In this document: positions 1 to 64,000 of the stretch, in pieces
Position numbering within the stretch: position 1 is the first letter of the stretch
How the letters are laid out: every line of letters begins with the position of its first letter
The notes under the pieces: generated by a model
The model's database searches: none
What the model was told of the DNA's origin: nothing
Seen by the model: only the letters and a program-made list of their open reading frames with translations
Source of the DNA: Rebecca billardiae RCC1528
Taxonomy: Eukaryota > Protista > Haptophyta
Reading direction: 5' to 3'
Assembly (NCBI GenBank): GCA_965240325.2
Contig: OZ251245.1
Location: 310,001-374,000, forward strand
DNA length: 64,000 nucleotides
Made by a program: the position numbers and the translations under genes

Positions 1-81
1 GGACGGCGCTCAGTCGCGCTGGGGGCTTCGGCGCTTCGTTCGCACTGTTCGCAAGCCGCCTCGGCACAAGAGCCAGCCACG

Positions 82-2047
82 ATGGCGCCGCACGCGCTAG
101 CGGCGCTCGGCCTCGCGGCCGGCCTCGTGGCGGGCGGGCACCTCCTGGACGCGAGCTTCTGGGAGAGCACGCGAGACTGCTACTCGCCCGATGGCACATT
201 GGGGCCCTGCCGCCCGGGCGTCGAGCTCTGCGCCCCGCCCGGCAGCGCGCTCGAAGAATCGCCAAGATTTCACATCGCCGACGCGACGTGCCGCGTCAAC
301 GACCCGAACGGCCCGGTGTACGACCCGAAGCACGGCGTGTACCACCTGTTCTACCAGGACCACCTCGCTATGGGCCACGGGCGCGGCCCCATCTACGGCC
401 ACGTCGCGTCGCGCGACATGGTGCACTGGGCGCGGCTGCCAGTCGCTATTTGGAACGACCAACCGTACGACTCGGTCGCCATCTACTCCGGCTCGGCGGT
501 CGTGGACGACGACGGGAGCGTGGTGCAGATCTACCCCGGCCTGTGCAGGCGCGACACGTGGGACGCGTGCACCACCGGAACCAACCTCGCGATCGCGCTG
601 CCAGAAGACCCGGCCGATCCGCTGCTCCGACTTTGGCAAAAGCCGAAGCAGTATAACCCGGTCGTGAACGGCACGCAGCGCGACCCGACGACGCCGTGGC
701 GCGAGCGGAGCGGCGAGTGGCGCCTCACGACGTACAACACGATGATCTACGCCTCGCTCGACCTGCGCCGCTGGTACACGCTCGGCCACCAGCCCAATTT
801 CGTCATTGCTGAATGTCCGGGCTTCTTCCCACTGCCGCCACTCGCGCCGGGCTCCGGGCGCGCGCCGGAGGGCACGCCTGCGTACACGCACGTGTACAAG
901 TACTCGGTGGGTCGGAAGGACTGGATGGTCTTGGGCACGTACGAGGAGCGCGGCGCCGGCGTGCTCGGCGCGTGGACGCCCGCGCCCAACGCGCGCATCA
1001 TCGACCGCGGCGCGTCGTACGCGTCCAAGGATTTCTACGATCCGGCCGGGAGGTGTGCGCTGTGCGCGGCCCTGTCCTCCGTCCGGCTGTGGGCGTGGGT
1101 GCGCGTGCTTGCACAGCGGCTCTCCGTGGGCTGCGGGGGCGCAGCGTGGGTGCACAGCGGCTCTCATTGGGCTGCGGGGGCGCAGACAGGGCGGGCAGGG
1201 CCAGGCTGGCGCACGCCGTGCTGCGGCGGCCCGGGGACACGCAGAGCCCGTCACGCGGCAAGGGCGCCCCGCGCGCGCCCGGCTCACTGCTGCGCGCCCA
1301 CCGCCGCGCCGCGCGCGCCGCTGTCGCATCAGGCGGCGCATCAACTGGGCGTGGGCCCTAGTGCCGCCCGCCTCGGCCATGACCCTGCCGCGCGAGATCA
1401 CCTGGCACGCCGCCCTGCAGCAACTCGTCTTCTCGCCGCTCGAGGAGCAGGCCGCCCTCCGCGCGCGCGTGCTCGCGCGCGCGCGCAATCTGACTCTGAG
1501 TCGAGAGTCCGGTCGGATGCTTGTCCGTCCGTCGAGGGCGGCAGGCGCGCAGGCCGAGGTGCTGCTCGAGTTCGCTCTGCCCCGCATCGCGGCCACGTTT
1601 GGCGTGCGCGTGGGCGGCAGCGGCGAGGGCGACACTGGCTGCTTTTTCTTCGTGCGCTACCGGCCGCCGCCCGCGCGCCGCGCGCAGCCGTACACAGCTA
1701 TTGTCGGCGCACGGTGCACGGGCGGCCGCGGCGCGGACGACTGGAGTGCGGCTGATTTGCTGCAGCTGCTCCCGGCGGAGCGGAGCCTGCGCCTGCGCGT
1801 CTTTGCCGACCGCACGATGGCGGAGGGGTACTGGCAGGATGGGCGCGTGGCGCTCACCGCGCCCATCCCAGCCTGGCCGACCGACGGCGCGGGGCCGCCG
1901 CCAGCCGGCATCGACCTGATGGCGCGCGACGGCCGTGTCGCGGTGCTGAGCGCGGAGGTGCACGCGGTTGCGGACATCTGGGTGCCGCCCGAGCAACTGC
2001 TGGGCCCCGCGGGCGGTGGCGGCCCGCGTGCTCGTCCGTCAGCCTGA
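82..2047 (+). CDS. Glycoside hydrolase family 32 (beta-fructofuranosidase/invertase-like), secreted; 2 exons (82-1052, 1333-2047), 561 aa
   Basis: N-terminal hydrophobic signal; GH32 catalytic motifs VNDPNG, YSGS, RDP, AECP, plus YASKDFYDP. GT-AG intron 1053-1332 joins FYDPAG-RRRINWAW in frame with ORF 806..2047 (MTLPRE, C-terminal beta-sandwich region). Confidence 0.9.
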
Positions 2048-2160
2048 GCCATGAGTGCGGCGCGATCCGTGGGTCCGGCGCCGTGAAGTCGTGACGCGAC
2101 GCCCCGCGTAATACAGGCAATCGCGGGCGCCCGCAATAAGAAGTCAGTAGAGATCTCACG

Positions 2161-2650
2161 GCTAGTCTCAGTTTCTTAGTAGCCGTTCGGTAGCCCGACC
2201 GCCTACGGAGTCTCAGTTTCTTAGCGCGCTAGGTCCGGCCCGCCGCCGTGCAGGCGCGACGGGGGGCCGGCACGGGCGGGGGCTGAGCCCCCGGCCGCTG
2301 ACGGTCTGTAGGCCCGGCCGGCGAGGCCGAAGATCGAAAACATTTATTGGGCCATCATATATTTTGGAGCAAATCTGGCATATGGTGATGTTGCATGGAT
2401 GCTGATGCGCGCACTGGCCAGGAGTCAGTTATCAGGAGAAGTCGCGGGAATCCTTGGCGGCCTGTAGCTGACTCGTAGTCGGGCCGCGCGCCGCCGGTCC
2501 CACGGGCACTGCGCCTCGGCGGACCACTGCTCGTCAGCCGCGACGACATAGTCCCGGTTTCTTAGTGTGACTATGCGTATAGCGAACCAGCCAATCGCTA
2601 GTCTCAGTTTCTAGGCCAGATCCGCAGATAGCAAGCCTCCGTTTCTTAAC
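2161..2650 (+). repeat. Five dispersed direct copies of a ~15-19 bp motif (GCTA)GTCTCAGTTTCTTAG
   Basis: Copies at ~2161-2179, 2208-2224, 2549-2565 (variant), 2597-2615 and 2635-2650 (variant). Confidence 0.75.
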
Positions 2651-2759
2651 GTGACAGCTCCTTGTTGCCCGCGATTGCCCGTGTACTCTGCTCACTCGTC
2701 ACTGTAATAGTAGTACGCGGGATCTGCGTCGACAGGTGCAGGCTATGCTCTGCCACCAA

Positions 2760-2849
2760 CGCCGACTTCGTGTCGACGATCGGGCACTGCCGCCGACGAA
2801 TCGATCCCAGCGGAGACCCGCGTCGTCCTACCTGTGTCGTCGTTAAATC
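2760..2849 (+). repeat. Dispersed ~90 bp repeat, second copy inverted at 44869-44953
   Basis: cgccgacttcgtgtcgacgatcgggcactgccgccgacgaatc...ggagacccgcgtcgtcctacctgtgtcg..ttaaatc matches the reverse complement of 44869-44953 apart from a few substitutions and small indels. Confidence 0.85.
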
Positions 2850-2857
2850 GATATCAT

Positions 2858-4140
2858 GGCCCGCGGTGCAGGGCGGAGCGCGCAGCGTGGAGCCCGCACC
2901 AGCGGGCCCGAACCACGTTTCAAAAAGATCTTTGATCAAGAAAAAAGGGACGGGGGGCGGCGGAAAAAAAGGGACGGGGGGCGATTTTTAGGGCTGGCGG
3001 AGACCGGGTTTCGAGTTTTTGAGATCGCATTGAGAGGTCTATCAGGCCAAAAAAAACCGCGCCCAGCTGATTCCCTTAAGTAAAGTGCGATCTGGACGTC
3101 AGCTGGACGTGACATTAGTGTAACGGTTCGTTACGAGCGAATCGTACTCGTCTTCCCGGATCGCGTGACGTCCGGACTGGGCCACATCCGGATCGTCGGA
3201 GGTGACGTGCCCCGGCACGATGGGCGATGGCGGATATGCGGGACGGCGCCTGCACGTGCCTCCGGACCCGCCTCCCGCTTGCTGCTCACGCAGTCAGCTG
3301 CGACCGTGGCGCATGATCGCAGAAGCAGTGCCGGCAGTACGGCCTGCATCAGCTAGTGCCGCGCCGTCGTGGCGCGCGCGGTACGGTTGCGCGTTTGCAG
3401 CGCTCGCCGCCTCGGCGACGGCACGCGCGTGCGGCTCAGGTGTGTCAAATGCGGTCTCGTCGGCGCGCTTTCGCCTGCCACCTCGTGCACCCGTGCCGCC
3501 AGTTTCATCGTCTTCATGAGGACTGCTGCTGCTGTCGCCATCCGCTCTCCATCACCCCGAGTCGCCGGTCGCGCGGCGCGCGCGGTAGGCACTAGGCAGG
3601 GCGTACGGTCACTCACCCGTGCAACGGGTCAAGTGGCCAGAGTACGTCTGGTCGTTGGCTGGCACGGGCCGCAGCGCTAAAGCACCCTGCTGTCACACCC
3701 GACTCCTTCAGTACTCCGAGCTCCGCGGCACGACTCACTCGGCACGATCGCGGACGGGTCGGATCCGAGCTGATCAGCCAGAGTTGGACACAGTTTGGCA
3801 GCTACTAGTAGTAATTCCGATGCCGATGGCACGATCGCGGACGGGTCGGATCCGAGCTGATCAGCCAGTTGGACATTTGGCAGCTAGTTGTCAGACGGAC
3901 GTCCGATTTGACGACCGGTGCCGGGTGCGGTCTCAGGTCCGCTGCTGTGATTGTGTGAAGTGTGAATGAGTCTCGCGGTCGCGCAGGCAGGGCGACGGTC
4001 GGACTAATATAGCTTCAGTCATCTCAGAACCGACTTCAACTGGCGAACTGCCACTACTCGGCGGAGAGCCGCGATTGCACGGCCACCGCGGGCCCCCAAC
4101 TGCGTTGATTCTATGCAGAAAAGGACCGCGGAACGCGGTC
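2858..4140 (+). mobile_element. Non-autonomous ~1.28 kb element, copy A (hairpin ends, asymmetric inverted repeat; Helitron2/Helentron-like)
   Basis: Near-identical to the reverse complement of 7533-8816. 5' fold-back 2858-2908; 11 bp inverted copy of the 5' end at 4084-4094; terminal hairpin GACCGCG-GAA-CGCGGTC at 4124-4140; AT on both flanks; no credible ORF. Confidence 0.75.
3741..3886 (+). repeat. Internal ~87 bp-period tandem duplication within element copy A (mirrored in copy B)
   Basis: ggcacgatcgcggacgggtcggatccgagctgatcagccag...ttggaca..tttggcagcta at 3741 and again at 3828. Confidence 0.85.
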
Positions 4141-4241
4141 ATATATATATAGATCGAATGAGTCTCACTACCGGACTTACCAGATATGATGATATCAGAC
4201 AATAACTACCGGGTAACAGTCGTCTTCGAGGACTCAGTCTG

Positions 4242-4333
<92 letters not shown>

Positions 4334-4357
4334 CATCGTCGTCATCATCGTCATCAT
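4242..4357. repeat. Compound (ATC)n-(CAG)n microsatellite
   Basis: Directly visible trinucleotide runs. Confidence 0.95.
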
Positions 4358-4407
4358 CTGAATAATCATCATCATATACGCGATACGCGAGTCATCATCA
4401 TCATATC

Positions 4408-4451
4408 TTAACGACGTGGTATGCTGCAACGGGCGGCATGATATCTGATAG

Positions 4452-4490
<39 letters not shown>

Positions 4491-4547
4491 ATATATACAT
4501 ATATATATATGTATGTATATATATTAACGACGTGGTATGCAACGGGC
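4408..4547. repeat. (TA)n/(TATG) microsatellite bracketed by a ~24-27 bp direct repeat
   Basis: ttaacgacgtggtatgc(tgc)aacgggc at 4408-4434 and 4524-4547. Confidence 0.85.
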
Positions 4548-4754
4548 AGGCGTCAAAGTCAGCAAGCTGTAGCAGCAGATCGAGCAGCAGACGAGACAAA
4601 CACCAGGATCAGCGCTCCTCGCCGTCGTCCCCCCCCCCGTCGTAGGATCGCCCATCACTCCATCGCCGAGCGGAAGCTCGACGCACCGTCTGGCGTCGAC
4701 GCGCGCGCGCCACTGCGGTGGTCGCGGTGCCACGCGTTGTCAGCCATATGTGTA

Positions 4755-4787
<33 letters not shown>

Positions 4788-4792
<5 letters not shown>

Positions 4793-7415
4793 TGCAGGAT
4801 TGGAATTTTCCGTGACGCTTCGGACGGTCCGCAGCTCGAGTCAGCGAATCCGGTCTCGGCCGGACAGTGGAACTCGGGTGGAAGCCGCGACTTCGCGGCG
4901 GACGGAGCCTCAAACGAGCGGTGCCTCGGCTCGCGGCGCGATCTACTCGGCGAAGACCGACGAGGCTGCTCGCGGGCCCGACTATGCGTCGACGCGGGCT
5001 GGGGTCGTCTTCCGCGTGGCGCTGGGCAAGTTCCTCGCCGCCCTGACGGGTGCTCTCCTTTCGCCCTCACGGCGCGCGCGGTGCGTTTCGCGAGCTTCTT
5101 GCATGCGCCGCCCGCGGTTGCGCCCGAGCCTGATGCTTCAGTCGACACGGCAGGTGGCTCGCGCAGGGTGGGATTGTGTGCGGGTGCCGCTGGCGGTGCG
5201 TCTCACCCTCCTGAAATTGTGTGGGAGGCTGTGACATTGCACGCGTACACCCCGCCACGCCCGCGGCCCGCCCGCGCAAACGCCGCGCCGCGCAGTTGTC
5301 TTTGACCTCGAGCGAGCCTGAGGCGTGGAGGCGACCGACGGCGGGGTGCGACTTGCCCACCGACCCGAGCCGCATCACCCAGCGCAGCCTCGCCCGCGAC
5401 GACGCTTCGCCTGGCTGCCACTGCTCAGCCGCGTGCAAGGCGGGCTGGGCGACGTCTTTGCCGAGCGCGGCTGCAGCGCAGCACGCGAGAGGCTGGAGCG
5501 CCATGACGCGGATGGCGGAGCGGGCTTTGGGCTGGCTGGCATGAGCCGCCAGGCTGTACCGTCCGCGCAGATCGCGCTCGGCCCGGCCGCAGCCCTCCTG
5601 AGCGCGCGCCTCAGAGCTGAGACTGATCACGTGCACGCGCACAAGCCACACTGCCGTGGCTGTGTCGAGCAGCTGCGTGTGCTCGAGGCGCGGCGCTCGC
5701 ACGGGCCACGCGGGCGCAGCGGGTGCGCGCAGCTGGCGCACGCAGTGCCACGTCCTGCCGCGCCAGTTTGGCGGCCGTCCGCCCCCCCGAGCTCGAGTTC
5801 TGCGCGCTTTGCGACGGCGCGGCCGGCCGCGCCCATCTTCATGCTTGGGCACGCCAGCATGGCCGCCGCCGGGCCTGCTGCGCGCGCCGAAGCTGGAGGG
5901 CGGAGGAGGGCGCTGGGCTGCTCCTACGGCGTGCTGCAGCCCGGGCAGGCTTTTCCGCGGCGCGGCGAGGCCGTCGCGCCTGCTCGCCGCCGTCGAGTCG
6001 CCCGTGCTGAGTGACCGTCGGCCGCATGTGCTCGGCGGCACCGCAGGCAGGCGTCCCATACCAGTGTGCTCGAGCCGCTGCGCGCACCCAAGGCGAGCTG
6101 CTCGAGCGGGCTAGGTGGGCCCACGGAGTGCGCGCAGCTGGCGCACGCAGCCCCGCGTCATGGGGTGTCGGTTTGACGGTCGCCAGCCCCCGTGGGCTCG
6201 AGCTCTGTGCGCTTCACCACGGAGGTGCCGACGGCGCCCCGCGGCGCGCAACGGCGTGGCAGCATGGCCGCCGCCGGCGCCGCCGCACATGCCGCCGCTT
6301 ACGGGCAGTCGAGAGCTTGGGGCAGCACCTACGGCATGCTGCAGCTCGGGCGGGCTCTGCCAGCCTGCTGTGGCGTGATCGCGCATTTTCCAGACCGTCG
6401 ACTCGCCCGCGCTGCATATTTGTTTGCTGCGCGTGCTCGACGGCGCCGCTGCTGCCGCTACGGCCGCGCGTTGCTGCGTCGCGAGCGAGCCCGATGCGAG
6501 CTGAACGGCGGCGTGCTCATCGCTGCTGGCGCAGATGGGCGCGTCATGGTGGCCACGCACGATGCTGAGTGCTCGCGCGTGCCAGACGAGGCGCGTGCTC
6601 GCGCTGTGGCTCAATGTCCGGCAGTGCGCGTGGCAGGCCGCAGCTGCTCGACAACAGAACCAGCGGGCAGTGATCGGGCTGCGCGCGCGCAGCTGATGGC
6701 GGCGAACGAGCGAGCCCGCACCGCCGCGCAAGGGCTGGGCGACTGGCGCCGAGGTGGCGCGCACGTCGTCCGCTGCCGTTGGCATCGCGGCGGACGCTTC
6801 AAGCTCGTTCGGCCGGCGTGTTTTCTCCGACGCCCACCTGCGAGCGCTGCCGGCACCGTGCTCGGGCGTCAGTATCGGTGGGCTCGAGCACGCGTGGTGA
6901 GGCGCTCGGAGCGGTCGACGGCCATGATCGGGCAGCGCACGGTGGGCGCAGGCCACGCGCACGCCAGCGCCCCGCGTGGCGTGGCTTCACGGGGCGCAGC
7001 CACCAGGAGACTGTGCTGCGACGAGCTCGGGCGCGCTCGGGCGCCGCTGCTCTGCATTTTCCCGAAAAATCGGTTTTCGTGCCCTCGACCGGCGGTATGC
7101 CGCCGGGGTGGCCGCAGCTGCGCTCGGAGCAGCGCGCACGCGCACCGCCGTGTGCGCCCGCCCGCTTTCGCCGCCGCCGAGCTCGAGCACAGCGCTGCGC
7201 GGGGCTGCGTAATGCCAACGGCGCATGATTTTTTGCCCGCGCCGAGCGCGCGTCGGCGCGCGCAGCGCGCTCAGGTGTGGCCTGCTACCAAGGTCTGTGC
7301 CACGATTCGACGCGCCTATGGTGCGCCGAATTTAGGCGCACCGCTTCAGAATTGTCCGATGATTCGACTAGTGGTGCGGACAACTTAAAACGTCACCCTG
7401 AGCAGTTTTCCGGCA

Positions 7416-7420
<5 letters not shown>
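4788..7420. mobile_element. 2.63 kb non-autonomous TIR DNA transposon (CAC...GTG ends; CACTA/Chapaev/Transib-like) inserted in (TA)n
   Basis: Left end CACAGTGCAGGA..., right end reverse complement CACAGTGCCGGA...; both carry GTGACG at positions 25-30. (TA)n on both sides; no transposase ORF recognisable. Confidence 0.7.

Positions 7421-7487
<67 letters not shown>
7421..7487. repeat. (TA)n microsatellite
   Basis: Directly visible. Confidence 0.95.
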
Positions 7488-7490
<3 letters not shown>

Positions 7491-7532
7491 ACACACACAC
7501 ACGACACACATATATATGTAGTACGTACATAT

Positions 7533-8815
7533 GACCGCGTTCCGCGGTCCTTTTCTGCATAGAATCAACGCAGTTGGGGGCCCGCGGTGGCCGTGCAATC
7601 GCGGCTCTCCGCCGTAGTGGCAGTTCGCCAGTTGAAGTCGGTTCTGAGATGACTGAAGCTATATTAGTCCGACCGTCGCCCTGCCTGCGCGACCGCGAGA
7701 CTCATTCACACTTCACACAATCACAGCAGCGGACCTGAGACCGCACCCGGCACCGGTCGTCAAATCGGACGTCCGTCTGACAACTAGCTGCCAAATGTCC
7801 AACTGGCTGATCAGCTCGGATCCGACCCGTCCGCGATCGTGCCATCGGCATCGGAATTACTACTAGTAGCTGCCAAACTGTGGCATCCAACTCTGGCTGA
7901 TCAGCTCGGATCCGACCCGTCCGCGATCGTGCCGAGTGAGTCGTGCCGCGGAGCTCGGAGTACTGAAGGAGTCGGGTGTGACAGCAGGGTGCTTTAGCGC
8001 TGCGGCCCGTGCCAGCCAACGACCAGACGTACTCTGGCCACTTGACCCGTTGCACGGGTGAGTGACCGTACGCCCTGCCTAGTGCCTACCGCGCGCGCCG
8101 CGCGACCGGCGACTCGGGGTGATGGAGAGCGGATGGCGACAGCAGCAGCAGTCCTCATGAAGACGATGAAACTGGCGGCACGGGTGCACGAGGTGGCAGG
8201 CGAAAGCGCGCCGACGAGACCGCATTTGACACACCTGAGCCGCACGCGCGTGCCGTCGCCGAGGCGGCGAGCGCTGCAAACGCGCAACCGTACCGCGCGC
8301 GCCACGACGGCGCGGCACTAGCTGATGCAGGCCGTACTGCCGGCACTGCTTCTGCGATCATGCGCCACGGTCGCAGCTGACTGCGTGAGCAGCAAGCGGG
8401 AGGCGGGTCCGGAGGCACGTGCAGGCGCCGTCCCGCATATCCGCCATCGCCCATCGTGCCGGGGCACGTCACCTCCGACGATCCGGATGTGGCCCAGTCC
8501 GGACGTCACGCGATCCGGGAAGACGAGTACGATTCGCTCGTAACGAACCGTTACACTAATGTCACGTCCAGCTGACGTCCAGATCGCACTTTACTTAAGG
8601 GAATCAGCTGGGCGCGGTTTTTTTTGGCCTGATAGACCTCTCAATGCGATCTCAAAAACTCGAAACTCGGTCTCCGCCAGCCCTAAAAATCGCCCCCCGT
8701 CCCTTTTTTTCCGCCGCCCCCCGTCCCTTTTTTCTTGATCAAAGATCTTTTTGAAACGTGGTTCGGGCCCGCTGGTGCGGGCTCCACGCTGCGCGCTCCG
8801 CCCTGCACCGCGGGC

Positions 8816-8816
<1 letters not shown>
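7533..8816 (-). mobile_element. Non-autonomous ~1.28 kb element, copy B (inverted relative to copy A)
   Basis: Reverse complement of 2858-4140 with only a few differences (one substitution near 8667, small indels near 7614 and 7882); followed by (ATC)n. Confidence 0.75.
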
Positions 8817-8848
<32 letters not shown>

Positions 8849-8989
8849 GGTCATCATCAGTGGATACCCGGTATCATCATCAGCATTCGATCGTCAGCAG
8901 CGCGCAGTGGTCTGCTGCGACGCAGCACGGACGATCGATATAGACCGCCACTGCGCACGCGCTGATGACGCGACTGAGTGACTGAGTCG

Positions 8990-10819
8990 TCAGCCGCCGC
9001 GACCCATGGTGATGCTGAGCACCTCACCACGCACATCGTTCAGCTCGCGCAGCAGCGATGTCCGAACTTCTGTCGCTGCGCTGTTGTTACCGGGCTCGAG
9101 CAGCATGTTGGTAGCCTCGGCGGGCGTGCCGGCCAGCGCGTACACCGTGTGTTGTGCAGGAGGGAACTTGCCCTCCGGATGCGCGCGTTGACCTCTGGTG
9201 GGCCGGTTCGGCGGCAAGCCTTCCCCGTTCAAGCAACGCGCGCGAAAGTGCGGTGAGGTCGTGTTCAGCCACGACTTCACCGTAGGTGATTCCGCGTTGA
9301 CTCCCTCGACCAGCTTCCAATCGCGGCTCACCACCGCGAAGGCAGAGCACTCGCTCTGGATCACGAGGCTGCGCCTCGGGCTCTGCGCTGCCTTGCGCAG
9401 CAGCAGGGGCAACAGGTTCACGCTGTCGGGTGCCTCGCCCGCGACGAGCGCTGTGCGCGTGATCGCCGCGAGCGTGGCGTACACGTCGATGGCGGAGACC
9501 AGCTCGTCAGAGACGTGGCCGGGCTTGATGTGCCCCGGCCAGCGCATCATCATCGGCACGCGCACGCCGCCCTCCCAATACGTGCCCTTGTGCCCGCGGA
9601 GATGGCCGTTACTCGACAGCCCCATGTCATTCGCCGCACGTAGCTCGCGGCCAGTCTTGGGCGCTCCATTGTCGCTGAGAAATACCACCAGCGTGTCACG
9701 GGCGAGCGCGGCCTGCTCTGAGGGCCCTTGGCGACGCTCCAGAAACGCGAGGAGCCGCCCGACTGCCCAGTCGAGCTCATGCACGAAGTCGGCATACTTG
9801 CCGGCGGCGCTGCCGCAGTGGCCGCACGGGCTGCACGGCGTGATGGGCGAGTGCAGCGCAGTCGTCGCAAAGTAGAGGAAGAACGGGCGGTGCGCGACGG
9901 TCTCGAGCCACTCAAGCGCGCGCGTCACGAACGTGTCCGTTGCCCACTCCACGGGCTCCGCACCTACGCCCGCACGGTGGCGCCTGGGAAGGGGCATCGG
10001 CGCGTGCTCAGGGCACGACGACGGCGGTGCCGTCGTCGTGCCCTGCTGAGCACGCGCCGATGCCTTTTCTGTGTCGACGACGCTGGCTTCTGACCACGAG
10101 CGCACGCGCTCATTGGCTGCATACACGTTGTTCCGGCGTATCCGTGCCACCTGCTTGTTCAGCCAGGAGCGGAACTTGAGCGCTCTACCTCTGCTGCGCT
10201 GTGCTTTTGGCTGCGCCAAGACAGGCGTGCCCACGCGCGTGTGGTTCTCAACGTAAAGTGCAGCCGGCTGCTGGTTGAGGTTGGCCGGAACGCCGAAGAA
10301 GTAATCGAAGCCCAGCTCGATCGGGCCCGGGGACAGCGAATCGGACCAGCGTGTCGCCAGCTTCCTCGCCATGTCGTCCACGCCGAGGCCAAGGTGCCAC
10401 TTGCCAATCGCGGCGGTCGCGTAGCCGGCGCGCCGCATCATCGACGCGAGCGTCGGCCGATCCAGCTCGATCGAGAGACGGTCGTAGGCGCCCAGCATGG
10501 ATCCGTCGGTGTGCGCAGAGCGCCAAACGTACCGCCCGGTCATGATGGCATACCGGCTCGGCGAGCACACCGAGCTCGTCGTGGACGCGCGCGTGAAGCG
10601 CACGCCCTCGGCGCCGATACGATCCATGTGCTCGGTGTGAATGATTGCGTTCGGCGCGCCGTATGCGTTGGTGGAGCCGTAGCCGTGGTCATCGGAGACG
10701 ATCAGCACGATCCCATGCGGCGCCCCCGCATCGGCCGTCGTGCAGCTGGCGGGCAGACCCGCGAGTATCAACCCGAGGGCAACGCCTCGAGCGAGCGCCG
10801 AGGCCGCCGCGGGGCCCAT
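8990..10819 (-). CDS. Formylglycine-dependent sulfatase (arylsulfatase, S1 family), secreted
   Basis: Signal peptide after ATG 10819; motifs IVSDDHG, CSPSR-YAIMTGR, GKWHLG, SDNG, HKG..WEGGVRVP; intronless. Confidence 0.92.
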   Translation of the reverse strand: MGPAAASALARGVALGLILAGLPASCTTADAGAPHGIVLIVSDDHGYGSTNAYGAPNAIIHTEHMDRIGAEGVRFTRASTTSSVCSPSRYAIMTGRYVWRSAHTDGSMLGAYDRLSIELDRPTLASMMRRAGYATAAIGKWHLGLGVDDMARKLATRWSDSLSPGPIELGFDYFFGVPANLNQQPAALYVENHTRVGTPVLAQPKAQRSRGRALKFRSWLNKQVARIRRNNVYAANERVRSWSEASVVDTEKASARAQQGTTTAPPSSCPEHAPMPLPRRHRAGVGAEPVEWATDTFVTRALEWLETVAHRPFFLYFATTALHSPITPCSPCGHCGSAAGKYADFVHELDWAVGRLLAFLERRQGPSEQAALARDTLVVFLSDNGAPKTGRELRAANDMGLSSNGHLRGHKGTYWEGGVRVPMMMRWPGHIKPGHVSDELVSAIDVYATLAAITRTALVAGEAPDSVNLLPLLLRKAAQSPRRSLVIQSECSAFAVVSRDWKLVEGVNAESPTVKSWLNTTSPHFRARCLNGEGLPPNRPTRGQRAHPEGKFPPAQHTVYALAGTPAEATNMLLEPGNNSAATEVRTSLLRELNDVRGEVLSITMGRGG

Positions 10820-11091
10820 CGCGCGACTCCCCTCGGCCCTCGCATGCGCTTTCAATTATTCCGTATGGGGGTACCAGTACTCACGCAAAGGAATCAATTG
10901 CACGCGCTGTATACGGTATACCCCCATGATACAGTTTATACTAAGAATAAGAGACGCACACAGCTCAGGCAGGCGACGACAGTAGTGTCTAGTGATCGAC
11001 CGTGCTTGCCGACGATGACTGACTACGGCCGTCAAACGAAGTGAGTATTTCCGATTATTATTGGACGTCCGGCGTCGGCTCCCGCTCCGGG

Positions 11092-13014
11092 TCACAACCC
11101 CGACGCATCTGCGGCATCATCGGCTGCAGCGACCGCCGCCGGCAGCTGGGACTCAGCGGTCAGCTGCGGCGCTGAGCCTGAGGCCGCCGCACGCTCGCGC
11201 CAATCCCTGTGCTCGCGTGGCGTGCGGCGCGCCGACGAGCTACGCGCCGCGCCGCTGCTCCGCTCGGACCGCTGCCGCCGGAGCGTGGGCTTGAAGTGCG
11301 CGTACGATGGCTTGGGTTTCGACGGCACCGCGACGGCGTGCAGCAGCCCGTCCGGGCCGACCACCTTCTCGATGGCGCGCTCTCCGCGAAGCCGCTGCGC
11401 GAGCTGCGACGTTGGCGTGTCTCGCTCCCGCCGGGGTGCGCCGCGCGCCGCAGCGCCACCCGGCGGCACGCTGCCTGCGGCCGCCCCTGCCGGCCACGGC
11501 GGCGCACGGGGCTCGGCCCGAGCTGGCCGCCGCGCCGCCGCCCCAAGCGCCACCTCCGCGACTTGCTCCCGAAGCGCAAGCGCTGCCGCGGCCTCGTGGC
11601 GTGCGCGGCGCGCTACCACTTCCGCAGCCGCGCGTTCGCTCACCTCCCGCGCCGCCGCCGCCTGCCGCGCGGCGGCCTCGCGCTCGCGCGCCGCGGCCGC
11701 TGCGCGCGCCGCCGCGGCTGCGCGCGCCTGCGCGGCCGCGCGCTCCGCCTCGGCGCGCTCACGCGCCTCCTGTGCGGCCGCGGCCGCGGCGGCCTCCGCG
11801 GCCGCGCGCGCGCGCGCGGCCGCCGCACGCGCCTCCTCCTCCACGCGCGCGCGCGCCGCAGCCGCGCGCTCGGCCTCAGCGCGCTCGCGCGCCTGCCGCG
11901 CGGCGATGGCCGCGGCGGCCTCCGCCGCCGCGCGCGCGCGCGCCTCCGCCGCGCGCGCCTCCGCCTGTGCGCGCTCGCGCGCGCGTCGCGCGACGCGCGG
12001 CGCGATCCGCTGCGCGCCGTCATCACCGGCCAGCCAATCAGAGCGCTCGCAGCAGTTGGCGTAGCCAAAGGGCGCGAAGAGGGCGGGGTCCGCGGCGCGC
12101 ACGGCGGCGGCGAGGGTCGCGTTCGCGCCGAACGAGGCGCGGCACGCCTTGAGCCGGCGCTGCACCCGCCCCGCCCCCGCCGCGCGCGCCTCTGGCGGCG
12201 CCTGCCGCGGATGGGCGAGCAGTGCGCGCGCGCGCGCCCACGCAGCCGCCCCGAGCGGCCGGCCAGACCAGACTTCAAACTGCATGAGGCAGCGCTCGAT
12301 GTCCTCGCCGAGGGTCTCGACGAGCACCCAGCAGTCCGCGTGCGCGAGCGGCTCGAGCGCCGACGCGTTCAGCCGGCGCGCCATCCGCCCCGCCGTGCAC
12401 ACCTCCGCGCCCAGGCCGCCATCGTTGAGCCCATTGCAGTGCGTGTGGCCGTCATTTGGAAAGCAGCCGTGGTCAAGTGAGTAGGCCCAGAGGACATAGG
12501 AGGCGAAGCCGACGGGCTGGGACGGGGCTCGGCGGCCGGGCGCGCGCCGCCGCCGCGCGGCGAGCAGCCACTCGAGCAGCTCGGCCGGCACGGGCGCGTC
12601 GGAGTTCGCGCTCGGCACGGGCACGAACGAGCTGGCCGCGCCGCCGATTCGGAACGGCGTACGCGCGGGCCCGGCGGCATATGAGAGGTAGAGTGTGCAC
12701 GGGTTGCGCATGAGCGCGACGACGAAGTGGGGGCTGCGCACGCCGAGGGCATCGGGAAGCGCCGTCGTCGCGCCCACGGCCACGTACCGCTCGGGCGCCG
12801 CCTGCGAGAGCACGTGCGAGACAAAGCCGCTCGCGGCGCGCGGCGACTGCCGGAGCACGAGCAGCGCATCCGCGGCGGTCGCGCCTTTGGGGAGGGCGGG
12901 GGGCACGCGGCTGCGGTTGTTCTCGCCAACGGACGGGCACCACCGCGAGCCGAGCGCGGCTGGGACCACGATCGTCACCAGCACGAGAGATGTCCTCGCA
13001 ATACTCGAGAACAT
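11092..13014 (-). CDS. Secreted/Golgi sulfotransferase-like protein with an Ala/Glu/Arg coiled-coil C-terminus
   Basis: Signal peptide; VVALMRNPCTLYLSY resembles the 3'-PB motif (RxP...S) and RQSPRAASGF a degenerate 5'-PSB loop; long AEARA repeats. Confidence 0.5.
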   Translation of the reverse strand: MFSSIARTSLVLVTIVVPAALGSRWCPSVGENNRSRVPPALPKGATAADALLVLRQSPRAASGFVSHVLSQAAPERYVAVGATTALPDALGVRSPHFVVALMRNPCTLYLSYAAGPARTPFRIGGAASSFVPVPSANSDAPVPAELLEWLLAARRRRAPGRRAPSQPVGFASYVLWAYSLDHGCFPNDGHTHCNGLNDGGLGAEVCTAGRMARRLNASALEPLAHADCWVLVETLGEDIERCLMQFEVWSGRPLGAAAWARARALLAHPRQAPPEARAAGAGRVQRRLKACRASFGANATLAAAVRAADPALFAPFGYANCCERSDWLAGDDGAQRIAPRVARRARERAQAEARAAEARARAAAEAAAAIAARQARERAEAERAAAARARVEEEARAAAARARAAAEAAAAAAAQEARERAEAERAAAQARAAAAARAAAAAREREAAARQAAAAREVSERAAAEVVARRARHEAAAALALREQVAEVALGAAARRPARAEPRAPPWPAGAAAGSVPPGGAAARGAPRRERDTPTSQLAQRLRGERAIEKVVGPDGLLHAVAVPSKPKPSYAHFKPTLRRQRSERSSGAARSSSARRTPREHRDWRERAAASGSAPQLTAESQLPAAVAAADDAADASGL

Positions 13015-13234
13015 CTCTCACACGCCGGCCGCCATCGTGCCCACACCCACACCCGTCATCTCTCCGTCACTCTCAGTGGCCGTCACGCCGCCGCCGCGGG
13101 ATGAGGGAGATCTCGATGGATCTCCCCGGGCTTGTCGTCAGGAACCTGCGCCGCGGTGCTGCAGCAAGCTGCAAGCGCTCGCTCGGTCACCTACCTCGGG
13201 CTTCTCCCGAGCCGCGGGCTCGAGCCCTGGCGCG

Positions 13235-14797
13235 ATGGCCCCGGCGAAGCTGGCGTGCAAGGCGTGCCGGCTGAGCAAGGTCAAGTGCGACGCGGAGCAG
13301 CGCTCCGGCACCTGCTCGCGATGCGAGCGCCTCGGCCTGAACTGCGTGCCGTGCGGGCCGTGCATGCGCGGCCGGCCAAACGCCAACCGGGATCGCTCGC
13401 GTCTCGGCCCCGCGGTGAAGGCGCTGCTGATCAGCGAGGGCGGCGACGCCGCGGCGGCGAGCAGCGACGGCGAGCGCGGGGCCAGGTCGATCCGCCACCT
13501 CTTCCTCCTCGCGGGCCAGTCCAACATGGCGGGCCGCGGCCGGATGGACGACGGCGACGCGGGGAACGAGGAGTCTGAACTCGACGATGAGCACGAGTGC
13601 GAGCCGGACACGCGCATCCACGTGTTCCGCTCGGAGGCGGAGGGCTGGCAGCCCGCGCGGCACCCGCTGCACCAGGACAAGCCGGCCAAGGCCGGCATCG
13701 GCCCCGGCCTCGCCTTCGCGCGCGCCGTCGTCGACTTCCTGCCGCCGAACGAGAGCGTCGGCCTCGTCGCGTGCGCCGTCGGCGGGTCGCCGATTTCGCA
13801 GTGGGCCGCCGAGCCGGCGGAGCAGCCGGGAGAGCTGTTCCGCGCGGCGGTCGCCACGTTCGCCGTGGCGGCGAAGGCGACCGCCGACGCCGGCGCCGAC
13901 GCCGCGCTGGGCGGCGTGCTCTGGCACCAGGGCGAGTCAGACTGCGCAGCCGCCTGCCCCCGGGCAGCTGAGGGCTACGCCACACGGCTGCGGGCAGTTG
14001 TGCGCGCCCTTCCGGCGGCGTGCGGCGCGCCGTGCGCGCCGGTGATCCTCGGCGAGCTCGGGCTGGAGTTCCTCGACGCCGAGCACGACGCGCGCTTCCA
14101 CGCCGCCCGCGCCATCAACCGCGCCATCGTGCACGTCGGCAGCACCGCCGGACCGAGCGTGAGTGTTGTCTCTGCGCGCGGCCTCGGCCACGTCGGCGAC
14201 CAGCTGCACTTCTCCGCGCGCGCGGCGAACGAGCTGGGCGTGCGGTACGCGTGGCGCTGGCTCGAGCTCACCGGGCGCGTGACGCGCTCGCTGCGCACGC
14301 TCGTCACCGCCGGCGCCGGCGTCGATCGGCCGCTCTGCGATCCTGCTGCGGCGTCGCTGCCGCCGCCCGCTGGCATGGGCTTCGGCGGCGGCGGCGCGCC
14401 CGGCGCTGCGTGCAGCGACGCTCGGTGCCACGCGCCACCGGTGCCCGTGGGCGGCGGCGACGGGGCGCACGCGCCAGCTGCCGGCGCCGGCGGGTGGTGT
14501 GCCGCGGGCGCGGGCCCGGGAGCGGCGAGTGCGCCGCCGCCGCACCTCGGCGGGCCTGGGGCTGGCAGTCGCGAAGTGTGCGGCTGCGGCAGCGTCGCGC
14601 GACCAGGCTGCAGCGCGCCCGCGCTCGGCGCGAGCCCCGGCGACGGCACGATGGGCACAGCCACGGTATGGGTGGCGACTTCCGCCCACGCGGGCGAGCC
14701 GATGGAGTGCGTGGAGGCCGAGCCGCCCGAGGCAGCGGAGTGCCGGAAGCGCGCGCTGGACGCGCTCGCCGCCGCCGAGCCCGCCATCATCGATTGA
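13235..14797 (+). CDS. Zn(II)2Cys6 DNA-binding domain fused to a SASA/CE6-type SGNH carbohydrate esterase, 520 aa
   Basis: CKACRLSKVKC-X8-CSRCERLGLNC, then LAGQSNMAG, GIGPGLAFA, LWHQGESD and DQLHF in one continuous ORF. Confidence 0.85.
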   Translation: MAPAKLACKACRLSKVKCDAEQRSGTCSRCERLGLNCVPCGPCMRGRPNANRDRSRLGPAVKALLISEGGDAAAASSDGERGARSIRHLFLLAGQSNMAGRGRMDDGDAGNEESELDDEHECEPDTRIHVFRSEAEGWQPARHPLHQDKPAKAGIGPGLAFARAVVDFLPPNESVGLVACAVGGSPISQWAAEPAEQPGELFRAAVATFAVAAKATADAGADAALGGVLWHQGESDCAAACPRAAEGYATRLRAVVRALPAACGAPCAPVILGELGLEFLDAEHDARFHAARAINRAIVHVGSTAGPSVSVVSARGLGHVGDQLHFSARAANELGVRYAWRWLELTGRVTRSLRTLVTAGAGVDRPLCDPAAASLPPPAGMGFGGGGAPGAACSDARCHAPPVPVGGGDGAHAPAAGAGGWCAAGAGPGAASAPPPHLGGPGAGSREVCGCGSVARPGCSAPALGASPGDGTMGTATVWVATSAHAGEPMECVEAEPPEAAECRKRALDALAAAEPAIID

Positions 14798-15022
14798 TAC
14801 ATCAGTCATACAGTGACAGCGGTAGTGTCATAATCGTACTATGATACCTACAGTATGGGGGTAATGGGGGTACAGTACAGGCTGCTGGCTGGTCTGTGCA
14901 CGCCGCTTCCGACTTCCGAGGCAGCTGCCGGGCTCACGCCCGTGTGCTGCCGGGCGCACGCCCGCCTATCCGCACGGCGCAACACGCGGAGGGAGGTCAC
15001 CCGGAGGGGCGGACTTTGGAGG

Positions 15023-16627
15023 ATGCGCTGTGCCATCGCGCTCGTCGCGCTCGTTGCGCGCGCCTCCGCCCACCCGTCGGCAGAGGCGAGCGCTGACATC
15101 GGCATCTATCCTGGTTATGACGGCAGCGAGGCTACGCCCGCGGGCGAGGTGCTGGTGCGCAGGGTGGTGGGGACAGACGCCATCAGCATCACGGGGCGTG
15201 TCTCAGGGCTCGAGCCAGGCGTGAGCGGTGCCGGCGTGCACGTCCACGAGGGCACGAGCTGCGCGGACGCCGCCGCCGTCGGCGCTCACCTGCGGCCATC
15301 AGGCGCGGCTGAGGATCCGTGGCGCGACTCAGCATACGACACGGACGAGGCCGGTGTCGCGCAGCTCGGCCTGCTCGTGCGCGCGTTCTCCGTCGACGCT
15401 GCCGAGGCGGACACGCTGATAGGCCACGCCATTGTCTTCCACCTGCGCAGTGGCAAGCGCGCCGGCTGCGGCGTGATTGCAATCTCGGCCAACGCGAGCG
15501 GAGCGCCGCGCCCGCCCGCCGCCGTGGCTCTGCTGCCGCCCCTGGCGCCGCCGCTGGCGGCCGGGCCGCCGCCACCGCCCGCGCCAGCGGCTGCCAACCG
15601 CACCGGCAGAGCACCAGCGCCGCCGCCGCTCCCGCCGGCCGTGCCGCTCCCTCCGTACACGCCAAGAGCAGCGTACAGCTCAAGCGTGCCGCCAGGGCCG
15701 CCTTCGCCGCCAGGGCCGCCTTCGCCGCCACCAGTGCCATCGCCGCCGCCAATGGTGCATCTTCCGCCGGCGTCGACCTGGATGGGCGCGCCGCCGCCCG
15801 CCACTACCCCGGCGGCTGCGTACCCGCCTCCCACGCCGCCGTGGCCGCCGCTGCCCGACGGGCCAACCTGGCTGCCATGGCCGCCGCCGCTGCCGCCGGC
15901 GGCTCGCAGCGCTCCTCGGAGGCCGCCGTCGCCGCCATTCGCTTCGCCGCCGCCGCCGTCGCACGCGCGCGCGCCGCCAGCCAAGCGCAGAGCGCCACCG
16001 CCGGCGCCGGCGCCGGCGTCCTCGCCGCCCTCGTTGCCACGCCCGCCACCGGCGCGCAGCCCAAAGCCGCCCGCCCCACCGCCCTCTCCTGCGCCGCCGC
16101 CGCCGCCGCCCGCATCGCCCGCGCCGCCGCCGATGCCTCCGCCGCCGCCCGACTGCTTGTCCTTCCGATTGGGCACCTGCCAGCTGTGCGCCAGCGCGCG
16201 GGGGTGCGTCTGGCTCACGGAGTCCGGGATGTGCGTGCTCGGGCCGTGCAGGCTCGCGAGCGGCTGCGTGGCGATGCGGAGCGAGTGCCGGGCGCCGACG
16301 AAACTCTCGCCCTCGCCGCCGGCGTTCGGTTCACCGCCGCCGCCGCCCGCCGCTCCCGCAGTCACGCCCGCGGATCAGGGCGCGAGCAGCGCCGTGCCGC
16401 CCGAGGGCAGCAGGCGCGGCGGCGCCGCGCTCATACTCGCGCTCGTGCTCGGCGTCCCGTGTCTGGCGCTGCTCGCCTGGCGCGCCGGCTACCTCCAGCG
16501 CCGCTACTGCCCGTACTGGCCGATGCTGGGCAGTCACGGCGCCTCCGAGTTCGAGCCGATGGAGTTCGAGCTGGGCAACTTCCGCGGCGACCCGACGCAG
16601 AGCGGATACCGGTCGTACCTAGACTAG
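15023..16627 (+). CDS. Membrane-anchored Cu/Zn-SOD-fold protein (Cu-only type) with Pro-rich stalk, PSI-like Cys domain and TM helix, 534 aa
   Basis: Signal MRCAIALVAL; GVHVHEGTSC, GAH, IGHAIVFH, RAGCGVI; ~200 aa poly-Pro; CQLC...GCVW...GMC; TM ALILALVLGVPCLALLAW. Confidence 0.8.
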   Translation: MRCAIALVALVARASAHPSAEASADIGIYPGYDGSEATPAGEVLVRRVVGTDAISITGRVSGLEPGVSGAGVHVHEGTSCADAAAVGAHLRPSGAAEDPWRDSAYDTDEAGVAQLGLLVRAFSVDAAEADTLIGHAIVFHLRSGKRAGCGVIAISANASGAPRPPAAVALLPPLAPPLAAGPPPPPAPAAANRTGRAPAPPPLPPAVPLPPYTPRAAYSSSVPPGPPSPPGPPSPPPVPSPPPMVHLPPASTWMGAPPPATTPAAAYPPPTPPWPPLPDGPTWLPWPPPLPPAARSAPRRPPSPPFASPPPPSHARAPPAKRRAPPPAPAPASSPPSLPRPPPARSPKPPAPPPSPAPPPPPPASPAPPPMPPPPPDCLSFRLGTCQLCASARGCVWLTESGMCVLGPCRLASGCVAMRSECRAPTKLSPSPPAFGSPPPPPAAPAVTPADQGASSAVPPEGSRRGGAALILALVLGVPCLALLAWRAGYLQRRYCPYWPMLGSHGASEFEPMEFELGNFRGDPTQSGYRSYLD

Positions 16628-17062
16628 CAGGAGCAGCCTGCTGGCGGACGCCGTCTGCGTCCGCGCGGGCCGCAACACTAACAATCAGTAAGATAGTATG
16701 GCGCGGGCCGTACCGAGGCGGGGGCGTCGGCCGTCACGACCGCGTACGGGCGCGTACCGGAGCCGCGCCCGCGCTGAGCCTAAGTGCGCCGCGCCGCCCG
16801 CCTTCGATATGATCGATGCGCTATGATGATGGCTACTTCCGATCCGTGAATGAGAATCTGAGACTGAATCGAGTTCGATCTGCCCGTAGTCACTCTGCCA
16901 CTCCGGGCTGGCCGAGCCGCCCCGTTATTGCCCGCGCGTTCTGCGGGCGGCGTTGTCGGTTGCGTACATCAGGACCTCGCGGCGGGCTTACTAGCTGCGA
17001 AGTGCGATGACTACTGCTGATATAAGTGCTATACTTATTAATATATATGTGACTCTTCTCTC

Positions 17063-17063
<1 letters not shown>

Positions 17064-17116
<53 letters not shown>
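17064..17116. repeat. (CT)n microsatellite
   Basis: Directly visible. Confidence 0.95.
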
Positions 17117-17118
<2 letters not shown>

Positions 17119-17765
17119 TAATTATAAATATGATAAGTGCGAGACCCGCGACGAACATCGGCACTTGCAGCTTTGAGCTTATATATACTTTGCTGCTCGG
17201 GTCGTAATTGCCCGCACTAGTCGGCCCGTAGTGGACCCTAACGTGAGTGGCGGCGGCTGACGTGTCAGCCTGCGTCGGGTCAGCCCATATATGTTACGAT
17301 CGGCAGCTTCAGAGTTAGACTTTCCCGGTGGTAAGTATATATAGTATCCATCACATCATAGTTAATAGTAATACGGCTGTGCCAGTGATATAGCCAGGAC
17401 CCCTTGTGCGCTGTCGCGCGCCAGACCCACCAAACCGTTGAGACCGAACCAACTGCGCGGCAGTAGTTCAATTCGTCACTCACTCGGACAGTCTCACTGC
17501 TCTGCTGATCAGACTCTGTGCGCTGTACAATACTGAATACTCAATATACTCTAATGTACAGTTGTGGCACTCTCAAACGACCAGGATGCGATCACAGCTC
17601 CAGTTCTTCAGGACCAACCAAGACCAAGACCAAGTTGGAGCCCGCCTACTCCGACGGAATCTGTCTCATCGCTACACACCACTGGGGCGGCCAGACACGA
17701 CGAAGTCACGAAGCCGCCCGCCGTGGGCAGCGGCACGTCGTTGGGGCGGCCCACGAGCACCCGCG

Positions 17766-20700
17766 ATGGCGAAGAAGAGTGGCGGTGGCGAGGGCGGCGG
17801 CAAGACTCGGCGCGGTGGGCAGGGCCGGCGCGGCGGCACCATCGCCAAGCGGCGCGCGGCGGTCGCGGCCTCGGAGAACATCACGCGCGAGATCGCAGCG
17901 AACATGGCTGGCGGCGCGGGCGGCGGGAAGGGCGGCGGCGGCGGTCAGAACCGGCGCGGCGGGCAGGGCCGGCGCGGCGGGAAGGGCGGCGGCGGCGGTG
18001 GCGGCGGCGGGAGCCAGGGCGCCTCCGTCGCGCAGCTGCACAAGGCCATCCGGCGAGAAGTGAACAAGGACAACGTGCCGGGGGCCCTGGTCGCTTACTC
18101 GCAGCTGCGCGACGCGCGCGCGCGGATGGACGGGCAGACGGTGCACATGCTCGCGATGCTGCTGATCAGCCACGGGCACCTGCGCCCGGCGCTCGAGCTG
18201 CTCCGCGAGGTCGCGCCCTACCGCCCGCTCACGCCCAGCCAGCTGCCCGAGGCACTGAGCAACCTGCCACAGACGATTGACTCGGCCGCCGCGGCGGCCG
18301 TCGTCGACGCGCTCGTCGGCGCGACCGCGTTCGCCGACGGCGACGCCGCGGCGGAGTTCTTCCGCGCGCGGGCGCGCTGGGTCGTGATGGAGTTCGCCGA
18401 CGAGGCGCGCTCCGCGCTCGACGCGATCGCGCACAGCGACCCGTGGGTGCTCGCACGCCAGGGTAGGTGCGTGCTGGGCTGCGCGCTCAGCGCCGGTGGC
18501 AACTCGGGCGAGCTGCTGGCGACGGGCGGCATGGACGCGGGCTCCGACGTGCGCCGGCCGCTCTCGATCGGGGACACCGTCTCGCTCCGCCTCGCGCGCC
18601 CGCCCGCGCCAGCCGCCGCCCCGACGGCGGCCGCCCCAGCCGACGAGTACGGCGAGGGCGCGCTGCCGTCTGCGCGCTCCGCCCTGTCTCTGCTTGAGGG
18701 CAGTTGGATCGAGGCGGAGGTGGTGAGCGCGCGGCCGCTGGTGCTCAAGCCGGTGATCAGCACGATCGCGTCGAGCGTCGCCGGCCTCGTCGGCGCGCCG
18801 CGCGACGCCGAGCAGGGGGCCGCCTCCGCGCCGCCGCTGCCGCCGCCCGACGGCTGCGGCGGCGGCGGCGCCGGGCTCACGCCGGGCGCAGGGAGTGGAC
18901 CTCCGACGCTGCGTGCGCTCTGGTCCGGGGCCGCCGAGCCGCCCGGCGGCGGCTCGGGCGTGTTCGGCCCCGAGCCACGCGCCGCCGACGCCGCGTGCGC
19001 GCCGCGCGTCGTGCGCGCGCCCTCCAAGAACAGCGCTCTCGGCGGCGGGAGCTCGGCCGCGCCCGCCTCCGCCGCGGCGGGCCGTGAGTTTCGTGTCGAC
19101 AAGTTGGCGAATCGAATCACGCTGGAGCGGACGGTGCGCGCGCTGGCGGCGGTGGTGGGCGGCAGCGCGGGCGCGGGGCTGCCCGCGGGCTCCCCGGCCG
19201 CGCCGATCGTCGCCGCGCTGCTCGGCGTCGACGTCGGCGATGCGAGCATCCTCAGCCGCGCGCCGACCGACCGTCCGCTCGTCTGGCCGGCCACTGACCC
19301 GAGCCCGGCGCCGCCGGCCGGCGCGCGGTTGGTGCGCGAGGCGTGCGCGCTGCCGCGCGATGCGGGCATGGCGGCCGACGCGGCGCAGCCGGGCGGCGGC
19401 CTCGGCGCGGCGGGCGGGAGCCTCGCCGAGCGCTTCGGGCTCGCGGCGGCGGCGGCGGCGCCGGGCGGCGGCCAGCGCCCGGCGGCGGCCGCTAGCGCTG
19501 ACTGGCGCATGCCCGGTGCGGCGGCCGCCGCCGCGCCTGGATCCGTCGGCTTCGTCGAGCGCTTCTTGGGCGGGCTGAACCAGTCGCAGGCCGACGCGGT
19601 GCGCGCGGCGTTCGAGCGCCGCCTCACGCTCATCCAGGGCCCGCCGGGCACGGGCAAGACGCGCGTCGCCGTGCGCGTACTGCTTGCTCGCGTGCGCGCG
19701 GGCGATCGCTGCCTCGCGGCATCCGACTCGAATATTGCCGTCGACAACCTGCTCAGCGGGCTGGTGGCGCTCGGGCTGCGCGCGGTGCGCGTCGGCCGGC
19801 CCGAGTCGACGCGGCCCGACCTGCTCCCGTACTGCGCCGACGAGATCGGCCTGCGCGCCGGCGGCCGGCGCAGCGAGCAGCTGCAGGCGCGGATGCGCGC
19901 CGTGCAGCGCGCGGAGGTGGTCTGTGCGACGTGTGTGGGCGCGGGCGCGCCCGTCCTCGATCGGCAGCAGTTCCACACGGTGCTGGTGGACGAGGCGTGC
20001 CAGGCGACCGACGCGGCGACGATCGTGCCGCTCACGCGCGGGTGCCAGTCCCTCGTCCTCGTGGGCGACCAGTGCCAGCTCCCGCCAACCGTCACCTCGG
20101 AGGACGCGAAGGCGGGCGGCGCGGCGGTGTCCTTATTTGAACGGCTGCTGCTCGCGGGCGTAGCTCCGCACATGCTGCGCACGCAGTACCGCATGCACCC
20201 GGCCATCGCCGCGTTCCCGTCGGACTGCTTCTACCAGGGCGCGGTGGACTCCGGCGTGCGCGCCGCCGAGCGCCCCGCGCCGCCGGGCTTCAGCTGGCCG
20301 CGCGCCGAGACCCCCGTCGCCTTCCTCCACACGCTCGGCGCGGGCGGCGAGTCGTCCGAAGGCGTGAGCAAGCTTAATCAGGCGGAGGCGGAGGTGGTGG
20401 CCCACCTCGTGCACAGCGTGCTGTACGCGGGCGGGCTGCGCGCGGCGGAGGTGGGCGTGATCTCGCCGTACGCGGCGCAGTGCACGCTGCTCAAGCGCGC
20501 GCTCTCCCGCTCGCTCGGCCGCGAGCACGGCCGCGCGGTCGAGGTCGCGTCCGTCGACGGCTTCCAGGGCCGCGAGAAGGAACTGATGGTTGTCTCAACC
20601 GTGCGCGCCAACGCGCGCGGCAGTGTCGGCTTCCTTGCGGACTGGCGGCGGGCGAACGTGGCGCTCACGCGCGCGAAGCGCGGGCTGATCGTCGTCGGCG

Positions 20701-21068
20701 ACGCGCAGACGCTGCTCCGCGAGCACCGCGCGTGGGCGCCGTTCCTCCACTGGTGCTCACACCACGGCGTCCTGGTGGGCCATGCGCCGCTGCCGGGCGG
20801 ATATGACCCAGCCGCGACGCGCGCGCTCGGCGCCGGGACGCCCGTCGCGATGCTGCCCGCCGCGCCGCCGCCGGGCGCGGCGGGCGGCGTTGGCGCTGCC
20901 GAGGCGGGGCGCAGGCCGAGGGACGAGGGCGACGACGACGACGACGACGAGGGCGCGGAGCGCGCCAAGCGGCGGCGCAGCCGGTGGCAGGACGTGGACA
21001 GCGCGGCCGCGTCGACCGCGCCGCGCGCGCGCACAGAATTTGAAGACCTGTGGGCGCCGCCGCGCTAG
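17766..21068 (+). CDS. UPF1/DNA2-NAM7-like superfamily 1 helicase
   Basis: LNQSQ, QGPPGTGKT, SNIAVD, DEACQA, GDQCQLPP, QYRMHP, ISPY, VDGFQGREK, RRANVALTRAK; Gly/Arg-rich N-terminus; no UPF1 CH zinc domain seen. Confidence 0.92.
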   Translation: MAKKSGGGEGGGKTRRGGQGRRGGTIAKRRAAVAASENITREIAANMAGGAGGGKGGGGGQNRRGGQGRRGGKGGGGGGGGGSQGASVAQLHKAIRREVNKDNVPGALVAYSQLRDARARMDGQTVHMLAMLLISHGHLRPALELLREVAPYRPLTPSQLPEALSNLPQTIDSAAAAAVVDALVGATAFADGDAAAEFFRARARWVVMEFADEARSALDAIAHSDPWVLARQGRCVLGCALSAGGNSGELLATGGMDAGSDVRRPLSIGDTVSLRLARPPAPAAAPTAAAPADEYGEGALPSARSALSLLEGSWIEAEVVSARPLVLKPVISTIASSVAGLVGAPRDAEQGAASAPPLPPPDGCGGGGAGLTPGAGSGPPTLRALWSGAAEPPGGGSGVFGPEPRAADAACAPRVVRAPSKNSALGGGSSAAPASAAAGREFRVDKLANRITLERTVRALAAVVGGSAGAGLPAGSPAAPIVAALLGVDVGDASILSRAPTDRPLVWPATDPSPAPPAGARLVREACALPRDAGMAADAAQPGGGLGAAGGSLAERFGLAAAAAAPGGGQRPAAAASADWRMPGAAAAAAPGSVGFVERFLGGLNQSQADAVRAAFERRLTLIQGPPGTGKTRVAVRVLLARVRAGDRCLAASDSNIAVDNLLSGLVALGLRAVRVGRPESTRPDLLPYCADEIGLRAGGRRSEQLQARMRAVQRAEVVCATCVGAGAPVLDRQQFHTVLVDEACQATDAATIVPLTRGCQSLVLVGDQCQLPPTVTSEDAKAGGAAVSLFERLLLAGVAPHMLRTQYRMHPAIAAFPSDCFYQGAVDSGVRAAERPAPPGFSWPRAETPVAFLHTLGAGGESSEGVSKLNQAEAEVVAHLVHSVLYAGGLRAAEVGVISPYAAQCTLLKRALSRSLGREHGRAVEVASVDGFQGREKELMVVSTVRANARGSVGFLADWRRANVALTRAKRGLIVVGDAQTLLREHRAWAPFLHWCSHHGVLVGHAPLPGGYDPAATRALGAGTPVAMLPAAPPPGAAGGVGAAEAGRRPRDEGDDDDDDEGAERAKRRRSRWQDVDSAAASTAPRARTEFEDLWAPPR

Positions 21069-22031
21069 CCGCGCCCGCGCTCCGAAGGCTGAGGGCTGGC
21101 TGGCTGAGCGCGGACGACGGCGGTTGCGAATGAAGGCGGATTGAGTCGGGCGAGCCCTGGCCGTTGCCGCCGTGCGACGCCGACCCGCGACCGGCCCGGT
21201 GCGAGTCCCGCGGTTCTAATTTATATTAATTAAAAGTATATCTATATCATATACTGCTAGTATTATAACTACTGCTAATCATTTAAATCAACATCAGCAT
21301 CATCACTAATAACAGTAACGACACCGTCGATCATCATCCGAACTTCTCTATACTCTGTCTCTAGTCTAACACTCGCCGCGGGCCCGTGGCGCGGCCACTA
21401 CAATCCGGGCGCGGGCCGCGGCGCGGGCCGCCGGGCCCCGGCCCGGGGCCGCGGCCGCGCCGCCGGCGGCCGCGCCCGCGGGCGCGGCGTGGCCGTGCCC
21501 GTGGCCGCGTATATGGGCCGCGTGGGGCTAGAGCGTGGGGCGTCCACGGCCACGGGCCGCGTGGCGCGTCGCGGTCGGCGGGCCGTTCTGCGCGGACCGT
21601 GATCGACTGCTACAGAGCTGCCGGCCGGCTGCGCGGCGTGATCCGCGTCCGCCCGCGGACGGCGTCACCGGGACGCGCAGCGCGCTTATCGACTGCCGCG
21701 CCCGACGCGCTGGCCGCGAGGGTCAGCGATGATAAGGATTTTGCGCGGCGTTTTGGCGCGCTAGCCCCTCAGACTCACTAGACTCAGGGCCACCACTCCT
21801 GTCACTGTCACTTGTCACTTCGTCAGTCCATGCCCTTGAATCTTACTAGTTACTGGCAATACTGCCGCCATCGTGCGGGATTGCCCGATTTCGTCAGCGA
21901 ACATGACTTGATCGCCGAGCGATCCCACCGTCCTTGCTTTGGAGTGCTGCTACTGGCCAGCCGCCAACTGCGGAGCGGGCGACGGAGCTGCCGGCCCTCG
22001 CACGCCGAGGCCGCTCGGACGGCCGCTGGCC

Positions 22032-23504
22032 ATGACGCCGTCGTCAGTGGTCACCTCCGCCGCGGTGGTCATGCTCTCCACCGCCATGTTCGGCTGGACC
22101 AATGGCAACATGAACACGCCCGCGCCCGCCATGCGGATTGCGTTTGGCATCCCGCCGGACGAGGCGGCACCATGGCGCGAGGTGATCTGGGGCTGGTGCG
22201 TGTCGGTGTACTGCCTGGGCGCGCTGTTCGGCTGCTTCTTCAGCCCCCGCCTCGCCGACCGGCTCGGCCGAAAGCGCTTCATCCTGCTCAACACGGTCAT
22301 CTTCATCGTCGGCGCGCTCGTCCAGGGCCTGGCCTTTGTCGGCGGCACCGCCGGCATCGTGCTCACGATGGTGGGCCGGCTGATCGTCGGCTGCGCGTCG
22401 GGCGGGACGACGGTGGTCGTGCCCGCGTACATGGGCGAGATCGCGCCGGACAACATCCGCGGCGCCCTCGGCGTCGCCTTCCAGCTCGTCGTCACCATCT
22501 CGATGCTGCTCGCGCAGCTGGCCGGCATGCCGCATAACCTGGGCACCGAGTCCGGGTGGCCGCTGGTGATGGCGCTGGCGGGCGCGCCCGGGCTGGTGCA
22601 GCTCGTGCTGCTCTCGTCGATCGTCGAGTCCCCGCGCTGGCTCGTCTACGTCGGGCGCACGCACGAGGCCGAGCTCGCGAGCGCGCGGCTGAGTGGCACC
22701 GCGCCGCGGGCTCACTACGCAGAGCTCTCCGATGCGGCGGCTGCTGCCGCGGCGGCGAGGGGTTCGGCGGAGGTCAAGAGCGACGGCGCGTCCGGGCAGC
22801 CCGCCGAGGCGCAGGGCGGCGGGCTCCGCGCCCTGCTCGCCGACGCGCGCGTGCGCCCGACGCTGATCCTCGCCACCATCACGCTGATGACGCAGCAGCT
22901 CTCCGGCATCAATAACGCGTTCAATTATTCGACAATCTTTCTCGCGGAGAATGGTGTCAGCCCTGAGGCGATCGACCGCGTGACGGTGTGGATGAACGTG
23001 GTGAACGTGCTGATGACCCTCGCCGCGACGCAGCTCGTCGACCGCTCCGGCCGGCGCGTGCTGCTGCTCAGCTCCACCTTCGGGATGGCCCTCTGCACGA
23101 TCGTCATCACACTGGGCATGCGCAACATTGCCGACGAGTGGGGTGTCACCCTCGCCTCCATCGGAATCGTCACGTTCGTCGCGTCCTTCGGGATCGGCAC
23201 GGGCCCGATCCCGTGGCTCCTCCCCGCCGAGCTCTTCTCGCAGGAGCACCGCGCGAGCGCGCAGGGCATCTCCGCGCTCGCCAACTGGGCGACCAACGGC
23301 GTGGTGGCGACCGCCTTCCTCCCGCTCGCGGACGTTCTCGGAAGCTTCTCGTTCCTTCCGTTTGGGGCGATCCTCGCGCTCTTCACGGGGTACGCATATG
23401 TGGCACTGCCGGAGACGAAGGGCGCCCAGCTCGGCGCGGCGGAGGAGGGCGCGCACGCCGACGACGAGAACGGCGGCGTCGAGTTCGTCGACGCGCACAC
23501 GTGA
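22032..23504 (+). CDS. MFS sugar porter (GLUT/SLC2-like hexose transporter)
   Basis: About 12 TM segments; DRLGRK, EIAP..IRG, ESPRWL, QQLSGINN, DRSGRR, GPIPW, PETKG. Confidence 0.95.
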   Translation: MTPSSVVTSAAVVMLSTAMFGWTNGNMNTPAPAMRIAFGIPPDEAAPWREVIWGWCVSVYCLGALFGCFFSPRLADRLGRKRFILLNTVIFIVGALVQGLAFVGGTAGIVLTMVGRLIVGCASGGTTVVVPAYMGEIAPDNIRGALGVAFQLVVTISMLLAQLAGMPHNLGTESGWPLVMALAGAPGLVQLVLLSSIVESPRWLVYVGRTHEAELASARLSGTAPRAHYAELSDAAAAAAAARGSAEVKSDGASGQPAEAQGGGLRALLADARVRPTLILATITLMTQQLSGINNAFNYSTIFLAENGVSPEAIDRVTVWMNVVNVLMTLAATQLVDRSGRRVLLLSSTFGMALCTIVITLGMRNIADEWGVTLASIGIVTFVASFGIGTGPIPWLLPAELFSQEHRASAQGISALANWATNGVVATAFLPLADVLGSFSFLPFGAILALFTGYAYVALPETKGAQLGAAEEGAHADDENGGVEFVDAHT

Positions 23505-24134
23505 CGCGCCGCAGCCCGGCGCGGCGTCGCGCCCGGCCCGCGCGCGGCGGCTGCGGTCGTCGCTCTCTCGGCTCCAGCGCGCGGCGGCTGGACAGCTCCA
23601 GCTCGAGGCGCGCCGCCGCCGCCGCCGTCGGGAACGCGGCGCCGCTCTTCCGCCCGCCGCGGCGCGAGGCCACCATGCCGCGACCAGCGCCTGTCGCTCG
23701 CTGCTGCTCGGCCGATGCTTGTTGGGCGGCGGCATCGACAACGCGCCTTCGATCCTCACGGATGCGGGGCGGGGACTGTGCCCGCGCGCCGCCGCCGCGC
23801 CGCCGCCCGTGATTCGCCGTGATGCAGGCGGCCAGTGCGCAGTCGCACAGGCCGCATTGCCATTGGCCGACTCCGGCGCACGCTGCAACCTGGCGGGCCT
23901 GCGTTGCCAGCGTCTGTGCTGTCGTCGACGGCAGCGAAAGCGGCGTTTCTGATGATACTCGCGACTGCGGTCGACGCGACGGTCAGATCCGTCCGTCTCG
24001 CGAGGCGCGGCGACAACTGTCGACTGTCGAGTAGTGTCGACTGTCGAGCGGAAATGCTCCCGCGAATAAAGAATTGCTGAAAAAATCCTCGCGCGTTCAA
24101 ACGGTTTCCGGACACGGGCCTGAACGGTTCCAGG

Positions 24135-25811
24135 ATGTCAGCCGAGGTGATGGACACGGACGCGGCGTTAGCGCGCCTCAAAGCGCGCTCGCGCTCGAAC
24201 AGCCTGGCCAGCGGGCCGGCGCAGGGCGCGATGCGCGGCACACCCGCGCGCTCGCTCTCGCGCGCCTCGCTCGTATCGACGCCGAGTGCCAACGATCCCT
24301 CCACCGAGCGCGTCGCGCTCACGAACGTGCGGACGAGCCTCGTGGCTTCCCTCGAGGAGGACGTGCGCCGGCACAAGCTGGAGGCGGAGCGGCACGCGCT
24401 GCGCTCGGCGAAGATGGAGGAGCTTCTCCGCGAGGCGATGGAGAAGCTCGCGGCGCGCGAGCCCGCCGCAGCCCCCGCGGACGACGGCGCGGCCGAAGCG
24501 ACCGCGCAGCTGGAGGCTGAGATCGCCGCCCTCCGGGCCTCCAAGGACGAGCAGCAGGCCCGCGCGTCGGGGCTGGCGCGCGAGCTGGAGCGCGCGCGCA
24601 CGGAGCGGTCGCAGCTCACGGAGCAGCTCCGCGTGGCGCAGCACGCCGCGAGCACCGCCGAGCACGCGGTGGACGCGGCGCGCGAGGAGATGATGGCGGA
24701 GCTGACCGCTGCGCGCGCGCAGGCGGCCGCGGCGGCCGAGACGCGCGCGCGCACGCAGCACGAGGTGGAGGCGATCCTCGCGGAGCGCGTGGAGCTGGAG
24801 CGCGCGGCGCGGGCCGCGCGTGACGAGGCCGCCTCCGCGCGCGCAGACGCCGAGCAGGCGCGCGCCGACGCGAGCCGCGCGCACGAGGCGCTTCAGAGCA
24901 GCCAGGCGCAAGCGACCGAACTGGAAAAGGCAAGCCGCGCGCTCGCGCGCGACGCGTCGGCGGGCGCGAGCGCCGAGTCGCAGCTGCAGTCGGCGCGAGC
25001 GGCGCACAAGGCCGAGCTGGGCAAGCTCAAGGAGCAGCTCGCCAAATCGAAGGCCGAGCTCGTCACCGCCGCCTCGGAGCGGCAGGCCGCGGATAAGCGC
25101 GCCGCCGCAGCAAAGGAGCGCTCCGCCAAGCTGAGCGCCGAGGTCGCTGAACTCAAGAAAGAGCGGAGCTCGCTCAACGAGTCACTCACGCGCGCGCGCA
25201 CGCAGCTCGCCGCGGCGGAGGCGGCGGCGGGCGGCGCGAGCGCCGCCGCCAAGGAGCGCCGCGCCTCGCGCCAGCCCAGCCTCTCCGAGCTGCCGCGCGC
25301 CAACTCGAGTGCCAAGCTGGACGCTACACAGGCGCGGCTCGAGGCGCGCGCGCGCGACGCGGAGCGCAAGCGCGACGATGAGCAGCGCGCGAAGGAGGCG
25401 CTGCGCACGGCGCTCAAGGCGTCCGAGTCGGAGCGGGACAAGTACCGCGAGGCGCTCGGCCTCGCCGAGGCGGAGATCAAGCGGCTCGTCCCCGAGCTCG
25501 GCGACTGGCAGCAGGGCGTGATCCCCGCGCACAAGCAGCTCCACGCGTCGCACTATGTGCGCACAGTCAATCTCCAGCGCGAGATTGCGCGGCTGCAGGC
25601 CGAGCTTGACGCGGCGCGGGGCGGCGGCGCGGAGCAGCCGGAGGGCGCGGCGGCCGCGTCGACGCTGCCCTCGCTGGGCGGCGCGCACAGCCCCGCGCAC
25701 GCGGCGCCGCCCAAGCGCAGCCCGTCGTCACATCACGTGCAGACTCGCCGCGCGGCCGATGCCGATGGCGCTGACGAGACTCAGGCTCCTCACGGACAAC
25801 ACGATTATTGA
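24135..25811 (+). CDS. Long coiled-coil protein, unknown function
   Basis: 558 aa ORF with heptad-like E/A/R/K composition and GC3-biased codons. Confidence 0.7.
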   Translation: MSAEVMDTDAALARLKARSRSNSLASGPAQGAMRGTPARSLSRASLVSTPSANDPSTERVALTNVRTSLVASLEEDVRRHKLEAERHALRSAKMEELLREAMEKLAAREPAAAPADDGAAEATAQLEAEIAALRASKDEQQARASGLARELERARTERSQLTEQLRVAQHAASTAEHAVDAAREEMMAELTAARAQAAAAAETRARTQHEVEAILAERVELERAARAARDEAASARADAEQARADASRAHEALQSSQAQATELEKASRALARDASAGASAESQLQSARAAHKAELGKLKEQLAKSKAELVTAASERQAADKRAAAAKERSAKLSAEVAELKKERSSLNESLTRARTQLAAAEAAAGGASAAAKERRASRQPSLSELPRANSSAKLDATQARLEARARDAERKRDDEQRAKEALRTALKASESERDKYREALGLAEAEIKRLVPELGDWQQGVIPAHKQLHASHYVRTVNLQREIARLQAELDAARGGGAEQPEGAAAASTLPSLGGAHSPAHAAPPKRSPSSHHVQTRRAADADGADETQAPHGQHDY

Positions 25812-25986
25812 CGAGCAGCAGCTCTCTAGCCGAGTGCCACGCTGATGCATGCGCGCGCGCCGGTCCGCGATTATTCGCGATGATACTTCGTCTGCATATC
25901 ATGAATAAGAATGACGACGATGATGATGGCGTCTTACAGGTATATTAATATTGTCATCCGCCTAGCTGACGAGCCTCAGGCAAAAT

Positions 25987-27658
25987 TTATTCTGAGCCGC
26001 CGCCGATGTTCAACAGCAGCGCCTGCGCCTCGTGGTCGCACACTGTCGTCCGCCGGCGGCACTCGATGGCGAGATAGACGACGAGCATGTCGATCATGAG
26101 CAGGATGAACGCGAGCGCTTTGAGCTGCCACGCCCACAGGCCGAACCGCTTGAACGAGTCGAACGCCTCGTGGATCGCGTCCACCTCCGAGTCCATCTCC
26201 TCGTTGAGCTGGCGGTACTTGCGCGAGTCACGCACCATCATCCCGCCCTCGCTCGGCCGCGCCGCTGCGGCAAAGCCACCGGACGGTGGCGCGCTGCCGT
26301 GGACTGGGAGCGCGGGCAACGGGCGCGATGGCGGGCGTGCGGTCGGCTCGACCGGCGGCGCCGACCAGTGCGCCGCGTCCAGGTGCAGCGGGAACCCCGC
26401 GCCGGGCCTGCCGCCGCCCTCCACGTCCACAGCCCGGGCCCGGTCATCTGCAGCGGACGCGCCGTCCGCTGCCGGCGCGCCTTGTCCCATCTGCTCGTGT
26501 GTGCCGCCGAGGCGCGGGCGCGCGGACGTGTCGGGCGCGCCGCGCGGGGCGTGAGCGTGGCGCGCTCGACGCGGAGCGGGGCGGGGCGCACGCGCGCCGC
26601 TGCCGCCGCGGGCGCCGCCGCACCTCGCGAGACGCCGCGAGCGACGCCTGGAGGCTCGCCCTGCGGTCGTCCTCAAAGATTGGCGGCGCAGTCTGGCCAC
26701 TCTTGTGCAGGTTTCGCCACCGTAGCTCTCGGTCGGCCTCCGGCTCGGTGCGCTCCGCGGTGATGTGCTGGCTGGGGTCCACGCGCTTGGGCGCGCGGTA
26801 CTTCCTCCCCGCCGCGGCGCCCGGCCCGGTGAGGGGCGGCATCGGTCGCTCCGCGCGCAGGCAGCACAGGCAATAGACGCAAATACAAAGCGCGCACGAG
26901 ATCGGAATCACGAGGCTCACAATCTGCAGCCATCGCCCCATGCTTAGGCCTACGCTGCCATCGGCAGCGCCGTCGTCTCCGGGAGCGGCGGCGGTGGACC
27001 CGCCAGGCGACGTCGTGTTCCGCCCCGCGCCCGGCGCCGCCGTGCGCTTGTCGTCCGCTGGCGGCGGATGCGGCGGCGGATGCGGCGGCGGGTGTCCGGG
27101 CGGCGGGTGCCCGGGCGGTGGCAATGGTGGCGGTGGCGGCGCCGGTGGGCTCGGGGGCGGCGGAGGGGGGCGAGGCGACGCGGTCGGAGGTGGATGCGGG
27201 CTGGGTGGCATCGCCGGTGGCTGATGTGGCGGCGGCGGCGAGCCTGGTGGTGGTGAGCTCGGTGGTGGTGGACGCAGCGGCGGGTGTGGCGGCGAGGGCG
27301 GCGACGGCGGCGGTGGTGGCGGATGCGGCGGGCTCGGTGGCGAGCTGGGCGGGCTCGGCGGGCTCGGCGGAGTACTGGGTGGAGCCGGTGGTGCGTGTGG
27401 CTCATGGACGGACGCCACGCTCGAGCCCGTGTACATCGGTGCGCACGGCACGCAGTCTGAGTATATTGTCACGGCGGCAATGAGGCATGCGCCAAGCACG
27501 CAGTTGGTCGCCGACCAGCAGGCGACCTCGTTCTTGTTCCGCAGGACGTTCGCCGTGGCACTCTCGAGCTCCAGCCACTGCTCCCTTCGCCGCTGGACGT
27601 ACTCGCGCCGCGGTCGTCTCAGCGACGGTGGCCCGCCGCCCTGCTCGGCGCCCGGCAT
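25987..27658 (-). CDS. Pro-rich multi-TM protein, unknown function; 2 exons (27658-26624, 26490-25987), 512 aa
   Basis: Three hydrophobic segments and a poly-Pro region; GT-AG intron 26491-26623 joins ORFs 26444..27658 and 25987..26700 in frame. Confidence 0.6.
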
Positions 27659-28010
27659 GATGCTCTCCCGAGCGCCACTCCCTGCCTGGCTGCGCCGAGA
27701 TGATATCGAGCGAGCTGCCCGGCTGCACTGCCTGTTTGCATTTGTCGGCTCGATTTTCGGCGGCGGAGTCCGGGGCCGGCGCTCATCAACCAGAAACCCG
27801 AGCCAAGCCGGAGTCCTTTGACCTTTGCGTCATGGGGGCGAGCCGCCCGGCGCGGCATCAATCGTTCGCTACGCTATTGGCTACAGGCAGATTGCACGCA
27901 AAACTGCCTGCTGGCGAAACGCGGTCCCTGTGCCTGTGGGCTTCACTGAGCCCCCTCTCGAGTCGAGTCAGACTGTGGCCAGCGTCACTTGTCCGGGGCC
28001 GGCTGAACGT

Positions 28011-28754
28011 TCACGTCGAGCGCGCGAGCGCGAGTCCCAGCAGCACTCCGGCGGCGAGCGTGGCAGCATGGGTCGCGGACGCGGGCACTGCAGCCCAGGC
28101 GGCTCGTGAGAAGGGCGGCGCGGCCAGCGCCTCGCTGCGGTAGTTGACCCGCGCCGCCGACGCCGCGGCGAGCAGCTCGGCGTTCGGCCCGCGCGCCACC
28201 TCCGCCTCGGCCCACGCGAGCGCGTCCTCGGCGCACTCGAACACAGGCAGGAGCTGCTCCGGCGACACCTTGATCACGGTCGTCGCCTGCGCGGCGCGCA
28301 TCTGCGCGATGAAGCCGTCGTAGTAGCCGTCCACGTTGATCAGGCAGACGGGGAGCGTGCTCATCCCCAGCTGACGCAGCGCGACCACCTCGAACAGCTC
28401 GTCCCAGGTGCCGGGCCCGCCAGGCAGCACGAGGATGCAGTCAGATGTCGCGCGGAGTGTTCGCTTCCGCTCCGCGAGATCATCCCCGTCGACCACCACC
28501 ATCTTGGAGCCCGATACGGCCTCGGACATGGCGAAGTCCGCTTCGTCGACCACCCAACGGCGATGGATGATCCCCTCGATCACGCCGCCTCGCGCCGCGA
28601 TCGCCGCGTTCAGCGCGCCCATCCCGCCCACCTTCCCGCCGCCATTGATGCACACGTGGCCGTGATCGGCGAGCAGAGCGCCGAGCCGCGTCGCTTGCGC
28701 CAGGAAGCTGCTCGGCGTCTTCGACGAGCTCGAGGCGAAGACGCACACGCGCAT
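28011..28754 (-). CDS. LOG: LOG family nucleotide phosphoribohydrolase (lysine decarboxylase-like fold) with a C-terminal hydrophobic tail
   Basis: RVCVFASSS, GGGKVGGMG, ERK, PGGPGTWDELFE, NVDGYYD. Confidence 0.88.
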   Translation of the reverse strand: MRVCVFASSSSKTPSSFLAQATRLGALLADHGHVCINGGGKVGGMGALNAAIAARGGVIEGIIHRRWVVDEADFAMSEAVSGSKMVVVDGDDLAERKRTLRATSDCILVLPGGPGTWDELFEVVALRQLGMSTLPVCLINVDGYYDGFIAQMRAAQATTVIKVSPEQLLPVFECAEDALAWAEAEVARGPNAELLAAASAARVNYRSEALAAPPFSRAAWAAVPASATHAATLAAGVLLGLALARST

Positions 28755-29062
28755 GCTGTGAGATCGAGCTTCGCAAGTATGGGGGTCCGGTATGTGCCCG
28801 TTGGCGTTTCTGCTTAGTCAGTTACCCGCCTCGCTACCCATCTACCCGATGGATTAATAGTCTCAACCGAAGGCGCAATTTCGACATATGGGAAAAAAGG
28901 CGCGGGAGTACTTATCGATGCGGATATATGTCCGGTACGTCGCCACGCCCGAAAGCCGCTTCGTCGTCGGCTGTTCGGCCTTCAAAAGGGAGCTGCACGA
29001 CGCAGCTTTGCGGCGTGTCATTGGCCAGCTCCTGGCCAGCTCGGCGCTCGAGTTGCGCAGGC

Positions 29063-31800
29063 ATGCGGCTTGCGCTGCTCATCGTGCTCGGCGCGGCCGC
29101 GAGCCGCGCCGAGGAGGCCTCGACCGACGGCCCGATCGAGAAGCGTGGCTCGAACGACAGGCACTTCAAACCCGGCGTCGTTGAGGTCGATGCGATCACG
29201 CACGACCGGCGCGGCGGCTGCAATCCAAACCTCGACCTTCACGCGCACTCGCTGGGGCACGAGGGCTCGGGCTTTGCGACCGCGAACACGTGGACGCCGC
29301 CGCCGCCCTTTTACGCGTGCCCGCCCCCTCCGCCCGCGCCACACATGGACAACTTCCGTGCCGGCTTCGATCCGCCATCGCCGCCGTCGCCGCCGTCGCC
29401 GCCGTCGCCGCCGCGCTCTCCGCCGGGCACGTTTGCGTGCGGCGTGCCCGACCCCGAGACTGCGGCGTACCAGCGCACGGGCGTGGCGCCCGAGTCGGAG
29501 GGGCACGAGACCGTCTGCTTCCTCTCGGCGAAGGCGCTCGAGCACGGCTACAGCTGCCCCGGCCGCGCTCGCATCGAGTGCATTCTGGACATTCCCGCGC
29601 CGGCGGGCGCCGAGTATATCCTGGGTAAGTACAACGTGCTTGCGGGCGTGAAGGACACGTGCATCAGCGAGGACCGCGCGTTCCGCTGCTGGGGCTCGAA
29701 CGAGGGCGCCAAGATCGGGCTCCCGGGCGTGCGCACCGTCACCGGCGGCCGCTACCCCAACTTCGACCTGAACGACACGCCGATCCTCGAGGTGGAGAAC
29801 GAGGTAGTCGAGCTTGGCCTCGGCGCGATCTTCACGTGCCTGCTGATGAAGGAGGGCAAGTTCACGTGCTTCGGCGGCGACATCGCCTCGGACGGCGCGT
29901 TCTTCTACAACCGCATGAAGAAGACCCGCTACGGCGCGCGCCGCAAGGTCGACAACCTCCACGACCGGATCACCTACTTTGTTGATGGAGACGTGCGCGC
30001 GGCGCCGCCGCCCTAACCCTAACCCCAACCCCAAACCTGACCCTGACCCTGTGCTCCGGCCGCGTGGCGTGCGGCGCGCGCGCGCGGCGGATCCGTCGCG
30101 CGCGGGCGTGCGTGCGCCCGAGCGGCGGCGGGTGGCGGTGGGCGCTCGGGCGCGCGCGCTCACGCCGGCCTTGATCCCCTCCCTCTCTCCGCGCGCGTGC
30201 ACTCTCTCGCGCACCCGCCGCGCGGCCGGAGCGCAGGACGTGAAGACGATCGACGTGGGCTTCGAGCACGTGTGCGCGGTGACCGCGAGCGGCAAGGTGG
30301 CGTGCGCGGGGCACAACGGCATCCCGGGGCGGCTGGGCACCGGGTACCACTCGTCCGTGTACGGCGAGCCCGAGCTGGTGCCCCTCAGCTCGAACGTGCG
30401 CGTGATGGATGTCGCGTGCGGCCGGCACCACACGTGCGTGCTCACGGACGGCGCGGCGGTCGTGTGCTGGGGCGGGAATAACTACGGCCAGCTCGGCGTG
30501 GGTGACACGATGGACCGCGACACGCCCGAGGAGCTGCAGTCGCTGAAGACGGTGCCCCTCGGCGGGCCGGCGCACCAGGTCTCTGCGGGTAAGAATTTCA
30601 ACTGCGCCATCGTCTCTCTACTCGACGAGCCGTCGACAAAGCGCGTCGTGTGCTGGGGGGCGAATACCTTCGGCCAGCTCGGGCTCGGCGACGAGCTGCA
30701 CAGGGGGAACGAGGAGGGCGAGATGGGCTCGGACAATCTGCCGTACGTGCCGTACGAGGTGTACGTGCCCACCTACGCGACGCACCCGTTCCCGCCGCTC
30801 GGCGAGCCGCGCACTATTGACCTCGGCCGCCACCACGCCTGCGTTCTCACCACGGACGACGACCTCAAGTGCGCGCACAGCCGCGCGCCGAGCGGCGGCC
30901 GGCCCTGCAGCGCGTCGGCTGCCGGCTGGAGCGGCGCGCGCTCACGCCTCGCACGCGCCCCCCGCGCGCGCGCCGAGCGCAGGTGCTGGGGCGCGAACTA
31001 CCACGGCGAGCTCGGTCTCGGCGACCGCGCGCACCGCGGGAACAGCCCGGGCGAGCTGCACGAGTACAGGGTGGTGCACGTTGGGCTGCTGCACAAGGCG
31101 TACGCGATCTCGGCGGGCGAGCAGCACACGTGCGCGCTCACGTACGAGTGGGTCGGGCGGCCGACGCCGGCGGAGGTGCCGGACGGCCCGTGCGTCAAGT
31201 GCTGGGGCGGTGCGCGCACTCGCGTCGCGCCGCGCGATCGCACGCGCTGCTGCGCCTGCGTGCCCCGCCCGCCGCCCCGCCGCGCGCGGCGCGTGAGCGT
31301 GGCGTGTGCCTGTCTAGCAGAGCGGAGCCCCCCGCCACTCCGCTGCGTTGTGGTCCGTGCCCCCGCCCACGGGAGGATGCGCGTGCGTGCACTCGCTCAT
31401 GCACGGATCCCCCGTGCCTCGGCCGCGCGCGTGCGCCCCCGCGCGCGCGCCCCTCGTCAACCGTGGTGCGGCAGACAACTCTGAGCACAACCTGGGCTAC
31501 GGCGACGACAACGACCGGCTGAACCGCTTCTACGGCGAGGACGGGTGCATCAACTCGGTGAACCGCGTGCTCGACCCGCACTCGGAGGAGAACCTCGCCA
31601 TCGCGTGGCACAACGCGCAGAAGGCGGACGGTCTGCAACAGGAGGGCGGCGCGGCGGCGCTGGCGGCCAGCCGCGCGCTGCGCCGCGGGGGCGCGGCGCT
31701 CGGTCTCGCGGCGCTGGCGGTGGCGCTCGCGCTGGCGGCGCGCAGGCGCGCGCCCGCACAGTGCGAGGCCTCGACAGCCGATCACGCCGGCATGCTGTGA
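29063..31800 (+). CDS. Secreted/surface RCC1-BLIP-II repeat beta-propeller protein; 4 exons (29063-29992, 30237-30868, 30983-31209, 31475-31800), 704 aa
   Basis: Signal peptide; repeated HTC/HVC...CWG.N..GQLG.G; three GT-AG introns restore the repeats; hydrophobic C-terminus. Confidence 0.8.
30011..30051 (+). repeat. Intronic telomere-like (CCCTAA)n, degenerate
   Basis: ccctaaccctaaccccaaccccaaacctgaccctgaccctg inside intron 29993-30236. Confidence 0.85.
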
Positions 31801-32409
31801 GCCCGGACCGTTCGCGGCACCCTCCGATCCTTCTGCGACACCCACGCCCTTGCTTGCCTTTCCGGGACTGTTCGGCCGTGAGTGCTCGGGGTCTTGGCCT
31901 TGGCCCCTTCGGGCCATGCTTCGCTGTGCCGTGTGCGGAGTGACGCCGTGTGCGGCTCCCAGTGGCGAGCGCATCGGCGGCGGCTCGGGCGACGTCGCGC
32001 CGTTTGCCAAACAAGTGCCATCATTCATCATCACCAATTCGCCGCCGCGCCTGATGATTCTGCCATGCGCCGCGCCGATCGCAGAATCGGCACGCCCGAC
32101 TCGACCGACGAACGCAGATGATGAACTCGCTCGTCCACTCGACTACAGTACGAGACACGAGTGCAGCGGCCAGACAGCATCAGCCGCTCATATACGCCAT
32201 GTCCGCGCAGCCAGCAAAGGTGTCAGCTGACGACTCGCGATGAATATAAATACGGTACGGGTAGCGCGCAGTATGAGTAATTATGCTGCGCGCTGGCAAG
32301 CTCGGACTCTGTTGACTCAGTGACGTAAGAGTCAAGAGACGACGACGAGAGAGACTCTGTCTGAGAGAGCTACTGCTGCTAGACCTAGAGAGCTAGAGAG
32401 AGAGAGAGA

Positions 32410-33755
32410 GGGTGAAAATCCCATTTTATGGCCTGTCCGGGCGGAAAATCCGGCTGCTCAGATCTGACCGGACCGGGACCCGGACAGCACAGTATCTAGG
32501 GACCAGACACTTTTACATCTCAGTTCTCTTCGGATTTGAGCATGGGGCGGCGCCCCATTTGCACAGTCAAAAGACCGCGGGTGTAAAAGCAACCGTTGTC
32601 GAGTTCGATGTAGCGGCAGGGCGAATTAGTGAATTAAAAAAACAATTCACGAGACACTTGCGCCCACGGCCACGGCCGCGATGGCGTGCGCCGTCCACCC
32701 ACGACGGAGTCGTGGACGGACATCGCTACACAGCCTACGCGACAGGCGTTGTCGTGATCGAGGTGCCCGTGCCCGTTGTCGATAGCCAAACGATTGGCAC
32801 GACGACCTGGCACCACATCCGCGTCAAGCGCGGCGAGGCCGTGGTCCAGCGCGTGTGCGGCAAGCTGGCCGATGTGCGGACGGCGTCGGGTGGCGCAGGG
32901 GCTCCTGCCGATGCTACCTGGCGGCTGCTGCGGGGCCTGCTGCCGTGGTCGAGCCTGAGGCAGAGGGTGAGTCAACCGCGGAGCAGCTCAACGCTTCCGA
33001 GATCGAGCTGCGCGCGGTCGGACCAGATGACGGCCCGCGGCCGTCCAAGCGCACACGCAAGGACGCCTGAGCACACGCGTTCAGTCCGAGCAAAGCCTGG
33101 TCGGCGTACGAGCGCGAGCCAGCTCAGACACGGCACGAGCGCACGCGTGACGGCTCGTACGATGAGCTCGTCGGCTTGGTCATCGGGCTGCTGTCGCTCG
33201 TCGCCTCGCTTGTCACGTCACACTCAGCTGAGCAGAGACATCACTCCCGCCGTTCAGCTGATCGACGAGGACGAGGCGGCCAAGGCGGCGGCGGCTCAAA
33301 CGCCTGGAGGAGGAGCGCAGGAGGAGGATGAGCTCCCAGCGCTGAGCCTGTGGGGCCGCGCCGAGGCCAGGCACCGCGGCCAGCGGCTGCAGTCGCGGGT
33401 AGCTGCCGGACAGCAGCTCGGCGGCACACGCTCACTCATACGTCGATCCTCTTGCTCGAGAGTCGAGGCGGCGGGCAAGGTGCAGGCCGCACGCGAGCTT
33501 GCTGAGCGTGCGCAGGCCGAGCCGCAGCTGAGCCCCGAGGGTGCTCGGGACGCCGCGTGCGCAAGCAGGCCGCCTCGCAGCACTTGGTGCTTCGCATAAT
33601 AACTACGCGCTGATACTACTACCCGAAAAAATTTCTTCGCACTGCGTGCGCTTTATTCCGTCCCTTTATTATTTTATTCCTTATTCGCGTATGAAATGCC
33701 GCTTTTCCGCCTCCCCAGTGCGGAAGTGCGCCAGAAAATGGGAATTCCGCCACCC
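32410..33755. mobile_element. 1.35 kb non-autonomous TIR element (GGG ends, Mutator-like) inserted in (GA)n
   Basis: Left GGGTG-AAAA-TCCCATTTTATGGC; right reverse complement GGGTG-GCGGAAT-TCCCATTTTCTGGC; (GA)n on both flanks. Confidence 0.7.
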
Positions 33756-34061
33756 GAGAGAGAGAGAGACGAGAGAGAGAGAGAGTCGTAGATCGATGAG
33801 ATATTATTCCGCCTACTATATATATATGTAGCTGCTGATAGTAGCTCCGCTGCCGACCACGCGTTATATATGATACATATATGGCGGCGGATGTGCTGCT
33901 GTCGTATGCGCCCACTGAATCGGACCGGCGTCTGCAGGGCCGCGGTGGCGATGACGACATCACGACAATCGGCATCGTCGTCATCGTCGTCACTCCCGCG
34001 AGCACGCGATCACGCATCGCGCGCACGCAGCCGCTGCATGGCGCGCGGGCGACACTGCTCA

Positions 34062-36791
34062 TCACGCTGCTGATGACGATGCTGCCGCCGCCTTCGCGCG
34101 CGCCTCGCCGCCGCTGCCGGCGCGTGGCGCGGACCGTGCCATTTCCAGGGCGAGCCTCGCCTCGTACCGCGCGTACACGCCCGCAATGTCGCGCGCGACG
34201 CCGCGCCACATGTCCGCCTCGCGCGGCTTGCGCGCGCAGAACCGAGCGAGCAGCGGCTCGAGCGCGCCCGCCTGCACCGCCTCCGCCCGGAGCACGCGGC
34301 CAAAGCCCGTGCAGCCCTTGAGCCTGAGGCGCAGGTCACGTGGCAGCCAGCACGGCGCGCGCACGGGCCGCCCGCCGCCGGCGATCCCGCGCCACTGCGC
34401 GCCGAGCAGCCGGGTGAGCCGCTCCCTGTGGTAGTCGTGCCACCGCGAGTAAGCCGTCTTTGCGGCCGCGACGCCTGGCGTGAGAGTGAGCTCGCCAATC
34501 ACCGGCCCGCCGTCCGCGACGAACACGTCGACGCGAGAGAACGCGCCAAAGGCGGCGCCGAGCGTGCTCGCGAGCTCGAGCGCCGCGCGCATGCCCGCCC
34601 TTGACACGTGGCTGGGCAGCTCGAGCGGCGGCGGGCGCGCGGCGGCCGCCGAGCCGGCCAAAGTGCCGTTGGCCACGCTGCCGTTGGGCCAAGTGTATCG
34701 CAGCTGCGCATCGACTTCATAGCACTCCCAAGCCCAGCCGCCGTCGTCGGCCGCGTCGGGTGGGGCGTCACCGGCGGCGCGTGGTGCAGCGAAGCGCTGC
34801 GCGACCGGGGCGCTCGTCTGGAGAGCGCGGGGCGGTTCGCCAGCGCCGGACGCGTTGCCGGCGCCGCCGTGCGGAGCGCGCGCCCGCGCGGCAGACACCG
34901 CCCCGATCGGGGGCGCCGCGGCCGCGCCGCCGCGCGTGCAGCCCTGGTCTGTGAGCTCGCACGGCACGCACTGCGCAAAGTTGCCGCTCGAGTGTGCGCG
35001 GTCGACGAAGGTGCCGTCGTCGCGCTGCACAGTCGGGATCTCGACGAGCACGATGTCCGAGCCGAAGGTGAAGAGCTTGAGCTCGACCGGCGCGAGCACG
35101 GCGGGCAGCCCGGCCGCTGCCTTCAGCGATCGCCTCCCGCCGCCCTCGGCGCGCCGCGCCGGCGGCGCCGAGCCGGCCGCGCGGACCGCCGGTGGATCCG
35201 CGCGCTCAGTGGGCGCAGCGCGCTCGGGCGCTGCGGCGGGCGGCTGCCGGGCCGGCGCCCCGCGCGCGTCCGGCTGGGGCACGCGCCGCGGGCGCAGCGT
35301 CTCAGGCACCACGGCATGCTCGATGATAAAGATCTCATGACGGTCCGCGCGCGAGCGCTCGTCTGGCAGCAGTGAGCGGACTCGGACCTCGCCGCTGCGC
35401 GCGCGGCACAGCAGGTGCGGAGGGCTGGACGCGACCATCAGCTTGGCCAGCTCGTGCACGTGCATGGCGTCGAACGCGTCGGCGATCGCCGAGACGTTGG
35501 ACGGCCTGCCGCTGAACGCCTCGTGCCCGGCGTGCATAATAAAAACCTCCCGAGCGTGGTGCCCGCGCGCGCGCTTCACCACGTAATCGCCCACTGCGAA
35601 CGTTGACGCGGCTTCGGCCGTGGGCTCGCGGGCGAAGAAGCGGAGCGCGGGCGTGCCGCGCGCGCAGTGCAGCCAGCGCGTCGTGTGCACACCGAGCGCC
35701 GAGAGCACGTGGTGGCTGCCCACCTTCATCTCGAGCAGCCGCATCCATGACGTATCCTCGTGCGCGGAGAAGGCGCGCGTGCCCTCAGTCCGAACGGGCA
35801 GCAGCCACGGCGCGCGCCGCGCGAGATTGCGATCTCGTCGCGTCTTCGAGCGGCGCGTGCGCGGTCGGTAGGTGGGCAGAGAGATGGGGCGCGCCTCGGG
35901 GCCCGGGGCCCCGAACGAGCGCGAGCGCGCGCGCAGCGCGTCCCACTCCGACGGGCCCCACTCCGCCGCTTCCGAGTCGGCATCGCCGCCCCAGCCCTCC
36001 TCGCCAGAGGCACCGCCCCTCGCGCGAGGCGCGCCCAAGCCCAGCCTCGGAGCAGGGGCACGCTGTGCCGACATCCTGGCGGCGGCGAGACGCCGCCTCG
36101 GCATCGCGGGCGGGCGCACGTCGGCCTCGCTAAGGCCCTCGCCGGCGATCGGCCGCGACGCGGCGTGACGCTCCGGAGCGTGGCCGGGGCCTGTTCCACG
36201 CGACGCGGGAGCGGGCCGCGAGTAATCATCGGGCCTCGAGTCAGAATCATGCGGACTCCGAGCGGGCGGCTCCGGCTCCAATGGGATGGCCTCCGCCTCA
36301 GGAGGGCACGGCGCGAGCTCGAGGGCGTGGGCTTTATGGCCGCTGGGCGCGTCCGACGTCGCCTCCTCCGTCTCGTCGAGCACCTCGTCCAGCGACGCCA
36401 GCGGCTGACTAGACTGAGCGGCGCTCGCCTTGCCGCGAGCGCCCAGACCTGCGCGCTGCTGCCTCCCGAGCAGAGGGACGTATCGCTCCTCCCAATGTCT
36501 CAGCCTGGACGAGCTGGAGCGCCTGTACATGGCCGCGCCGGAGAGCCTGTACATGGAGAAGAGGTCCCAAGACAGCCTGCGCGCCGCCAGCCCCTCGAGC
36601 AGCGTGGCAGGCTGCCAAGAACACACCTTCGGCGCGCTCTCGCAAAAGGCCGCGCCGTCCGCGGCACGCGGCAAGGGGCGGTCGGGGGCGATGGCGTAGA
36701 CGGGCGCAGCGGCGGGTGCGGGGTCGCTCGGCGTGCCGCCCTGCGCGTGCGCAGCTGCGGCCGTCGCCAGCAAAAGTGCCACCATCAGCAT
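34062..36791 (-). CDS. Secreted protein with a TupA-like ATP-grasp domain
   Basis: Signal MLMVALLLATAAAAHA; YVVK..GH, IIEH, ELKLFTFG and FSRVDVF...VIGELTLTPG, separated by low-complexity inserts. Confidence 0.65.
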   Translation of the reverse strand: MLMVALLLATAAAAHAQGGTPSDPAPAAAPVYAIAPDRPLPRAADGAAFCESAPKVCSWQPATLLEGLAARRLSWDLFSMYRLSGAAMYRRSSSSRLRHWEERYVPLLGRQQRAGLGARGKASAAQSSQPLASLDEVLDETEEATSDAPSGHKAHALELAPCPPEAEAIPLEPEPPARSPHDSDSRPDDYSRPAPASRGTGPGHAPERHAASRPIAGEGLSEADVRPPAMPRRRLAAARMSAQRAPAPRLGLGAPRARGGASGEEGWGGDADSEAAEWGPSEWDALRARSRSFGAPGPEARPISLPTYRPRTRRSKTRRDRNLARRAPWLLPVRTEGTRAFSAHEDTSWMRLLEMKVGSHHVLSALGVHTTRWLHCARGTPALRFFAREPTAEAASTFAVGDYVVKRARGHHAREVFIMHAGHEAFSGRPSNVSAIADAFDAMHVHELAKLMVASSPPHLLCRARSGEVRVRSLLPDERSRADRHEIFIIEHAVVPETLRPRRVPQPDARGAPARQPPAAAPERAAPTERADPPAVRAAGSAPPARRAEGGGRRSLKAAAGLPAVLAPVELKLFTFGSDIVLVEIPTVQRDDGTFVDRAHSSGNFAQCVPCELTDQGCTRGGAAAAPPIGAVSAARARAPHGGAGNASGAGEPPRALQTSAPVAQRFAAPRAAGDAPPDAADDGGWAWECYEVDAQLRYTWPNGSVANGTLAGSAAAARPPPLELPSHVSRAGMRAALELASTLGAAFGAFSRVDVFVADGGPVIGELTLTPGVAAAKTAYSRWHDYHRERLTRLLGAQWRGIAGGGRPVRAPCWLPRDLRLRLKGCTGFGRVLRAEAVQAGALEPLLARFCARKPREADMWRGVARDIAGVYARYEARLALEMARSAPRAGSGGEARAKAAAASSSAA

Positions 36792-37176
36792 GTGATCGGC
36801 CCGACGTCGTCGCAAATCGTCGGCCGTCATCCTGCCGACCGCCGTGGTCAACGTCGTCGAGCACGCCCACTCGCCGAGCGGAGATACTGTAGGAGCGTCC
36901 TCCGAGGCGTCTGCCGCCAGATGCCCTGCTCTCCGACACGCTGCGGCCCGCGCGCGCGGACGCGTCGCCCCCGCTTGCGATCGGCGCAGACGGAGGTCGG
37001 CGTCTGCGCGTCTTTGCCCAGCAGGCCGGACCAGGTGGTTGAGTGCTCAACGACTCCCACCGGCCACGGCGGATGCACACTGAACACGCTCACTGCCGAC
37101 CGTCTTCATTCAGTACCTGACAATAGATAGCTCATCACACAACTGCAAGGTTGATAGTAGTACTAGTACTACTACG

Positions 37177-38223
37177 CTATTGCGCGTTGGCCTTGGGCAT
37201 CAGCGCGATGCCACGCTCCTCCAGCAGATGCGCGCTCATCGCCCAGACGCGCGCGCCGAGCGACTCGAGCGCCGGGCCGGGCTGAGCCCAAGGGTGCTCG
37301 GGCGTGTGCACTCGGACGCCCGCCTCGGCACGCGCCGGGACCACATACTGGCCGTGCACCGCGCTGCGCTCGACATCGTCTGCGAGGGCACACCACAGCT
37401 GCGGCAGGCTCCCGCGCTGCACGTCGAGCCCGACGAAGAGCCGGCGCACGCGCACAAACGCGCCCACGAGCAGCGCGAGCAGCGGGTGCAGCCCCTTGTA
37501 GGTCTCCCTGAGGATGCCCGTCGCGACGATGCCCGGGTGCACACTGTTGGAGTGGAGCGCGCGGCCGCAGATGGCGGGCAGGGCGCCCGCGCGCGCGCGC
37601 CGGTCGAGCTCGGTGGCGAAGGCGAGCTGCGCGAGCTTGGCGATGCCGTAGCGGCCCATCAGGTCTGCGCTCGTGCGCATGTGCTCGCTCGATGCGAGCC
37701 ACGCGGCCGCCGTCGCCGGCTCGAGCCAGCCAGCATCCAGCGGCGCGCGCCGGTTCGCCCGAGAGCTCACGTGCACGATGCGCGCGGCGCGGCGTGCGGG
37801 CTGCTGGCCGGCGCCACGGCCGATCGCCGGGAGCAGCGCGAGCGTGAGCGCAAAGTGCGCCAGGTGGTTCACCACGAACGTCTCCTCGAGATCGCCCGGC
37901 CACACGAGCGACGGCCGGCCGCCGCGGAAGACGGTCGAGACGCCGCCGTTGTTCACGAGGATGTCCAGCACGTCGAAGCGGCGTTCGAACTCGTCGACGA
38001 AGCTCCGCACCGTCCGCAGGTCCGCGAGATCCAAGTGGATGACCGTCGCCGACGCGAGCTGTGCCGCGACTGCCTCGCCTTTCGCGAGGTCACGGCACGC
38101 GAGCACGACATGCGCGCCGCGCCGATCGAGCTGCTTGGCCGTCTCAAGCCCCAGGCCGGACGTCGGCCCCGTGACGACCGCCACGCACCCGTGAAGGTCG
38201 GCGTCTTCCAACCAGGACGGCAT
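37177..38223 (-). CDS. Short-chain dehydrogenase/reductase (retinol dehydrogenase/WWOX-like)
   Basis: VTGPTSGLG, DLADL, LVNNGG, VNHLAHF, YGIAK, VHPG. Confidence 0.92.
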   Translation of the reverse strand: MPSWLEDADLHGCVAVVTGPTSGLGLETAKQLDRRGAHVVLACRDLAKGEAVAAQLASATVIHLDLADLRTVRSFVDEFERRFDVLDILVNNGGVSTVFRGGRPSLVWPGDLEETFVVNHLAHFALTLALLPAIGRGAGQQPARRAARIVHVSSRANRRAPLDAGWLEPATAAAWLASSEHMRTSADLMGRYGIAKLAQLAFATELDRRARAGALPAICGRALHSNSVHPGIVATGILRETYKGLHPLLALLVGAFVRVRRLFVGLDVQRGSLPQLWCALADDVERSAVHGQYVVPARAEAGVRVHTPEHPWAQPGPALESLGARVWAMSAHLLEERGIALMPKANAQ

Positions 38224-38383
38224 CGAACGATCAGCGAGCGGAGCGGCCGCGAGCGTCGCGTTCGCGTCGTCCTGGTGGCCGCACTCGGCGCTCCCGGTCG
38301 CGAGCGATGATCTGTAGATCGGACTTGCGTCGACGCGGCGGTCCAAGTTGGCGGAAGACGTCCATCAGAGCCGCAAGATCACG

Positions 38384-39367
38384 ATGGCGTCGTGGCGCGC
38401 GACGCTCGCGTGCGTCCTCGCGGCGGTCACGTCCACGTCAGCCGCGCGGGTCGACTTCGTTGTTGCACACTGCCACGAACCAGCTGAGTGGCTCGCGGAT
38501 GCGCGCGACGGGCTGCTCGAGGGGGCGCCTGGCACGAGCATCGCGCTGCGCATCTACGAGAAGTGCGAGGATGCGCGCGCCCCGCAGTACCCCGTGGATG
38601 GCTGGGCCTCGGTGACGTACACCTACCTGCCCAACAAGGGCGAGGAGTGCCTCGCGTACCTGACGCACATCGTGGGCGCGTACAAGAACGACTCCATCGC
38701 CGATTACACCGTCTTCTTCCAGGGGGACTCCGTCGTGCAGGGGCGGTACGTTCGGGACGCGCTGAGAGAGTTTGGCTTTTCCGTGGTGTCCATCTCGGCG
38801 AAAGACGAGTGGCGCTCCCTCAACGACCACCAGTACATCGCGCAGGGCGAGAGCGACGAGGCGTGCGCCGGGAAGATCAACTGCATGTCGTCCCAAGGGC
38901 CCGACTTCGCCGAATGCCTCGGCGAGATGTGGCTGCATCTCGGCATCGGCCCGAGGCCGCCTGTGATTGCCGTCTTTGCAAACGCGCAGTTCGGCGTCTC
39001 CGCGGATCGCGTGCTCGCGCGCCCCGTCTCGTTCTACGAGGACCTGCTCGCCGAGTTCAACAGGCCCTCCGACGTCGAGTGCTTCAAGCTGTACGGCCCC
39101 AAGGGGCGGCCATACCGCGGCACCTGCGCCCTCCTCGAGTACATGTGGCCGGCCATCTTTGGTGAGGCGGCCGAGCTGGATCCGGCGCACACCATGCGGC
39201 ACGAGTACGGCACCAAGACCGTCAACAACGTGATGAAGAACTTGCGGCGTCACGCAGAGCAGGGTGCTGCGCAGGAGGCGCGCGACGGGCAGAGCGATGG
39301 CGCGCGCGAAATGTCGGTGGCGGCTGCCGGCACCGACAGCAGCGCGAGCAGCAAGGACGAACTGTGA
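38384..39367 (+). CDS. DUF3431-like secreted protein
   Basis: Signal peptide; VVAHCHE...W, IYEK, LPNKGEE..AYLTHIV, VFFQG, AQFGVS..RV..RP..FY, LEYMW..IFG. Confidence 0.8.
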   Translation: MASWRATLACVLAAVTSTSAARVDFVVAHCHEPAEWLADARDGLLEGAPGTSIALRIYEKCEDARAPQYPVDGWASVTYTYLPNKGEECLAYLTHIVGAYKNDSIADYTVFFQGDSVVQGRYVRDALREFGFSVVSISAKDEWRSLNDHQYIAQGESDEACAGKINCMSSQGPDFAECLGEMWLHLGIGPRPPVIAVFANAQFGVSADRVLARPVSFYEDLLAEFNRPSDVECFKLYGPKGRPYRGTCALLEYMWPAIFGEAAELDPAHTMRHEYGTKTVNNVMKNLRRHAEQGAAQEARDGQSDGAREMSVAAAGTDSSASSKDEL

Positions 39368-39771
39368 GTGCGGTGAGCTCGTGCCGCTGCGTGATGACTT
39401 CGACGGCACCGTGCTGTGACTGGCTGTGACATGAGATCCGGCCGGCGCCGAAGGACGCGTGTCGAGCCTGCTGCGGCACTTTCCGCGCCGGCAGGGTAAT
39501 ACAGTGCGCTCGGCGCTCGGCATTCCGGGACGATATCGAGTCGTCGTCGTGACGTTGTCGTCATCAGTCTTAGAGCAGCCCCTGATACCCGAATTGCTGT
39601 GGGTACAGACACAGTAGAACGTTTTTTCCGGCGGCGCTACCATCGGCGACGGCTTCATGGGCGGTGACAGTTGGCGGGCGTCAATCTCGCCTGCCTGAGC
39701 TGTACATGTGCGTCTCTTATTCTTAGTAAACTGTACCCGGGAGCCTCAGCAAATTAACGCTCAGCATTTTC

Positions 39772-41220
39772 ATGGCGGACGCTTCCGCGGCGGTCGGGCT
39801 CCTCTGGCGCAAGTCGGCGCGCGGCGACGCGCGTGCGACGTTCCTTCTGGCGCGGCGGGTTGAGGATGGCGACGGCATCGCGCAGGACGAGCGCGAAGCC
39901 TTCCGCCTGTACGCCCTCGCCGCTGAGCGCGGCCTCGCCGAGGCGCAGGCGAGAATGGGCTACATCTGCAGGATAGGCAAACTTGGACAGCCCGTGGACT
40001 TCGAGGCAGCCGCGCGCTGGTACCGGCTGGGGGCCGACCAGGGCTATGCTCCAGCGCAGTGCATTCTGGGCTCGTGCTACGAGCAAGGCAAGGGTGTGCC
40101 GCAGGACTGGGGCCAGGCTGCGCGCTGGTACCGGCTGGCGGCTGAGCAGGGCTATGCAGGCGCGCAGTACAACTGGGCCAATTGCTACGAGTATGGCAGG
40201 GGTGTGCAGCAGGATAGGGGCGAGGCACTGCGCTGGTACCGGCTGGCGGCCGACCAGGGCAACGCTCAAGCGCAGACCAACCTGGGCGCGTTCTACGCAC
40301 ATGGCGATCGCGTGCCGCAGGATCTGGGCGAGGCGGCGCGCTGGTTCCGGCTGGCGGCCGAGCAGGGCATTGCTGAAGCGCAGTTCAATTTGGGCCATTA
40401 CTGCGAGCAGCACGATGGTGTGCAGCAGGTCGGGGGCGAGGCGGTGCGCTGGTACCGGCTGGCGGCCGAGCAGGGCTTCGCTGCGGCGCAGTCAAGCCTT
40501 GGCAATTGCTACGCACACGGCCGGTATGTGCAGCAGGATATGGGCGAGGCAGTGCGCTGGTTCCGGCTGGCGGCCGAGCAGGGCGTTGATCAAGCGCAGT
40601 ACAATCTGGGCATATGCTACGAGCAAGGCGGGGGGGTGGCGCAGGATAGCGGCGAGGCGGTGCCCTGGTTCCGGATGGCGGCCGAGCAGGGCTATGCTCC
40701 AGCGCAGTACAGTTTGGGCCGGTGCTACGCGCAAGGTGAGGGTGTGCAGGAGGATCAAGGCGAAGCGGTGCGCTGGGCCAGGCTGGCTGCTGATGGCGGG
40801 GTCGCATCTGCGCACATCGCGCTGGGAACGATGTCGCTGATGGGTCATGGAGTGGAGCATGACGTGGAGGAGGGCGCGCGGCTGCTGCGCCGTGGCCAAG
40901 AGCTTGATCCCAGCCTCAGAGATGCGGCGTGCCATGCGCTGGCTGATTGTGCTGGCATGCCAGAGGTGGTCTCCCAGTGCTGCATCACCTGCGGACGCAC
41001 GGGCAGTGGCTTGAAGAAGTGTGAGCGGTGCCACGTGGCGGTCTTCTGCTCGCGTGAGCACCTGCGCAGCTCGTGGAAGGTGCACAAGCCCCACTGCGTC
41101 GAGTGGTGCGCAGCACTGGCAGCAGCACGCGGGGAAGCCTCGCCCTCTGCCGTGCGCAGCTCCGCGGGACTCCGCCCGCTAGCGTGTAGTCCCAGCTCAG
41201 CGCAGATCCAAGGGCCGTAG
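39772..41220 (+). CDS. Sel1-repeat protein (10 repeats) with C-terminal MYND zinc finger
   Basis: 36-aa repeats AQ..LG.CY..G.GV.QD..EA.RW.R.AA.QG (108 bp DNA period); CITC...CERC....FCSREH....WKVHKPHC. Confidence 0.92.
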   Translation: MADASAAVGLLWRKSARGDARATFLLARRVEDGDGIAQDEREAFRLYALAAERGLAEAQARMGYICRIGKLGQPVDFEAAARWYRLGADQGYAPAQCILGSCYEQGKGVPQDWGQAARWYRLAAEQGYAGAQYNWANCYEYGRGVQQDRGEALRWYRLAADQGNAQAQTNLGAFYAHGDRVPQDLGEAARWFRLAAEQGIAEAQFNLGHYCEQHDGVQQVGGEAVRWYRLAAEQGFAAAQSSLGNCYAHGRYVQQDMGEAVRWFRLAAEQGVDQAQYNLGICYEQGGGVAQDSGEAVPWFRMAAEQGYAPAQYSLGRCYAQGEGVQEDQGEAVRWARLAADGGVASAHIALGTMSLMGHGVEHDVEEGARLLRRGQELDPSLRDAACHALADCAGMPEVVSQCCITCGRTGSGLKKCERCHVAVFCSREHLRSSWKVHKPHCVEWCAALAAARGEASPSAVRSSAGLRPLACSPSSAQIQGP

Positions 41221-41503
41221 CAGATCGTCCGTCGTACGTAGCGAGTCCCTCAGTAGACTCCATGTACTAGGCCTGTACTGCACTGGCCGACTTATCACAG
41301 CATGAATGCAGCCGCCCGCAAAACGTAACGCCGAATCATCCATACTCGGCATAGTCAAGCCAGCAAGGCCACCGCCGCCGGACGACGAATCAATCAATCA
41401 ATCATATCCGCCTCTCTCAAAAAATCAGCCGCATCATCGATGGCGCGAAAAATCATCGTCGCGTAATAATAAGATCATTTGCGAACGTCGCGTGGCGTCC
41501 AGC

Positions 41504-43381
41504 ATGGCCGCTCGACGCGGCGCATCATGGCCTTACGTGGCTTGCGCGCTGTGCCTGCCGCACGCACGCGTGCTCGCAGCGGGGCTCGCCGCCCGGCACG
41601 CATCCACCCGTGCCCAACCGTCGCCGCGGCCGCTCGCTCCCGAGTGGCCGCGCTTCCTCGTCCTCTTCCGCGCCAAGTACGGCCCGGCGCGGCTCGAGGA
41701 GCTGCGCTCGGCGGCGTGCGCCGCCTCCGGGCGCGCGCTGAGCCTGGCTGAAATGGACGCGCACGCCGCGCACGGGGCGCAGGGGCGGTTACTTTGGACG
41801 ACCGACGGGAACATCGGGCCGCCCGTGCTGCAGTGGATCCGCCTGCCCTCCGCGGACGTCGCCGCGCGCGCCGGCGCGCGATGCGCATGCGTCCGCGCCG
41901 TGCTCGAGCCATGGCTGAGCGGCCCGACGCTGGACGCGTGCGCGGCGCAGGCGGAGGCGCTCGAGCCGGCTGAGCTGGCCGCTCTCCACGCGCCGTTGAA
42001 CGACGGCCGCCCGTGGGCGGCCCGCTTCTTCGGCTACGGCGTCGCGAAGGGCGGCGCCGGATTGACTCCGGCGGTGAAGCGCCAACGGCTGAGCCGAGTG
42101 GCGCGCGCGCTGAGCGGCATCCCCGGGCGCGTGGACCTCAAAGCGCCGGAGCATGAGCTGTGGCTGATCGAGGACTTCGAGCCGCCCACGCATGACCCGG
42201 CCAGCATCGGCGGCGCGTACAAGCGCGACGGGCCGCGCTTCGTCGCGCTCGGGCGGCTGCTGAGCGCAGGCGCAGCGGCCTTGGTGCACCGCAGCAGGCT
42301 GAGCGCGCGCGCGCACAAGCACATCACCAGCCTGCCGGCCGACCTGTCGGTGGTGCTCGCGAACCTCGCGCAGGTGCGCCCGGGCGATGCCGTGTACGAC
42401 CCGTTCTGCGGCACGGGCTCCACGCTAATCGCGGCCGCTCTTGTCGCGGCCGCGGCGGCCGCCCCGGCTCGCCCGCGCGAACGGCGGGAGGCTGGCGGCG
42501 ACGATGGCGGTGATGGTGACAACAGACCGCCGGCCAGGCTCTCGAGCGTGCGCTCCTACGCATCAGACGTGGACGCGCGCACGACGAAGCTCGAGGGCAA
42601 CTTTGCGCAGCTCGAGCTCGACGCACCCGTCCTGATCGAGCGCGCGGACATCTGCGCGCTCGCGCATGCCGCCGTGGCCGCGCCGACCGCGCCTGCCCGG
42701 GTTACCCACGTGGGTAATCGCGTGGAGCGCACAGCCGGACCGGCCGGGGCGGCAGTTGCGGCAGACGAGGCGGTGGCGGCCGCGCGGGAGGCAGCCGAAC
42801 TGCCCATCGACGAGCACGCTCGCGCGCTGCTCGCCCGGCTGCCCCCTATCGACTGCCTGATTACTGACCCCCCCTACGGCTGCATGATCCCGGGGCGCGG
42901 CGGGCTAGCGGGCGCGCGCGCCCTCGCGAATGGCGCCGCCCAGCCCGCCGAGGCGTCGGCGCCGCCGTCGCGCCGGCGGCTCGCGCACACGCCGATGCCC
43001 CCGGCAGCCCTCGCTGAGTCGACCGCCTTCGGCGTGAGCACGCTCGGCGGCGGCAGCGTGCGCGCGGCCCTCGGCCCTCTCCTGGCGGTGGCGGAGCGCG
43101 TGCTCGCGCCGAGCGGCTCGCTGGTCTTCTTGTTGCCGGCGCCCGCGCGCGTCGGCGCGGCCGGCATGTCGCTCTACGGCGCGGGTGCGGGGAAGCTTGC
43201 GCGCGAACTGGGCCTGCCGCCCACGCCCTCCTCCACCGAGGTAGCAGCCGGCGATGCACATGATGATGGCGGGCTGCGCGTTGTGGCCGCGCACAGGCTG
43301 CACTTCACGGCGGAGAATGCGCGCTGGGTCATCGTGATGCGGCGCCGCGCCGCTGGCGGCGGCGGCCCCGCCGACGTCTAG
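41504..43381 (+). CDS. TRM11-like tRNA (guanine-N2) methyltransferase family protein
   Basis: THUMP-like N-terminal half (VDLKAP), then DPFCGTGS and LITDPPYG; N-terminal extension may be a targeting peptide. Confidence 0.75.
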   Translation: MAARRGASWPYVACALCLPHARVLAAGLAARHASTRAQPSPRPLAPEWPRFLVLFRAKYGPARLEELRSAACAASGRALSLAEMDAHAAHGAQGRLLWTTDGNIGPPVLQWIRLPSADVAARAGARCACVRAVLEPWLSGPTLDACAAQAEALEPAELAALHAPLNDGRPWAARFFGYGVAKGGAGLTPAVKRQRLSRVARALSGIPGRVDLKAPEHELWLIEDFEPPTHDPASIGGAYKRDGPRFVALGRLLSAGAAALVHRSRLSARAHKHITSLPADLSVVLANLAQVRPGDAVYDPFCGTGSTLIAAALVAAAAAAPARPRERREAGGDDGGDGDNRPPARLSSVRSYASDVDARTTKLEGNFAQLELDAPVLIERADICALAHAAVAAPTAPARVTHVGNRVERTAGPAGAAVAADEAVAAAREAAELPIDEHARALLARLPPIDCLITDPPYGCMIPGRGGLAGARALANGAAQPAEASAPPSRRRLAHTPMPPAALAESTAFGVSTLGGGSVRAALGPLLAVAERVLAPSGSLVFLLPAPARVGAAGMSLYGAGAGKLARELGLPPTPSSTEVAAGDAHDDGGLRVVAAHRLHFTAENARWVIVMRRRAAGGGGPADV

Positions 43382-43601
43382 CTCGCCGGCTCGCGCCACC
43401 GCCGCCGCCGCGCCAGGGCCGCCGCGCCAAGCGAAGAAAAAACGTTTTGTCGGGGAAGAAAACTGAATTCCGCCCGTGTAACGGAAGGTCACTTCAACAA
43501 GCTTCGAAGGGCACTTTCAACTTCGAACCGCCGCCCTGCCTCGGTGGAGAGGCGATCGAGAGCTTCTTGGTCTTGCGGCGCAGACTGCTTCGTGCCTCGG
43601 C

Positions 43602-44654
43602 ATGGCGCTCGCGCTACTGCTCGCACTGCTGAAAACGCTGGCCGTCGGCCCGGGTGGGCCGTACTACTGGGAGCACGGGCACCGCGCGGCGGTCACGCCA
43701 TGCGGCACAATGCTGCGCTTCTTCATCCAGCAAGTCGATGCGTGCGTCTCCGCACGCGCCAAGGCCAACTCAACGTCCCCTGTGCGGGGTGTCAAGCGGG
43801 AAAAGTCGGTTGCGGACTGCCTGAGCACCCTGCTGCCGCAGCTGGTCTCCCTCACGACGAACGCGGACCTGCTTCGGTTCTTCTACGATGCGGAGCCACA
43901 CCCTGTTGCCGCCTTTCGCTTGCCCGGCTGCTGCACGAGCGGCGCCTGTGCGCCAGGGCGGCGCGGTGGCCAAGTGTATCAAGGTGACATAGTCTGGCGC
44001 AAGAAGGGCGCAGAGCCGTGCCTGTGGGGGAACATGCCGTACGGCAAGCTCGTCACGATTGTGCTCGCCATGCGCGCCTTCGGCATCACCCACGTCATCG
44101 AGTCCGGCCGGATGGGCGGCATCAGCGCGCTGCACTACTCTCGCCTCGGGTACAACGTGACCTCGGTCGAGCTCATACCGGTCGGCGAGGTCGAGGCGGA
44201 TCTGCATGCGCTGGCGCCGGGGATTCGCACGCTGAATGGCGACGGGATGGTCCTCGTGCCGCGCGCGCTCGCCGATATCCGCGCGGCCGACCCCGCTGCA
44301 CGCGTCGCCGTCATCCTGGACGGCCCAAAGGACGAGATGGCCGTGCGGCTGGCGACAAGCACACGGCTGCGCGCTGACGCGTCGCTTGTGCTCTTCGACG
44401 ATCAGGCGGTGCGCGTGGAGAAGTGGGCGCTACCCATGGCGTACTCGAGCCACGAGGCCATCCGCAACGTGCTACCCATGAAGCGCGACCTGGCTCTGCA
44501 CCTGGAGCCGCAGAGTGCCATCCCGGTACCTCCAGGCTCCCATGAGCCCTCGTACTACTTCAACGCACGCGACGTGATCACCATCGCGCTCGGGCAGCGG
44601 TGGCGCGACGATTTCAGCTCACGGTGCGAGGCGAGAGCGCGGCCGAGACAATAA
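43602..44654 (+). CDS. Secreted class I SAM-dependent methyltransferase-like protein
   Basis: Signal peptide; HVIESGRMGGIS, VTSVE, GDG, VILDGPK, LFDD. Confidence 0.65.
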   Translation: MALALLLALLKTLAVGPGGPYYWEHGHRAAVTPCGTMLRFFIQQVDACVSARAKANSTSPVRGVKREKSVADCLSTLLPQLVSLTTNADLLRFFYDAEPHPVAAFRLPGCCTSGACAPGRRGGQVYQGDIVWRKKGAEPCLWGNMPYGKLVTIVLAMRAFGITHVIESGRMGGISALHYSRLGYNVTSVELIPVGEVEADLHALAPGIRTLNGDGMVLVPRALADIRAADPAARVAVILDGPKDEMAVRLATSTRLRADASLVLFDDQAVRVEKWALPMAYSSHEAIRNVLPMKRDLALHLEPQSAIPVPPGSHEPSYYFNARDVITIALGQRWRDDFSSRCEARARPRQ

Positions 44655-44868
44655 CGCAGTAGCGGACTATATATACGACGATGATTGGGTTTATCGCAGA
44701 CAGCGCATCGTCATAACTTGCTGCTCGCGCGTGCCGCCCGCTTGCAGGCGGGACTCACTGCTAATAAGTGAGGACAGACTACACTCATCCGTCATCGTCA
44801 TCAACTACTATACTATGTCTAATAACTGCTCTGCTACGGAGTACGGTTGATGGGCGGACTCATTCTAT

Positions 44869-44953
44869 GATTTAACGACACAGGTAGGACGACGCGGGTC
44901 TCCTGGACCTGATTCGTCGGCGGCAGTGCCCGATCGTCGACACGAAGTCGGCG
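44869..44953 (-). repeat. Second copy of the ~90 bp dispersed repeat (see 2760-2849)
   Basis: Reverse-complement match read directly. Confidence 0.85.
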
Positions 44954-45363
44954 CTGTCACGGAGTTATATATTGCCATTGGGACCCGGTGGCCGGTCAGC
45001 ATCGGCGCGCCGGCCGGTCGTCAGTAAGTACCGATGCAGCATCACTCGGCACTCGACGGCAGTCATCGTCGATCATCACGACATCAGACGCGCATATATC
45101 GTCGTCAGCAGCTTCCGAGTTCGTTGTCTCGTCCGTCTCCGGTCCCGGAGTCCGGTCCGGATATGCAAGGACGAATATTGGATGATGATGACGATGATGA
45201 CATCCATGTCTCAGATATGCCATGGTCAAAGTACAGAGTAGTCATCGGCATTCCCGCAGGATACCGAGTCAGCATATCGGTCACACGACAGCAGCCGCGC
45301 CGGGACCGGATGGGGTCGCGCAGATCGGGCCGCCGCCACGGCCTCCACGCCCCGCCGAGTCGC

Positions 45364-47460
45364 TCACATCGTGATCGCGTCGAAGACCGGGTTGTGCCTG
45401 CAGATGCTCGGGCCGTGCTCCTCGTACTGCGCGCGCGAGTGCGCGACGTTATAAAACTCGGGCGTCGACGCGAGCATCGAGCCACCGAACCACACGGCGA
45501 AGCGCTGCATGTGGTGCGAGATGACGTTCACGTCGAGCGCGCTCGACTTCATGTGCCCGCCGCTCAGCGCCTCCGAGCGGCTGCGCACCGCACGGAGCGC
45601 GCGCACGCGGGCGGACGGCGGGCGAGTCTGAGCGTGCGCGCGCGAGTGCAGCGCGCGCGGCGCAGCGGTGCTGCGGCGCTGCGGCCGCGCGCCGCCCCGG
45701 CCCGCAGGGCGCGCCGCGCCCGCGCACACACCGCAGCCGCTCGTCGACCCTGCGCTTGATGTCACGCTGCAGCCGCCGGCCGAAGTCCTTGAACATCGTC
45801 GAGCCGCCCGAGAGCACGATCGACTTGTACAGCCCGCGCCGCACGTCGATCGGACAGGCCTGGATGGTGGTGTCAATAACGGCCGGGAGAGGCGTGGTGT
45901 GTTCCGAGGAGAAGATCTCTGGGTTCTGCGGAGAAGGCCGGGCGCGCGGCGCGGGCGTGGGCGCGGGGTTCGGGGGGAGAGCGCGCGGCGGCGCGCGTCG
46001 AGCTCGAGAGGGCCGGCGCACGCCGCGCGCGCCAGGGCGGCATCCACCCCGCCCCCCGCCCCAGCCCCCTGGCCCGGCGCCGCCCATTGCGCACGGCCGC
46101 GGTGCCGGCCGCGCGGCGCGCGCGGCGCAGCGCACGTACGAAGAAAAGCTCCGGACCGAGGAAGCGCTCCGGACCGACCTCGCAGCTCCACGGCTGCCCT
46201 GTGCGCGCGCTCTGCCCGCGGAACTCCTTGATCCACTGCGCGGGCTGCTGCTCGTACTTTGCAAACTCGCGCGCAATGTCGGGGCACACGTAGCAATAAG
46301 ACTCCTGCGATGACAGGGCGAAGCAAATGCGGAATGAAGAAATAAAAAAAGGAGCGTCGGAGTGACCATGCATCGCGCGCGGCGCACGGCGCGCGAGTGG
46401 CAGACGACAGGGGGGCATGGGTGTGCGCGGCGCACGCGTGAGCGGAGCCCACCACCACGTCCGTGCCGCCGCGCGCGCCGCGCGCGCGCGTGCCGCGCGC
46501 GCTCCTTGATGCGGCGCGCGGCGTCCATCGATTCCTCCGGAGGCACAGTCGACTCCCGCTCGCGCAGAATCTGCTGGATGAAGTTGGTGATGCTGCGTCC
46601 CGCGAGCGGGATCGACTTGATGCACGAGCCGATCACGTACCCCTCCGCCACCGGGATGATGTGCGTGACGCCATCGCCCGCGTCCACCACCGTGCCGGTC
46701 AGCGTCCGCTCCGTCACCTGCCGCGAGGTCCACGAGGCCGCGAGCGCCAGGACTGCCTGCACGGCGATGTAGAGTCCGGAGACCTGCGCGCGCGCGGCGT
46801 GGCGGGCACGCGCGCGCGCGTGAGGAAGGCAGCGCGCCACAGCCCCGGAAGCGTGGCCCGGACCGCGCCCACCGCCCACACCGCGCCGCGCGGCGCGCGG
46901 CGCGCGCCGCGCGTTTCGCACGTTGAACGTTTCGAACATGATCTCGGCGGTGAGCTCGCGGTTCTCGGGCGTGTTCATCGGCGGCTCGGTGAGCAGCACG
47001 GCGTGCTCGGACGGGTCGCACCGCAGGTGCTTGAACAGGCACCGCCCCCAGAAGCGCTCCATGTTATCCCAATTCTCAACGATGCCCTCCCGAACCGGGT
47101 AGTTTGCGGTGTACGTGCCGCGGCTGGCGGCGGTGAGCGCGTCGTCGCCGACGAGGAAGTCCAGGTCGTCGATCGAGCCCGCAGGCCGCCCCGCCCCTCG
47201 CTGCGGCTCGCGTGTGCCAATCACCGTCGGTACGATGAAGCTCGGCTCGCAGTTGCCAGCATACCCCATCTTGGTGTAGCTGCGCGCGCGACCGGCGGCG
47301 GGGGGGTTGCGGCGGCGGGGCGCGCGGGAGCGGGACGTGTGTGTGGTCATGGCGCGCGTGGACCGGCCCGGAGCAGTTTGCGCAGGACAGGCGGCGCGGG
47401 GACGCCGCACCCGGTGCCATTGTCGATGACCACGGCGGGCATGCGCGTGCTGGCCTCCAT
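45364..47460 (-). CDS. ARP3: Actin-related protein 3; 6 exons (47460-47411, 47279-46922, 46783-46505, 46304-46140, 45925-45732, 45580-45364), 420 aa
   Basis: [97 protein letters not shown]; spliced length fits Arp3. Confidence 0.95.
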
Positions 47461-47582
47461 CGTTCACCCGCGCTCGCTCGACGGCGGCTGGCTTGCCCGT
47501 TGGCACAAGCTGAAAGCTACACGGCGGCCGAACCGCTGCGCAAGCCAAACAATAATCATCAGAAGAAGAAACAGCATTATTG

Positions 47583-48409
47583 ATGTCAGCACCAAACTCC
47601 AAAAGGCAAAGGCCCAAAAGCTCGGCCACGCAAGGCCACGGCCGCCCGGCCGCGCCGAAAGGCGGGCGGGACCGCTCCATCACATACACTCGCTCGGCGG
47701 TGCGCCACGCGATGATCCACGGCGCCCGCACGCGGTGGCGTCGGGCGAAGTCGGAGGTGCGACTGCAGGTGCAGATCGGCAAGCGCCGCTTCTCGGGCAA
47801 GCCGGACGAGCTGGACGGCGCGGCGCGCACGGCCGAGCAGAGCGAGCGCGCAGACTTGCTCGACTACAGCTCGTCGACGGACGACCTTGGGCTGGGCGCG
47901 CCGAGGATCGTGCTCAATCCGAACATGGCCCCGACGCCGGTATTCGCGACCCTCGGCGACGCGCCCGCGCCCGTCCCAGACCTGTCCCCGACGTCGGCGG
48001 CGGCCGGCCCTAGGCAGAGCGCGCTCACGGCCATCGACGCTTCGCCGGTCGTGAGCTCGAGCGCGCTGAGCGATGCGGGCAGCAGCGATGCGGGCGGGCG
48101 CGACGGGACGAGCAGCGCCGGCAGCTCGGAAGGCACACTCCCACACCTCGATCTCACCTCGTCGCCGCCCCTTGCCGCCACGCCTCCTGCCGAGATTCAC
48201 GCCCCGCCGCCTCCGGCCCTTGGGTCGATGCCGCTGGCCGCGGCCCCGCCCGCGAGCGCGCCGAGCCGCTCGCCGGTGGGTTCGGACCGCGCGGTTTCGG
48301 GGCCGCCCGATCGCACGATCACGCCGAGCTCGCCGGGCTCTCGCCCCGCGCCGGCCTCGAGCCACGCGCCACAGGCAGGCGGCGGCGGCGGCGGCGGCAC
48401 TGGCGGCGG

Positions 48410-48441
<32 letters not shown>

Positions 48442-50577
48442 GCGGCGGCGGCAGCTTCGGAGTTCGCCGGGCCGCTGCGGGGAGCACGGGCGATGGGCAC
48501 GTGGCGCCGACGGGTGGCGGGCAGCGTGACGCCGCCGGCGGTAGCGGCGGGCCCGCCAGCCCGCCCGGCCCCGGCGGCGGCGGGCACGCGATGCCTTCGA
48601 ACATCGTTCCAGCCGGCGGCGGCGGCGGCAGCGGCAGCGGCGGCGGCGGCGGCGCGGCCGCGGACGGGCGCGCCGACCACGAGAAGGAGTGGTACGAGAC
48701 AGGCGACAACCTCTCGACCACGCAGCTGCTCAGCTCGGCGGAGTGGCAGGCCTCCTCCGTCTGGACGTACGACGGACTCCTCGCCAGGCTGCAGATGATC
48801 GCTGACAACGGCATGCCGCGCATGCGCGTCGTCGCCGCGTCTAGGCTCGAGGGCCTCGGGGAGATCCCGCGCTCGAGCGAGGGGCACGCGGTGGACGCGC
48901 TCGAGGCGGTGCGCCGGTGCGGGCCCGACGTGGAGAACCGGCCCAAGGCGGTGCTCGTGATGTTCAGCCACCGCTGGCTCCGCCCGCTCTGGCCGGACCC
49001 GCACAAGCGCGCCCATCCGGACTCGATCGACGGTGCCAAGGCGAAGGTGCGCCCGCGCCCGCGCCCGCGCCGTGCGGCGCGCCGTGCCGGGCGCGTGAGC
49101 GTCAAGGCCGTGCCGGGCGCGTCGGAAGGGCGGGTGGGCTCACGCGCCCTGCCTGCGCGCCGCGCGCGCGCCGCGCGCGCACAGGCGGTCGTGCAGTGGG
49201 CGAAGTGGTTCAAGTGGTGGCGGATCCACGGCACCGGCCGCGAGTTTGTCAAGGGGGTCACCGTCGACCCGGGGCTGGAGGTGTTCTTCTGGTGCGAAGG
49301 CTGCGCCGACTCTCGCGCCATCAGGCGGCGCCATCGGCGTCGCAGCGCGCGCGCGCGCGTGCTCGCCGTCTCGGGGGCTCGGGGCGGATGCAGCGGCACT
49401 CAGCAGTCCGATACGGCCGCGGCCGCGGCGTCGCGAGCGCCGGCCGCGCGCGGGCGCAGCGAGCGAGGGACCCGCGTCATCCGCGCGCTGCTGCCTCGGC
49501 CGCCGTCCTCCCCTCACGCGCGCCCCGCGCCCCCGCCCTCCGGACCGCAGGGTCGACTTTGCGTGCGTGGACCAGGACTCGCCCGGCGCGGAGATGGCCG
49601 CGCTCCCAGCCTACGTGAGCGCGTGCGCCGAGGTGGTCATCTTCCAGTCACACGACTACGACGACCGCGCGTGGTGCCAGGTGGAGCTGATGATGGCGTT
49701 TGCCTTCATGACGGTCGGGGACAAGATCTTCCAGATCCCGCCGGGCTTCGAGCACCGGCGGCAGCGGCACGTCACCTTCCGGCGGTACGCGCTCCCGGAC
49801 CCGCTCGCGGGCAACCTCACCAACGAGGGCGATCGCAGGGTGATCTCCGAGCTGCGAGATTGCGCCAGCAGCTCGCGCGCGTTCACGCTGCGGCGCGCGT
49901 GCGAAGGGCTCTTCTGCACGGGCGCGGCGCGCGCGGCGCTGTGGGCCGTGTGCTGCTGCGGCTGGCTCGGGCTCGCGGCGTGGCTCAACGCGCGCACCGT
50001 CCGCGTCGGCCGCTCCGTCGTCTATCGGCTCACGCCGGCGTCGGGAGGTGCAGACGCGGGCAGCGCCGACCGGGCGACGGCGCTCGAGGCGGCTGCGGAG
50101 CTGGCGCGCCTGCGCCAGCAGTGGGCGGAGGAGGCGGCGGCCGCCGCCGAGGCCGACGCAGCCAAGGCCGCGGCGGAGGCCAGGGCGGAGGCGGAGGCGG
50201 CCGCGGCCCTCGCCAGCCAACCTCCTGCGCGCACGGTCCGGGCGCAAGCGAGCGGCGGCGCGCCCGCGCCGAGCGGCGCCGCCGACGCGGCGGGCAGCGG
50301 CGGTGGCCCCGGCCGTCGTCGCCTGCTCTTCGGCCGAGCCGGCGGCGGTGTCACGGGCGGTGCTCGGACGAGTGGCGGTGGCGCGCGGCTCAGCACGGGC
50401 GGCCCGAAGAGCGCACGCGCGGCCTTCGGCGGCGTCCGTGCTCGGCTGCCCAAGCTGACGCCGCGCGGCGGCGGCTCGGGCGCGCAGGCCGCTGGGCAGG
50501 CCGTGGCTGCGAGCGCTCGCGGGAGCTCGCGCGCGCCAGCCCGCGACTCGCAGGCGGCGTCATCGTCGCTTCATTGA
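47583..50577 (+). CDS. HET-domain-like protein with a long disordered Gly/Ser/Pro N-terminus; 3 exons (47583-49046, 49185-49291, 49551-50577); start codon uncertain
   Basis: After two GT-AG introns are removed: MFSHRW...HPD...FFWVDFACVDQD...LPAYVSAC...Y..RAWCQVE. Confidence 0.65.
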
Positions 50578-51212
50578 AGCCGCCGCGAATAGCGAGAGCG
50601 CCGCGTATAGTATAGCTAGGAGTGACTTCATCTGGTAGCCAGGCTACGATGGCCGCCTTCAAGGGAAGCCGTCGGGCCCGTCGCGGGCCCTGGGCGCCTG
50701 GCCAGGGTAGTAATCTTTGCTGCTGGTATCTTCAGGCCGAAACCCTCCCGCTCACTTTACCTTTATATATATATGATTATGGTAGTACTAGTAGTGTACA
50801 GAAGTAGTCTCTGAAAGTCGTAATGCTGCTATCATAAGCGAACAATGCCGCTTGTGTGTGGTGCCGGGACCGGTAAAATGTTTTTGAACCGCGAGCGTTC
50901 GACGCGACTCCAATTCACACAGGCTCGTGTGTGACGTCGAAAAAGCTCCGAATATTGCGCACGCGGCAACGGTTCAAAGCTTCGTTGCACCATAGGATCT
51001 GCTCAAGAGCTGCGGTAAATCGGGTAGGATCTCCAAATCATTGCAGGGTTAATGGCGGGCCGTTTTATCTCCGATCTGGCGAGAGATCGTGATCCCTCTC
51101 CGTGACTTTGCAAACGCGACCTGCGTACACACAAGCCAACCAACCTCGACCGTCCAACGACATCGGCCCCGGCCAAATCGCGCACGCGCAGCGAACCAGC
51201 CTGATCGTCGAC

Positions 51213-54200
51213 ATGGGCTTCCTCAGCACCAGCCGGGATCCGCAGGCGCTCCTCCCGAACGGCATGGACAAGGCGACCGTCCTCGACTCCGCCCCCACCA
51301 GCCGCACCATCGTCGCCTGCTGCGTCTGCTTTTACGTGATCGCCGTCGTGACGACGTTCCTCAAGCTCGGCGACTCGACCGAGCACCTCCTCCCGGCCGA
51401 GCAGTACGCCGCGCAGTGCGCGGGCACTGTACTCGCCGCGTCTGTCGTTCTGCGCACTATCCATCTCCTCTCCCAGCGCGGCTCGAAGACGACCACCGCC
51501 GACATCGCCATGCTCGCGACGAACGCGATCGCTGCGTCGTCCAACCTGCTGATGGGCACGATCCCCACGCCGATCATCGTCGACAAGGTCACCGGCACGA
51601 GCGAGTACATGATTCGCTGGTGCGAGTGGACGACGCTTGCCTTCTTGATGACGTTCATCGTCGAGGGCCTCACCGCCACCTCCCTGGGCGAGGCCCTGTC
51701 GCTCGCGCTGCTGATGGGCGTGAGCGCGGGCTGCGGCCTCGTCTTCCCGTTCTGCGAGGGCGTGTGGACGTGGGGCTTCGTGATGACCGTCTCCTTCGTG
51801 ACGTACTTTGCTCTCTTCCCGCGCTACGCGCGCCGCCGTCGGCTGTACCACGAGGCGGTCGCCTCGTGCATGAGCGCGAGCGACGTCTCGCGCGTCGTCG
51901 CGACCAAGGTGAGCTACTACCTGATGACGTGCTGCACTGTCATGTGGACGCTCATCACGCTCGACTACTGCGTGACGTGGGCGGCAGCGCTCTACCAGGG
52001 TGCGGGCTATGGCCTCGGGCAGAAGCGCCCGCAGTGGCCGTTCATCCTCGACTGCGTGCTCGACGTCACAGCCAAGCTACTGTGCGTGCGGGCAGCGCGC
52101 GTCCGCGCGAGCCACTGTGCACGCGCGCGCGCGCGCCATCTGGCGAAGCGCAACGAGCGCGCTCACCCGCCGACCGAACCACCCCTGCGGCCCCGGCGAT
52201 GCCCGCGCGCCTCGTGATGCCGTGCAGGTACGCGCACATCATCTCGACGGGCCACGCGCACGTGCCGCGCGAGGCGGAGCGGCAGCAGGCGCGCTGGATC
52301 CGGGAGGCCATGGACATGGTCTGGTCGGGCTCGCAGGACACGATCGTGCTCTCCGAGCTCCAGGGCGAGGGCACCGCGCGCTCCCTCGCCTCGACCGGCC
52401 TGGCGAAGCTCATCGGCGAGGAGAACGCGCAGAAGTGGTCGTCGTGGCGCACGCAGAGCGTCGTCATGCAGGCAAGCTCGCTCAAGCTGCCCTCCGCCGA
52501 GCTCTCGTCGCGGACGCCGTCCGTCGACGGCTCGTCTTCCGGCGACGAATCGTCAACAAACTCGTCCTTTTCCAACTCGAGCTCCCCGTGGCGCGAGAGG
52601 CCGCAGATCCGGGACATGAAGGTGCACGACCAGCTCTCCCCCATGCATGCCGCGGTGCACCCGCTCGTTCGCCCGCTCAACCTCGTGGCCTCCAGCCCCT
52701 CGGACTCCGGCCGCGCGACCGCCTCCAACCCCACGGACGCGTGCGCTTCCTTTGAGAACCTCATCTCGGAGGCGTGGGCGTCGTCCTCGCGCGCGGAGGG
52801 CCAGACGTGCTCGCTGACGTGGTGCGCGCACTTTGACGACGGCTCGGCCGGCGGGCAGGAGAAGCACTGCGAGATCCAGGTCACCCAGTGCGAGCGCGAG
52901 CTGCCCGTCGAGATGCCGCGCGGCTCGTCGCCGATGCGCGAGCGCTTCCTGATCCTCGTCATCCGCGACGTGACCGAGCGCACGCGCACGGCCGATCTCG
53001 AGAAGCAGCTCATGAACGAGATCGCGGACAAGACGGTGCTCGCCGAGCGCATCGGGCGGAAGAAGGACGAGGAGGCCAACCGCTTCTCGCGCCACGAGGT
53101 GAAGAACTGCGTGCTCGCCGCGATGGCGCAGTGCGAGGCGCTGGTCGAGTGGCACACCAAGACCGCCGAGTCGTTCGCAGCGGGCGTCGACACGCAGCCG
53201 CTGCGCGCGGGGCTCGAGGACCTCAGCTCCAAGCTGCAGCGCACGCTCAACACGGTGCTCGCCGCGGCGATGGCGAAGGACCTCGCGAACGGCGAGTACA
53301 GCCCGAAGCCCGAGTTCACCAAGGTCGAGACGCTGCTGCGCGACAACCTCGCCTCGTGCGGCCGATTCCAGCTGAGCCTCTCGCCGCGGGCGCTGCCGTC
53401 GGTGCTGCTAGACCCGCAGCTGCTCTTCTGCGTGCACCGCAACGCCATCTCGAACGCGGTCAAGTACGGCTGCGCGACGAGCCCGATCGAGACCGTCGTC
53501 GAGGTCAAGGCGGGCACGCTCACGCTGCGCGTCATCAACATGCCCGGGCCGAACCACGACAAGCTGCTCGGCGGCCACGGCTCGGGCGAGCGCGTGTTTG
53601 AGCGCGGGCTGCGGCTGCACGACGTGGACGAGGAGCAGGAGGCGCGCGCGCTGCACACCGAGCGCGTCTCGGCGGGCGACGGCGGCTGGATCATGCGCCG
53701 CTGCGCGCTCGCGCTCGGCGGCGAGTGCACGATCGCGTTCGAGCCGGACAAGACCGTCTTCGAGCTCTCGTGCCCGGTGCGCACGCGCGAGGAGTACGAC
53801 GAGGAGTACGCGACCAAGGCGACGGTCGGCTTTGAGCTGCCGCCCTCCACCGTCTGCATCGGCATCGACGACTCCAAGGTGCCGCGCACCATCCTCAAGA
53901 AGATCTTCTCCGCGGTGGGCGCGAAGCCGGAGCAGACGAGCATCTACGGCGAGTGCGACGAGCACATCGTCAACCTCCCCTCGCTGCTCGTGCAGGCCGT
54001 GCGCGCGCACCCGAAGCAGCGCGTCTTTGTGATCGGCGACGAGAACCTCGACCTGACCGAGGGCTGCTCGTGCACCACCGTCTCGTGCACGCAGGCGTTT
54101 GCGCAGCTCGGCGAGCTGCTGAGCGAGGAGGAGCTGGCGCGCGTGCTGCTCGTGATCCGCTCGGCGAACGACTCGAAGGCCGACGTCGACTGCTACCTCG

Positions 54201-54664
54201 AGCACGCGCACGCGGTGCTGCCCAAGCGCGGCTTCGCCAAGCAGGCGACCATCGACGCCATCGCGCCGATGTGGCGCACGCGCTTCGCGCCGAGCACGCC
54301 GAGCGGGCAGTCGCGCCTGCAGTCGCCGAAGGGCGCTTCGACGCGGCCCGCGACGATGCGCGCCAGCATGGCCAGCGGCGGCGGCATCACGAACGAGATC
54401 CGCTGCGAGGTGAGCAGCACTGTCAGCAAGCTGATCCGCGAGCTGAGCTCGCGCTCGGCGCCGTGGTCGCAGGTGCGGCGCAGCCTCATCACCATCAAGG
54501 GCGAGCTGGCGAGCCTCAACGCCGTGTGCTGCACGGACGAGGAGCGGGCCACGGACGTGATGCGCTGCATCCAGGCGCTGCTCGAGCACGAGGACGAGCC
54601 GCCCGCGTTCCGCGCGGAGTGGCCCACGCTGCCCGGCGCCATCAACCGCGCGCTCGTCGTGTGA
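51213..54664 (+). CDS. Microbial rhodopsin-histidine kinase hybrid (rhodopsin + PAS-like + HisKA + HATPase + receiver + degenerate Hpt); 2 exons (51213-52081, 52228-54664), 1101 aa
   Basis: About 8 TM with helix C RWCEW and helix G DVTAK; intron 52082-52227 (GT-AG) joins AKLL-YAHII. Then IRDVTER, NRFSRHEVKN, NAISNAVKYG, SAGDGG, IGIDDS, VIGDENLD, IRSAND, LITIKG. Confidence 0.85.
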
Positions 54665-55120
54665 GTCGTGCGGCAGCGCTCGCGGCCGCTCCTCGCGAGC
54701 ACGCGACAAGCACGCGGTGCATCACGCGCCATCCACATCCCCGCCGTGGCTCGTCTCCCCGCGGGGCGACTTGGCCACGGCCTGGATGGGGAGGGCGGTG
54801 CGCCCGCGAACTCAAGAACCCATCAAGATTCCGCCTGCCATTCTGATCACCTAATAAACTATGAATACTCTCGACCTCGACCGGTACTCCGTATACTGTC
54901 GTCATTTGCCACGTCCTGAAGAGTGAAGAGTGAAGACTGAAGTTGAAAGTTCAGACTGTTGATCGACGCAGGCTTGTCCAGTGTCCACGTGCGCGTCTCC
55001 GGACGCAGGCTGCCGCTCGACCAATCAGAGCGCGCCAACGTCAGGAGCTTGGACGCCTGAATCGGACGCCCGTGGCGGATCTTCTCGCCGGCCCCGCAGA
55101 TCCTTCTCACGCCGGTCACG

Positions 55121-55955
55121 ATGGGCGTGCACGCGCAGGTGCCCGGGATGCGCTCGATGGAGGCGGTTCGCACCGTGTGGCGGACGGCCGCCGCGGTCTG
55201 CTTCGACGTCGACTCGACCATCGTGAGCGAGGAGGGCATCGACGTGCTCGCGGCGCACTGCGGCGCGGGCGAGGCGGTGGCCGAGTGGACAGCGAGAGCA
55301 ATGGGCGGCGGCATCCCCTTCGAGGTGGCGCTCGAGGAGCGCCTGAAGCTGATCCAGCCCTCGCGCGCCGCTGTCGAGGCGTGCATCAACGCGCATCCGC
55401 TGCCGCTCACGCCCGGTGTCGCCGAGCTCGTGAACGCACTCCGGAAATCGGGCAAGCGCGTCTTCCTGGTCTCAGGCGGCTTCCGGCAGATGATTGTGCC
55501 TGTGGCGAAGGCGCTGGAGATACCGATGGAGGACGTGTTCGCGAACGACCTCCTCTTCGACGAGGGTGCGCGCGCGCGCGCGCGGCGCGCGCGCCACCCG
55601 AGCCTCATGGCACTTCTCTCACCGGGCGTTCGGGTCGCCGCGCACGCCCACGCCGCCGCGCCGCGCGACAGACGGTCAGTTCGCTGGCTTCAACCGCGAT
55701 GAGCCGACGTCGCGATCGGGCGGGAAGGCGGTCGTGATCGAGCGCCTCAAGACCGAGCGCAAGGTGCCCTCGGTCGTCATGGTCGGCGACGGCGCGACCG
55801 ACGCCGAGGCGTGCCCGCCCGCCGACGCGTTCATTGGGTTCGGAGGTGTCCAAGTTCGGGAATCGGTCAAGGCTCTCGCGCCGTGGTACGCCACGTCGAT
55901 GGCGGAGCTGCACGACGAGCTGAAGCGCGAGCCGCTGCAGCAGCCCGCGGCCTGA
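55121..55955 (+). CDS. PSPH: Phosphoserine phosphatase (HAD family); 2 exons (55121-55565, 55672-55955), 242 aa
   Basis: FDVDST, EEGID, T..AMGG, VSGGF, SRSGGK, GDGATD, FIGFGG. Confidence 0.93.
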
Positions 55956-56767
55956 GCCGCGCCGACTGCCCGCCGGGGGCGCGGCGCCCGCCTGGCGCCT
56001 GCTGGCGCTCGGCACTTCGGGCAGCTGGCACGTGCGCTGCCCCCGTCGTCGGAAGCGCACGGCGGAGTCTGAAGCTGAAACTCGGAAGTGCGCGACGGCG
56101 AGCGCGCCGGACTCCGCGGTCCTGCTCCTTGGGCCGCCGGTGCTGCGTGGTTTGCTCAGCGCGTGCAAACACCTCGACAGCGATGCCCTTACTCCGCAGC
56201 CGGACGGGTCAGCGGTTTGGGCCGGCCGTTTGCCATGGCCGCGCCGGTTGGTGGCCGGCCGGCCGCCCGACACTAAAGGCGCGGCCCGCCTCAGGCTTGG
56301 CCATGCCCATGGGCAGCAGACGACTAAACTGCTGCGCTGCTATATATATATATATATGATGATGACGATGACTCATGATGGCGGGCGGCGCGGAGTCTCG
56401 TCCGCGCCGCGACGCCGCCGACCCACGCCGCACGCGGGCACGCCTGTGACGCCCGCGGCCGCGGCCCAGCCGCCTCTGAGTAGAGCGCAGCGGGGCGGCA
56501 GCGGCGTCAGCCGCCTATAGAGATCGATGTAGATGAGCCTAGCAGCCCAGAGGCCGTTGGCGTCTGTTATTGCCATCATTGGCGTCGCCCCTTCGGCCTA
56601 GACACTTCGGGGCCACGCGGGCCGGGGCAGCACCGCCACCGCCGCGCCCCGCACTTGATCCCGGCCCCGCGCACTGTGACTGCGGCGACCGGACTCGTCA
56701 CGACGTCTGTCGTCTGTCGTCTGTCTGCACGTCGACCGTTGGCGTTGTCGCGCACGGCCCCGACTGA

Positions 56768-59700
56768 CTACTCGACGTGCGCCTCGTAGCACTGGCCCGA
56801 GACGAAGCGGCGCAGCGTGCGAGAGACCGCCGCGCGCCCCTCCGAGTCAAGGCCGACGTCCACGCCAGACAGCGTCGCGCCCGACGCCGCAAACTTCGCC
56901 GCGACCGGGCCGCCGCGCGGCGCGGGGCCGTCCGCGCCGGCACCGGCCGCGCCGTCGGCACGGCCGAAATCGACGGTGCAGCGCAGCGGCTCGGGCGTGG
57001 GCTGCAGCGGCGAGCGCGTGAGCGTGAGCGTGCGCGTGCTCGCGTCCCAGGCGAGCGGCGTCGCCGCGGCGTGGGCCGGCTGCGCATGCACGAGCTGCGA
57101 CAGGCCTGCGGGAATCGGGATGAATATGCATGCCGAGGAGATGCGCACATGCGCGGTTGGGCGCGGGCGGGCGGCATCGCGCGGCACGGGGCGGGGCAGG
57201 CCGGAGCCCTGTCAGTTGAGGCCCCAGGGGCCGCACCGGCGCGGAGCAGGGCCATCGCGCGCGGGCGCCGCCGCAGCCCGCATCGGCGGGCGCACGGCGT
57301 GCGCAGCGAGCGCGCTGCGAGTGTGGCCGCAGGCAGCCTCGAGCTTGCTCCTCCGCATGCTCAGCGCACGCGCGCGGCTCAGACGCGGCCGTGGGCCCAG
57401 CGAGCGCCGCCCCGCAGCCGTGCCCCGCCCTCCCCGACCGGCCGTGACCCCCCCGCACGCGCAGCGCGCCCCCGCCCGCCCAGCCGGCCGCGCCGCGCGC
57501 CAGGCTACGCACCCTCTGCGGGTTTCGTCGTGAGTACAACGTGAGTAAGCCCGCTCGCGCACTTGGGGTTCACGGCGAAGCGCAGGTCAAGACGGCTCTC
57601 CGCAGCGGCGGCGGGGTTCGGCGCTCCCGCCTGCGGGGGCGGAGGGCTAGTCCAGGCCGGCAGCAGCCGGAGAGGGATTTGCCTGCGCGGCCGCGCGCGC
57701 ACGTGCACGTGACCGCACCGCGCCACCACCGCCGATTGTTATTTCAGAGGGGCGGCAGGGGCGGCGAGAGGACAGGCGGGTGCGCGCGCGCCGGCGCGCG
57801 GCGCGGGCGCGCGCGCGTGCGCGAAGCGCTCGGGTGCGTGTCCGCGCGCACCGGCACGCGGGCGCCACCGTGTATCGCAGCAGCGGCAGAGGCTCCGCCG
57901 CCGCGGCCGTGCCGCCGCCGTCCGCGCCGGCGCGCGCCGGCAGGCTGACCAGATACTCGGGCGCGGCGCCGTCGCGTTTCGTCAGGGCGGTGGCGCCGTC
58001 GGCGCCGCCGGCGGCCGCGCCGTCGGCGGCCGCGCCGTCCGCCGCACCCTCCCACTCGGCCGCAAGGAACTTTGGGTTCGGCGTCGCCTTCGCGATCAGC
58101 TTCCGCGAAGCTTCCGAGAAGTTCAGCCTGAAGCGCAGCGCGGGCGCCTCGTTCGAAAGCGGGATCAGGCGGACTTCGCCCAGGATCTGGTGGCGCGCGA
58201 GCGTGGCGCCGCGGAAGTCGGCGGACACGGACTCGACCACCATGAAGTTGTAAAATTGCTTCGCAGCCTGCAGACTGGCCGACGCGCACGCGCCGCCGCC
58301 GCCGGCGGCGGCGGAGGCGGAGAAGGCGGCGCAGGCGGAGCCGAAGGATTGCACACTGCTTGAGGCCGGCACCGTCGAGCCCAGCGACGCGCCCGGACCG
58401 CCGCCACCGCCGCCGCCGCCGCCGCCGGCCTCCGCGCCGCCCAGGCTCGCCGTACCGTCGGACGCGCGAGCGCCGCGCGCGCCGCTCGGCGGCGGCATGG
58501 TGCGCGCGCCCACGCCGTCGGCACCCGACGCGGCCGCGTCAGCCGAGCCGCAGCCGCCGCCGGCTGCGGGCGCTGCCGACGAGTGCGCGCCGGCCGCGCT
58601 CGGCGGCCGGCGTCCAAAGGACGCAGTGCGGCGGCCGCCGATGGCTCGGCTGCCGCTCGCGCTAGCGGCAGAGCCGGCGGCCGCGTCGGCCGCGCCGCCA
58701 CCCGTGGTGCCGTTCGCCTCAGCGCCGCCGCCGCCGCCGCCGCCGCCCGCCTCCTCCGGCTTGGGCCGCGACAGCTGAAGGGGCGCCGCGCCGCGCCGCC
58801 CGCCGCCCGCCGCGCGCGCGGGCGGCGGCGCAGCGAGGCCGAGGGAGGCCTGGCGGAGCGTGTGGTCGTCCACGACCACCGCCTGCGACGCGTCCTTAAT
58901 CGAAATTGTAATCGCCGGCCTGAAGTCCTCCTCGCCCTCGCCCTCGCCATCCGCGGTGCCCCACCCAATCGGATCCATGTCGCCTGCAGCGGCGGTCCGC
59001 GCGGTGCACGGCCGACGCGCACGTGAGCCGGGGTCAGCGTTAGGGTGGGTTAGGGTTAGGGTTAGGGTAGGGTTAGGGTAGGGTGAGCGGCCGAAGCGCG
59101 CGCGGCGGCGGTGGCACCGCGCGCGGCGTGCGTGGCCGCGGCGCACGTGCGTGAGTGCGCGGAGGCGCGCGGCGCGCGGCTCCGGCACGACGGCGCGCGC
59201 CACGCGCCACGCGCCGCGCGCCGCGCGCCCGCGCACGCACCGCCGTCCTCCGTGGGCGCGATGGTCGACGCGTCGTCGTCGTCATCACCGCCGCTCCCCC
59301 GCGCGCCGCTGTCGCGGGTTGAGCGCACCGCGCCGCCCGGGCGGGCGAGCCGGTCGGCGTACCGGTCGTTCGCCTTGCGGTGGTCCATGTAGCCCTCCTC
59401 GTCCGCGTCCTCGTCCACCCCCGCGCCCACGATCGGCGCTTCGCCGCCCGCGCCGCCCGCGCCAGCCGCACCCGGCCGGCGCGCAGCCGAAGCCCCACCG
59501 GCAGAACCGGAATGCCCGGACTGTCCGGACATTCCGCCGGACTGTCCGGACATTCCGGCGAACGACCGGAGCGTGAGGGCGAGCACGTCGCGCGCGGAGG
59601 CGTGGTCGCTGACGAACTCGAGCGCGCCGCCGCCCGCCGGCAGCAGCACCGAGAACCTGCGCTCGTCGCCCCGGTCCAGCACCACCGCCGGCGCGGGCAG

Positions 59701-60701
59701 CTCGCGCACCGCCAGCTTGTGCGTCGTCTTGGCCGACCAGCCGCGGCCCTCCCGAATCTTGAGCTTGGACGAGCCCACGAGGATGGCGGCCTCGACGAGG
59801 TCGGAGGCGCGCGCGACCTTGAACGAGGCGTACCCTGCGCCGCGCGCCGCGCGCACGCGCGCGCGCGCGCACACACGCGACCCACGCGTCGGCGCACCGT
59901 CCGCGGCGGCGCGCTCGGCGCGCGGCCGTCGCGTGGAACGAACTACACGTGTGCAAGCGCGCGCGCGCCCTCGCGCGCACCGTTCTTCTGCGAGCCCTTC
60001 TTGACGTGCGCGGCGACCTCGGTCTGGACCTTGTCGTGCGGCGCGATCGGGCCGAACGGCGCCGCGCTGCTCCCGCCCGGCTGCGCGCTCGGGTCCGGTC
60101 CGGGCGCGACGAAGACCCGGACTTGTGTGTTCAGCTCGTCGGCGCTCAGCGTCAGCAGGTGGCCCGCCGCGCCCTCGATGGTGGACTCGGCGCCGTCGGG
60201 CGTGATGCGAGACCACGAGACGCGCCGGCCGCTGAGCGAGCCACCGGACACCAGCTTCGCCACCAGCGTCTCGCCCATGCGCGGCGTGCCTTTCACCTCC
60301 AGCGCCTCCGAGGCCGGCGGCGGCGTCGCGGCGCGCGGCTCCGGCGGCGTCGGCGCGCGCGGCACTGGCGGCTGCGGCGCGGAGCCGGCGGCTGGCATCG
60401 GCGCGGGCGGTTGGGCGGGCGGGGACGCGTCGCGGAGCGCCGTGTCGAGCAGCGACACCGCGCTGCTCGGCGGCATCGCGGGCGTGTGCGCGGCGGGCGT
60501 GCCAAGCACGGCCGCCGCCCGCTGCTGCTCCGCAATCACGCGCGAGAGCGCGGCCGCGACGCCGTCGAGCTCCTGCGCCTGCGCGCGGAGGGCGCGCTCG
60601 GCGGCCGCGAGCGCGCCCCGCTGCGACTCGACCTCGTCACGCGCGCGCCGCAGGGCGTCCGCGAGCTCGGCGAGCTCCGCAGGGGTCGGCGCCGCCGCCA
60701 T
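56768..60701 (-). CDS. Coiled-coil + Ig-like + PH-like + muniscin-type mu-homology domain protein; 5 exons (60701-59981, 59834-59241, 58983-57852, 57682-57513, 57105-56768), 984 aa
   Basis: Four GT-AG introns give one frame. G.P..GETL...W.R...IEGA...L.ADE (AIR9/SCAB-type Ig); RDVLALTLRSF (PH C-helix); ESVSA.F...I.GEV, LLRY.V, IPL.L...W, W......L, AKF...G.TLSGV, RRFVSG.Y (muHD). Confidence 0.7.
59040..59083 (-). repeat. Intronic telomere-like (TTAGGG)n, CCCTAA on the transcript strand
   Basis: ttagggtgggttagggttagggttagggtagggttagggtaggg inside intron 58984-59240. Confidence 0.9.
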
Positions 60702-60889
60702 CTTCGCGACGCCGATGGCGGCGGTTGGGTGCCCCGCCCTTGTCATCCGACTGCTGCGATATGATTCTTTTAAGCTTTTTGAAATAATCTTTTTCGTCGA
60801 CGGAGCGGTGAGAACAGGAGGCATCGTCAGACGGATGCTGTCCGTGCTGAGTGACCTGCTGACGAACGGCTTGTGCATGCTGCCAAAGC

Positions 60890-61410
60890 TTAGGGACCGT
60901 GCGTCTCGCCATCGACACCAAGCGCCGCCAGCCCCCTCCGCGCGACGCCGAGCACGCCGCGCGCGCGCTTCACCGCCCGCCGCAGCTCCTGCGCCGCCGC
61001 CGCGTCCTCCGCGGCAAGCTCGCTCAGCTCGGCCTCCAGCTGTGCGGCCGTGCGTCGGCTGCGGCCGAGCCCGTCGAGCGAGGCGTCGAAGGCGCGCGAG
61101 GCGTGCGCGAACGCGGCGGCCATCTCAGCGGCGCGCTCCGCGCCCCACCGCGCGCGAGCCGCCGCGTCCGCCGCCGCGTCCTCGCTCAGCGGCAGCCCGG
61201 GACCGCCATCCCGGCCGACCGCATCGGCCACGCCGGCGTGCGCCGCATGAGCCAGCTCGCTGAGCGCAGCGCGCGCGACAGACCAAGGGTCGTCGGCCGG
61301 GGGCACGCCGAGGGCGAGGGTGCAGTTGTGCCGCACGCGGTACGCGGCGAGCGAGCGCGCGTCGGCGAGCACGCGCGCGCCGGCCGTCGAGGAGGCCGCG
61401 CCCGCCGCGC

Positions 61411-61441
<31 letters not shown>

Positions 61442-61972
61442 CGCACCGCGAGCCGCCGCGCCGCCGCCGCCGTCGTCCGCAGGTTGCAGCAGGTGGAGCC
61501 CGCCGAAGGGGAGCGGCACGGGCGGGCGGGCCCGCGCGGCCTCGCGCGCGATCGCGTCCTTCAGCTCTCCCACCGACGCGAACGGGTCCGCCCACACGCT
61601 CAGCTCGCCGCCGCCGCCGATCAGGCGGACGCTCAACCGAATCGGCACGGTGAGGGCGATGACGGTGCCGGGGCGCACGCCGATCGCGCCGAGCTGGCGG
61701 CGGTCGTCGAGGGGCGCGGAGCGGGAGGGCGGCGCGTCGGGCTTGGGCGCGTCCTTCGCCTCGCCCGCGCCCGTGCCCGCGCCGCCCAGCCGCAGCCGCA
61801 GCTGCGCCGCGGGCGCCGCGAGCCGGTGCGACTTCTTAATCATCTCCTTCAAGTCTGAGACCCGATCGGCGCGGTCGACGGTGAGCGTGAGCGGCGCGAG
61901 GCGGGGCGACTCGATGCGGATGGCCATCATGGCGAACTTGCCCGCGCGGCGCGGGATCACGGGCGGAGCCAT
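60890..61972 (-). CDS. Protein with two ubiquitin-like domains and a C-terminal coiled coil
   Basis: TVD..DRVSDLK..I...LRL...LDD.R.L...GV..G.VI and SV.ELK..I...L.D.RSL..Y.V....TL.L; start may instead be ATG 61930. Confidence 0.7.
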
Positions 61973-62263
61973 GCCCGCGCGTGCGCAGCGAGCGCTCGTG
62001 CGACGGCGACGGGGCGGCGGCGTCGGTGGCGACGCAGGGCGCCATCAACGTCCGGGCGTTGCTTGTCCGGGTGCGTGTGCACAGCGCCTCAGCGCAGCCT
62101 GAACTCTCCTAGATGGATCAGTCCCGCAGTATTCGCCCGGACCGACGCCCGACCACCCGGACGTGCATCCACATCATTAGATGCTGGCGTAATATCGCGA
62201 GGCGGGGAAATCATCGGCCTCGGCGCCTCGCGGTGCGGACCCCGGTTGCGTCGTCAACTCACG

Positions 62264-63798
62264 ATGCGCGCTCTCCGTGTGGCCCTCGCGCTTGCGCTCG
62301 TCGCGGTGGCCGGCGCCTACGTTGGGCAGCCGGCGTGCCGCGCCTCGCGCTCGCGCCTGGTGAAGCCCTCGGCGGCAGTCATGCTCGCCAAGAAGTGTAC
62401 GCGCACTGCGCGGGGCGCGCGCGCGCGCATCGGAGACCGGGCCTCCCGATGGACCCTTCGAGCGCTTGCCGCCGCGGTGTGCCCTCGGCAACGGCGTCGC
62501 CTTCGCGGGCCGGCCGGCGCGTGCGAGTGTGGGGGCATGCTCCTCGGCGGCCAGCGGCCCCGCCCGCCGTGCCGCCGTGCCCGTGCCGACTGCCCTTGTC
62601 ACGCTCACGACTGTCTGTCCGCCCTCGCGCGCCGCCGATGCGCGTCTCTTGCGCCGCGGCGCCGGGCACGCAGCGCCGGGCGGTGGCGAGAAGCTCCCGT
62701 TCAACGCGCCGCCGAAGCGCGTGAAGGGCGACTTCAAGTCGTCGCCGCTCTACCTGCAGGGCCTCACGGAGTGGGACTCGCCGGAGGAGTTCAAGCGTCG
62801 GTTCGCGGTCACGGCTGCGTTTGGCGGTGAGCGGCGCGAGCGAGCTAACCCTAACCCAACCCTAAACCCTAACCCTGCGCGCGGGAAGGGGCAGCCGCCG
62901 CGCGAGACGCGCTGCGTGCGTGAGGGGCGTGGGTGGCGTGTGGGAGGGCGCGCGAGCCTCGGGCTCCGCGCCGCGCGGGCCGAATCGCTCGCACGCGTCG
63001 GCGGGCGCACGCGCGCCGCCCTGGCCTGGCGCTCACACGCGGGCCCGCGCGCGCCACGCGCACCGTGCGCGCCCGTCAGGCTGGGCCGCGGCGTTCGGCC
63101 TGTACGCGGTCGCGAGCAGCAAGGGCGGCGTCACCGCTCCGTCGGAGAAGGCGACTGCGCCGCGCCAGTCCAAGTATGCCAAGCCTCCCGAGAAGAAGCC
63201 TGTGGTGCGCGCACAGGCGCCCCGCCCTACGCAGCGCGGCGCACTTGTCCCTCAGCCCGCGCGAGCCGAGCACGGCGCGTGCACAGCCGCTGGCTCCGAG
63301 CGGCGCCGCGCTCAGCTGCCGTGCCGAGCGCGCTGCCGGGCTGTGTGCCGGGCGGTGCGGCACGGGAGCCACGCGGCGCGGCGGCGCTGGTCCTGCCCGT
63401 GGCCCCCGTGCCCGCACACCTGCCGACCCTGTCATGCCCGTCAAGCCATCAGTGCCCCTCGCGCCCCGCAGCGCGTTGCGCCCTGCCCTGCGGTCCCTCT
63501 CACAGCGCTCTCCCGCGCGGCGCCTCCCGCGCGCCCGCCGCGCCCCGTGCGCCTGGCGTCTGAGCAGAAGCTCGTCCGGCCTGGGGACAAGACGGAGCCG
63601 AAGAAGCTCAAGTACAAGGGCGAGAAGAAGGGCGCGGCGCCGCCGCCGCCGCCGGAGGCGAAGGCGCCGCCGCCGCCGCCGCCGCCGCCCGCTGTTGAGC
63701 CGCCGCCGCCGCCGCCGCCGCCGCCAAAGGCCGAGGCCCCGCCGCCGCCGCCGCCGCCCGCGCCCGCGCCCGCGCCCGCACCGGAGCCCAAGGCGGCC

Positions 63799-63852
<54 letters not shown>

Positions 63853-64000
63853 GCGCCCAAGGCGAAGGCGGTCAAGGCAGACACTGCGGAGGTGTGTGTG
63901 TCGCCCCGCCGCGCCGCGCAGACTGCGCAGAGAGCGCGGCCACGCGCACGCCCCGAGCCTCTCGCACCGCGCCCGGCCGTTGGCAGCAGCCCGCCGCTGA
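62264..64000 (+). CDS. Partial gene, probably plastid-targeted single-TM Lys/Pro-rich protein (exons 62264-62396, 62674-62826, 63080-63204, 63568-63891, continues beyond the window)
   Basis: Signal MRALRVALALALVAVAGA-Y followed by a basic Ser/Arg transit-like peptide; GT-AG joins keep one frame; TM FAVTAAFGGWAAAFGLYAVA; poly-Pro. Confidence 0.6.
62845..62876 (+). repeat. Intronic telomere-like (CCCTAA)n, degenerate
   Basis: ctaaccctaacccaaccctaaaccctaaccct inside intron 62827-63079. Confidence 0.85.

Follow-up and report, generated by a model that had tools for sequence, protein, structure and literature searches.

A Zn2Cys6 module joined in frame to a SASA/CE6 esterase domain in the haptophyte Rebecca billardiae: an apparently lineage-specific chimeric gene

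The window analysed here is a 64,000-nucleotide stretch of contig OZ251245.1 from the haptophyte Rebecca billardiae RCC1528. An open reading frame at positions 13235-14797 of the forward (+) strand, on which all features of the protein described below also lie, encodes 520 residues followed by a stop codon, with a Zn2Cys6 cluster and a SASA/CE6 esterase domain in one frame. This fusion coding sequence was taken as a single exon, based on the list of open reading frames, an identical gene call (P0001) on two Logan contigs and the periodicity of GC3. It sits within a longer stop-free frame at 12695-14797; as almost all frames are open in the 74% GC DNA near the gene (the GC content of the window is 61-78% throughout), a long stop-free frame alone is weak evidence. 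The GC3 is ~0.62-0.65 over 13055-13234, rises to 0.88-0.97 from 13235, and then remains at 0.90-1.00 via the Zn2Cys6 module, the linker and the esterase to ~14314. The values of 0.93-1.00 in the linker (13433-13495) leave the coding signal unbroken at the junction. This signal from 13235 across the junction, in addition to homology on both sides of it, is stronger support for the frame than its openness, and the single ORF described in the first-pass annotation is borne out by a GC3 that stays high across the junction.

The region 13055-13234 is part of a ~220-nt non-periodic spacer, beyond which a divergent gene on the minus strand has its ATG at 13014. The neighbouring genes are unrelated to the fusion gene: one encodes an Ala-rich protein whose hydrophobic N-terminus resembles a signal peptide, and the other a proline-rich, Sod_Cu-like protein that has a hydrophobic stretch close to its C-terminus. 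The ATG at 13235 has a purine (G) at -3 and a G at +4. The only internal in-frame ATG ahead of the esterase, that of Met44 (13364), has a T at -3 and a C at +4, so that by reading of the sequence the start context of Met1 is better than that of Met44. Further upstream, two ATGs lie out of frame at 13101 and 13116. The reading frame that starts from them overlaps the ATG at 13235, and they would matter only if the transcript begins that far upstream. No signal peptide is evident upon inspection, and the N-terminus consists of the zinc cluster itself.

Contigs from two sequencing runs contain the junction and match the window at 100% identity over 4-5 kb. Together, these two Logan contigs are 100% identical to the window at 11936-17086; they may share a project with the assembly and are perhaps non-independent of it. 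A search of sequencing runs for the locus returned no RNA run; the single non-RNA run, with 8% of the words, contains an identical 188-nt contig at 14718-14905 in addition to a weak 36-nt piece.

The six-cysteine binuclear cluster spans residues Cys8 to Cys37 (13256-13345). Pfam assigned Zn_clus (PF00172) to residues 7-38 with an E-value of 7.5e-6 and a score of 26.4 bits, against a gathering score of 21. The six cysteines Cys8, Cys11, Cys18, Cys27, Cys30 and Cys37 are spaced by 2, 6, 8, 2 and 6 residues (CX2CX6CX8CX2CX6C), which fits the definition of the Zn2Cys6 motif, CX2CX6CX5-16CX2CX6-8C (PMC4827209). Search against solved structures matched the DNA-binding domain of yeast PPR1 (PDB 1PYI) at an E-value of 9e-5, and the AlphaFold model of the cluster has a pLDDT of 81-88. 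The cluster is the first part of an extended module (residues 1-66, 13235-13432), in which a basic RGR linker and a helix of sequence RLGPAVKALL follow, as defined by the identity to P0121, an alignment of 35 family members and a profile. Both the N-terminal GAL4-type cluster and the basic linker noted at first reading are thus present.

A search limited to residues 1-85 found P0121, a 464-residue product of an MMETSP transcript labelled ‘complete’, which shares 69% identity with residues 1-72 and starts at the same Met (MPPAKLACKGC... in the window protein, MAPAKLACKAC... in P0121). The match over the N-terminal 72 residues has an E-value of 3.7e-21 in a library of 1.84 billion proteins and, judged by that value, is far beyond chance. 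Past residue 72 the two proteins are unrelated. The 104 matches to a query spanning the junction define a Zn2Cys6 family of algae that comprises about 100 clusters, with one member from Pavlova sp. CCMP459. Its members share a unit of ~65 residues: C.ACRLSKVKC, eight residues, C.RC.RLGL.C, and then ..SKRGR....RD.aRLGPAVRALL, beyond which the family sequences diverge. The fusion protein has this whole unit and no more of the module parent.

Alignment of the module with 35 family members revealed that all ten near-invariant residues are retained in the fusion protein, and that three commonly conserved positions are changed (L20A, S43C and K44M). Against profiles built without it, the fusion module scores 94.7 bits and ranks 7th of 36, a test biased by members picked for their likeness to the fusion protein. 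It is 65-71% identical to the P0121 group, the members of which are 74-85% identical among themselves. The dN/dS of the module against the P0121 transcript is 0.30, compared to 0.22-0.48 among family members; neither this ratio nor the profile score can tell constraint before the fusion from constraint after it. A Pfam scan of 104 proteins, comprising P0001, the module relatives and a module-less tandem SASA protein (P0203), found Zn_clus in 96, SASA in two, and no other family. In the fusion protein itself, Pfam (E-value up to 1) found Zn_clus and SASA only, and neither Fungal_trans nor Fungal_trans_2. The remark in the first-pass annotation that Zn2Cys6 domains usually pair with a fungal regulatory domain has to be corrected for this module, as members of its algal family show no Pfam domain beyond Zn_clus.

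The SASA/CE6 domain with the predicted SGNH esterase fold covers residues 88-341 (13496-14257), where Pfam SASA (PF03629) scores 168 bits with an E-value of 3.2e-49. Structural matches comprise Arabidopsis At4g34215 (PDB 2APJ) and Clostridium CAC0529 (PDB 1ZMB), at E-values of 2.3e-19 and 9.5e-16, respectively. Block I (GQSNM, residues 94-98, 13514-13528) provides the putative nucleophile Ser96 and Gln95 of the oxyanion hole; it is invariant in an alignment of 13 sequences and aligned to both 2APJ and 1ZMB. The Gly of Block II is present in the GGS motif (Gly183, Gly184 and Ser185), which is invariant among the closest relatives. Block III (HQGESD, residues 231-236, 13925-13942) contains the SASA-specific HQGE motif, with His231, Gln232, Gly233, Glu234 and Asp236 all invariant, whereas Block V (DQLH, residues 322-325, 14198-14209) provides the invariant Asp322 and His325 of the predicted triad and is aligned to DNLH of 2APJ. 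SASA proteins differ from other SGNH hydrolases in the Gln beside the Ser nucleophile and in the HQGE motif, and of the SASA enzymes with a solved structure only one has been characterised functionally (PMC9487903). The catalytic motifs, reported as intact from the first reading, are all in place.

Two further segments of the esterase half were apparent from the alignment. The loop after Block I contains an acidic insertion (~residues 103-124, 13541-13606), roughly half Asp/Glu and of low pLDDT, that the stand-alone relatives lack; in At4g34215 the loop is extended at the equivalent position, between Gly38 and Asp51 (PMC9487903). The domain is followed by a clade-specific extension (W.L..G....SLR.L, 14258-14317) that is common to the stand-alone algal enzymes and includes a helix (residues 351-361) in the model.

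In a word search with the whole protein, only the fusion protein itself has both domains, and the next matches are SASA-only proteins of 287-342 residues with 45-52% identity over residues 88-360. These relatives come from Symbiodinium, Durusdinium, Gymnodinium and Apocalathium, as well as from GC-rich contigs of marine eukaryotes, and have short, non-conserved N-termini with leaders of 10-45 residues. The nearest esterase relatives belong to haptophytes and dinoflagellates. In a maximum-likelihood tree the esterase half falls among stand-alone enzymes of eukaryotes, within a clade of 16 members (support 100/98), as sister (94/85) to P0011, P0013, P0014 and P0015, on a long terminal branch (0.91, compared to a median of 0.53). 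As the esterase half is nested among stand-alone enzymes, the stand-alone state is ancestral, and the fusion is derived and apparently lineage-specific. The contigs of the three closest esterase relatives, P0013, P0014 and P0015 (71-74% GC, from marine samples), contain neither a Zn module nor a six-cysteine pattern in any frame; other ORFs lie upstream of these relatives where 300-760 nt are available, only 34 nt being available in one case (L008).

The fusion protein has the same GQSN, GGS, HQGE and DxxH blocks as the stand-alone algal SASA/CE6 enzymes, which resemble the ‘Probable carbohydrate esterase At4g34215’, and as At4g34215 itself (2APJ). It also shares with the algal enzymes the post-domain extension, an acidic C-terminal end of the type ...[VI][LI]D and, by inspection, the lack of an evident signal peptide. 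By contrast, these enzymes have no Zn cluster, and the fusion protein adds the 66-residue module, the acidic loop and a tail ~130 residues longer.

The two halves are connected by a junction linker (residues 67-87, 13433-13495) that is homologous to neither parent family and is predicted to be partly disordered. In tblastn, the homology to P0121 stops at 13447, exactly at the family-wide end of the module, and the homology to SASA starts from ~13496. A search for repeats or a transposon signature at the junction gave only short GC-rich chance matches. The remainder of P0121 is absent from the whole window: tblastn matched only its residues 1-72, at 13235-13447, and a zinc-cluster exon spliced to a P0121-type C-terminus was rejected on this ground.

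Downstream of the esterase, a Gly/Ala/Pro-rich low-complexity tail (~residues 362-493, 14318-14713) is predicted to be disordered (pLDDT ~30) and shows weak codon periodicity, which makes its coding nature less certain. At ~14315-14614 the GC content is 0.8-0.9 at all three codon positions, as a Gly/Ala/Pro-rich low-complexity stretch would give. A scan of 14290-14720 for in-frame GT/GC..AG introns gave no convincing candidate, and no frame with better periodicity; an intron was accordingly discarded and the tail left as coding, with lower certainty. The protein ends with a C-terminal helix (residues 498-513, pLDDT ~80) and ...AIID before the stop (14714-14797). Codon periodicity returns over the last 60 codons, with GC3 back to 0.90-0.97, and the ...AIID end resembles the ...V-L-D of most relatives (P0004, P0005, P0008, P0009, P0010 and P0012). 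Given the returned periodicity, the C-terminal helix and the relative-like ending, 14795-14797 was taken as the real stop codon.

The structure predicted by AlphaFold2 from an 80-row alignment suggests two folded domains on a flexible tether. Besides the well-modelled zinc cluster, the helices at residues 50-64 have a pLDDT of 61-74, and most of the esterase core (residues 160-350) exceeds 90, whereas residues 67-76 of the linker, residues 96-118 with the acidic insertion and most of the tail are below 50. The esterase half adopts an SGNH flavodoxin-like fold in the model. Structural similarity search using Foldseek revealed that the model resembles 2APJ (TM-score of 0.80 by target) and 1ZMB (0.70), in addition to NanS and the mammalian SIAE esterases.

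To find a second protein of this architecture, residues 1-130, which span the junction, were used as the query in an exhaustive HMMER search of 1.84 billion representatives, a search that any protein with the Zn module and the start of SASA should top. Among the 104 matches at E-values up to 0.001 there was no second Zn_clus+SASA protein; apart from the fusion protein they cover the module only, with the exception of P0203. This hit was rejected as a second fusion, because it is a tandem SASA protein of the plant type and has no Zn cluster. In Atlas, searches by features and shape found SASA together with GH95, Polysacc_deac_1 or Esterase, and never with Zn_clus. Likewise, most SASA proteins are described without an appended domain, and the appended ones named are glycoside hydrolase domains only (PMC9487903). 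The Pfam, HMMER and Atlas searches thus show the combination nowhere else; no description of it was found, in line with the initial impression that it is not a described family. As far as these searches reach, the fusion is a singleton, although a distant Zn cluster joined to a distant SASA domain could escape them. The architecture is new, whereas both domains, the idea of an enzyme-regulator and Zn-clus factors of haptophytes are already known.

Altogether, the locus appears to be a genuine, lineage-specific chimeric gene. Both halves differ by 30-50% from every sampled relative, and this divergence suggests that, barring closer unsampled relatives, the event was not very recent. Searches with residues 1-85, of the 1.84 billion representatives and with full-length P0121 found no P0121-type parent traceable to the same organism, the P0121-type proteins that could be traced (P0121, P0131, P0132 and P0134) being from other samples, which leaves no parent gene by which to date the fusion.

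Zn2Cys6 clusters bind two zinc ions and recognize DNA sites of the CGG type, and in fungi most of the regulation of transcription in response to ligands falls to Zn2Cys6 factors. Similar to the fungal regulators Gal4 and Ppr1, the fusion protein has an N-terminal cluster followed by a linker and a short helix. It differs from them in having neither the middle homology region (Fungal_trans) nor a clear coiled coil, and in having a hydrolase as partner. In three haptophytes, 8-27 factors of the ‘Fungal TRF / Zn-clus’ type have been counted, making it an established class of transcription factors there (PMC4827209). The algal module family is part of this class. Its members P0121, P0131 and P0133, the closest relatives of the Zn module, have the same N-terminal module and Met start at 65-71% identity; their conserved C-terminal region of 400 residues is missing in the fusion protein, which has an enzyme instead.

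PutA and BirA are trigger enzymes, or bifunctional enzyme-regulators. In these, as in RbkR and BzdR, one chain combines DNA binding with catalysis of a small-molecule reaction, and the ORF of the fusion predicts a similar arrangement. However, these proteins come from prokaryotes, bind DNA by HTH or RHH domains and are demonstrated regulators, whereas the present fusion is eukaryotic, sequence-predicted, and combines a Zn2Cys6 module with an SGNH esterase. For RbkR (PMC5397151) and BzdR (PMC3602430), it is proposed that an enzyme recruited a DNA-binding domain in the course of evolution.

We propose that the fusion protein is an enzyme that binds DNA, with the esterase standing in for the regulatory region that a Zn2Cys6 factor usually has and acting as a sensor or effector; we give this reading a probability of about 0.5. 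The 5' end of an algal Zn2Cys6 transcription-factor gene was joined in frame to the gene of a stand-alone SASA/CE6 O-acetyl esterase. The transferred piece runs from the start codon to the end of the 65-residue module, including the cluster, the SKRGR-type linker and the RLGPAVRALL helix, and the esterase occupies the place of the 400-residue regulatory region of P0121, P0131 and P0133. The protein, presumably made from Met1, would enter the nucleus and bind DNA via the module, with the presumably catalytically competent esterase domain as the ligand-sensing or effector part in the manner of a trigger enzyme. The action of the protein on its target promoters might then change as an O-acetylated sugar is bound or hydrolysed. 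Activation or contacts with other proteins could be the role of two fusion-specific additions, the disordered Gly/Ala/Pro tail and the acidic loop.

A candidate ligand would be O-acetylated Kdn or another sialic acid (nonulosonic acids), because haptophytes and dinoflagellates make these sugars; synthesis of sialic acid (Kdn) is reported to be widespread in both groups (PMC6200933). The stronger version of the proposal, a working eukaryotic one-component regulator in which an SGNH O-acetyl esterase is the ligand sensor of a Zn2Cys6 factor, is possible but doubtful. As a singleton, the architecture provides no evolutionary conservation of the fusion to argue for a function. Also against a regulator are the greater divergence of the module, the S43C and K44M changes in its linker and the long branch of the esterase.

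The main alternative is a passenger N-terminus on an ordinary esterase: a duplication or rearrangement would have put the first 72 codons of a Zn2Cys6 gene ahead of an esterase gene, and the young chimera would work as an esterase only, tolerating a module that has not yet decayed. This account remains tentative, with less to recommend it than the DNA-binding enzyme. It agrees with the uniqueness of the architecture and the stand-alone state of the closest esterase relatives, with a module whose divergence slightly exceeds that among orthologues and which has lost the conserved Ser-Lys of its linker, and with the expansion of the low-complexity tail, which suggests loose constraint. However, all six cysteines and the ten near-invariant residues are kept despite a difference of ~30% between the module and its nearest relative, and the break falls exactly at the conserved end of the module rather than at a random point. 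Moreover, barring closer unsampled relatives, the divergence of both halves suggests an event that is not very recent, yet the frame is still intact.

It is unlikely, in turn, that the esterase is expressed alone, by transcription from within or after the zinc-cluster part or by translation from Met44 (13364), which would give an esterase of the normal type with a 44-residue leader and without the Zn cluster. Met44 is in frame, leaders of 10-45 residues are found among the relatives, and the frame opened by the ATGs at 13101 and 13116 overlaps the start at 13235. Nevertheless, the GC3 of 0.97 and the homology to a transcript-derived protein begin at 13235 and not at 13364, an untranslated stretch would not retain six cysteines and an open frame, and the context of Met44 is the weaker one. 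An artefact, either mis-assembly of two loci or an intron/exon structure that places the domains in separate products, is very improbable. The genome is very GC-rich and repeat-rich, and the Logan contigs are perhaps not independent of the assembly; yet two run-specific assemblies have the junction with 100% identity over 4-5 kb, there is no repeat or break at this point, and the rest of a P0121-type gene is absent from the window. A candidate donor/acceptor pair seen by eye (~13280-13485, 206 nt) would shift the frame. Weighed against these accounts, the DNA-binding enzyme is the reading we prefer.

Zn2Cys6 regulators have, to our knowledge, hardly been studied in algae, and domain shuffling is common in this group of organisms. 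A more general by-product of the analysis is the module family itself, with about 100 sequence clusters and no other recognisable Pfam domain. Even if the module is a passenger, the gene would still illustrate cleanly how domains are shuffled exactly at the boundary of a DNA-binding module. If the one-component regulator is true, a zinc-cluster trigger enzyme, for which there is no described counterpart, would read out directly at promoters how much of an O-acetylated sugar is present, perhaps O-acetyl-Kdn or a different sialic acid, and the protein would show a route by which algal Zn2Cys6 modules gain new input domains. Should it prove a natural case of a regulatory region swapped for an intact enzyme, it would offer a handle on the substrate of the stand-alone SASA esterases of algae and a directly testable model of the way in which haptophytes connect new metabolic inputs to transcription.

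The fusion gene, which joins a Zn2Cys6 module to a SASA/CE6 esterase, is flanked by two ORFs. The divergent upstream neighbour, a 640-residue ORF on the minus strand (11092-13014), has no Pfam match; it carries a hydrophobic, signal-peptide-like N-terminus and a long Ala/Glu/Arg repeat region of the AAEARARAAAEAAAA type. Both Logan contigs, which are identical to the window from 11936 to 17086, break at position 11936 within this repeat. The downstream neighbour on the plus strand (14855-16627) contains a weak Cu/Zn superoxide dismutase-like domain (Sod_Cu, 31 bits). After this domain come a proline-rich region of great length, a segment that contains Cys and, close to the C-terminus, a hydrophobic stretch; a probable signal peptide starts at an internal Met. 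A 188-nt contig in X1, the one public sequencing run retrieved for the locus and of unrecorded type, is identical to the AT-richer spacer (14718-14905) that separates this neighbour from the fusion gene, which suggests that the sample contains small amounts of the organism itself or of a very close relative.

Further downstream, 3-7 kb from the fusion gene, the plus strand encodes an Upf1-like SF1 helicase (AAA_11/AAA_12; 17442-21065) and a complete sugar transporter (Sugar_tr, 315 bits; 21912-23501). Beyond these, the window harbors an RCC1-repeat ORF (29919-31481) and ORFs for a short-chain dehydrogenase (minus strand, 37180-38364), a DUF3431 protein (38318-39364) and a HAD hydrolase (55061-55699).

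The fusion protein and the stand-alone algal SASA esterases P0004, P0005, P0008, P0009, P0010 and P0012 share a similar C-terminus, ...[AV][VI][LI]D-COOH (14783-14794 in the fusion gene), preceded by a conserved SLR.L.G..L.PPLL stretch. This ending could serve as a targeting or interaction motif.

At the opposite end, the Zn2Cys6 module (13235-13432) has counterparts in marine eukaryote data, in roughly 100 sequence clusters (P0121 and P0131-P0231, retrieved by HMMER search), one of them from Pavlova sp. CCMP459, all sharing an extended module that ends in RD.aRLGPAVRALL. No Pfam domain other than Zn_clus was found in these clusters, which look like a large family of algal transcription factors with uncharacterised C-terminal regions.

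What the first reader, a model, noticed from the sequence alone, without database searches (positions are those of the whole stretch)
51213..54664. Hidden light-sensing phosphorelay: rhodopsin fused to PAS-like, His kinase, receiver and Hpt-like modules
Seen: the ORF track splits this gene over two frames. Removing GT-AG intron 52082-52227 gives one 1101-aa protein. Its membrane part has helix C RWCEW (51615-51629) and helix G DVTAK (Lys codon 52074-52076). It is followed by IRDVTER, an H-box RHEVKN (His 53093-53095), N-box NAISNAVKYG, a G-rich box, a receiver (DD, Asp 54038-54040, S, K) and an Hpt-like tail. Established: RxxD/EW and DxxxK are the type-1 rhodopsin counterion and retinal-lysine motifs; enzyme rhodopsins have an extra N-terminal helix, as appears here; the characterised green-algal histidine-kinase rhodopsins (COP5-type) are rhodopsin-HK-receiver-cyclase. 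Inference: this is a different, cyclase-less architecture that may have arisen independently, i.e. a single-chain light-gated two-component sensor in a non-green alga.
Basis: partly seen in the sequence, partly recalled or inferred. Interest (0 to 1): 0.88.

Follow-up and report, generated by a model that had tools for sequence, protein, structure and literature searches.

The report
Hidden rhodopsin-histidine kinase light sensor gene
This intact two-exon gene of a very GC-rich haptophyte alga joins an eight-helix retinal-type light-sensor domain to a PAS-like domain, a histidine kinase, a receiver and a four-helix tail. It belongs to a large haptophyte and diatom family that standard domain searches miss and that I found in no paper.

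Summary
ATG 51213, GT-AG intron 52082-52227 and stop 54662-54664 give a 1101-aa protein, and every motif sits at the stated coordinates. No RNA run was listed. The junction rests on gapless alignment to five homologues, one from a Pavlova gyrans transcriptome, and on loss of GC3 periodicity exactly inside the intron.

The N-terminal 289 aa get no Pfam hit, but they model (pLDDT 93) as an 8-helix microbial rhodopsin. The best solved match is rhodopsin phosphodiesterase (Z 21.9, TM0 included). R135, W245 and K288 are invariant in 70 full-length relatives.

Downstream, the fold is PAS-like, then DHp-CA (Z 15-17), then receiver (CheY Z 14.8), then a four-helix tail.

Two corrections:
- In this copy the tail has Ile1044 where 50 of 57 relatives have the Hpt-type His, so the relay is not complete in one chain.
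- The whole family lacks the canonical G1-box Asp.

Cyclase-less rhodopsin-HKs are already known (Ostreococcus), so this is a new variant of the histidine-kinase rhodopsin kind. Independent origin was not testable. The scan has already reported at least six followed-up paralogues on other DNA of this genome, with the same reading.

The parts
51213..52081 (+). Exon 1: residues 1-289 plus two bases of codon 290. Holds the whole rhodopsin domain up to and including the retinal Lys.
   Evidence: First in-frame ATG of ORF 51102-52217. GC3 is 0.93.
52082..52227 (+). GT-AG intron, 146 nt. If retained, the exon 1 frame stops at 52215-52217 and no kinase is made.
   Evidence: GTGCGT...GTGCAG. Codon-position GC is flat. 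The junction is gapless against P0001-P0005.
52228..54664 (+). Exon 2: residues 290-1101 plus the stop codon.
   Evidence: Open frame to 54664. GC3 is 0.97.
51291..51365 (+). TM0, the extra N-terminal helix (residues 27-51).
   Evidence: AF2 helix H27-51. It aligns with TM0 of Rh-PDE: model 21..289 against 7d7q, Z 21.9, and profile alignment from position 5.
51393..52081 (+). Seven-helix rhodopsin core (residues 61-289) with a BC beta-hairpin at 119-132.
   Evidence: AF2 pLDDT 93.1, pTM 0.89. Thirty-six microbial rhodopsins match at Z 13-22, ahead of TMEM87A (about 13) and GPCR-like folds (10 or less).
51615..51629 (+). Helix C motif R135-W-C-E138-W139, the positions of bacteriorhodopsin R82, D85 and W86.
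   Evidence: R 70/70, E 69/70, W 65/70. It aligns to RYAEW of Rh-PDE.
52062..52076 (+). Helix G motif D284-V-T-A-K288. K288 is the presumed retinal Schiff-base lysine.
   Evidence: K 70/70; D284 is D or E in 65/70. The helix F-G profile's best PDB hit aligns DViaK to DVIAK of channelrhodopsin GtCCR2, E 0.05.
52229..52969 (+). Cytoplasmic extension of helix G (residues 292-324) and a PAS-like domain (328-537). A disordered Ser-rich insert lies at about 373-457 (52475-52729).
   Evidence: AF2 secondary structure and pLDDT. Co-linear structural matches to PAS-DHp-CA kinases: 8a7h E 1e-13; 9eut, 4i5s, 3a0r and 8a3u span model 1-530. No Pfam PAS hit.
52973..53287 (+). DHp helical hairpin (residues 539-643). 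H-box R-H579-E-V-K-N, His codon 53093-53095.
   Evidence: AF2 helices 249-315 and 323-353 of the exon-2 piece. H 67/70, E580 65/70. HK853, CusS and ShkA match at Z 16-17.
53306..53788 (+). CA (GHKL ATPase-type) domain, residues about 650-810. It has the N-box N699, a non-canonical G1 box V-I-N727-M-P-G (53537-53539), an F-box and the G2 box G773-D-G775.
   Evidence: Pfam HATPase_c scores 18.5 bits, below the 26.4 cut-off; 34 of 41 relatives hit it. CA domains match at Z 15-16, rmsd 2.3-3.2. The G1 Asp has no counterpart when aligned to a canonical HK.
53831..54289 (+). Receiver domain (residues about 825-977): DD837/838, D894 (54038-54040), S935, K956.
   Evidence: CheY 6tg7 matches at Z 14.8, rmsd 2.2, 129 of 130 residues aligned; SLN1, CKI1 and ETR1 receivers at Z 13-14. 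Residue census. Pfam Response_reg hits only 8 of 38 relatives, best E 0.004, and not this protein. Language-model neighbours are mostly Response_reg clusters.
54383..54661 (+). C-terminal helical bundle (residues 1009-1101). It is Hpt-like in the family (L-H-x-L-K-G-D-L), but here reads L-I1044-T-I-K-G-E-L (Ile codon 54488-54490).
   Evidence: AF2 helices 719-810 of the piece, pLDDT mostly 62-94. His in 50 of 57 relatives; Ile here. Pfam Hpt hits 7 of 33 relatives, best 0.002, and DUF7032 hits 11 of 33. UniRef names paralogue-type P0109 an 'HPt domain-containing protein'. hhalign to a canonical Hpt was not significant.

Best explanation
The gene encodes a membrane photoreceptor of the histidine-kinase-rhodopsin kind.

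Inferred mechanism:
- An 8-helix type-1 rhodopsin binds retinal at K288. E138 and D284 serve as counterions and R135 sits beside them.
- Light-driven movement of helices F and G passes along the cytoplasmic extension of helix G and a PAS-like domain to a dimeric DHp-CA kinase, and changes autophosphorylation of H579.
- The phosphoryl group then moves to D894 of the fused receiver.
- Because the C-terminal Hpt-like bundle of this copy has Ile where the family has His, the last step must go to a separate phosphotransfer protein or to a paralogue. The tail then acts as a docking or regulatory pseudo-HPt.

Shown here: the gene structure, the folds, and the conservation of the catalytic and chromophore residues.

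Not shown: retinal binding, kinase activity, the direction of light regulation, and the downstream partner.
For: - The gene is intact and its junction is gapless against homologues, including a transcript-derived Pavlova gyrans protein.
- Rhodopsin fold: Rh-PDE Z 21.9, rmsd 3.2, 248 residues aligned including TM0, followed by 35 more microbial rhodopsins. Foldseek gives the same order.
- The family profile hits Rh-PDE at E 6e-8.
- R135, W245 and K288 are invariant and E138 is 69/70.
- PAS-DHp-CA and receiver folds are matched.
- H579, N699, the G2 glycines and the receiver DD/D/S/K residues are conserved.
- The family is large: 288 clusters at E<=1e-3. Its members occur in haptophytes and diatoms.
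- Relatives in several MMETSP transcriptomes show that the family is expressed.
Against: - There is no RNA evidence for this locus; no runs were listed.
- Pfam Bac_rhodopsin, HisKA, Response_reg and Hpt do not hit this protein, and HATPase_c is below its cut-off.
- The adenine-binding Asp of the G1 box is missing in all 66 relatives, which have V-I-N-x-P-G. Canonical ATP binding is therefore uncertain.
- Anchored on the R135-E138-W139 motif (my own register, from memory of the bacteriorhodopsin sequence), helix C lacks the Thr and Pro seen at those positions in bacteriorhodopsin and Rh-PDE. The pocket is atypical.
- Nothing here shows chromophore binding or catalysis.
Confidence: 0.7

Rival explanations
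1. It is a light sensor, but the CA domain is not an ATP-dependent autokinase. The DHp-CA module would act as a phosphatase or phosphotransferase, as a scaffold towards the receiver, or would use another nucleotide.
For: The canonical G1 Asp, which contacts the adenine amino group in GHKL ATPases (established knowledge), has no counterpart. The family motif is V-I-N-x-P-G, with Asn 66/66. Pfam HATPase_c is below its cut-off for this protein. Seven of 65 relatives have Asn at the receiver Asp.
Against: The N-box Asn, F-box and G2 glycines serve only nucleotide binding, and they are nearly invariant. So is the H-E-x-x-N H-box. The CA fold superposes on ATP-bound kinases at rmsd 2.3-3.2.
Confidence: 0.15
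2. The membrane domain is an opsin-like sensor without retinal. It would be a ligand, lipid or mechanical sensor, like the retinal-free fungal opsin-related proteins.
For: There is no Pfam Bac_rhodopsin hit. The helix C and F pocket residues are atypical. No spectroscopy exists.
Against: The Schiff-base Lys is kept in 70 of 70 relatives, together with R135, E138, W139, W245 and D/E284. Retinal-free opsin relatives characteristically lose the Lys (established knowledge).
Confidence: 0.1
3. This copy is a silent or decaying paralogue of a multigene family, or is expressed only as a truncated rhodopsin by intron retention.
For: No RNA run was listed. The Hpt His is lost. The scan's notes report several paralogues in the same genome (unchecked).
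Against: The 1101-codon frame is uninterrupted, with GC3 of 0.93-0.97. All other catalytic residues are intact. The nearest relative, P0001, also lacks the His, so the loss is older than this gene.
Confidence: 0.05

Closest known systems
Histidine-kinase rhodopsins of green algae (Chlamydomonas HKR1/COP5, 2c-Cyclop COP6, Ostreococcus Ot-HKR / Rhod-HK)
   Same: One chain holds a microbial rhodopsin, a histidine kinase and a receiver. Like Ostreococcus Rhod-HK, it has no cyclase and presumably signals through a separate HPT protein (PMC4343026; PMC12558739).
   Different: - The lineage is haptophytes and diatoms, not green algae.
- A PAS-like domain lies between the rhodopsin and the DHp, and an Hpt-like bundle follows the receiver. 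In the survey I searched for those words (PMC7693036), none of its HKR passages mentions either.
- The sequence is so divergent that the Pfam rhodopsin, HisKA and receiver models fail.
- The G1 box has no Asp.
- Whether it branches inside or beside the green-algal HKR clade was not tested, because no HKR sequence could be fetched.
Rhodopsin phosphodiesterase of Salpingoeca rosetta (PDB 7cj3, 7d7q)
   Same: It is the best sequence-profile hit (E 6e-8) and the best structural hit (Z 21.9). It shares the eight helices including TM0, and Glu rather than Asp in the R-x-x-E-W motif.
   Different: The output domain is a phosphodiesterase, not a two-component kinase. Identity is only 13-16%.
PAS/LOV-histidine kinases and bacteriophytochromes (YF1-type 4gcz/8a7h, PaBphP 9eut)
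   Same: The cytoplasmic part runs co-linearly as sensor-proximal helix, PAS, DHp and CA.
   Different: Here the PAS-like domain has no recognisable cofactor family. It carries an 85-residue disordered insert and sits downstream of a membrane rhodopsin.
Pseudo-HPt proteins such as Arabidopsis AHP6 (from my own knowledge)
   Same: An HPt-type bundle that has lost the phospho-accepting His.
   Different: Here it is fused to the kinase. Its HPt homology is itself only weakly supported.

Membership tests
Type-1 (microbial) rhodopsin | Seven-helix rhodopsin fold | tested here: met
   The AF2 model has pLDDT 93. Rh-PDE matches at Z 21.9 and 35 other microbial rhodopsins at Z 13-19. GPCR-like folds score 10 or less.
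Type-1 (microbial) rhodopsin | Schiff-base Lys in helix G, in a D-x-x-x-K context | tested here: met
   DVTAK288, with K in 70/70 relatives. It aligns to DVIAK of GtCCR2.
Type-1 (microbial) rhodopsin | Helix C Arg and carboxylate counterion (R-x-x-D/E-W) | tested here: met
   R135 70/70 and E138 69/70. The motif aligns to RYAEW of Rh-PDE.
Type-1 (microbial) rhodopsin | Covalent retinal and a photocycle | not testable with these tools
   This needs expression with all-trans retinal and spectroscopy.
Type-1 (microbial) rhodopsin | Match to the curated Pfam model Bac_rhodopsin (PF01036) | tested here: not met
   No family was found at E<=1 for residues 1-289. One of 41 relatives hits it, at E 0.003. 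This measures divergence and is not a defining biochemical feature.
Enzymerhodopsins (8-TM) | An extra N-terminal helix TM0 and a cytoplasmic enzyme domain after helix G | tested here: met
   Helix 27-51 superposes on Rh-PDE from model residue 21. The kinase follows directly.
Histidine-kinase rhodopsins (HKR) | Rhodopsin, DHp-CA kinase and receiver in one chain | tested here: met
Histidine-kinase rhodopsins (HKR) | Branching within the clade of green-algal HKRs | not tested
   No green-algal HKR sequence could be obtained with the tools. The word-indexed searches returned family members and one unrelated bacterial-type kinase.
Histidine-kinase rhodopsins (HKR) | C-terminal guanylyl or adenylyl cyclase (present only in some members) | tested here: not met
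   No cyclase appears in Pfam or in the fold. The gene ends at 54664 and a HAD-type gene starts at about 55121.
HisKA-type histidine kinase | DHp hairpin with a phospho-accepting His in H-E-x-x-N/T | tested here: met
   RH579EVKN, with His in 67/70 relatives. DHp-CA matches score Z 16-17. There was no Pfam HisKA hit.
HisKA-type histidine kinase | CA domain N, G1 (D-x-G-x-G), F and G2 boxes | tested here: inconclusive
   The N, F and G2 boxes are kept. The G1 Asp is absent in all 66 relatives. HATPase_c scores 18.5 bits against a cut-off of 26.4.
Response-regulator receiver (REC) | (beta-alpha)5 fold with the acidic pair, the phospho-Asp, Ser/Thr and Lys | tested here: met
   CheY matches at Z 14.8, rmsd 2.2. 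D837, D838, D894, S935 and K956 are conserved. The Pfam model does not hit this protein.
HPt phosphotransfer domain | Four-helix bundle | tested here: inconclusive
   AF2 predicts helices 1009-1100. The profile search against the PDB found only designed helical bundles and repeat or coiled-coil proteins.
HPt phosphotransfer domain | Phospho-accepting His in H-x-x-K-G | tested here: not met
   The window has L-I1044-T-I-K-G. Fifty of 57 relatives have His.
PAS domain | Five-stranded PAS fold N-terminal to the DHp | tested here: inconclusive
   The strand and helix pattern and co-linear matches to PAS-HKs support it. The rmsd values are large, there is no Pfam hit, and the domain was not folded alone.

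The most novel reading that the evidence does not exclude
This family (rhodopsin, PAS-like, HK, receiver, Hpt-like) is a previously undescribed and functional clade of enzymerhodopsins. It would be a main rhodopsin-based light-sensing two-component system of diatoms and haptophytes, including Thalassiosira pseudonana. Its kinase would bind nucleotide in a non-canonical way, because the G1 Asp is absent. Copies such as this one would have turned the fused HPt into a non-phosphorylatable regulatory module.
Probability: 0.45. Interest if true: 0.82.

Novelty: new variant of a known kind. Interest (0 to 1): 0.7.

Why it matters
Diatoms and haptophytes carry out a large share of ocean primary production. 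Their known photoreceptors are aureochromes, cryptochromes and phytochromes.

Surveys and reviews in the searchable library list histidine-kinase rhodopsins only from green algae. One metatranscriptome study reported no rhodopsin-HK transcripts in the open ocean (PMC8017926; PMC10865886; PMC12558739).

A Pfam-invisible family of 288 clusters would add a candidate retinal-based light input to two-component signalling in these groups. The family includes a 'predicted protein' of the model diatom T. pseudonana and, by the scan's own unchecked notes, several copies in this one genome. It would also offer new enzymerhodopsin scaffolds for optogenetics.

The missing G1 Asp and the His-less tail give directly testable questions about how such a kinase works.

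Tried and rejected
- RNA evidence: two run searches listed nothing.
- Pfam on the two pieces gave only a sub-threshold HATPase_c hit.
- The word-indexed protein search returned only 5, 2 and 6 hits. It did not reach green-algal HKRs, even with the 41-sequence profile. I therefore could not build a phylogeny against canonical HKR, RhGC or NeoR. I did not paste literature sequences.
- The receiver profile against the PDB was not significant (CheY E 0.33). The receiver call rests on structure.
- The tail profile against the PDB gave only designed helical bundles and repeat or coiled-coil proteins.
- hhalign of the tail against the canonical Hpt of P0002 aligned the H-x-x-K-G motif but with probability 0.2%.
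- The ESM Atlas gave no usable hit for the tail.
- The Atlas shape search of the rhodopsin model was uninformative.
- Accession searches for the T. pseudonana and D. lutheri relatives found no paper.
- I considered and rejected a further downstream exon encoding a canonical Hpt, as in P. gyrans. Only about 450 nt separate the stop from a HAD-phosphatase-like gene.
- I considered and rejected the alternative splice pairs. Most delete the Lys, and the rest break the helix G register.
Full report
**Gene structure**

The + strand between 51089 and 54664 is covered by two long ORFs in different frames. Joining 51213-52081 to 52228-54664 removes a 146-nt intron (GTGCGT...GTGCAG) and gives 3306 nt, or 1101 codons, with one terminal stop. 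ATG 51213 is the first ATG of its frame.

No public RNA run was listed for the locus, so the junction rests on three other observations:
- The spliced protein aligns without a gap across the junction (...DVTAKLL|YAHII...) to five full-length homologues. One is a transcript-derived protein of Pavlova gyrans, MMETSP1466.
- GC3 is 0.93 in exon 1 and 0.97 in exon 2. Inside 52082-52227 the three codon positions are flat at 0.74-0.80.
- Of 31 open GT..AG combinations, this one keeps both the helix G lysine and the ...AKLLYAHII... register seen in the five aligned homologues.

**Rhodopsin domain**

Residues 1-289 have no Pfam hit even at E<=1. An exhaustive HMMER scan of 1.84 billion representatives nevertheless finds 288 clusters at E<=1e-3, mostly in proteins of 500-1250 aa.

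In a 47-sequence alignment, R135 and K288 are invariant, and E63, D124, E138, W139, P179, W187, R204, C241 and W245 are nearly so. In 70 full-length relatives the counts are R135 70, K288 70, W245 70 and E138 69.

Sequence and structure both point to a microbial rhodopsin:
- The family profile hits Salpingoeca rhodopsin phosphodiesterase at E 6e-8, aligning ...RWcEW... to ...RYAEW... and extending into TM0. Bestrhodopsin, sensory rhodopsin II and ChRmine follow at marginal E-values.
- A profile of helices F-G alone has the channelrhodopsin GtCCR2 as its best PDB hit (E 0.05), with DViaK on DVIAK.
- AlphaFold2 with the family alignment gives pLDDT 93.1 and pTM 0.89. It shows eight helices and a BC beta-hairpin.
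- Foldseek ranks Rh-PDE first, then bacteriorhodopsins.
- The exhaustive structural search gives Rh-PDE at Z 21.9 (rmsd 3.2, 248 residues aligned, model 21-289). Thirty-five more microbial rhodopsins follow at Z 13-19. TMEM87A scores about 13 and GPCR-like folds 10 or less.
- Language-model neighbours are almost all Bac_rhodopsin clusters.

Anchoring on R135, E138 and W139, the bacteriorhodopsin D85/T89/D96 positions read E/L/I. This register is my own inference from the motif and from my memory of the bacteriorhodopsin sequence. It leaves no proton-donor carboxylate, as expected for a sensor rather than a pump.

**Cytoplasmic part**

For residues 291-1101, Pfam gives only HATPase_c at 18.5 bits against a cut-off of 26.4. 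Of 41 full-length relatives, 34 hit HATPase_c, one hits Hpt, one hits Bac_rhodopsin, and none hits HisKA or Response_reg at E<=0.01.

The AlphaFold2 model (pLDDT 79.8) shows these elements in order:
- a long helix continuing helix G;
- a beta-rich PAS-like domain interrupted by a disordered Ser-rich insert;
- a two-helix DHp hairpin;
- an alpha/beta CA domain;
- a (beta-alpha)5 domain;
- a disordered linker;
- a helical bundle.

Foldseek's best matches are LOV-histidine kinases (E 1e-13), WalK, a full-length bacteriophytochrome and the hybrid kinase ShkA.

The exhaustive aligner gives:
- ShkA at Z 17.2 and HK853 at Z 16.5;
- isolated CA domains at Z 15-16 with rmsd 2.3-3.2;
- for model 535-687, CheY at Z 14.8 (rmsd 2.2, 129 of 130 aligned), and the SLN1, CKI1 and ETR1 receivers at Z 13-14.

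Residue conservation fits an active relay. In 70 relatives the counts are H579 67, E580 65, N699 66/66, G773 64, G775 66, D837/D838 64/65, D894 58 with 7 Asn, S935 65 and K956 65.

**Two departures from the canonical picture**

- *G1 box.* The family motif is V-I-N-x-P-G, with Asn 66/66. Aligned to a canonical hybrid kinase (...VRDNGPGID...), the adenine-binding Asp has no counterpart. Because the N, F and G2 boxes are kept, I read this as non-canonical nucleotide binding rather than a dead domain. This remains unexplained.
- *Tail.* It carries L-H-x-L-K-G-D-L in 50 of 57 relatives, which recalls the HPt H-x-x-K-G motif.
  - Seven of 33 tails give weak Pfam Hpt hits (best 0.002), and 11 hit DUF7032.
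  - The Diacronema lutheri relative scores 17.2 bits on Hpt and is named 'HPt domain-containing protein' by UniRef.
  - In this gene the His is Ile1044 (54488-54490), and its close relative P0001 has Ala.
  - The P. gyrans sister keeps the His and has a second, canonical Hpt (26.7 bits).
  - Sequence-profile tests of HPt homology were otherwise not significant.
  - This copy therefore cannot complete a His-Asp-His relay within its own chain.

**Family and taxa**

Named members come from:
- Pavlova gyrans, Rebecca sp., Diacronema lutheri and Pavlovales sp. CCMP2436 (pavlovophytes);
- Chrysotila/Pleurochrysis (a coccolithophore);
- the diatoms Cylindrotheca, Entomoneis and Thalassiosira pseudonana (XP_002287358.1, 'predicted protein').

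A FastTree of 63 rows splits into a haptophyte-labelled clade of 14 rows and a diatom-labelled clade of 49. The window protein is sister to the P. gyrans protein (support 99, 45% identity). I left out seven rows that lack most of the C-terminal part, and also P0191.

The window's GC of 65-80% fits the 73% reported for D. lutheri (PMC8379373). I did not identify the species.

**Literature**

Reviews and surveys list HKRs only from green algae and name three enzymerhodopsin families (PMC12558739; PMC7693036; PMC10865886). A eukaryote-wide histidine-kinase census seeded with Pfam HisKA and HATPase_c does not report such proteins in diatoms or haptophytes (PMC6324907). An open-ocean metatranscriptome study detected no rhodopsin-HK transcripts (PMC8017926).

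Ostreococcus Rhod-HK is described, without mention of a cyclase, as signalling through a separate HPT (PMC4343026), so the cyclase-less layout is not new. Six further searches found no description of this family, and one more was uninformative. No paper mentions the accessions of the relatives. Subscription journals are not covered by the library.

**Earlier scan notes**

Eight other loci of the same genome were flagged with the same architecture. Six were followed up with the same reading, and one of these called it a side branch of the known HKRs. These notes are unchecked. I reached the family result independently before reading them.

**Verdict**

It is overstated on novelty of the cyclase-less layout and on a complete single-chain relay, and untested on independent origin. 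I file it as a new variant of the histidine-kinase rhodopsin kind.

Noticed in passing
window 53537-53539 (N727) and all 66 aligned relatives: The CA domain's G1 box is V-I-N-x-P-G. The canonical adenine-binding Asp of GHKL ATPases has no counterpart, while the N, F and G2 boxes are conserved.
   Followed up: partly
window 54488-54490: The Hpt-like tail has Ile where 50 of 57 relatives have His. The nearest relative, P0001, has Ala. The P. gyrans sister keeps His and adds a second canonical Hpt domain.
   Followed up: yes
window 52475-52729: An insert of about 85 residues, Ser-rich and predicted disordered (pLDDT about 31-44), splits the PAS-like domain. Its length varies among relatives.
   Followed up: no
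window 55121-55955 (+): The downstream neighbour looks like a phosphoserine-phosphatase-type HAD hydrolase (Pfam Hydrolase 8e-13, motif FDVDST...). It is split over two frames, so it probably has an intron.
   Followed up: partly
window 47580-50615 (+): The upstream region is very GC-rich (0.73-0.82). It holds long Gly/Ala/Arg-rich ORFs in two frames and has no Pfam hit. The gene model is unclear.
   Followed up: partly
P0201 in the cluster of P0079: A EukProt 'Alexandrium tamarense' protein sits in the 90%-identity cluster of the Thalassiosira pseudonana family member. This is probably diatom contamination of that dinoflagellate transcriptome.
   Followed up: no
same genome, other pieces: The scan's notes list eight more rhodopsin-PAS-HK-receiver loci in this genome, which suggests a multigene family of nine or more copies. 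One was flagged as 'phosphorelay-dead'.
   Followed up: no
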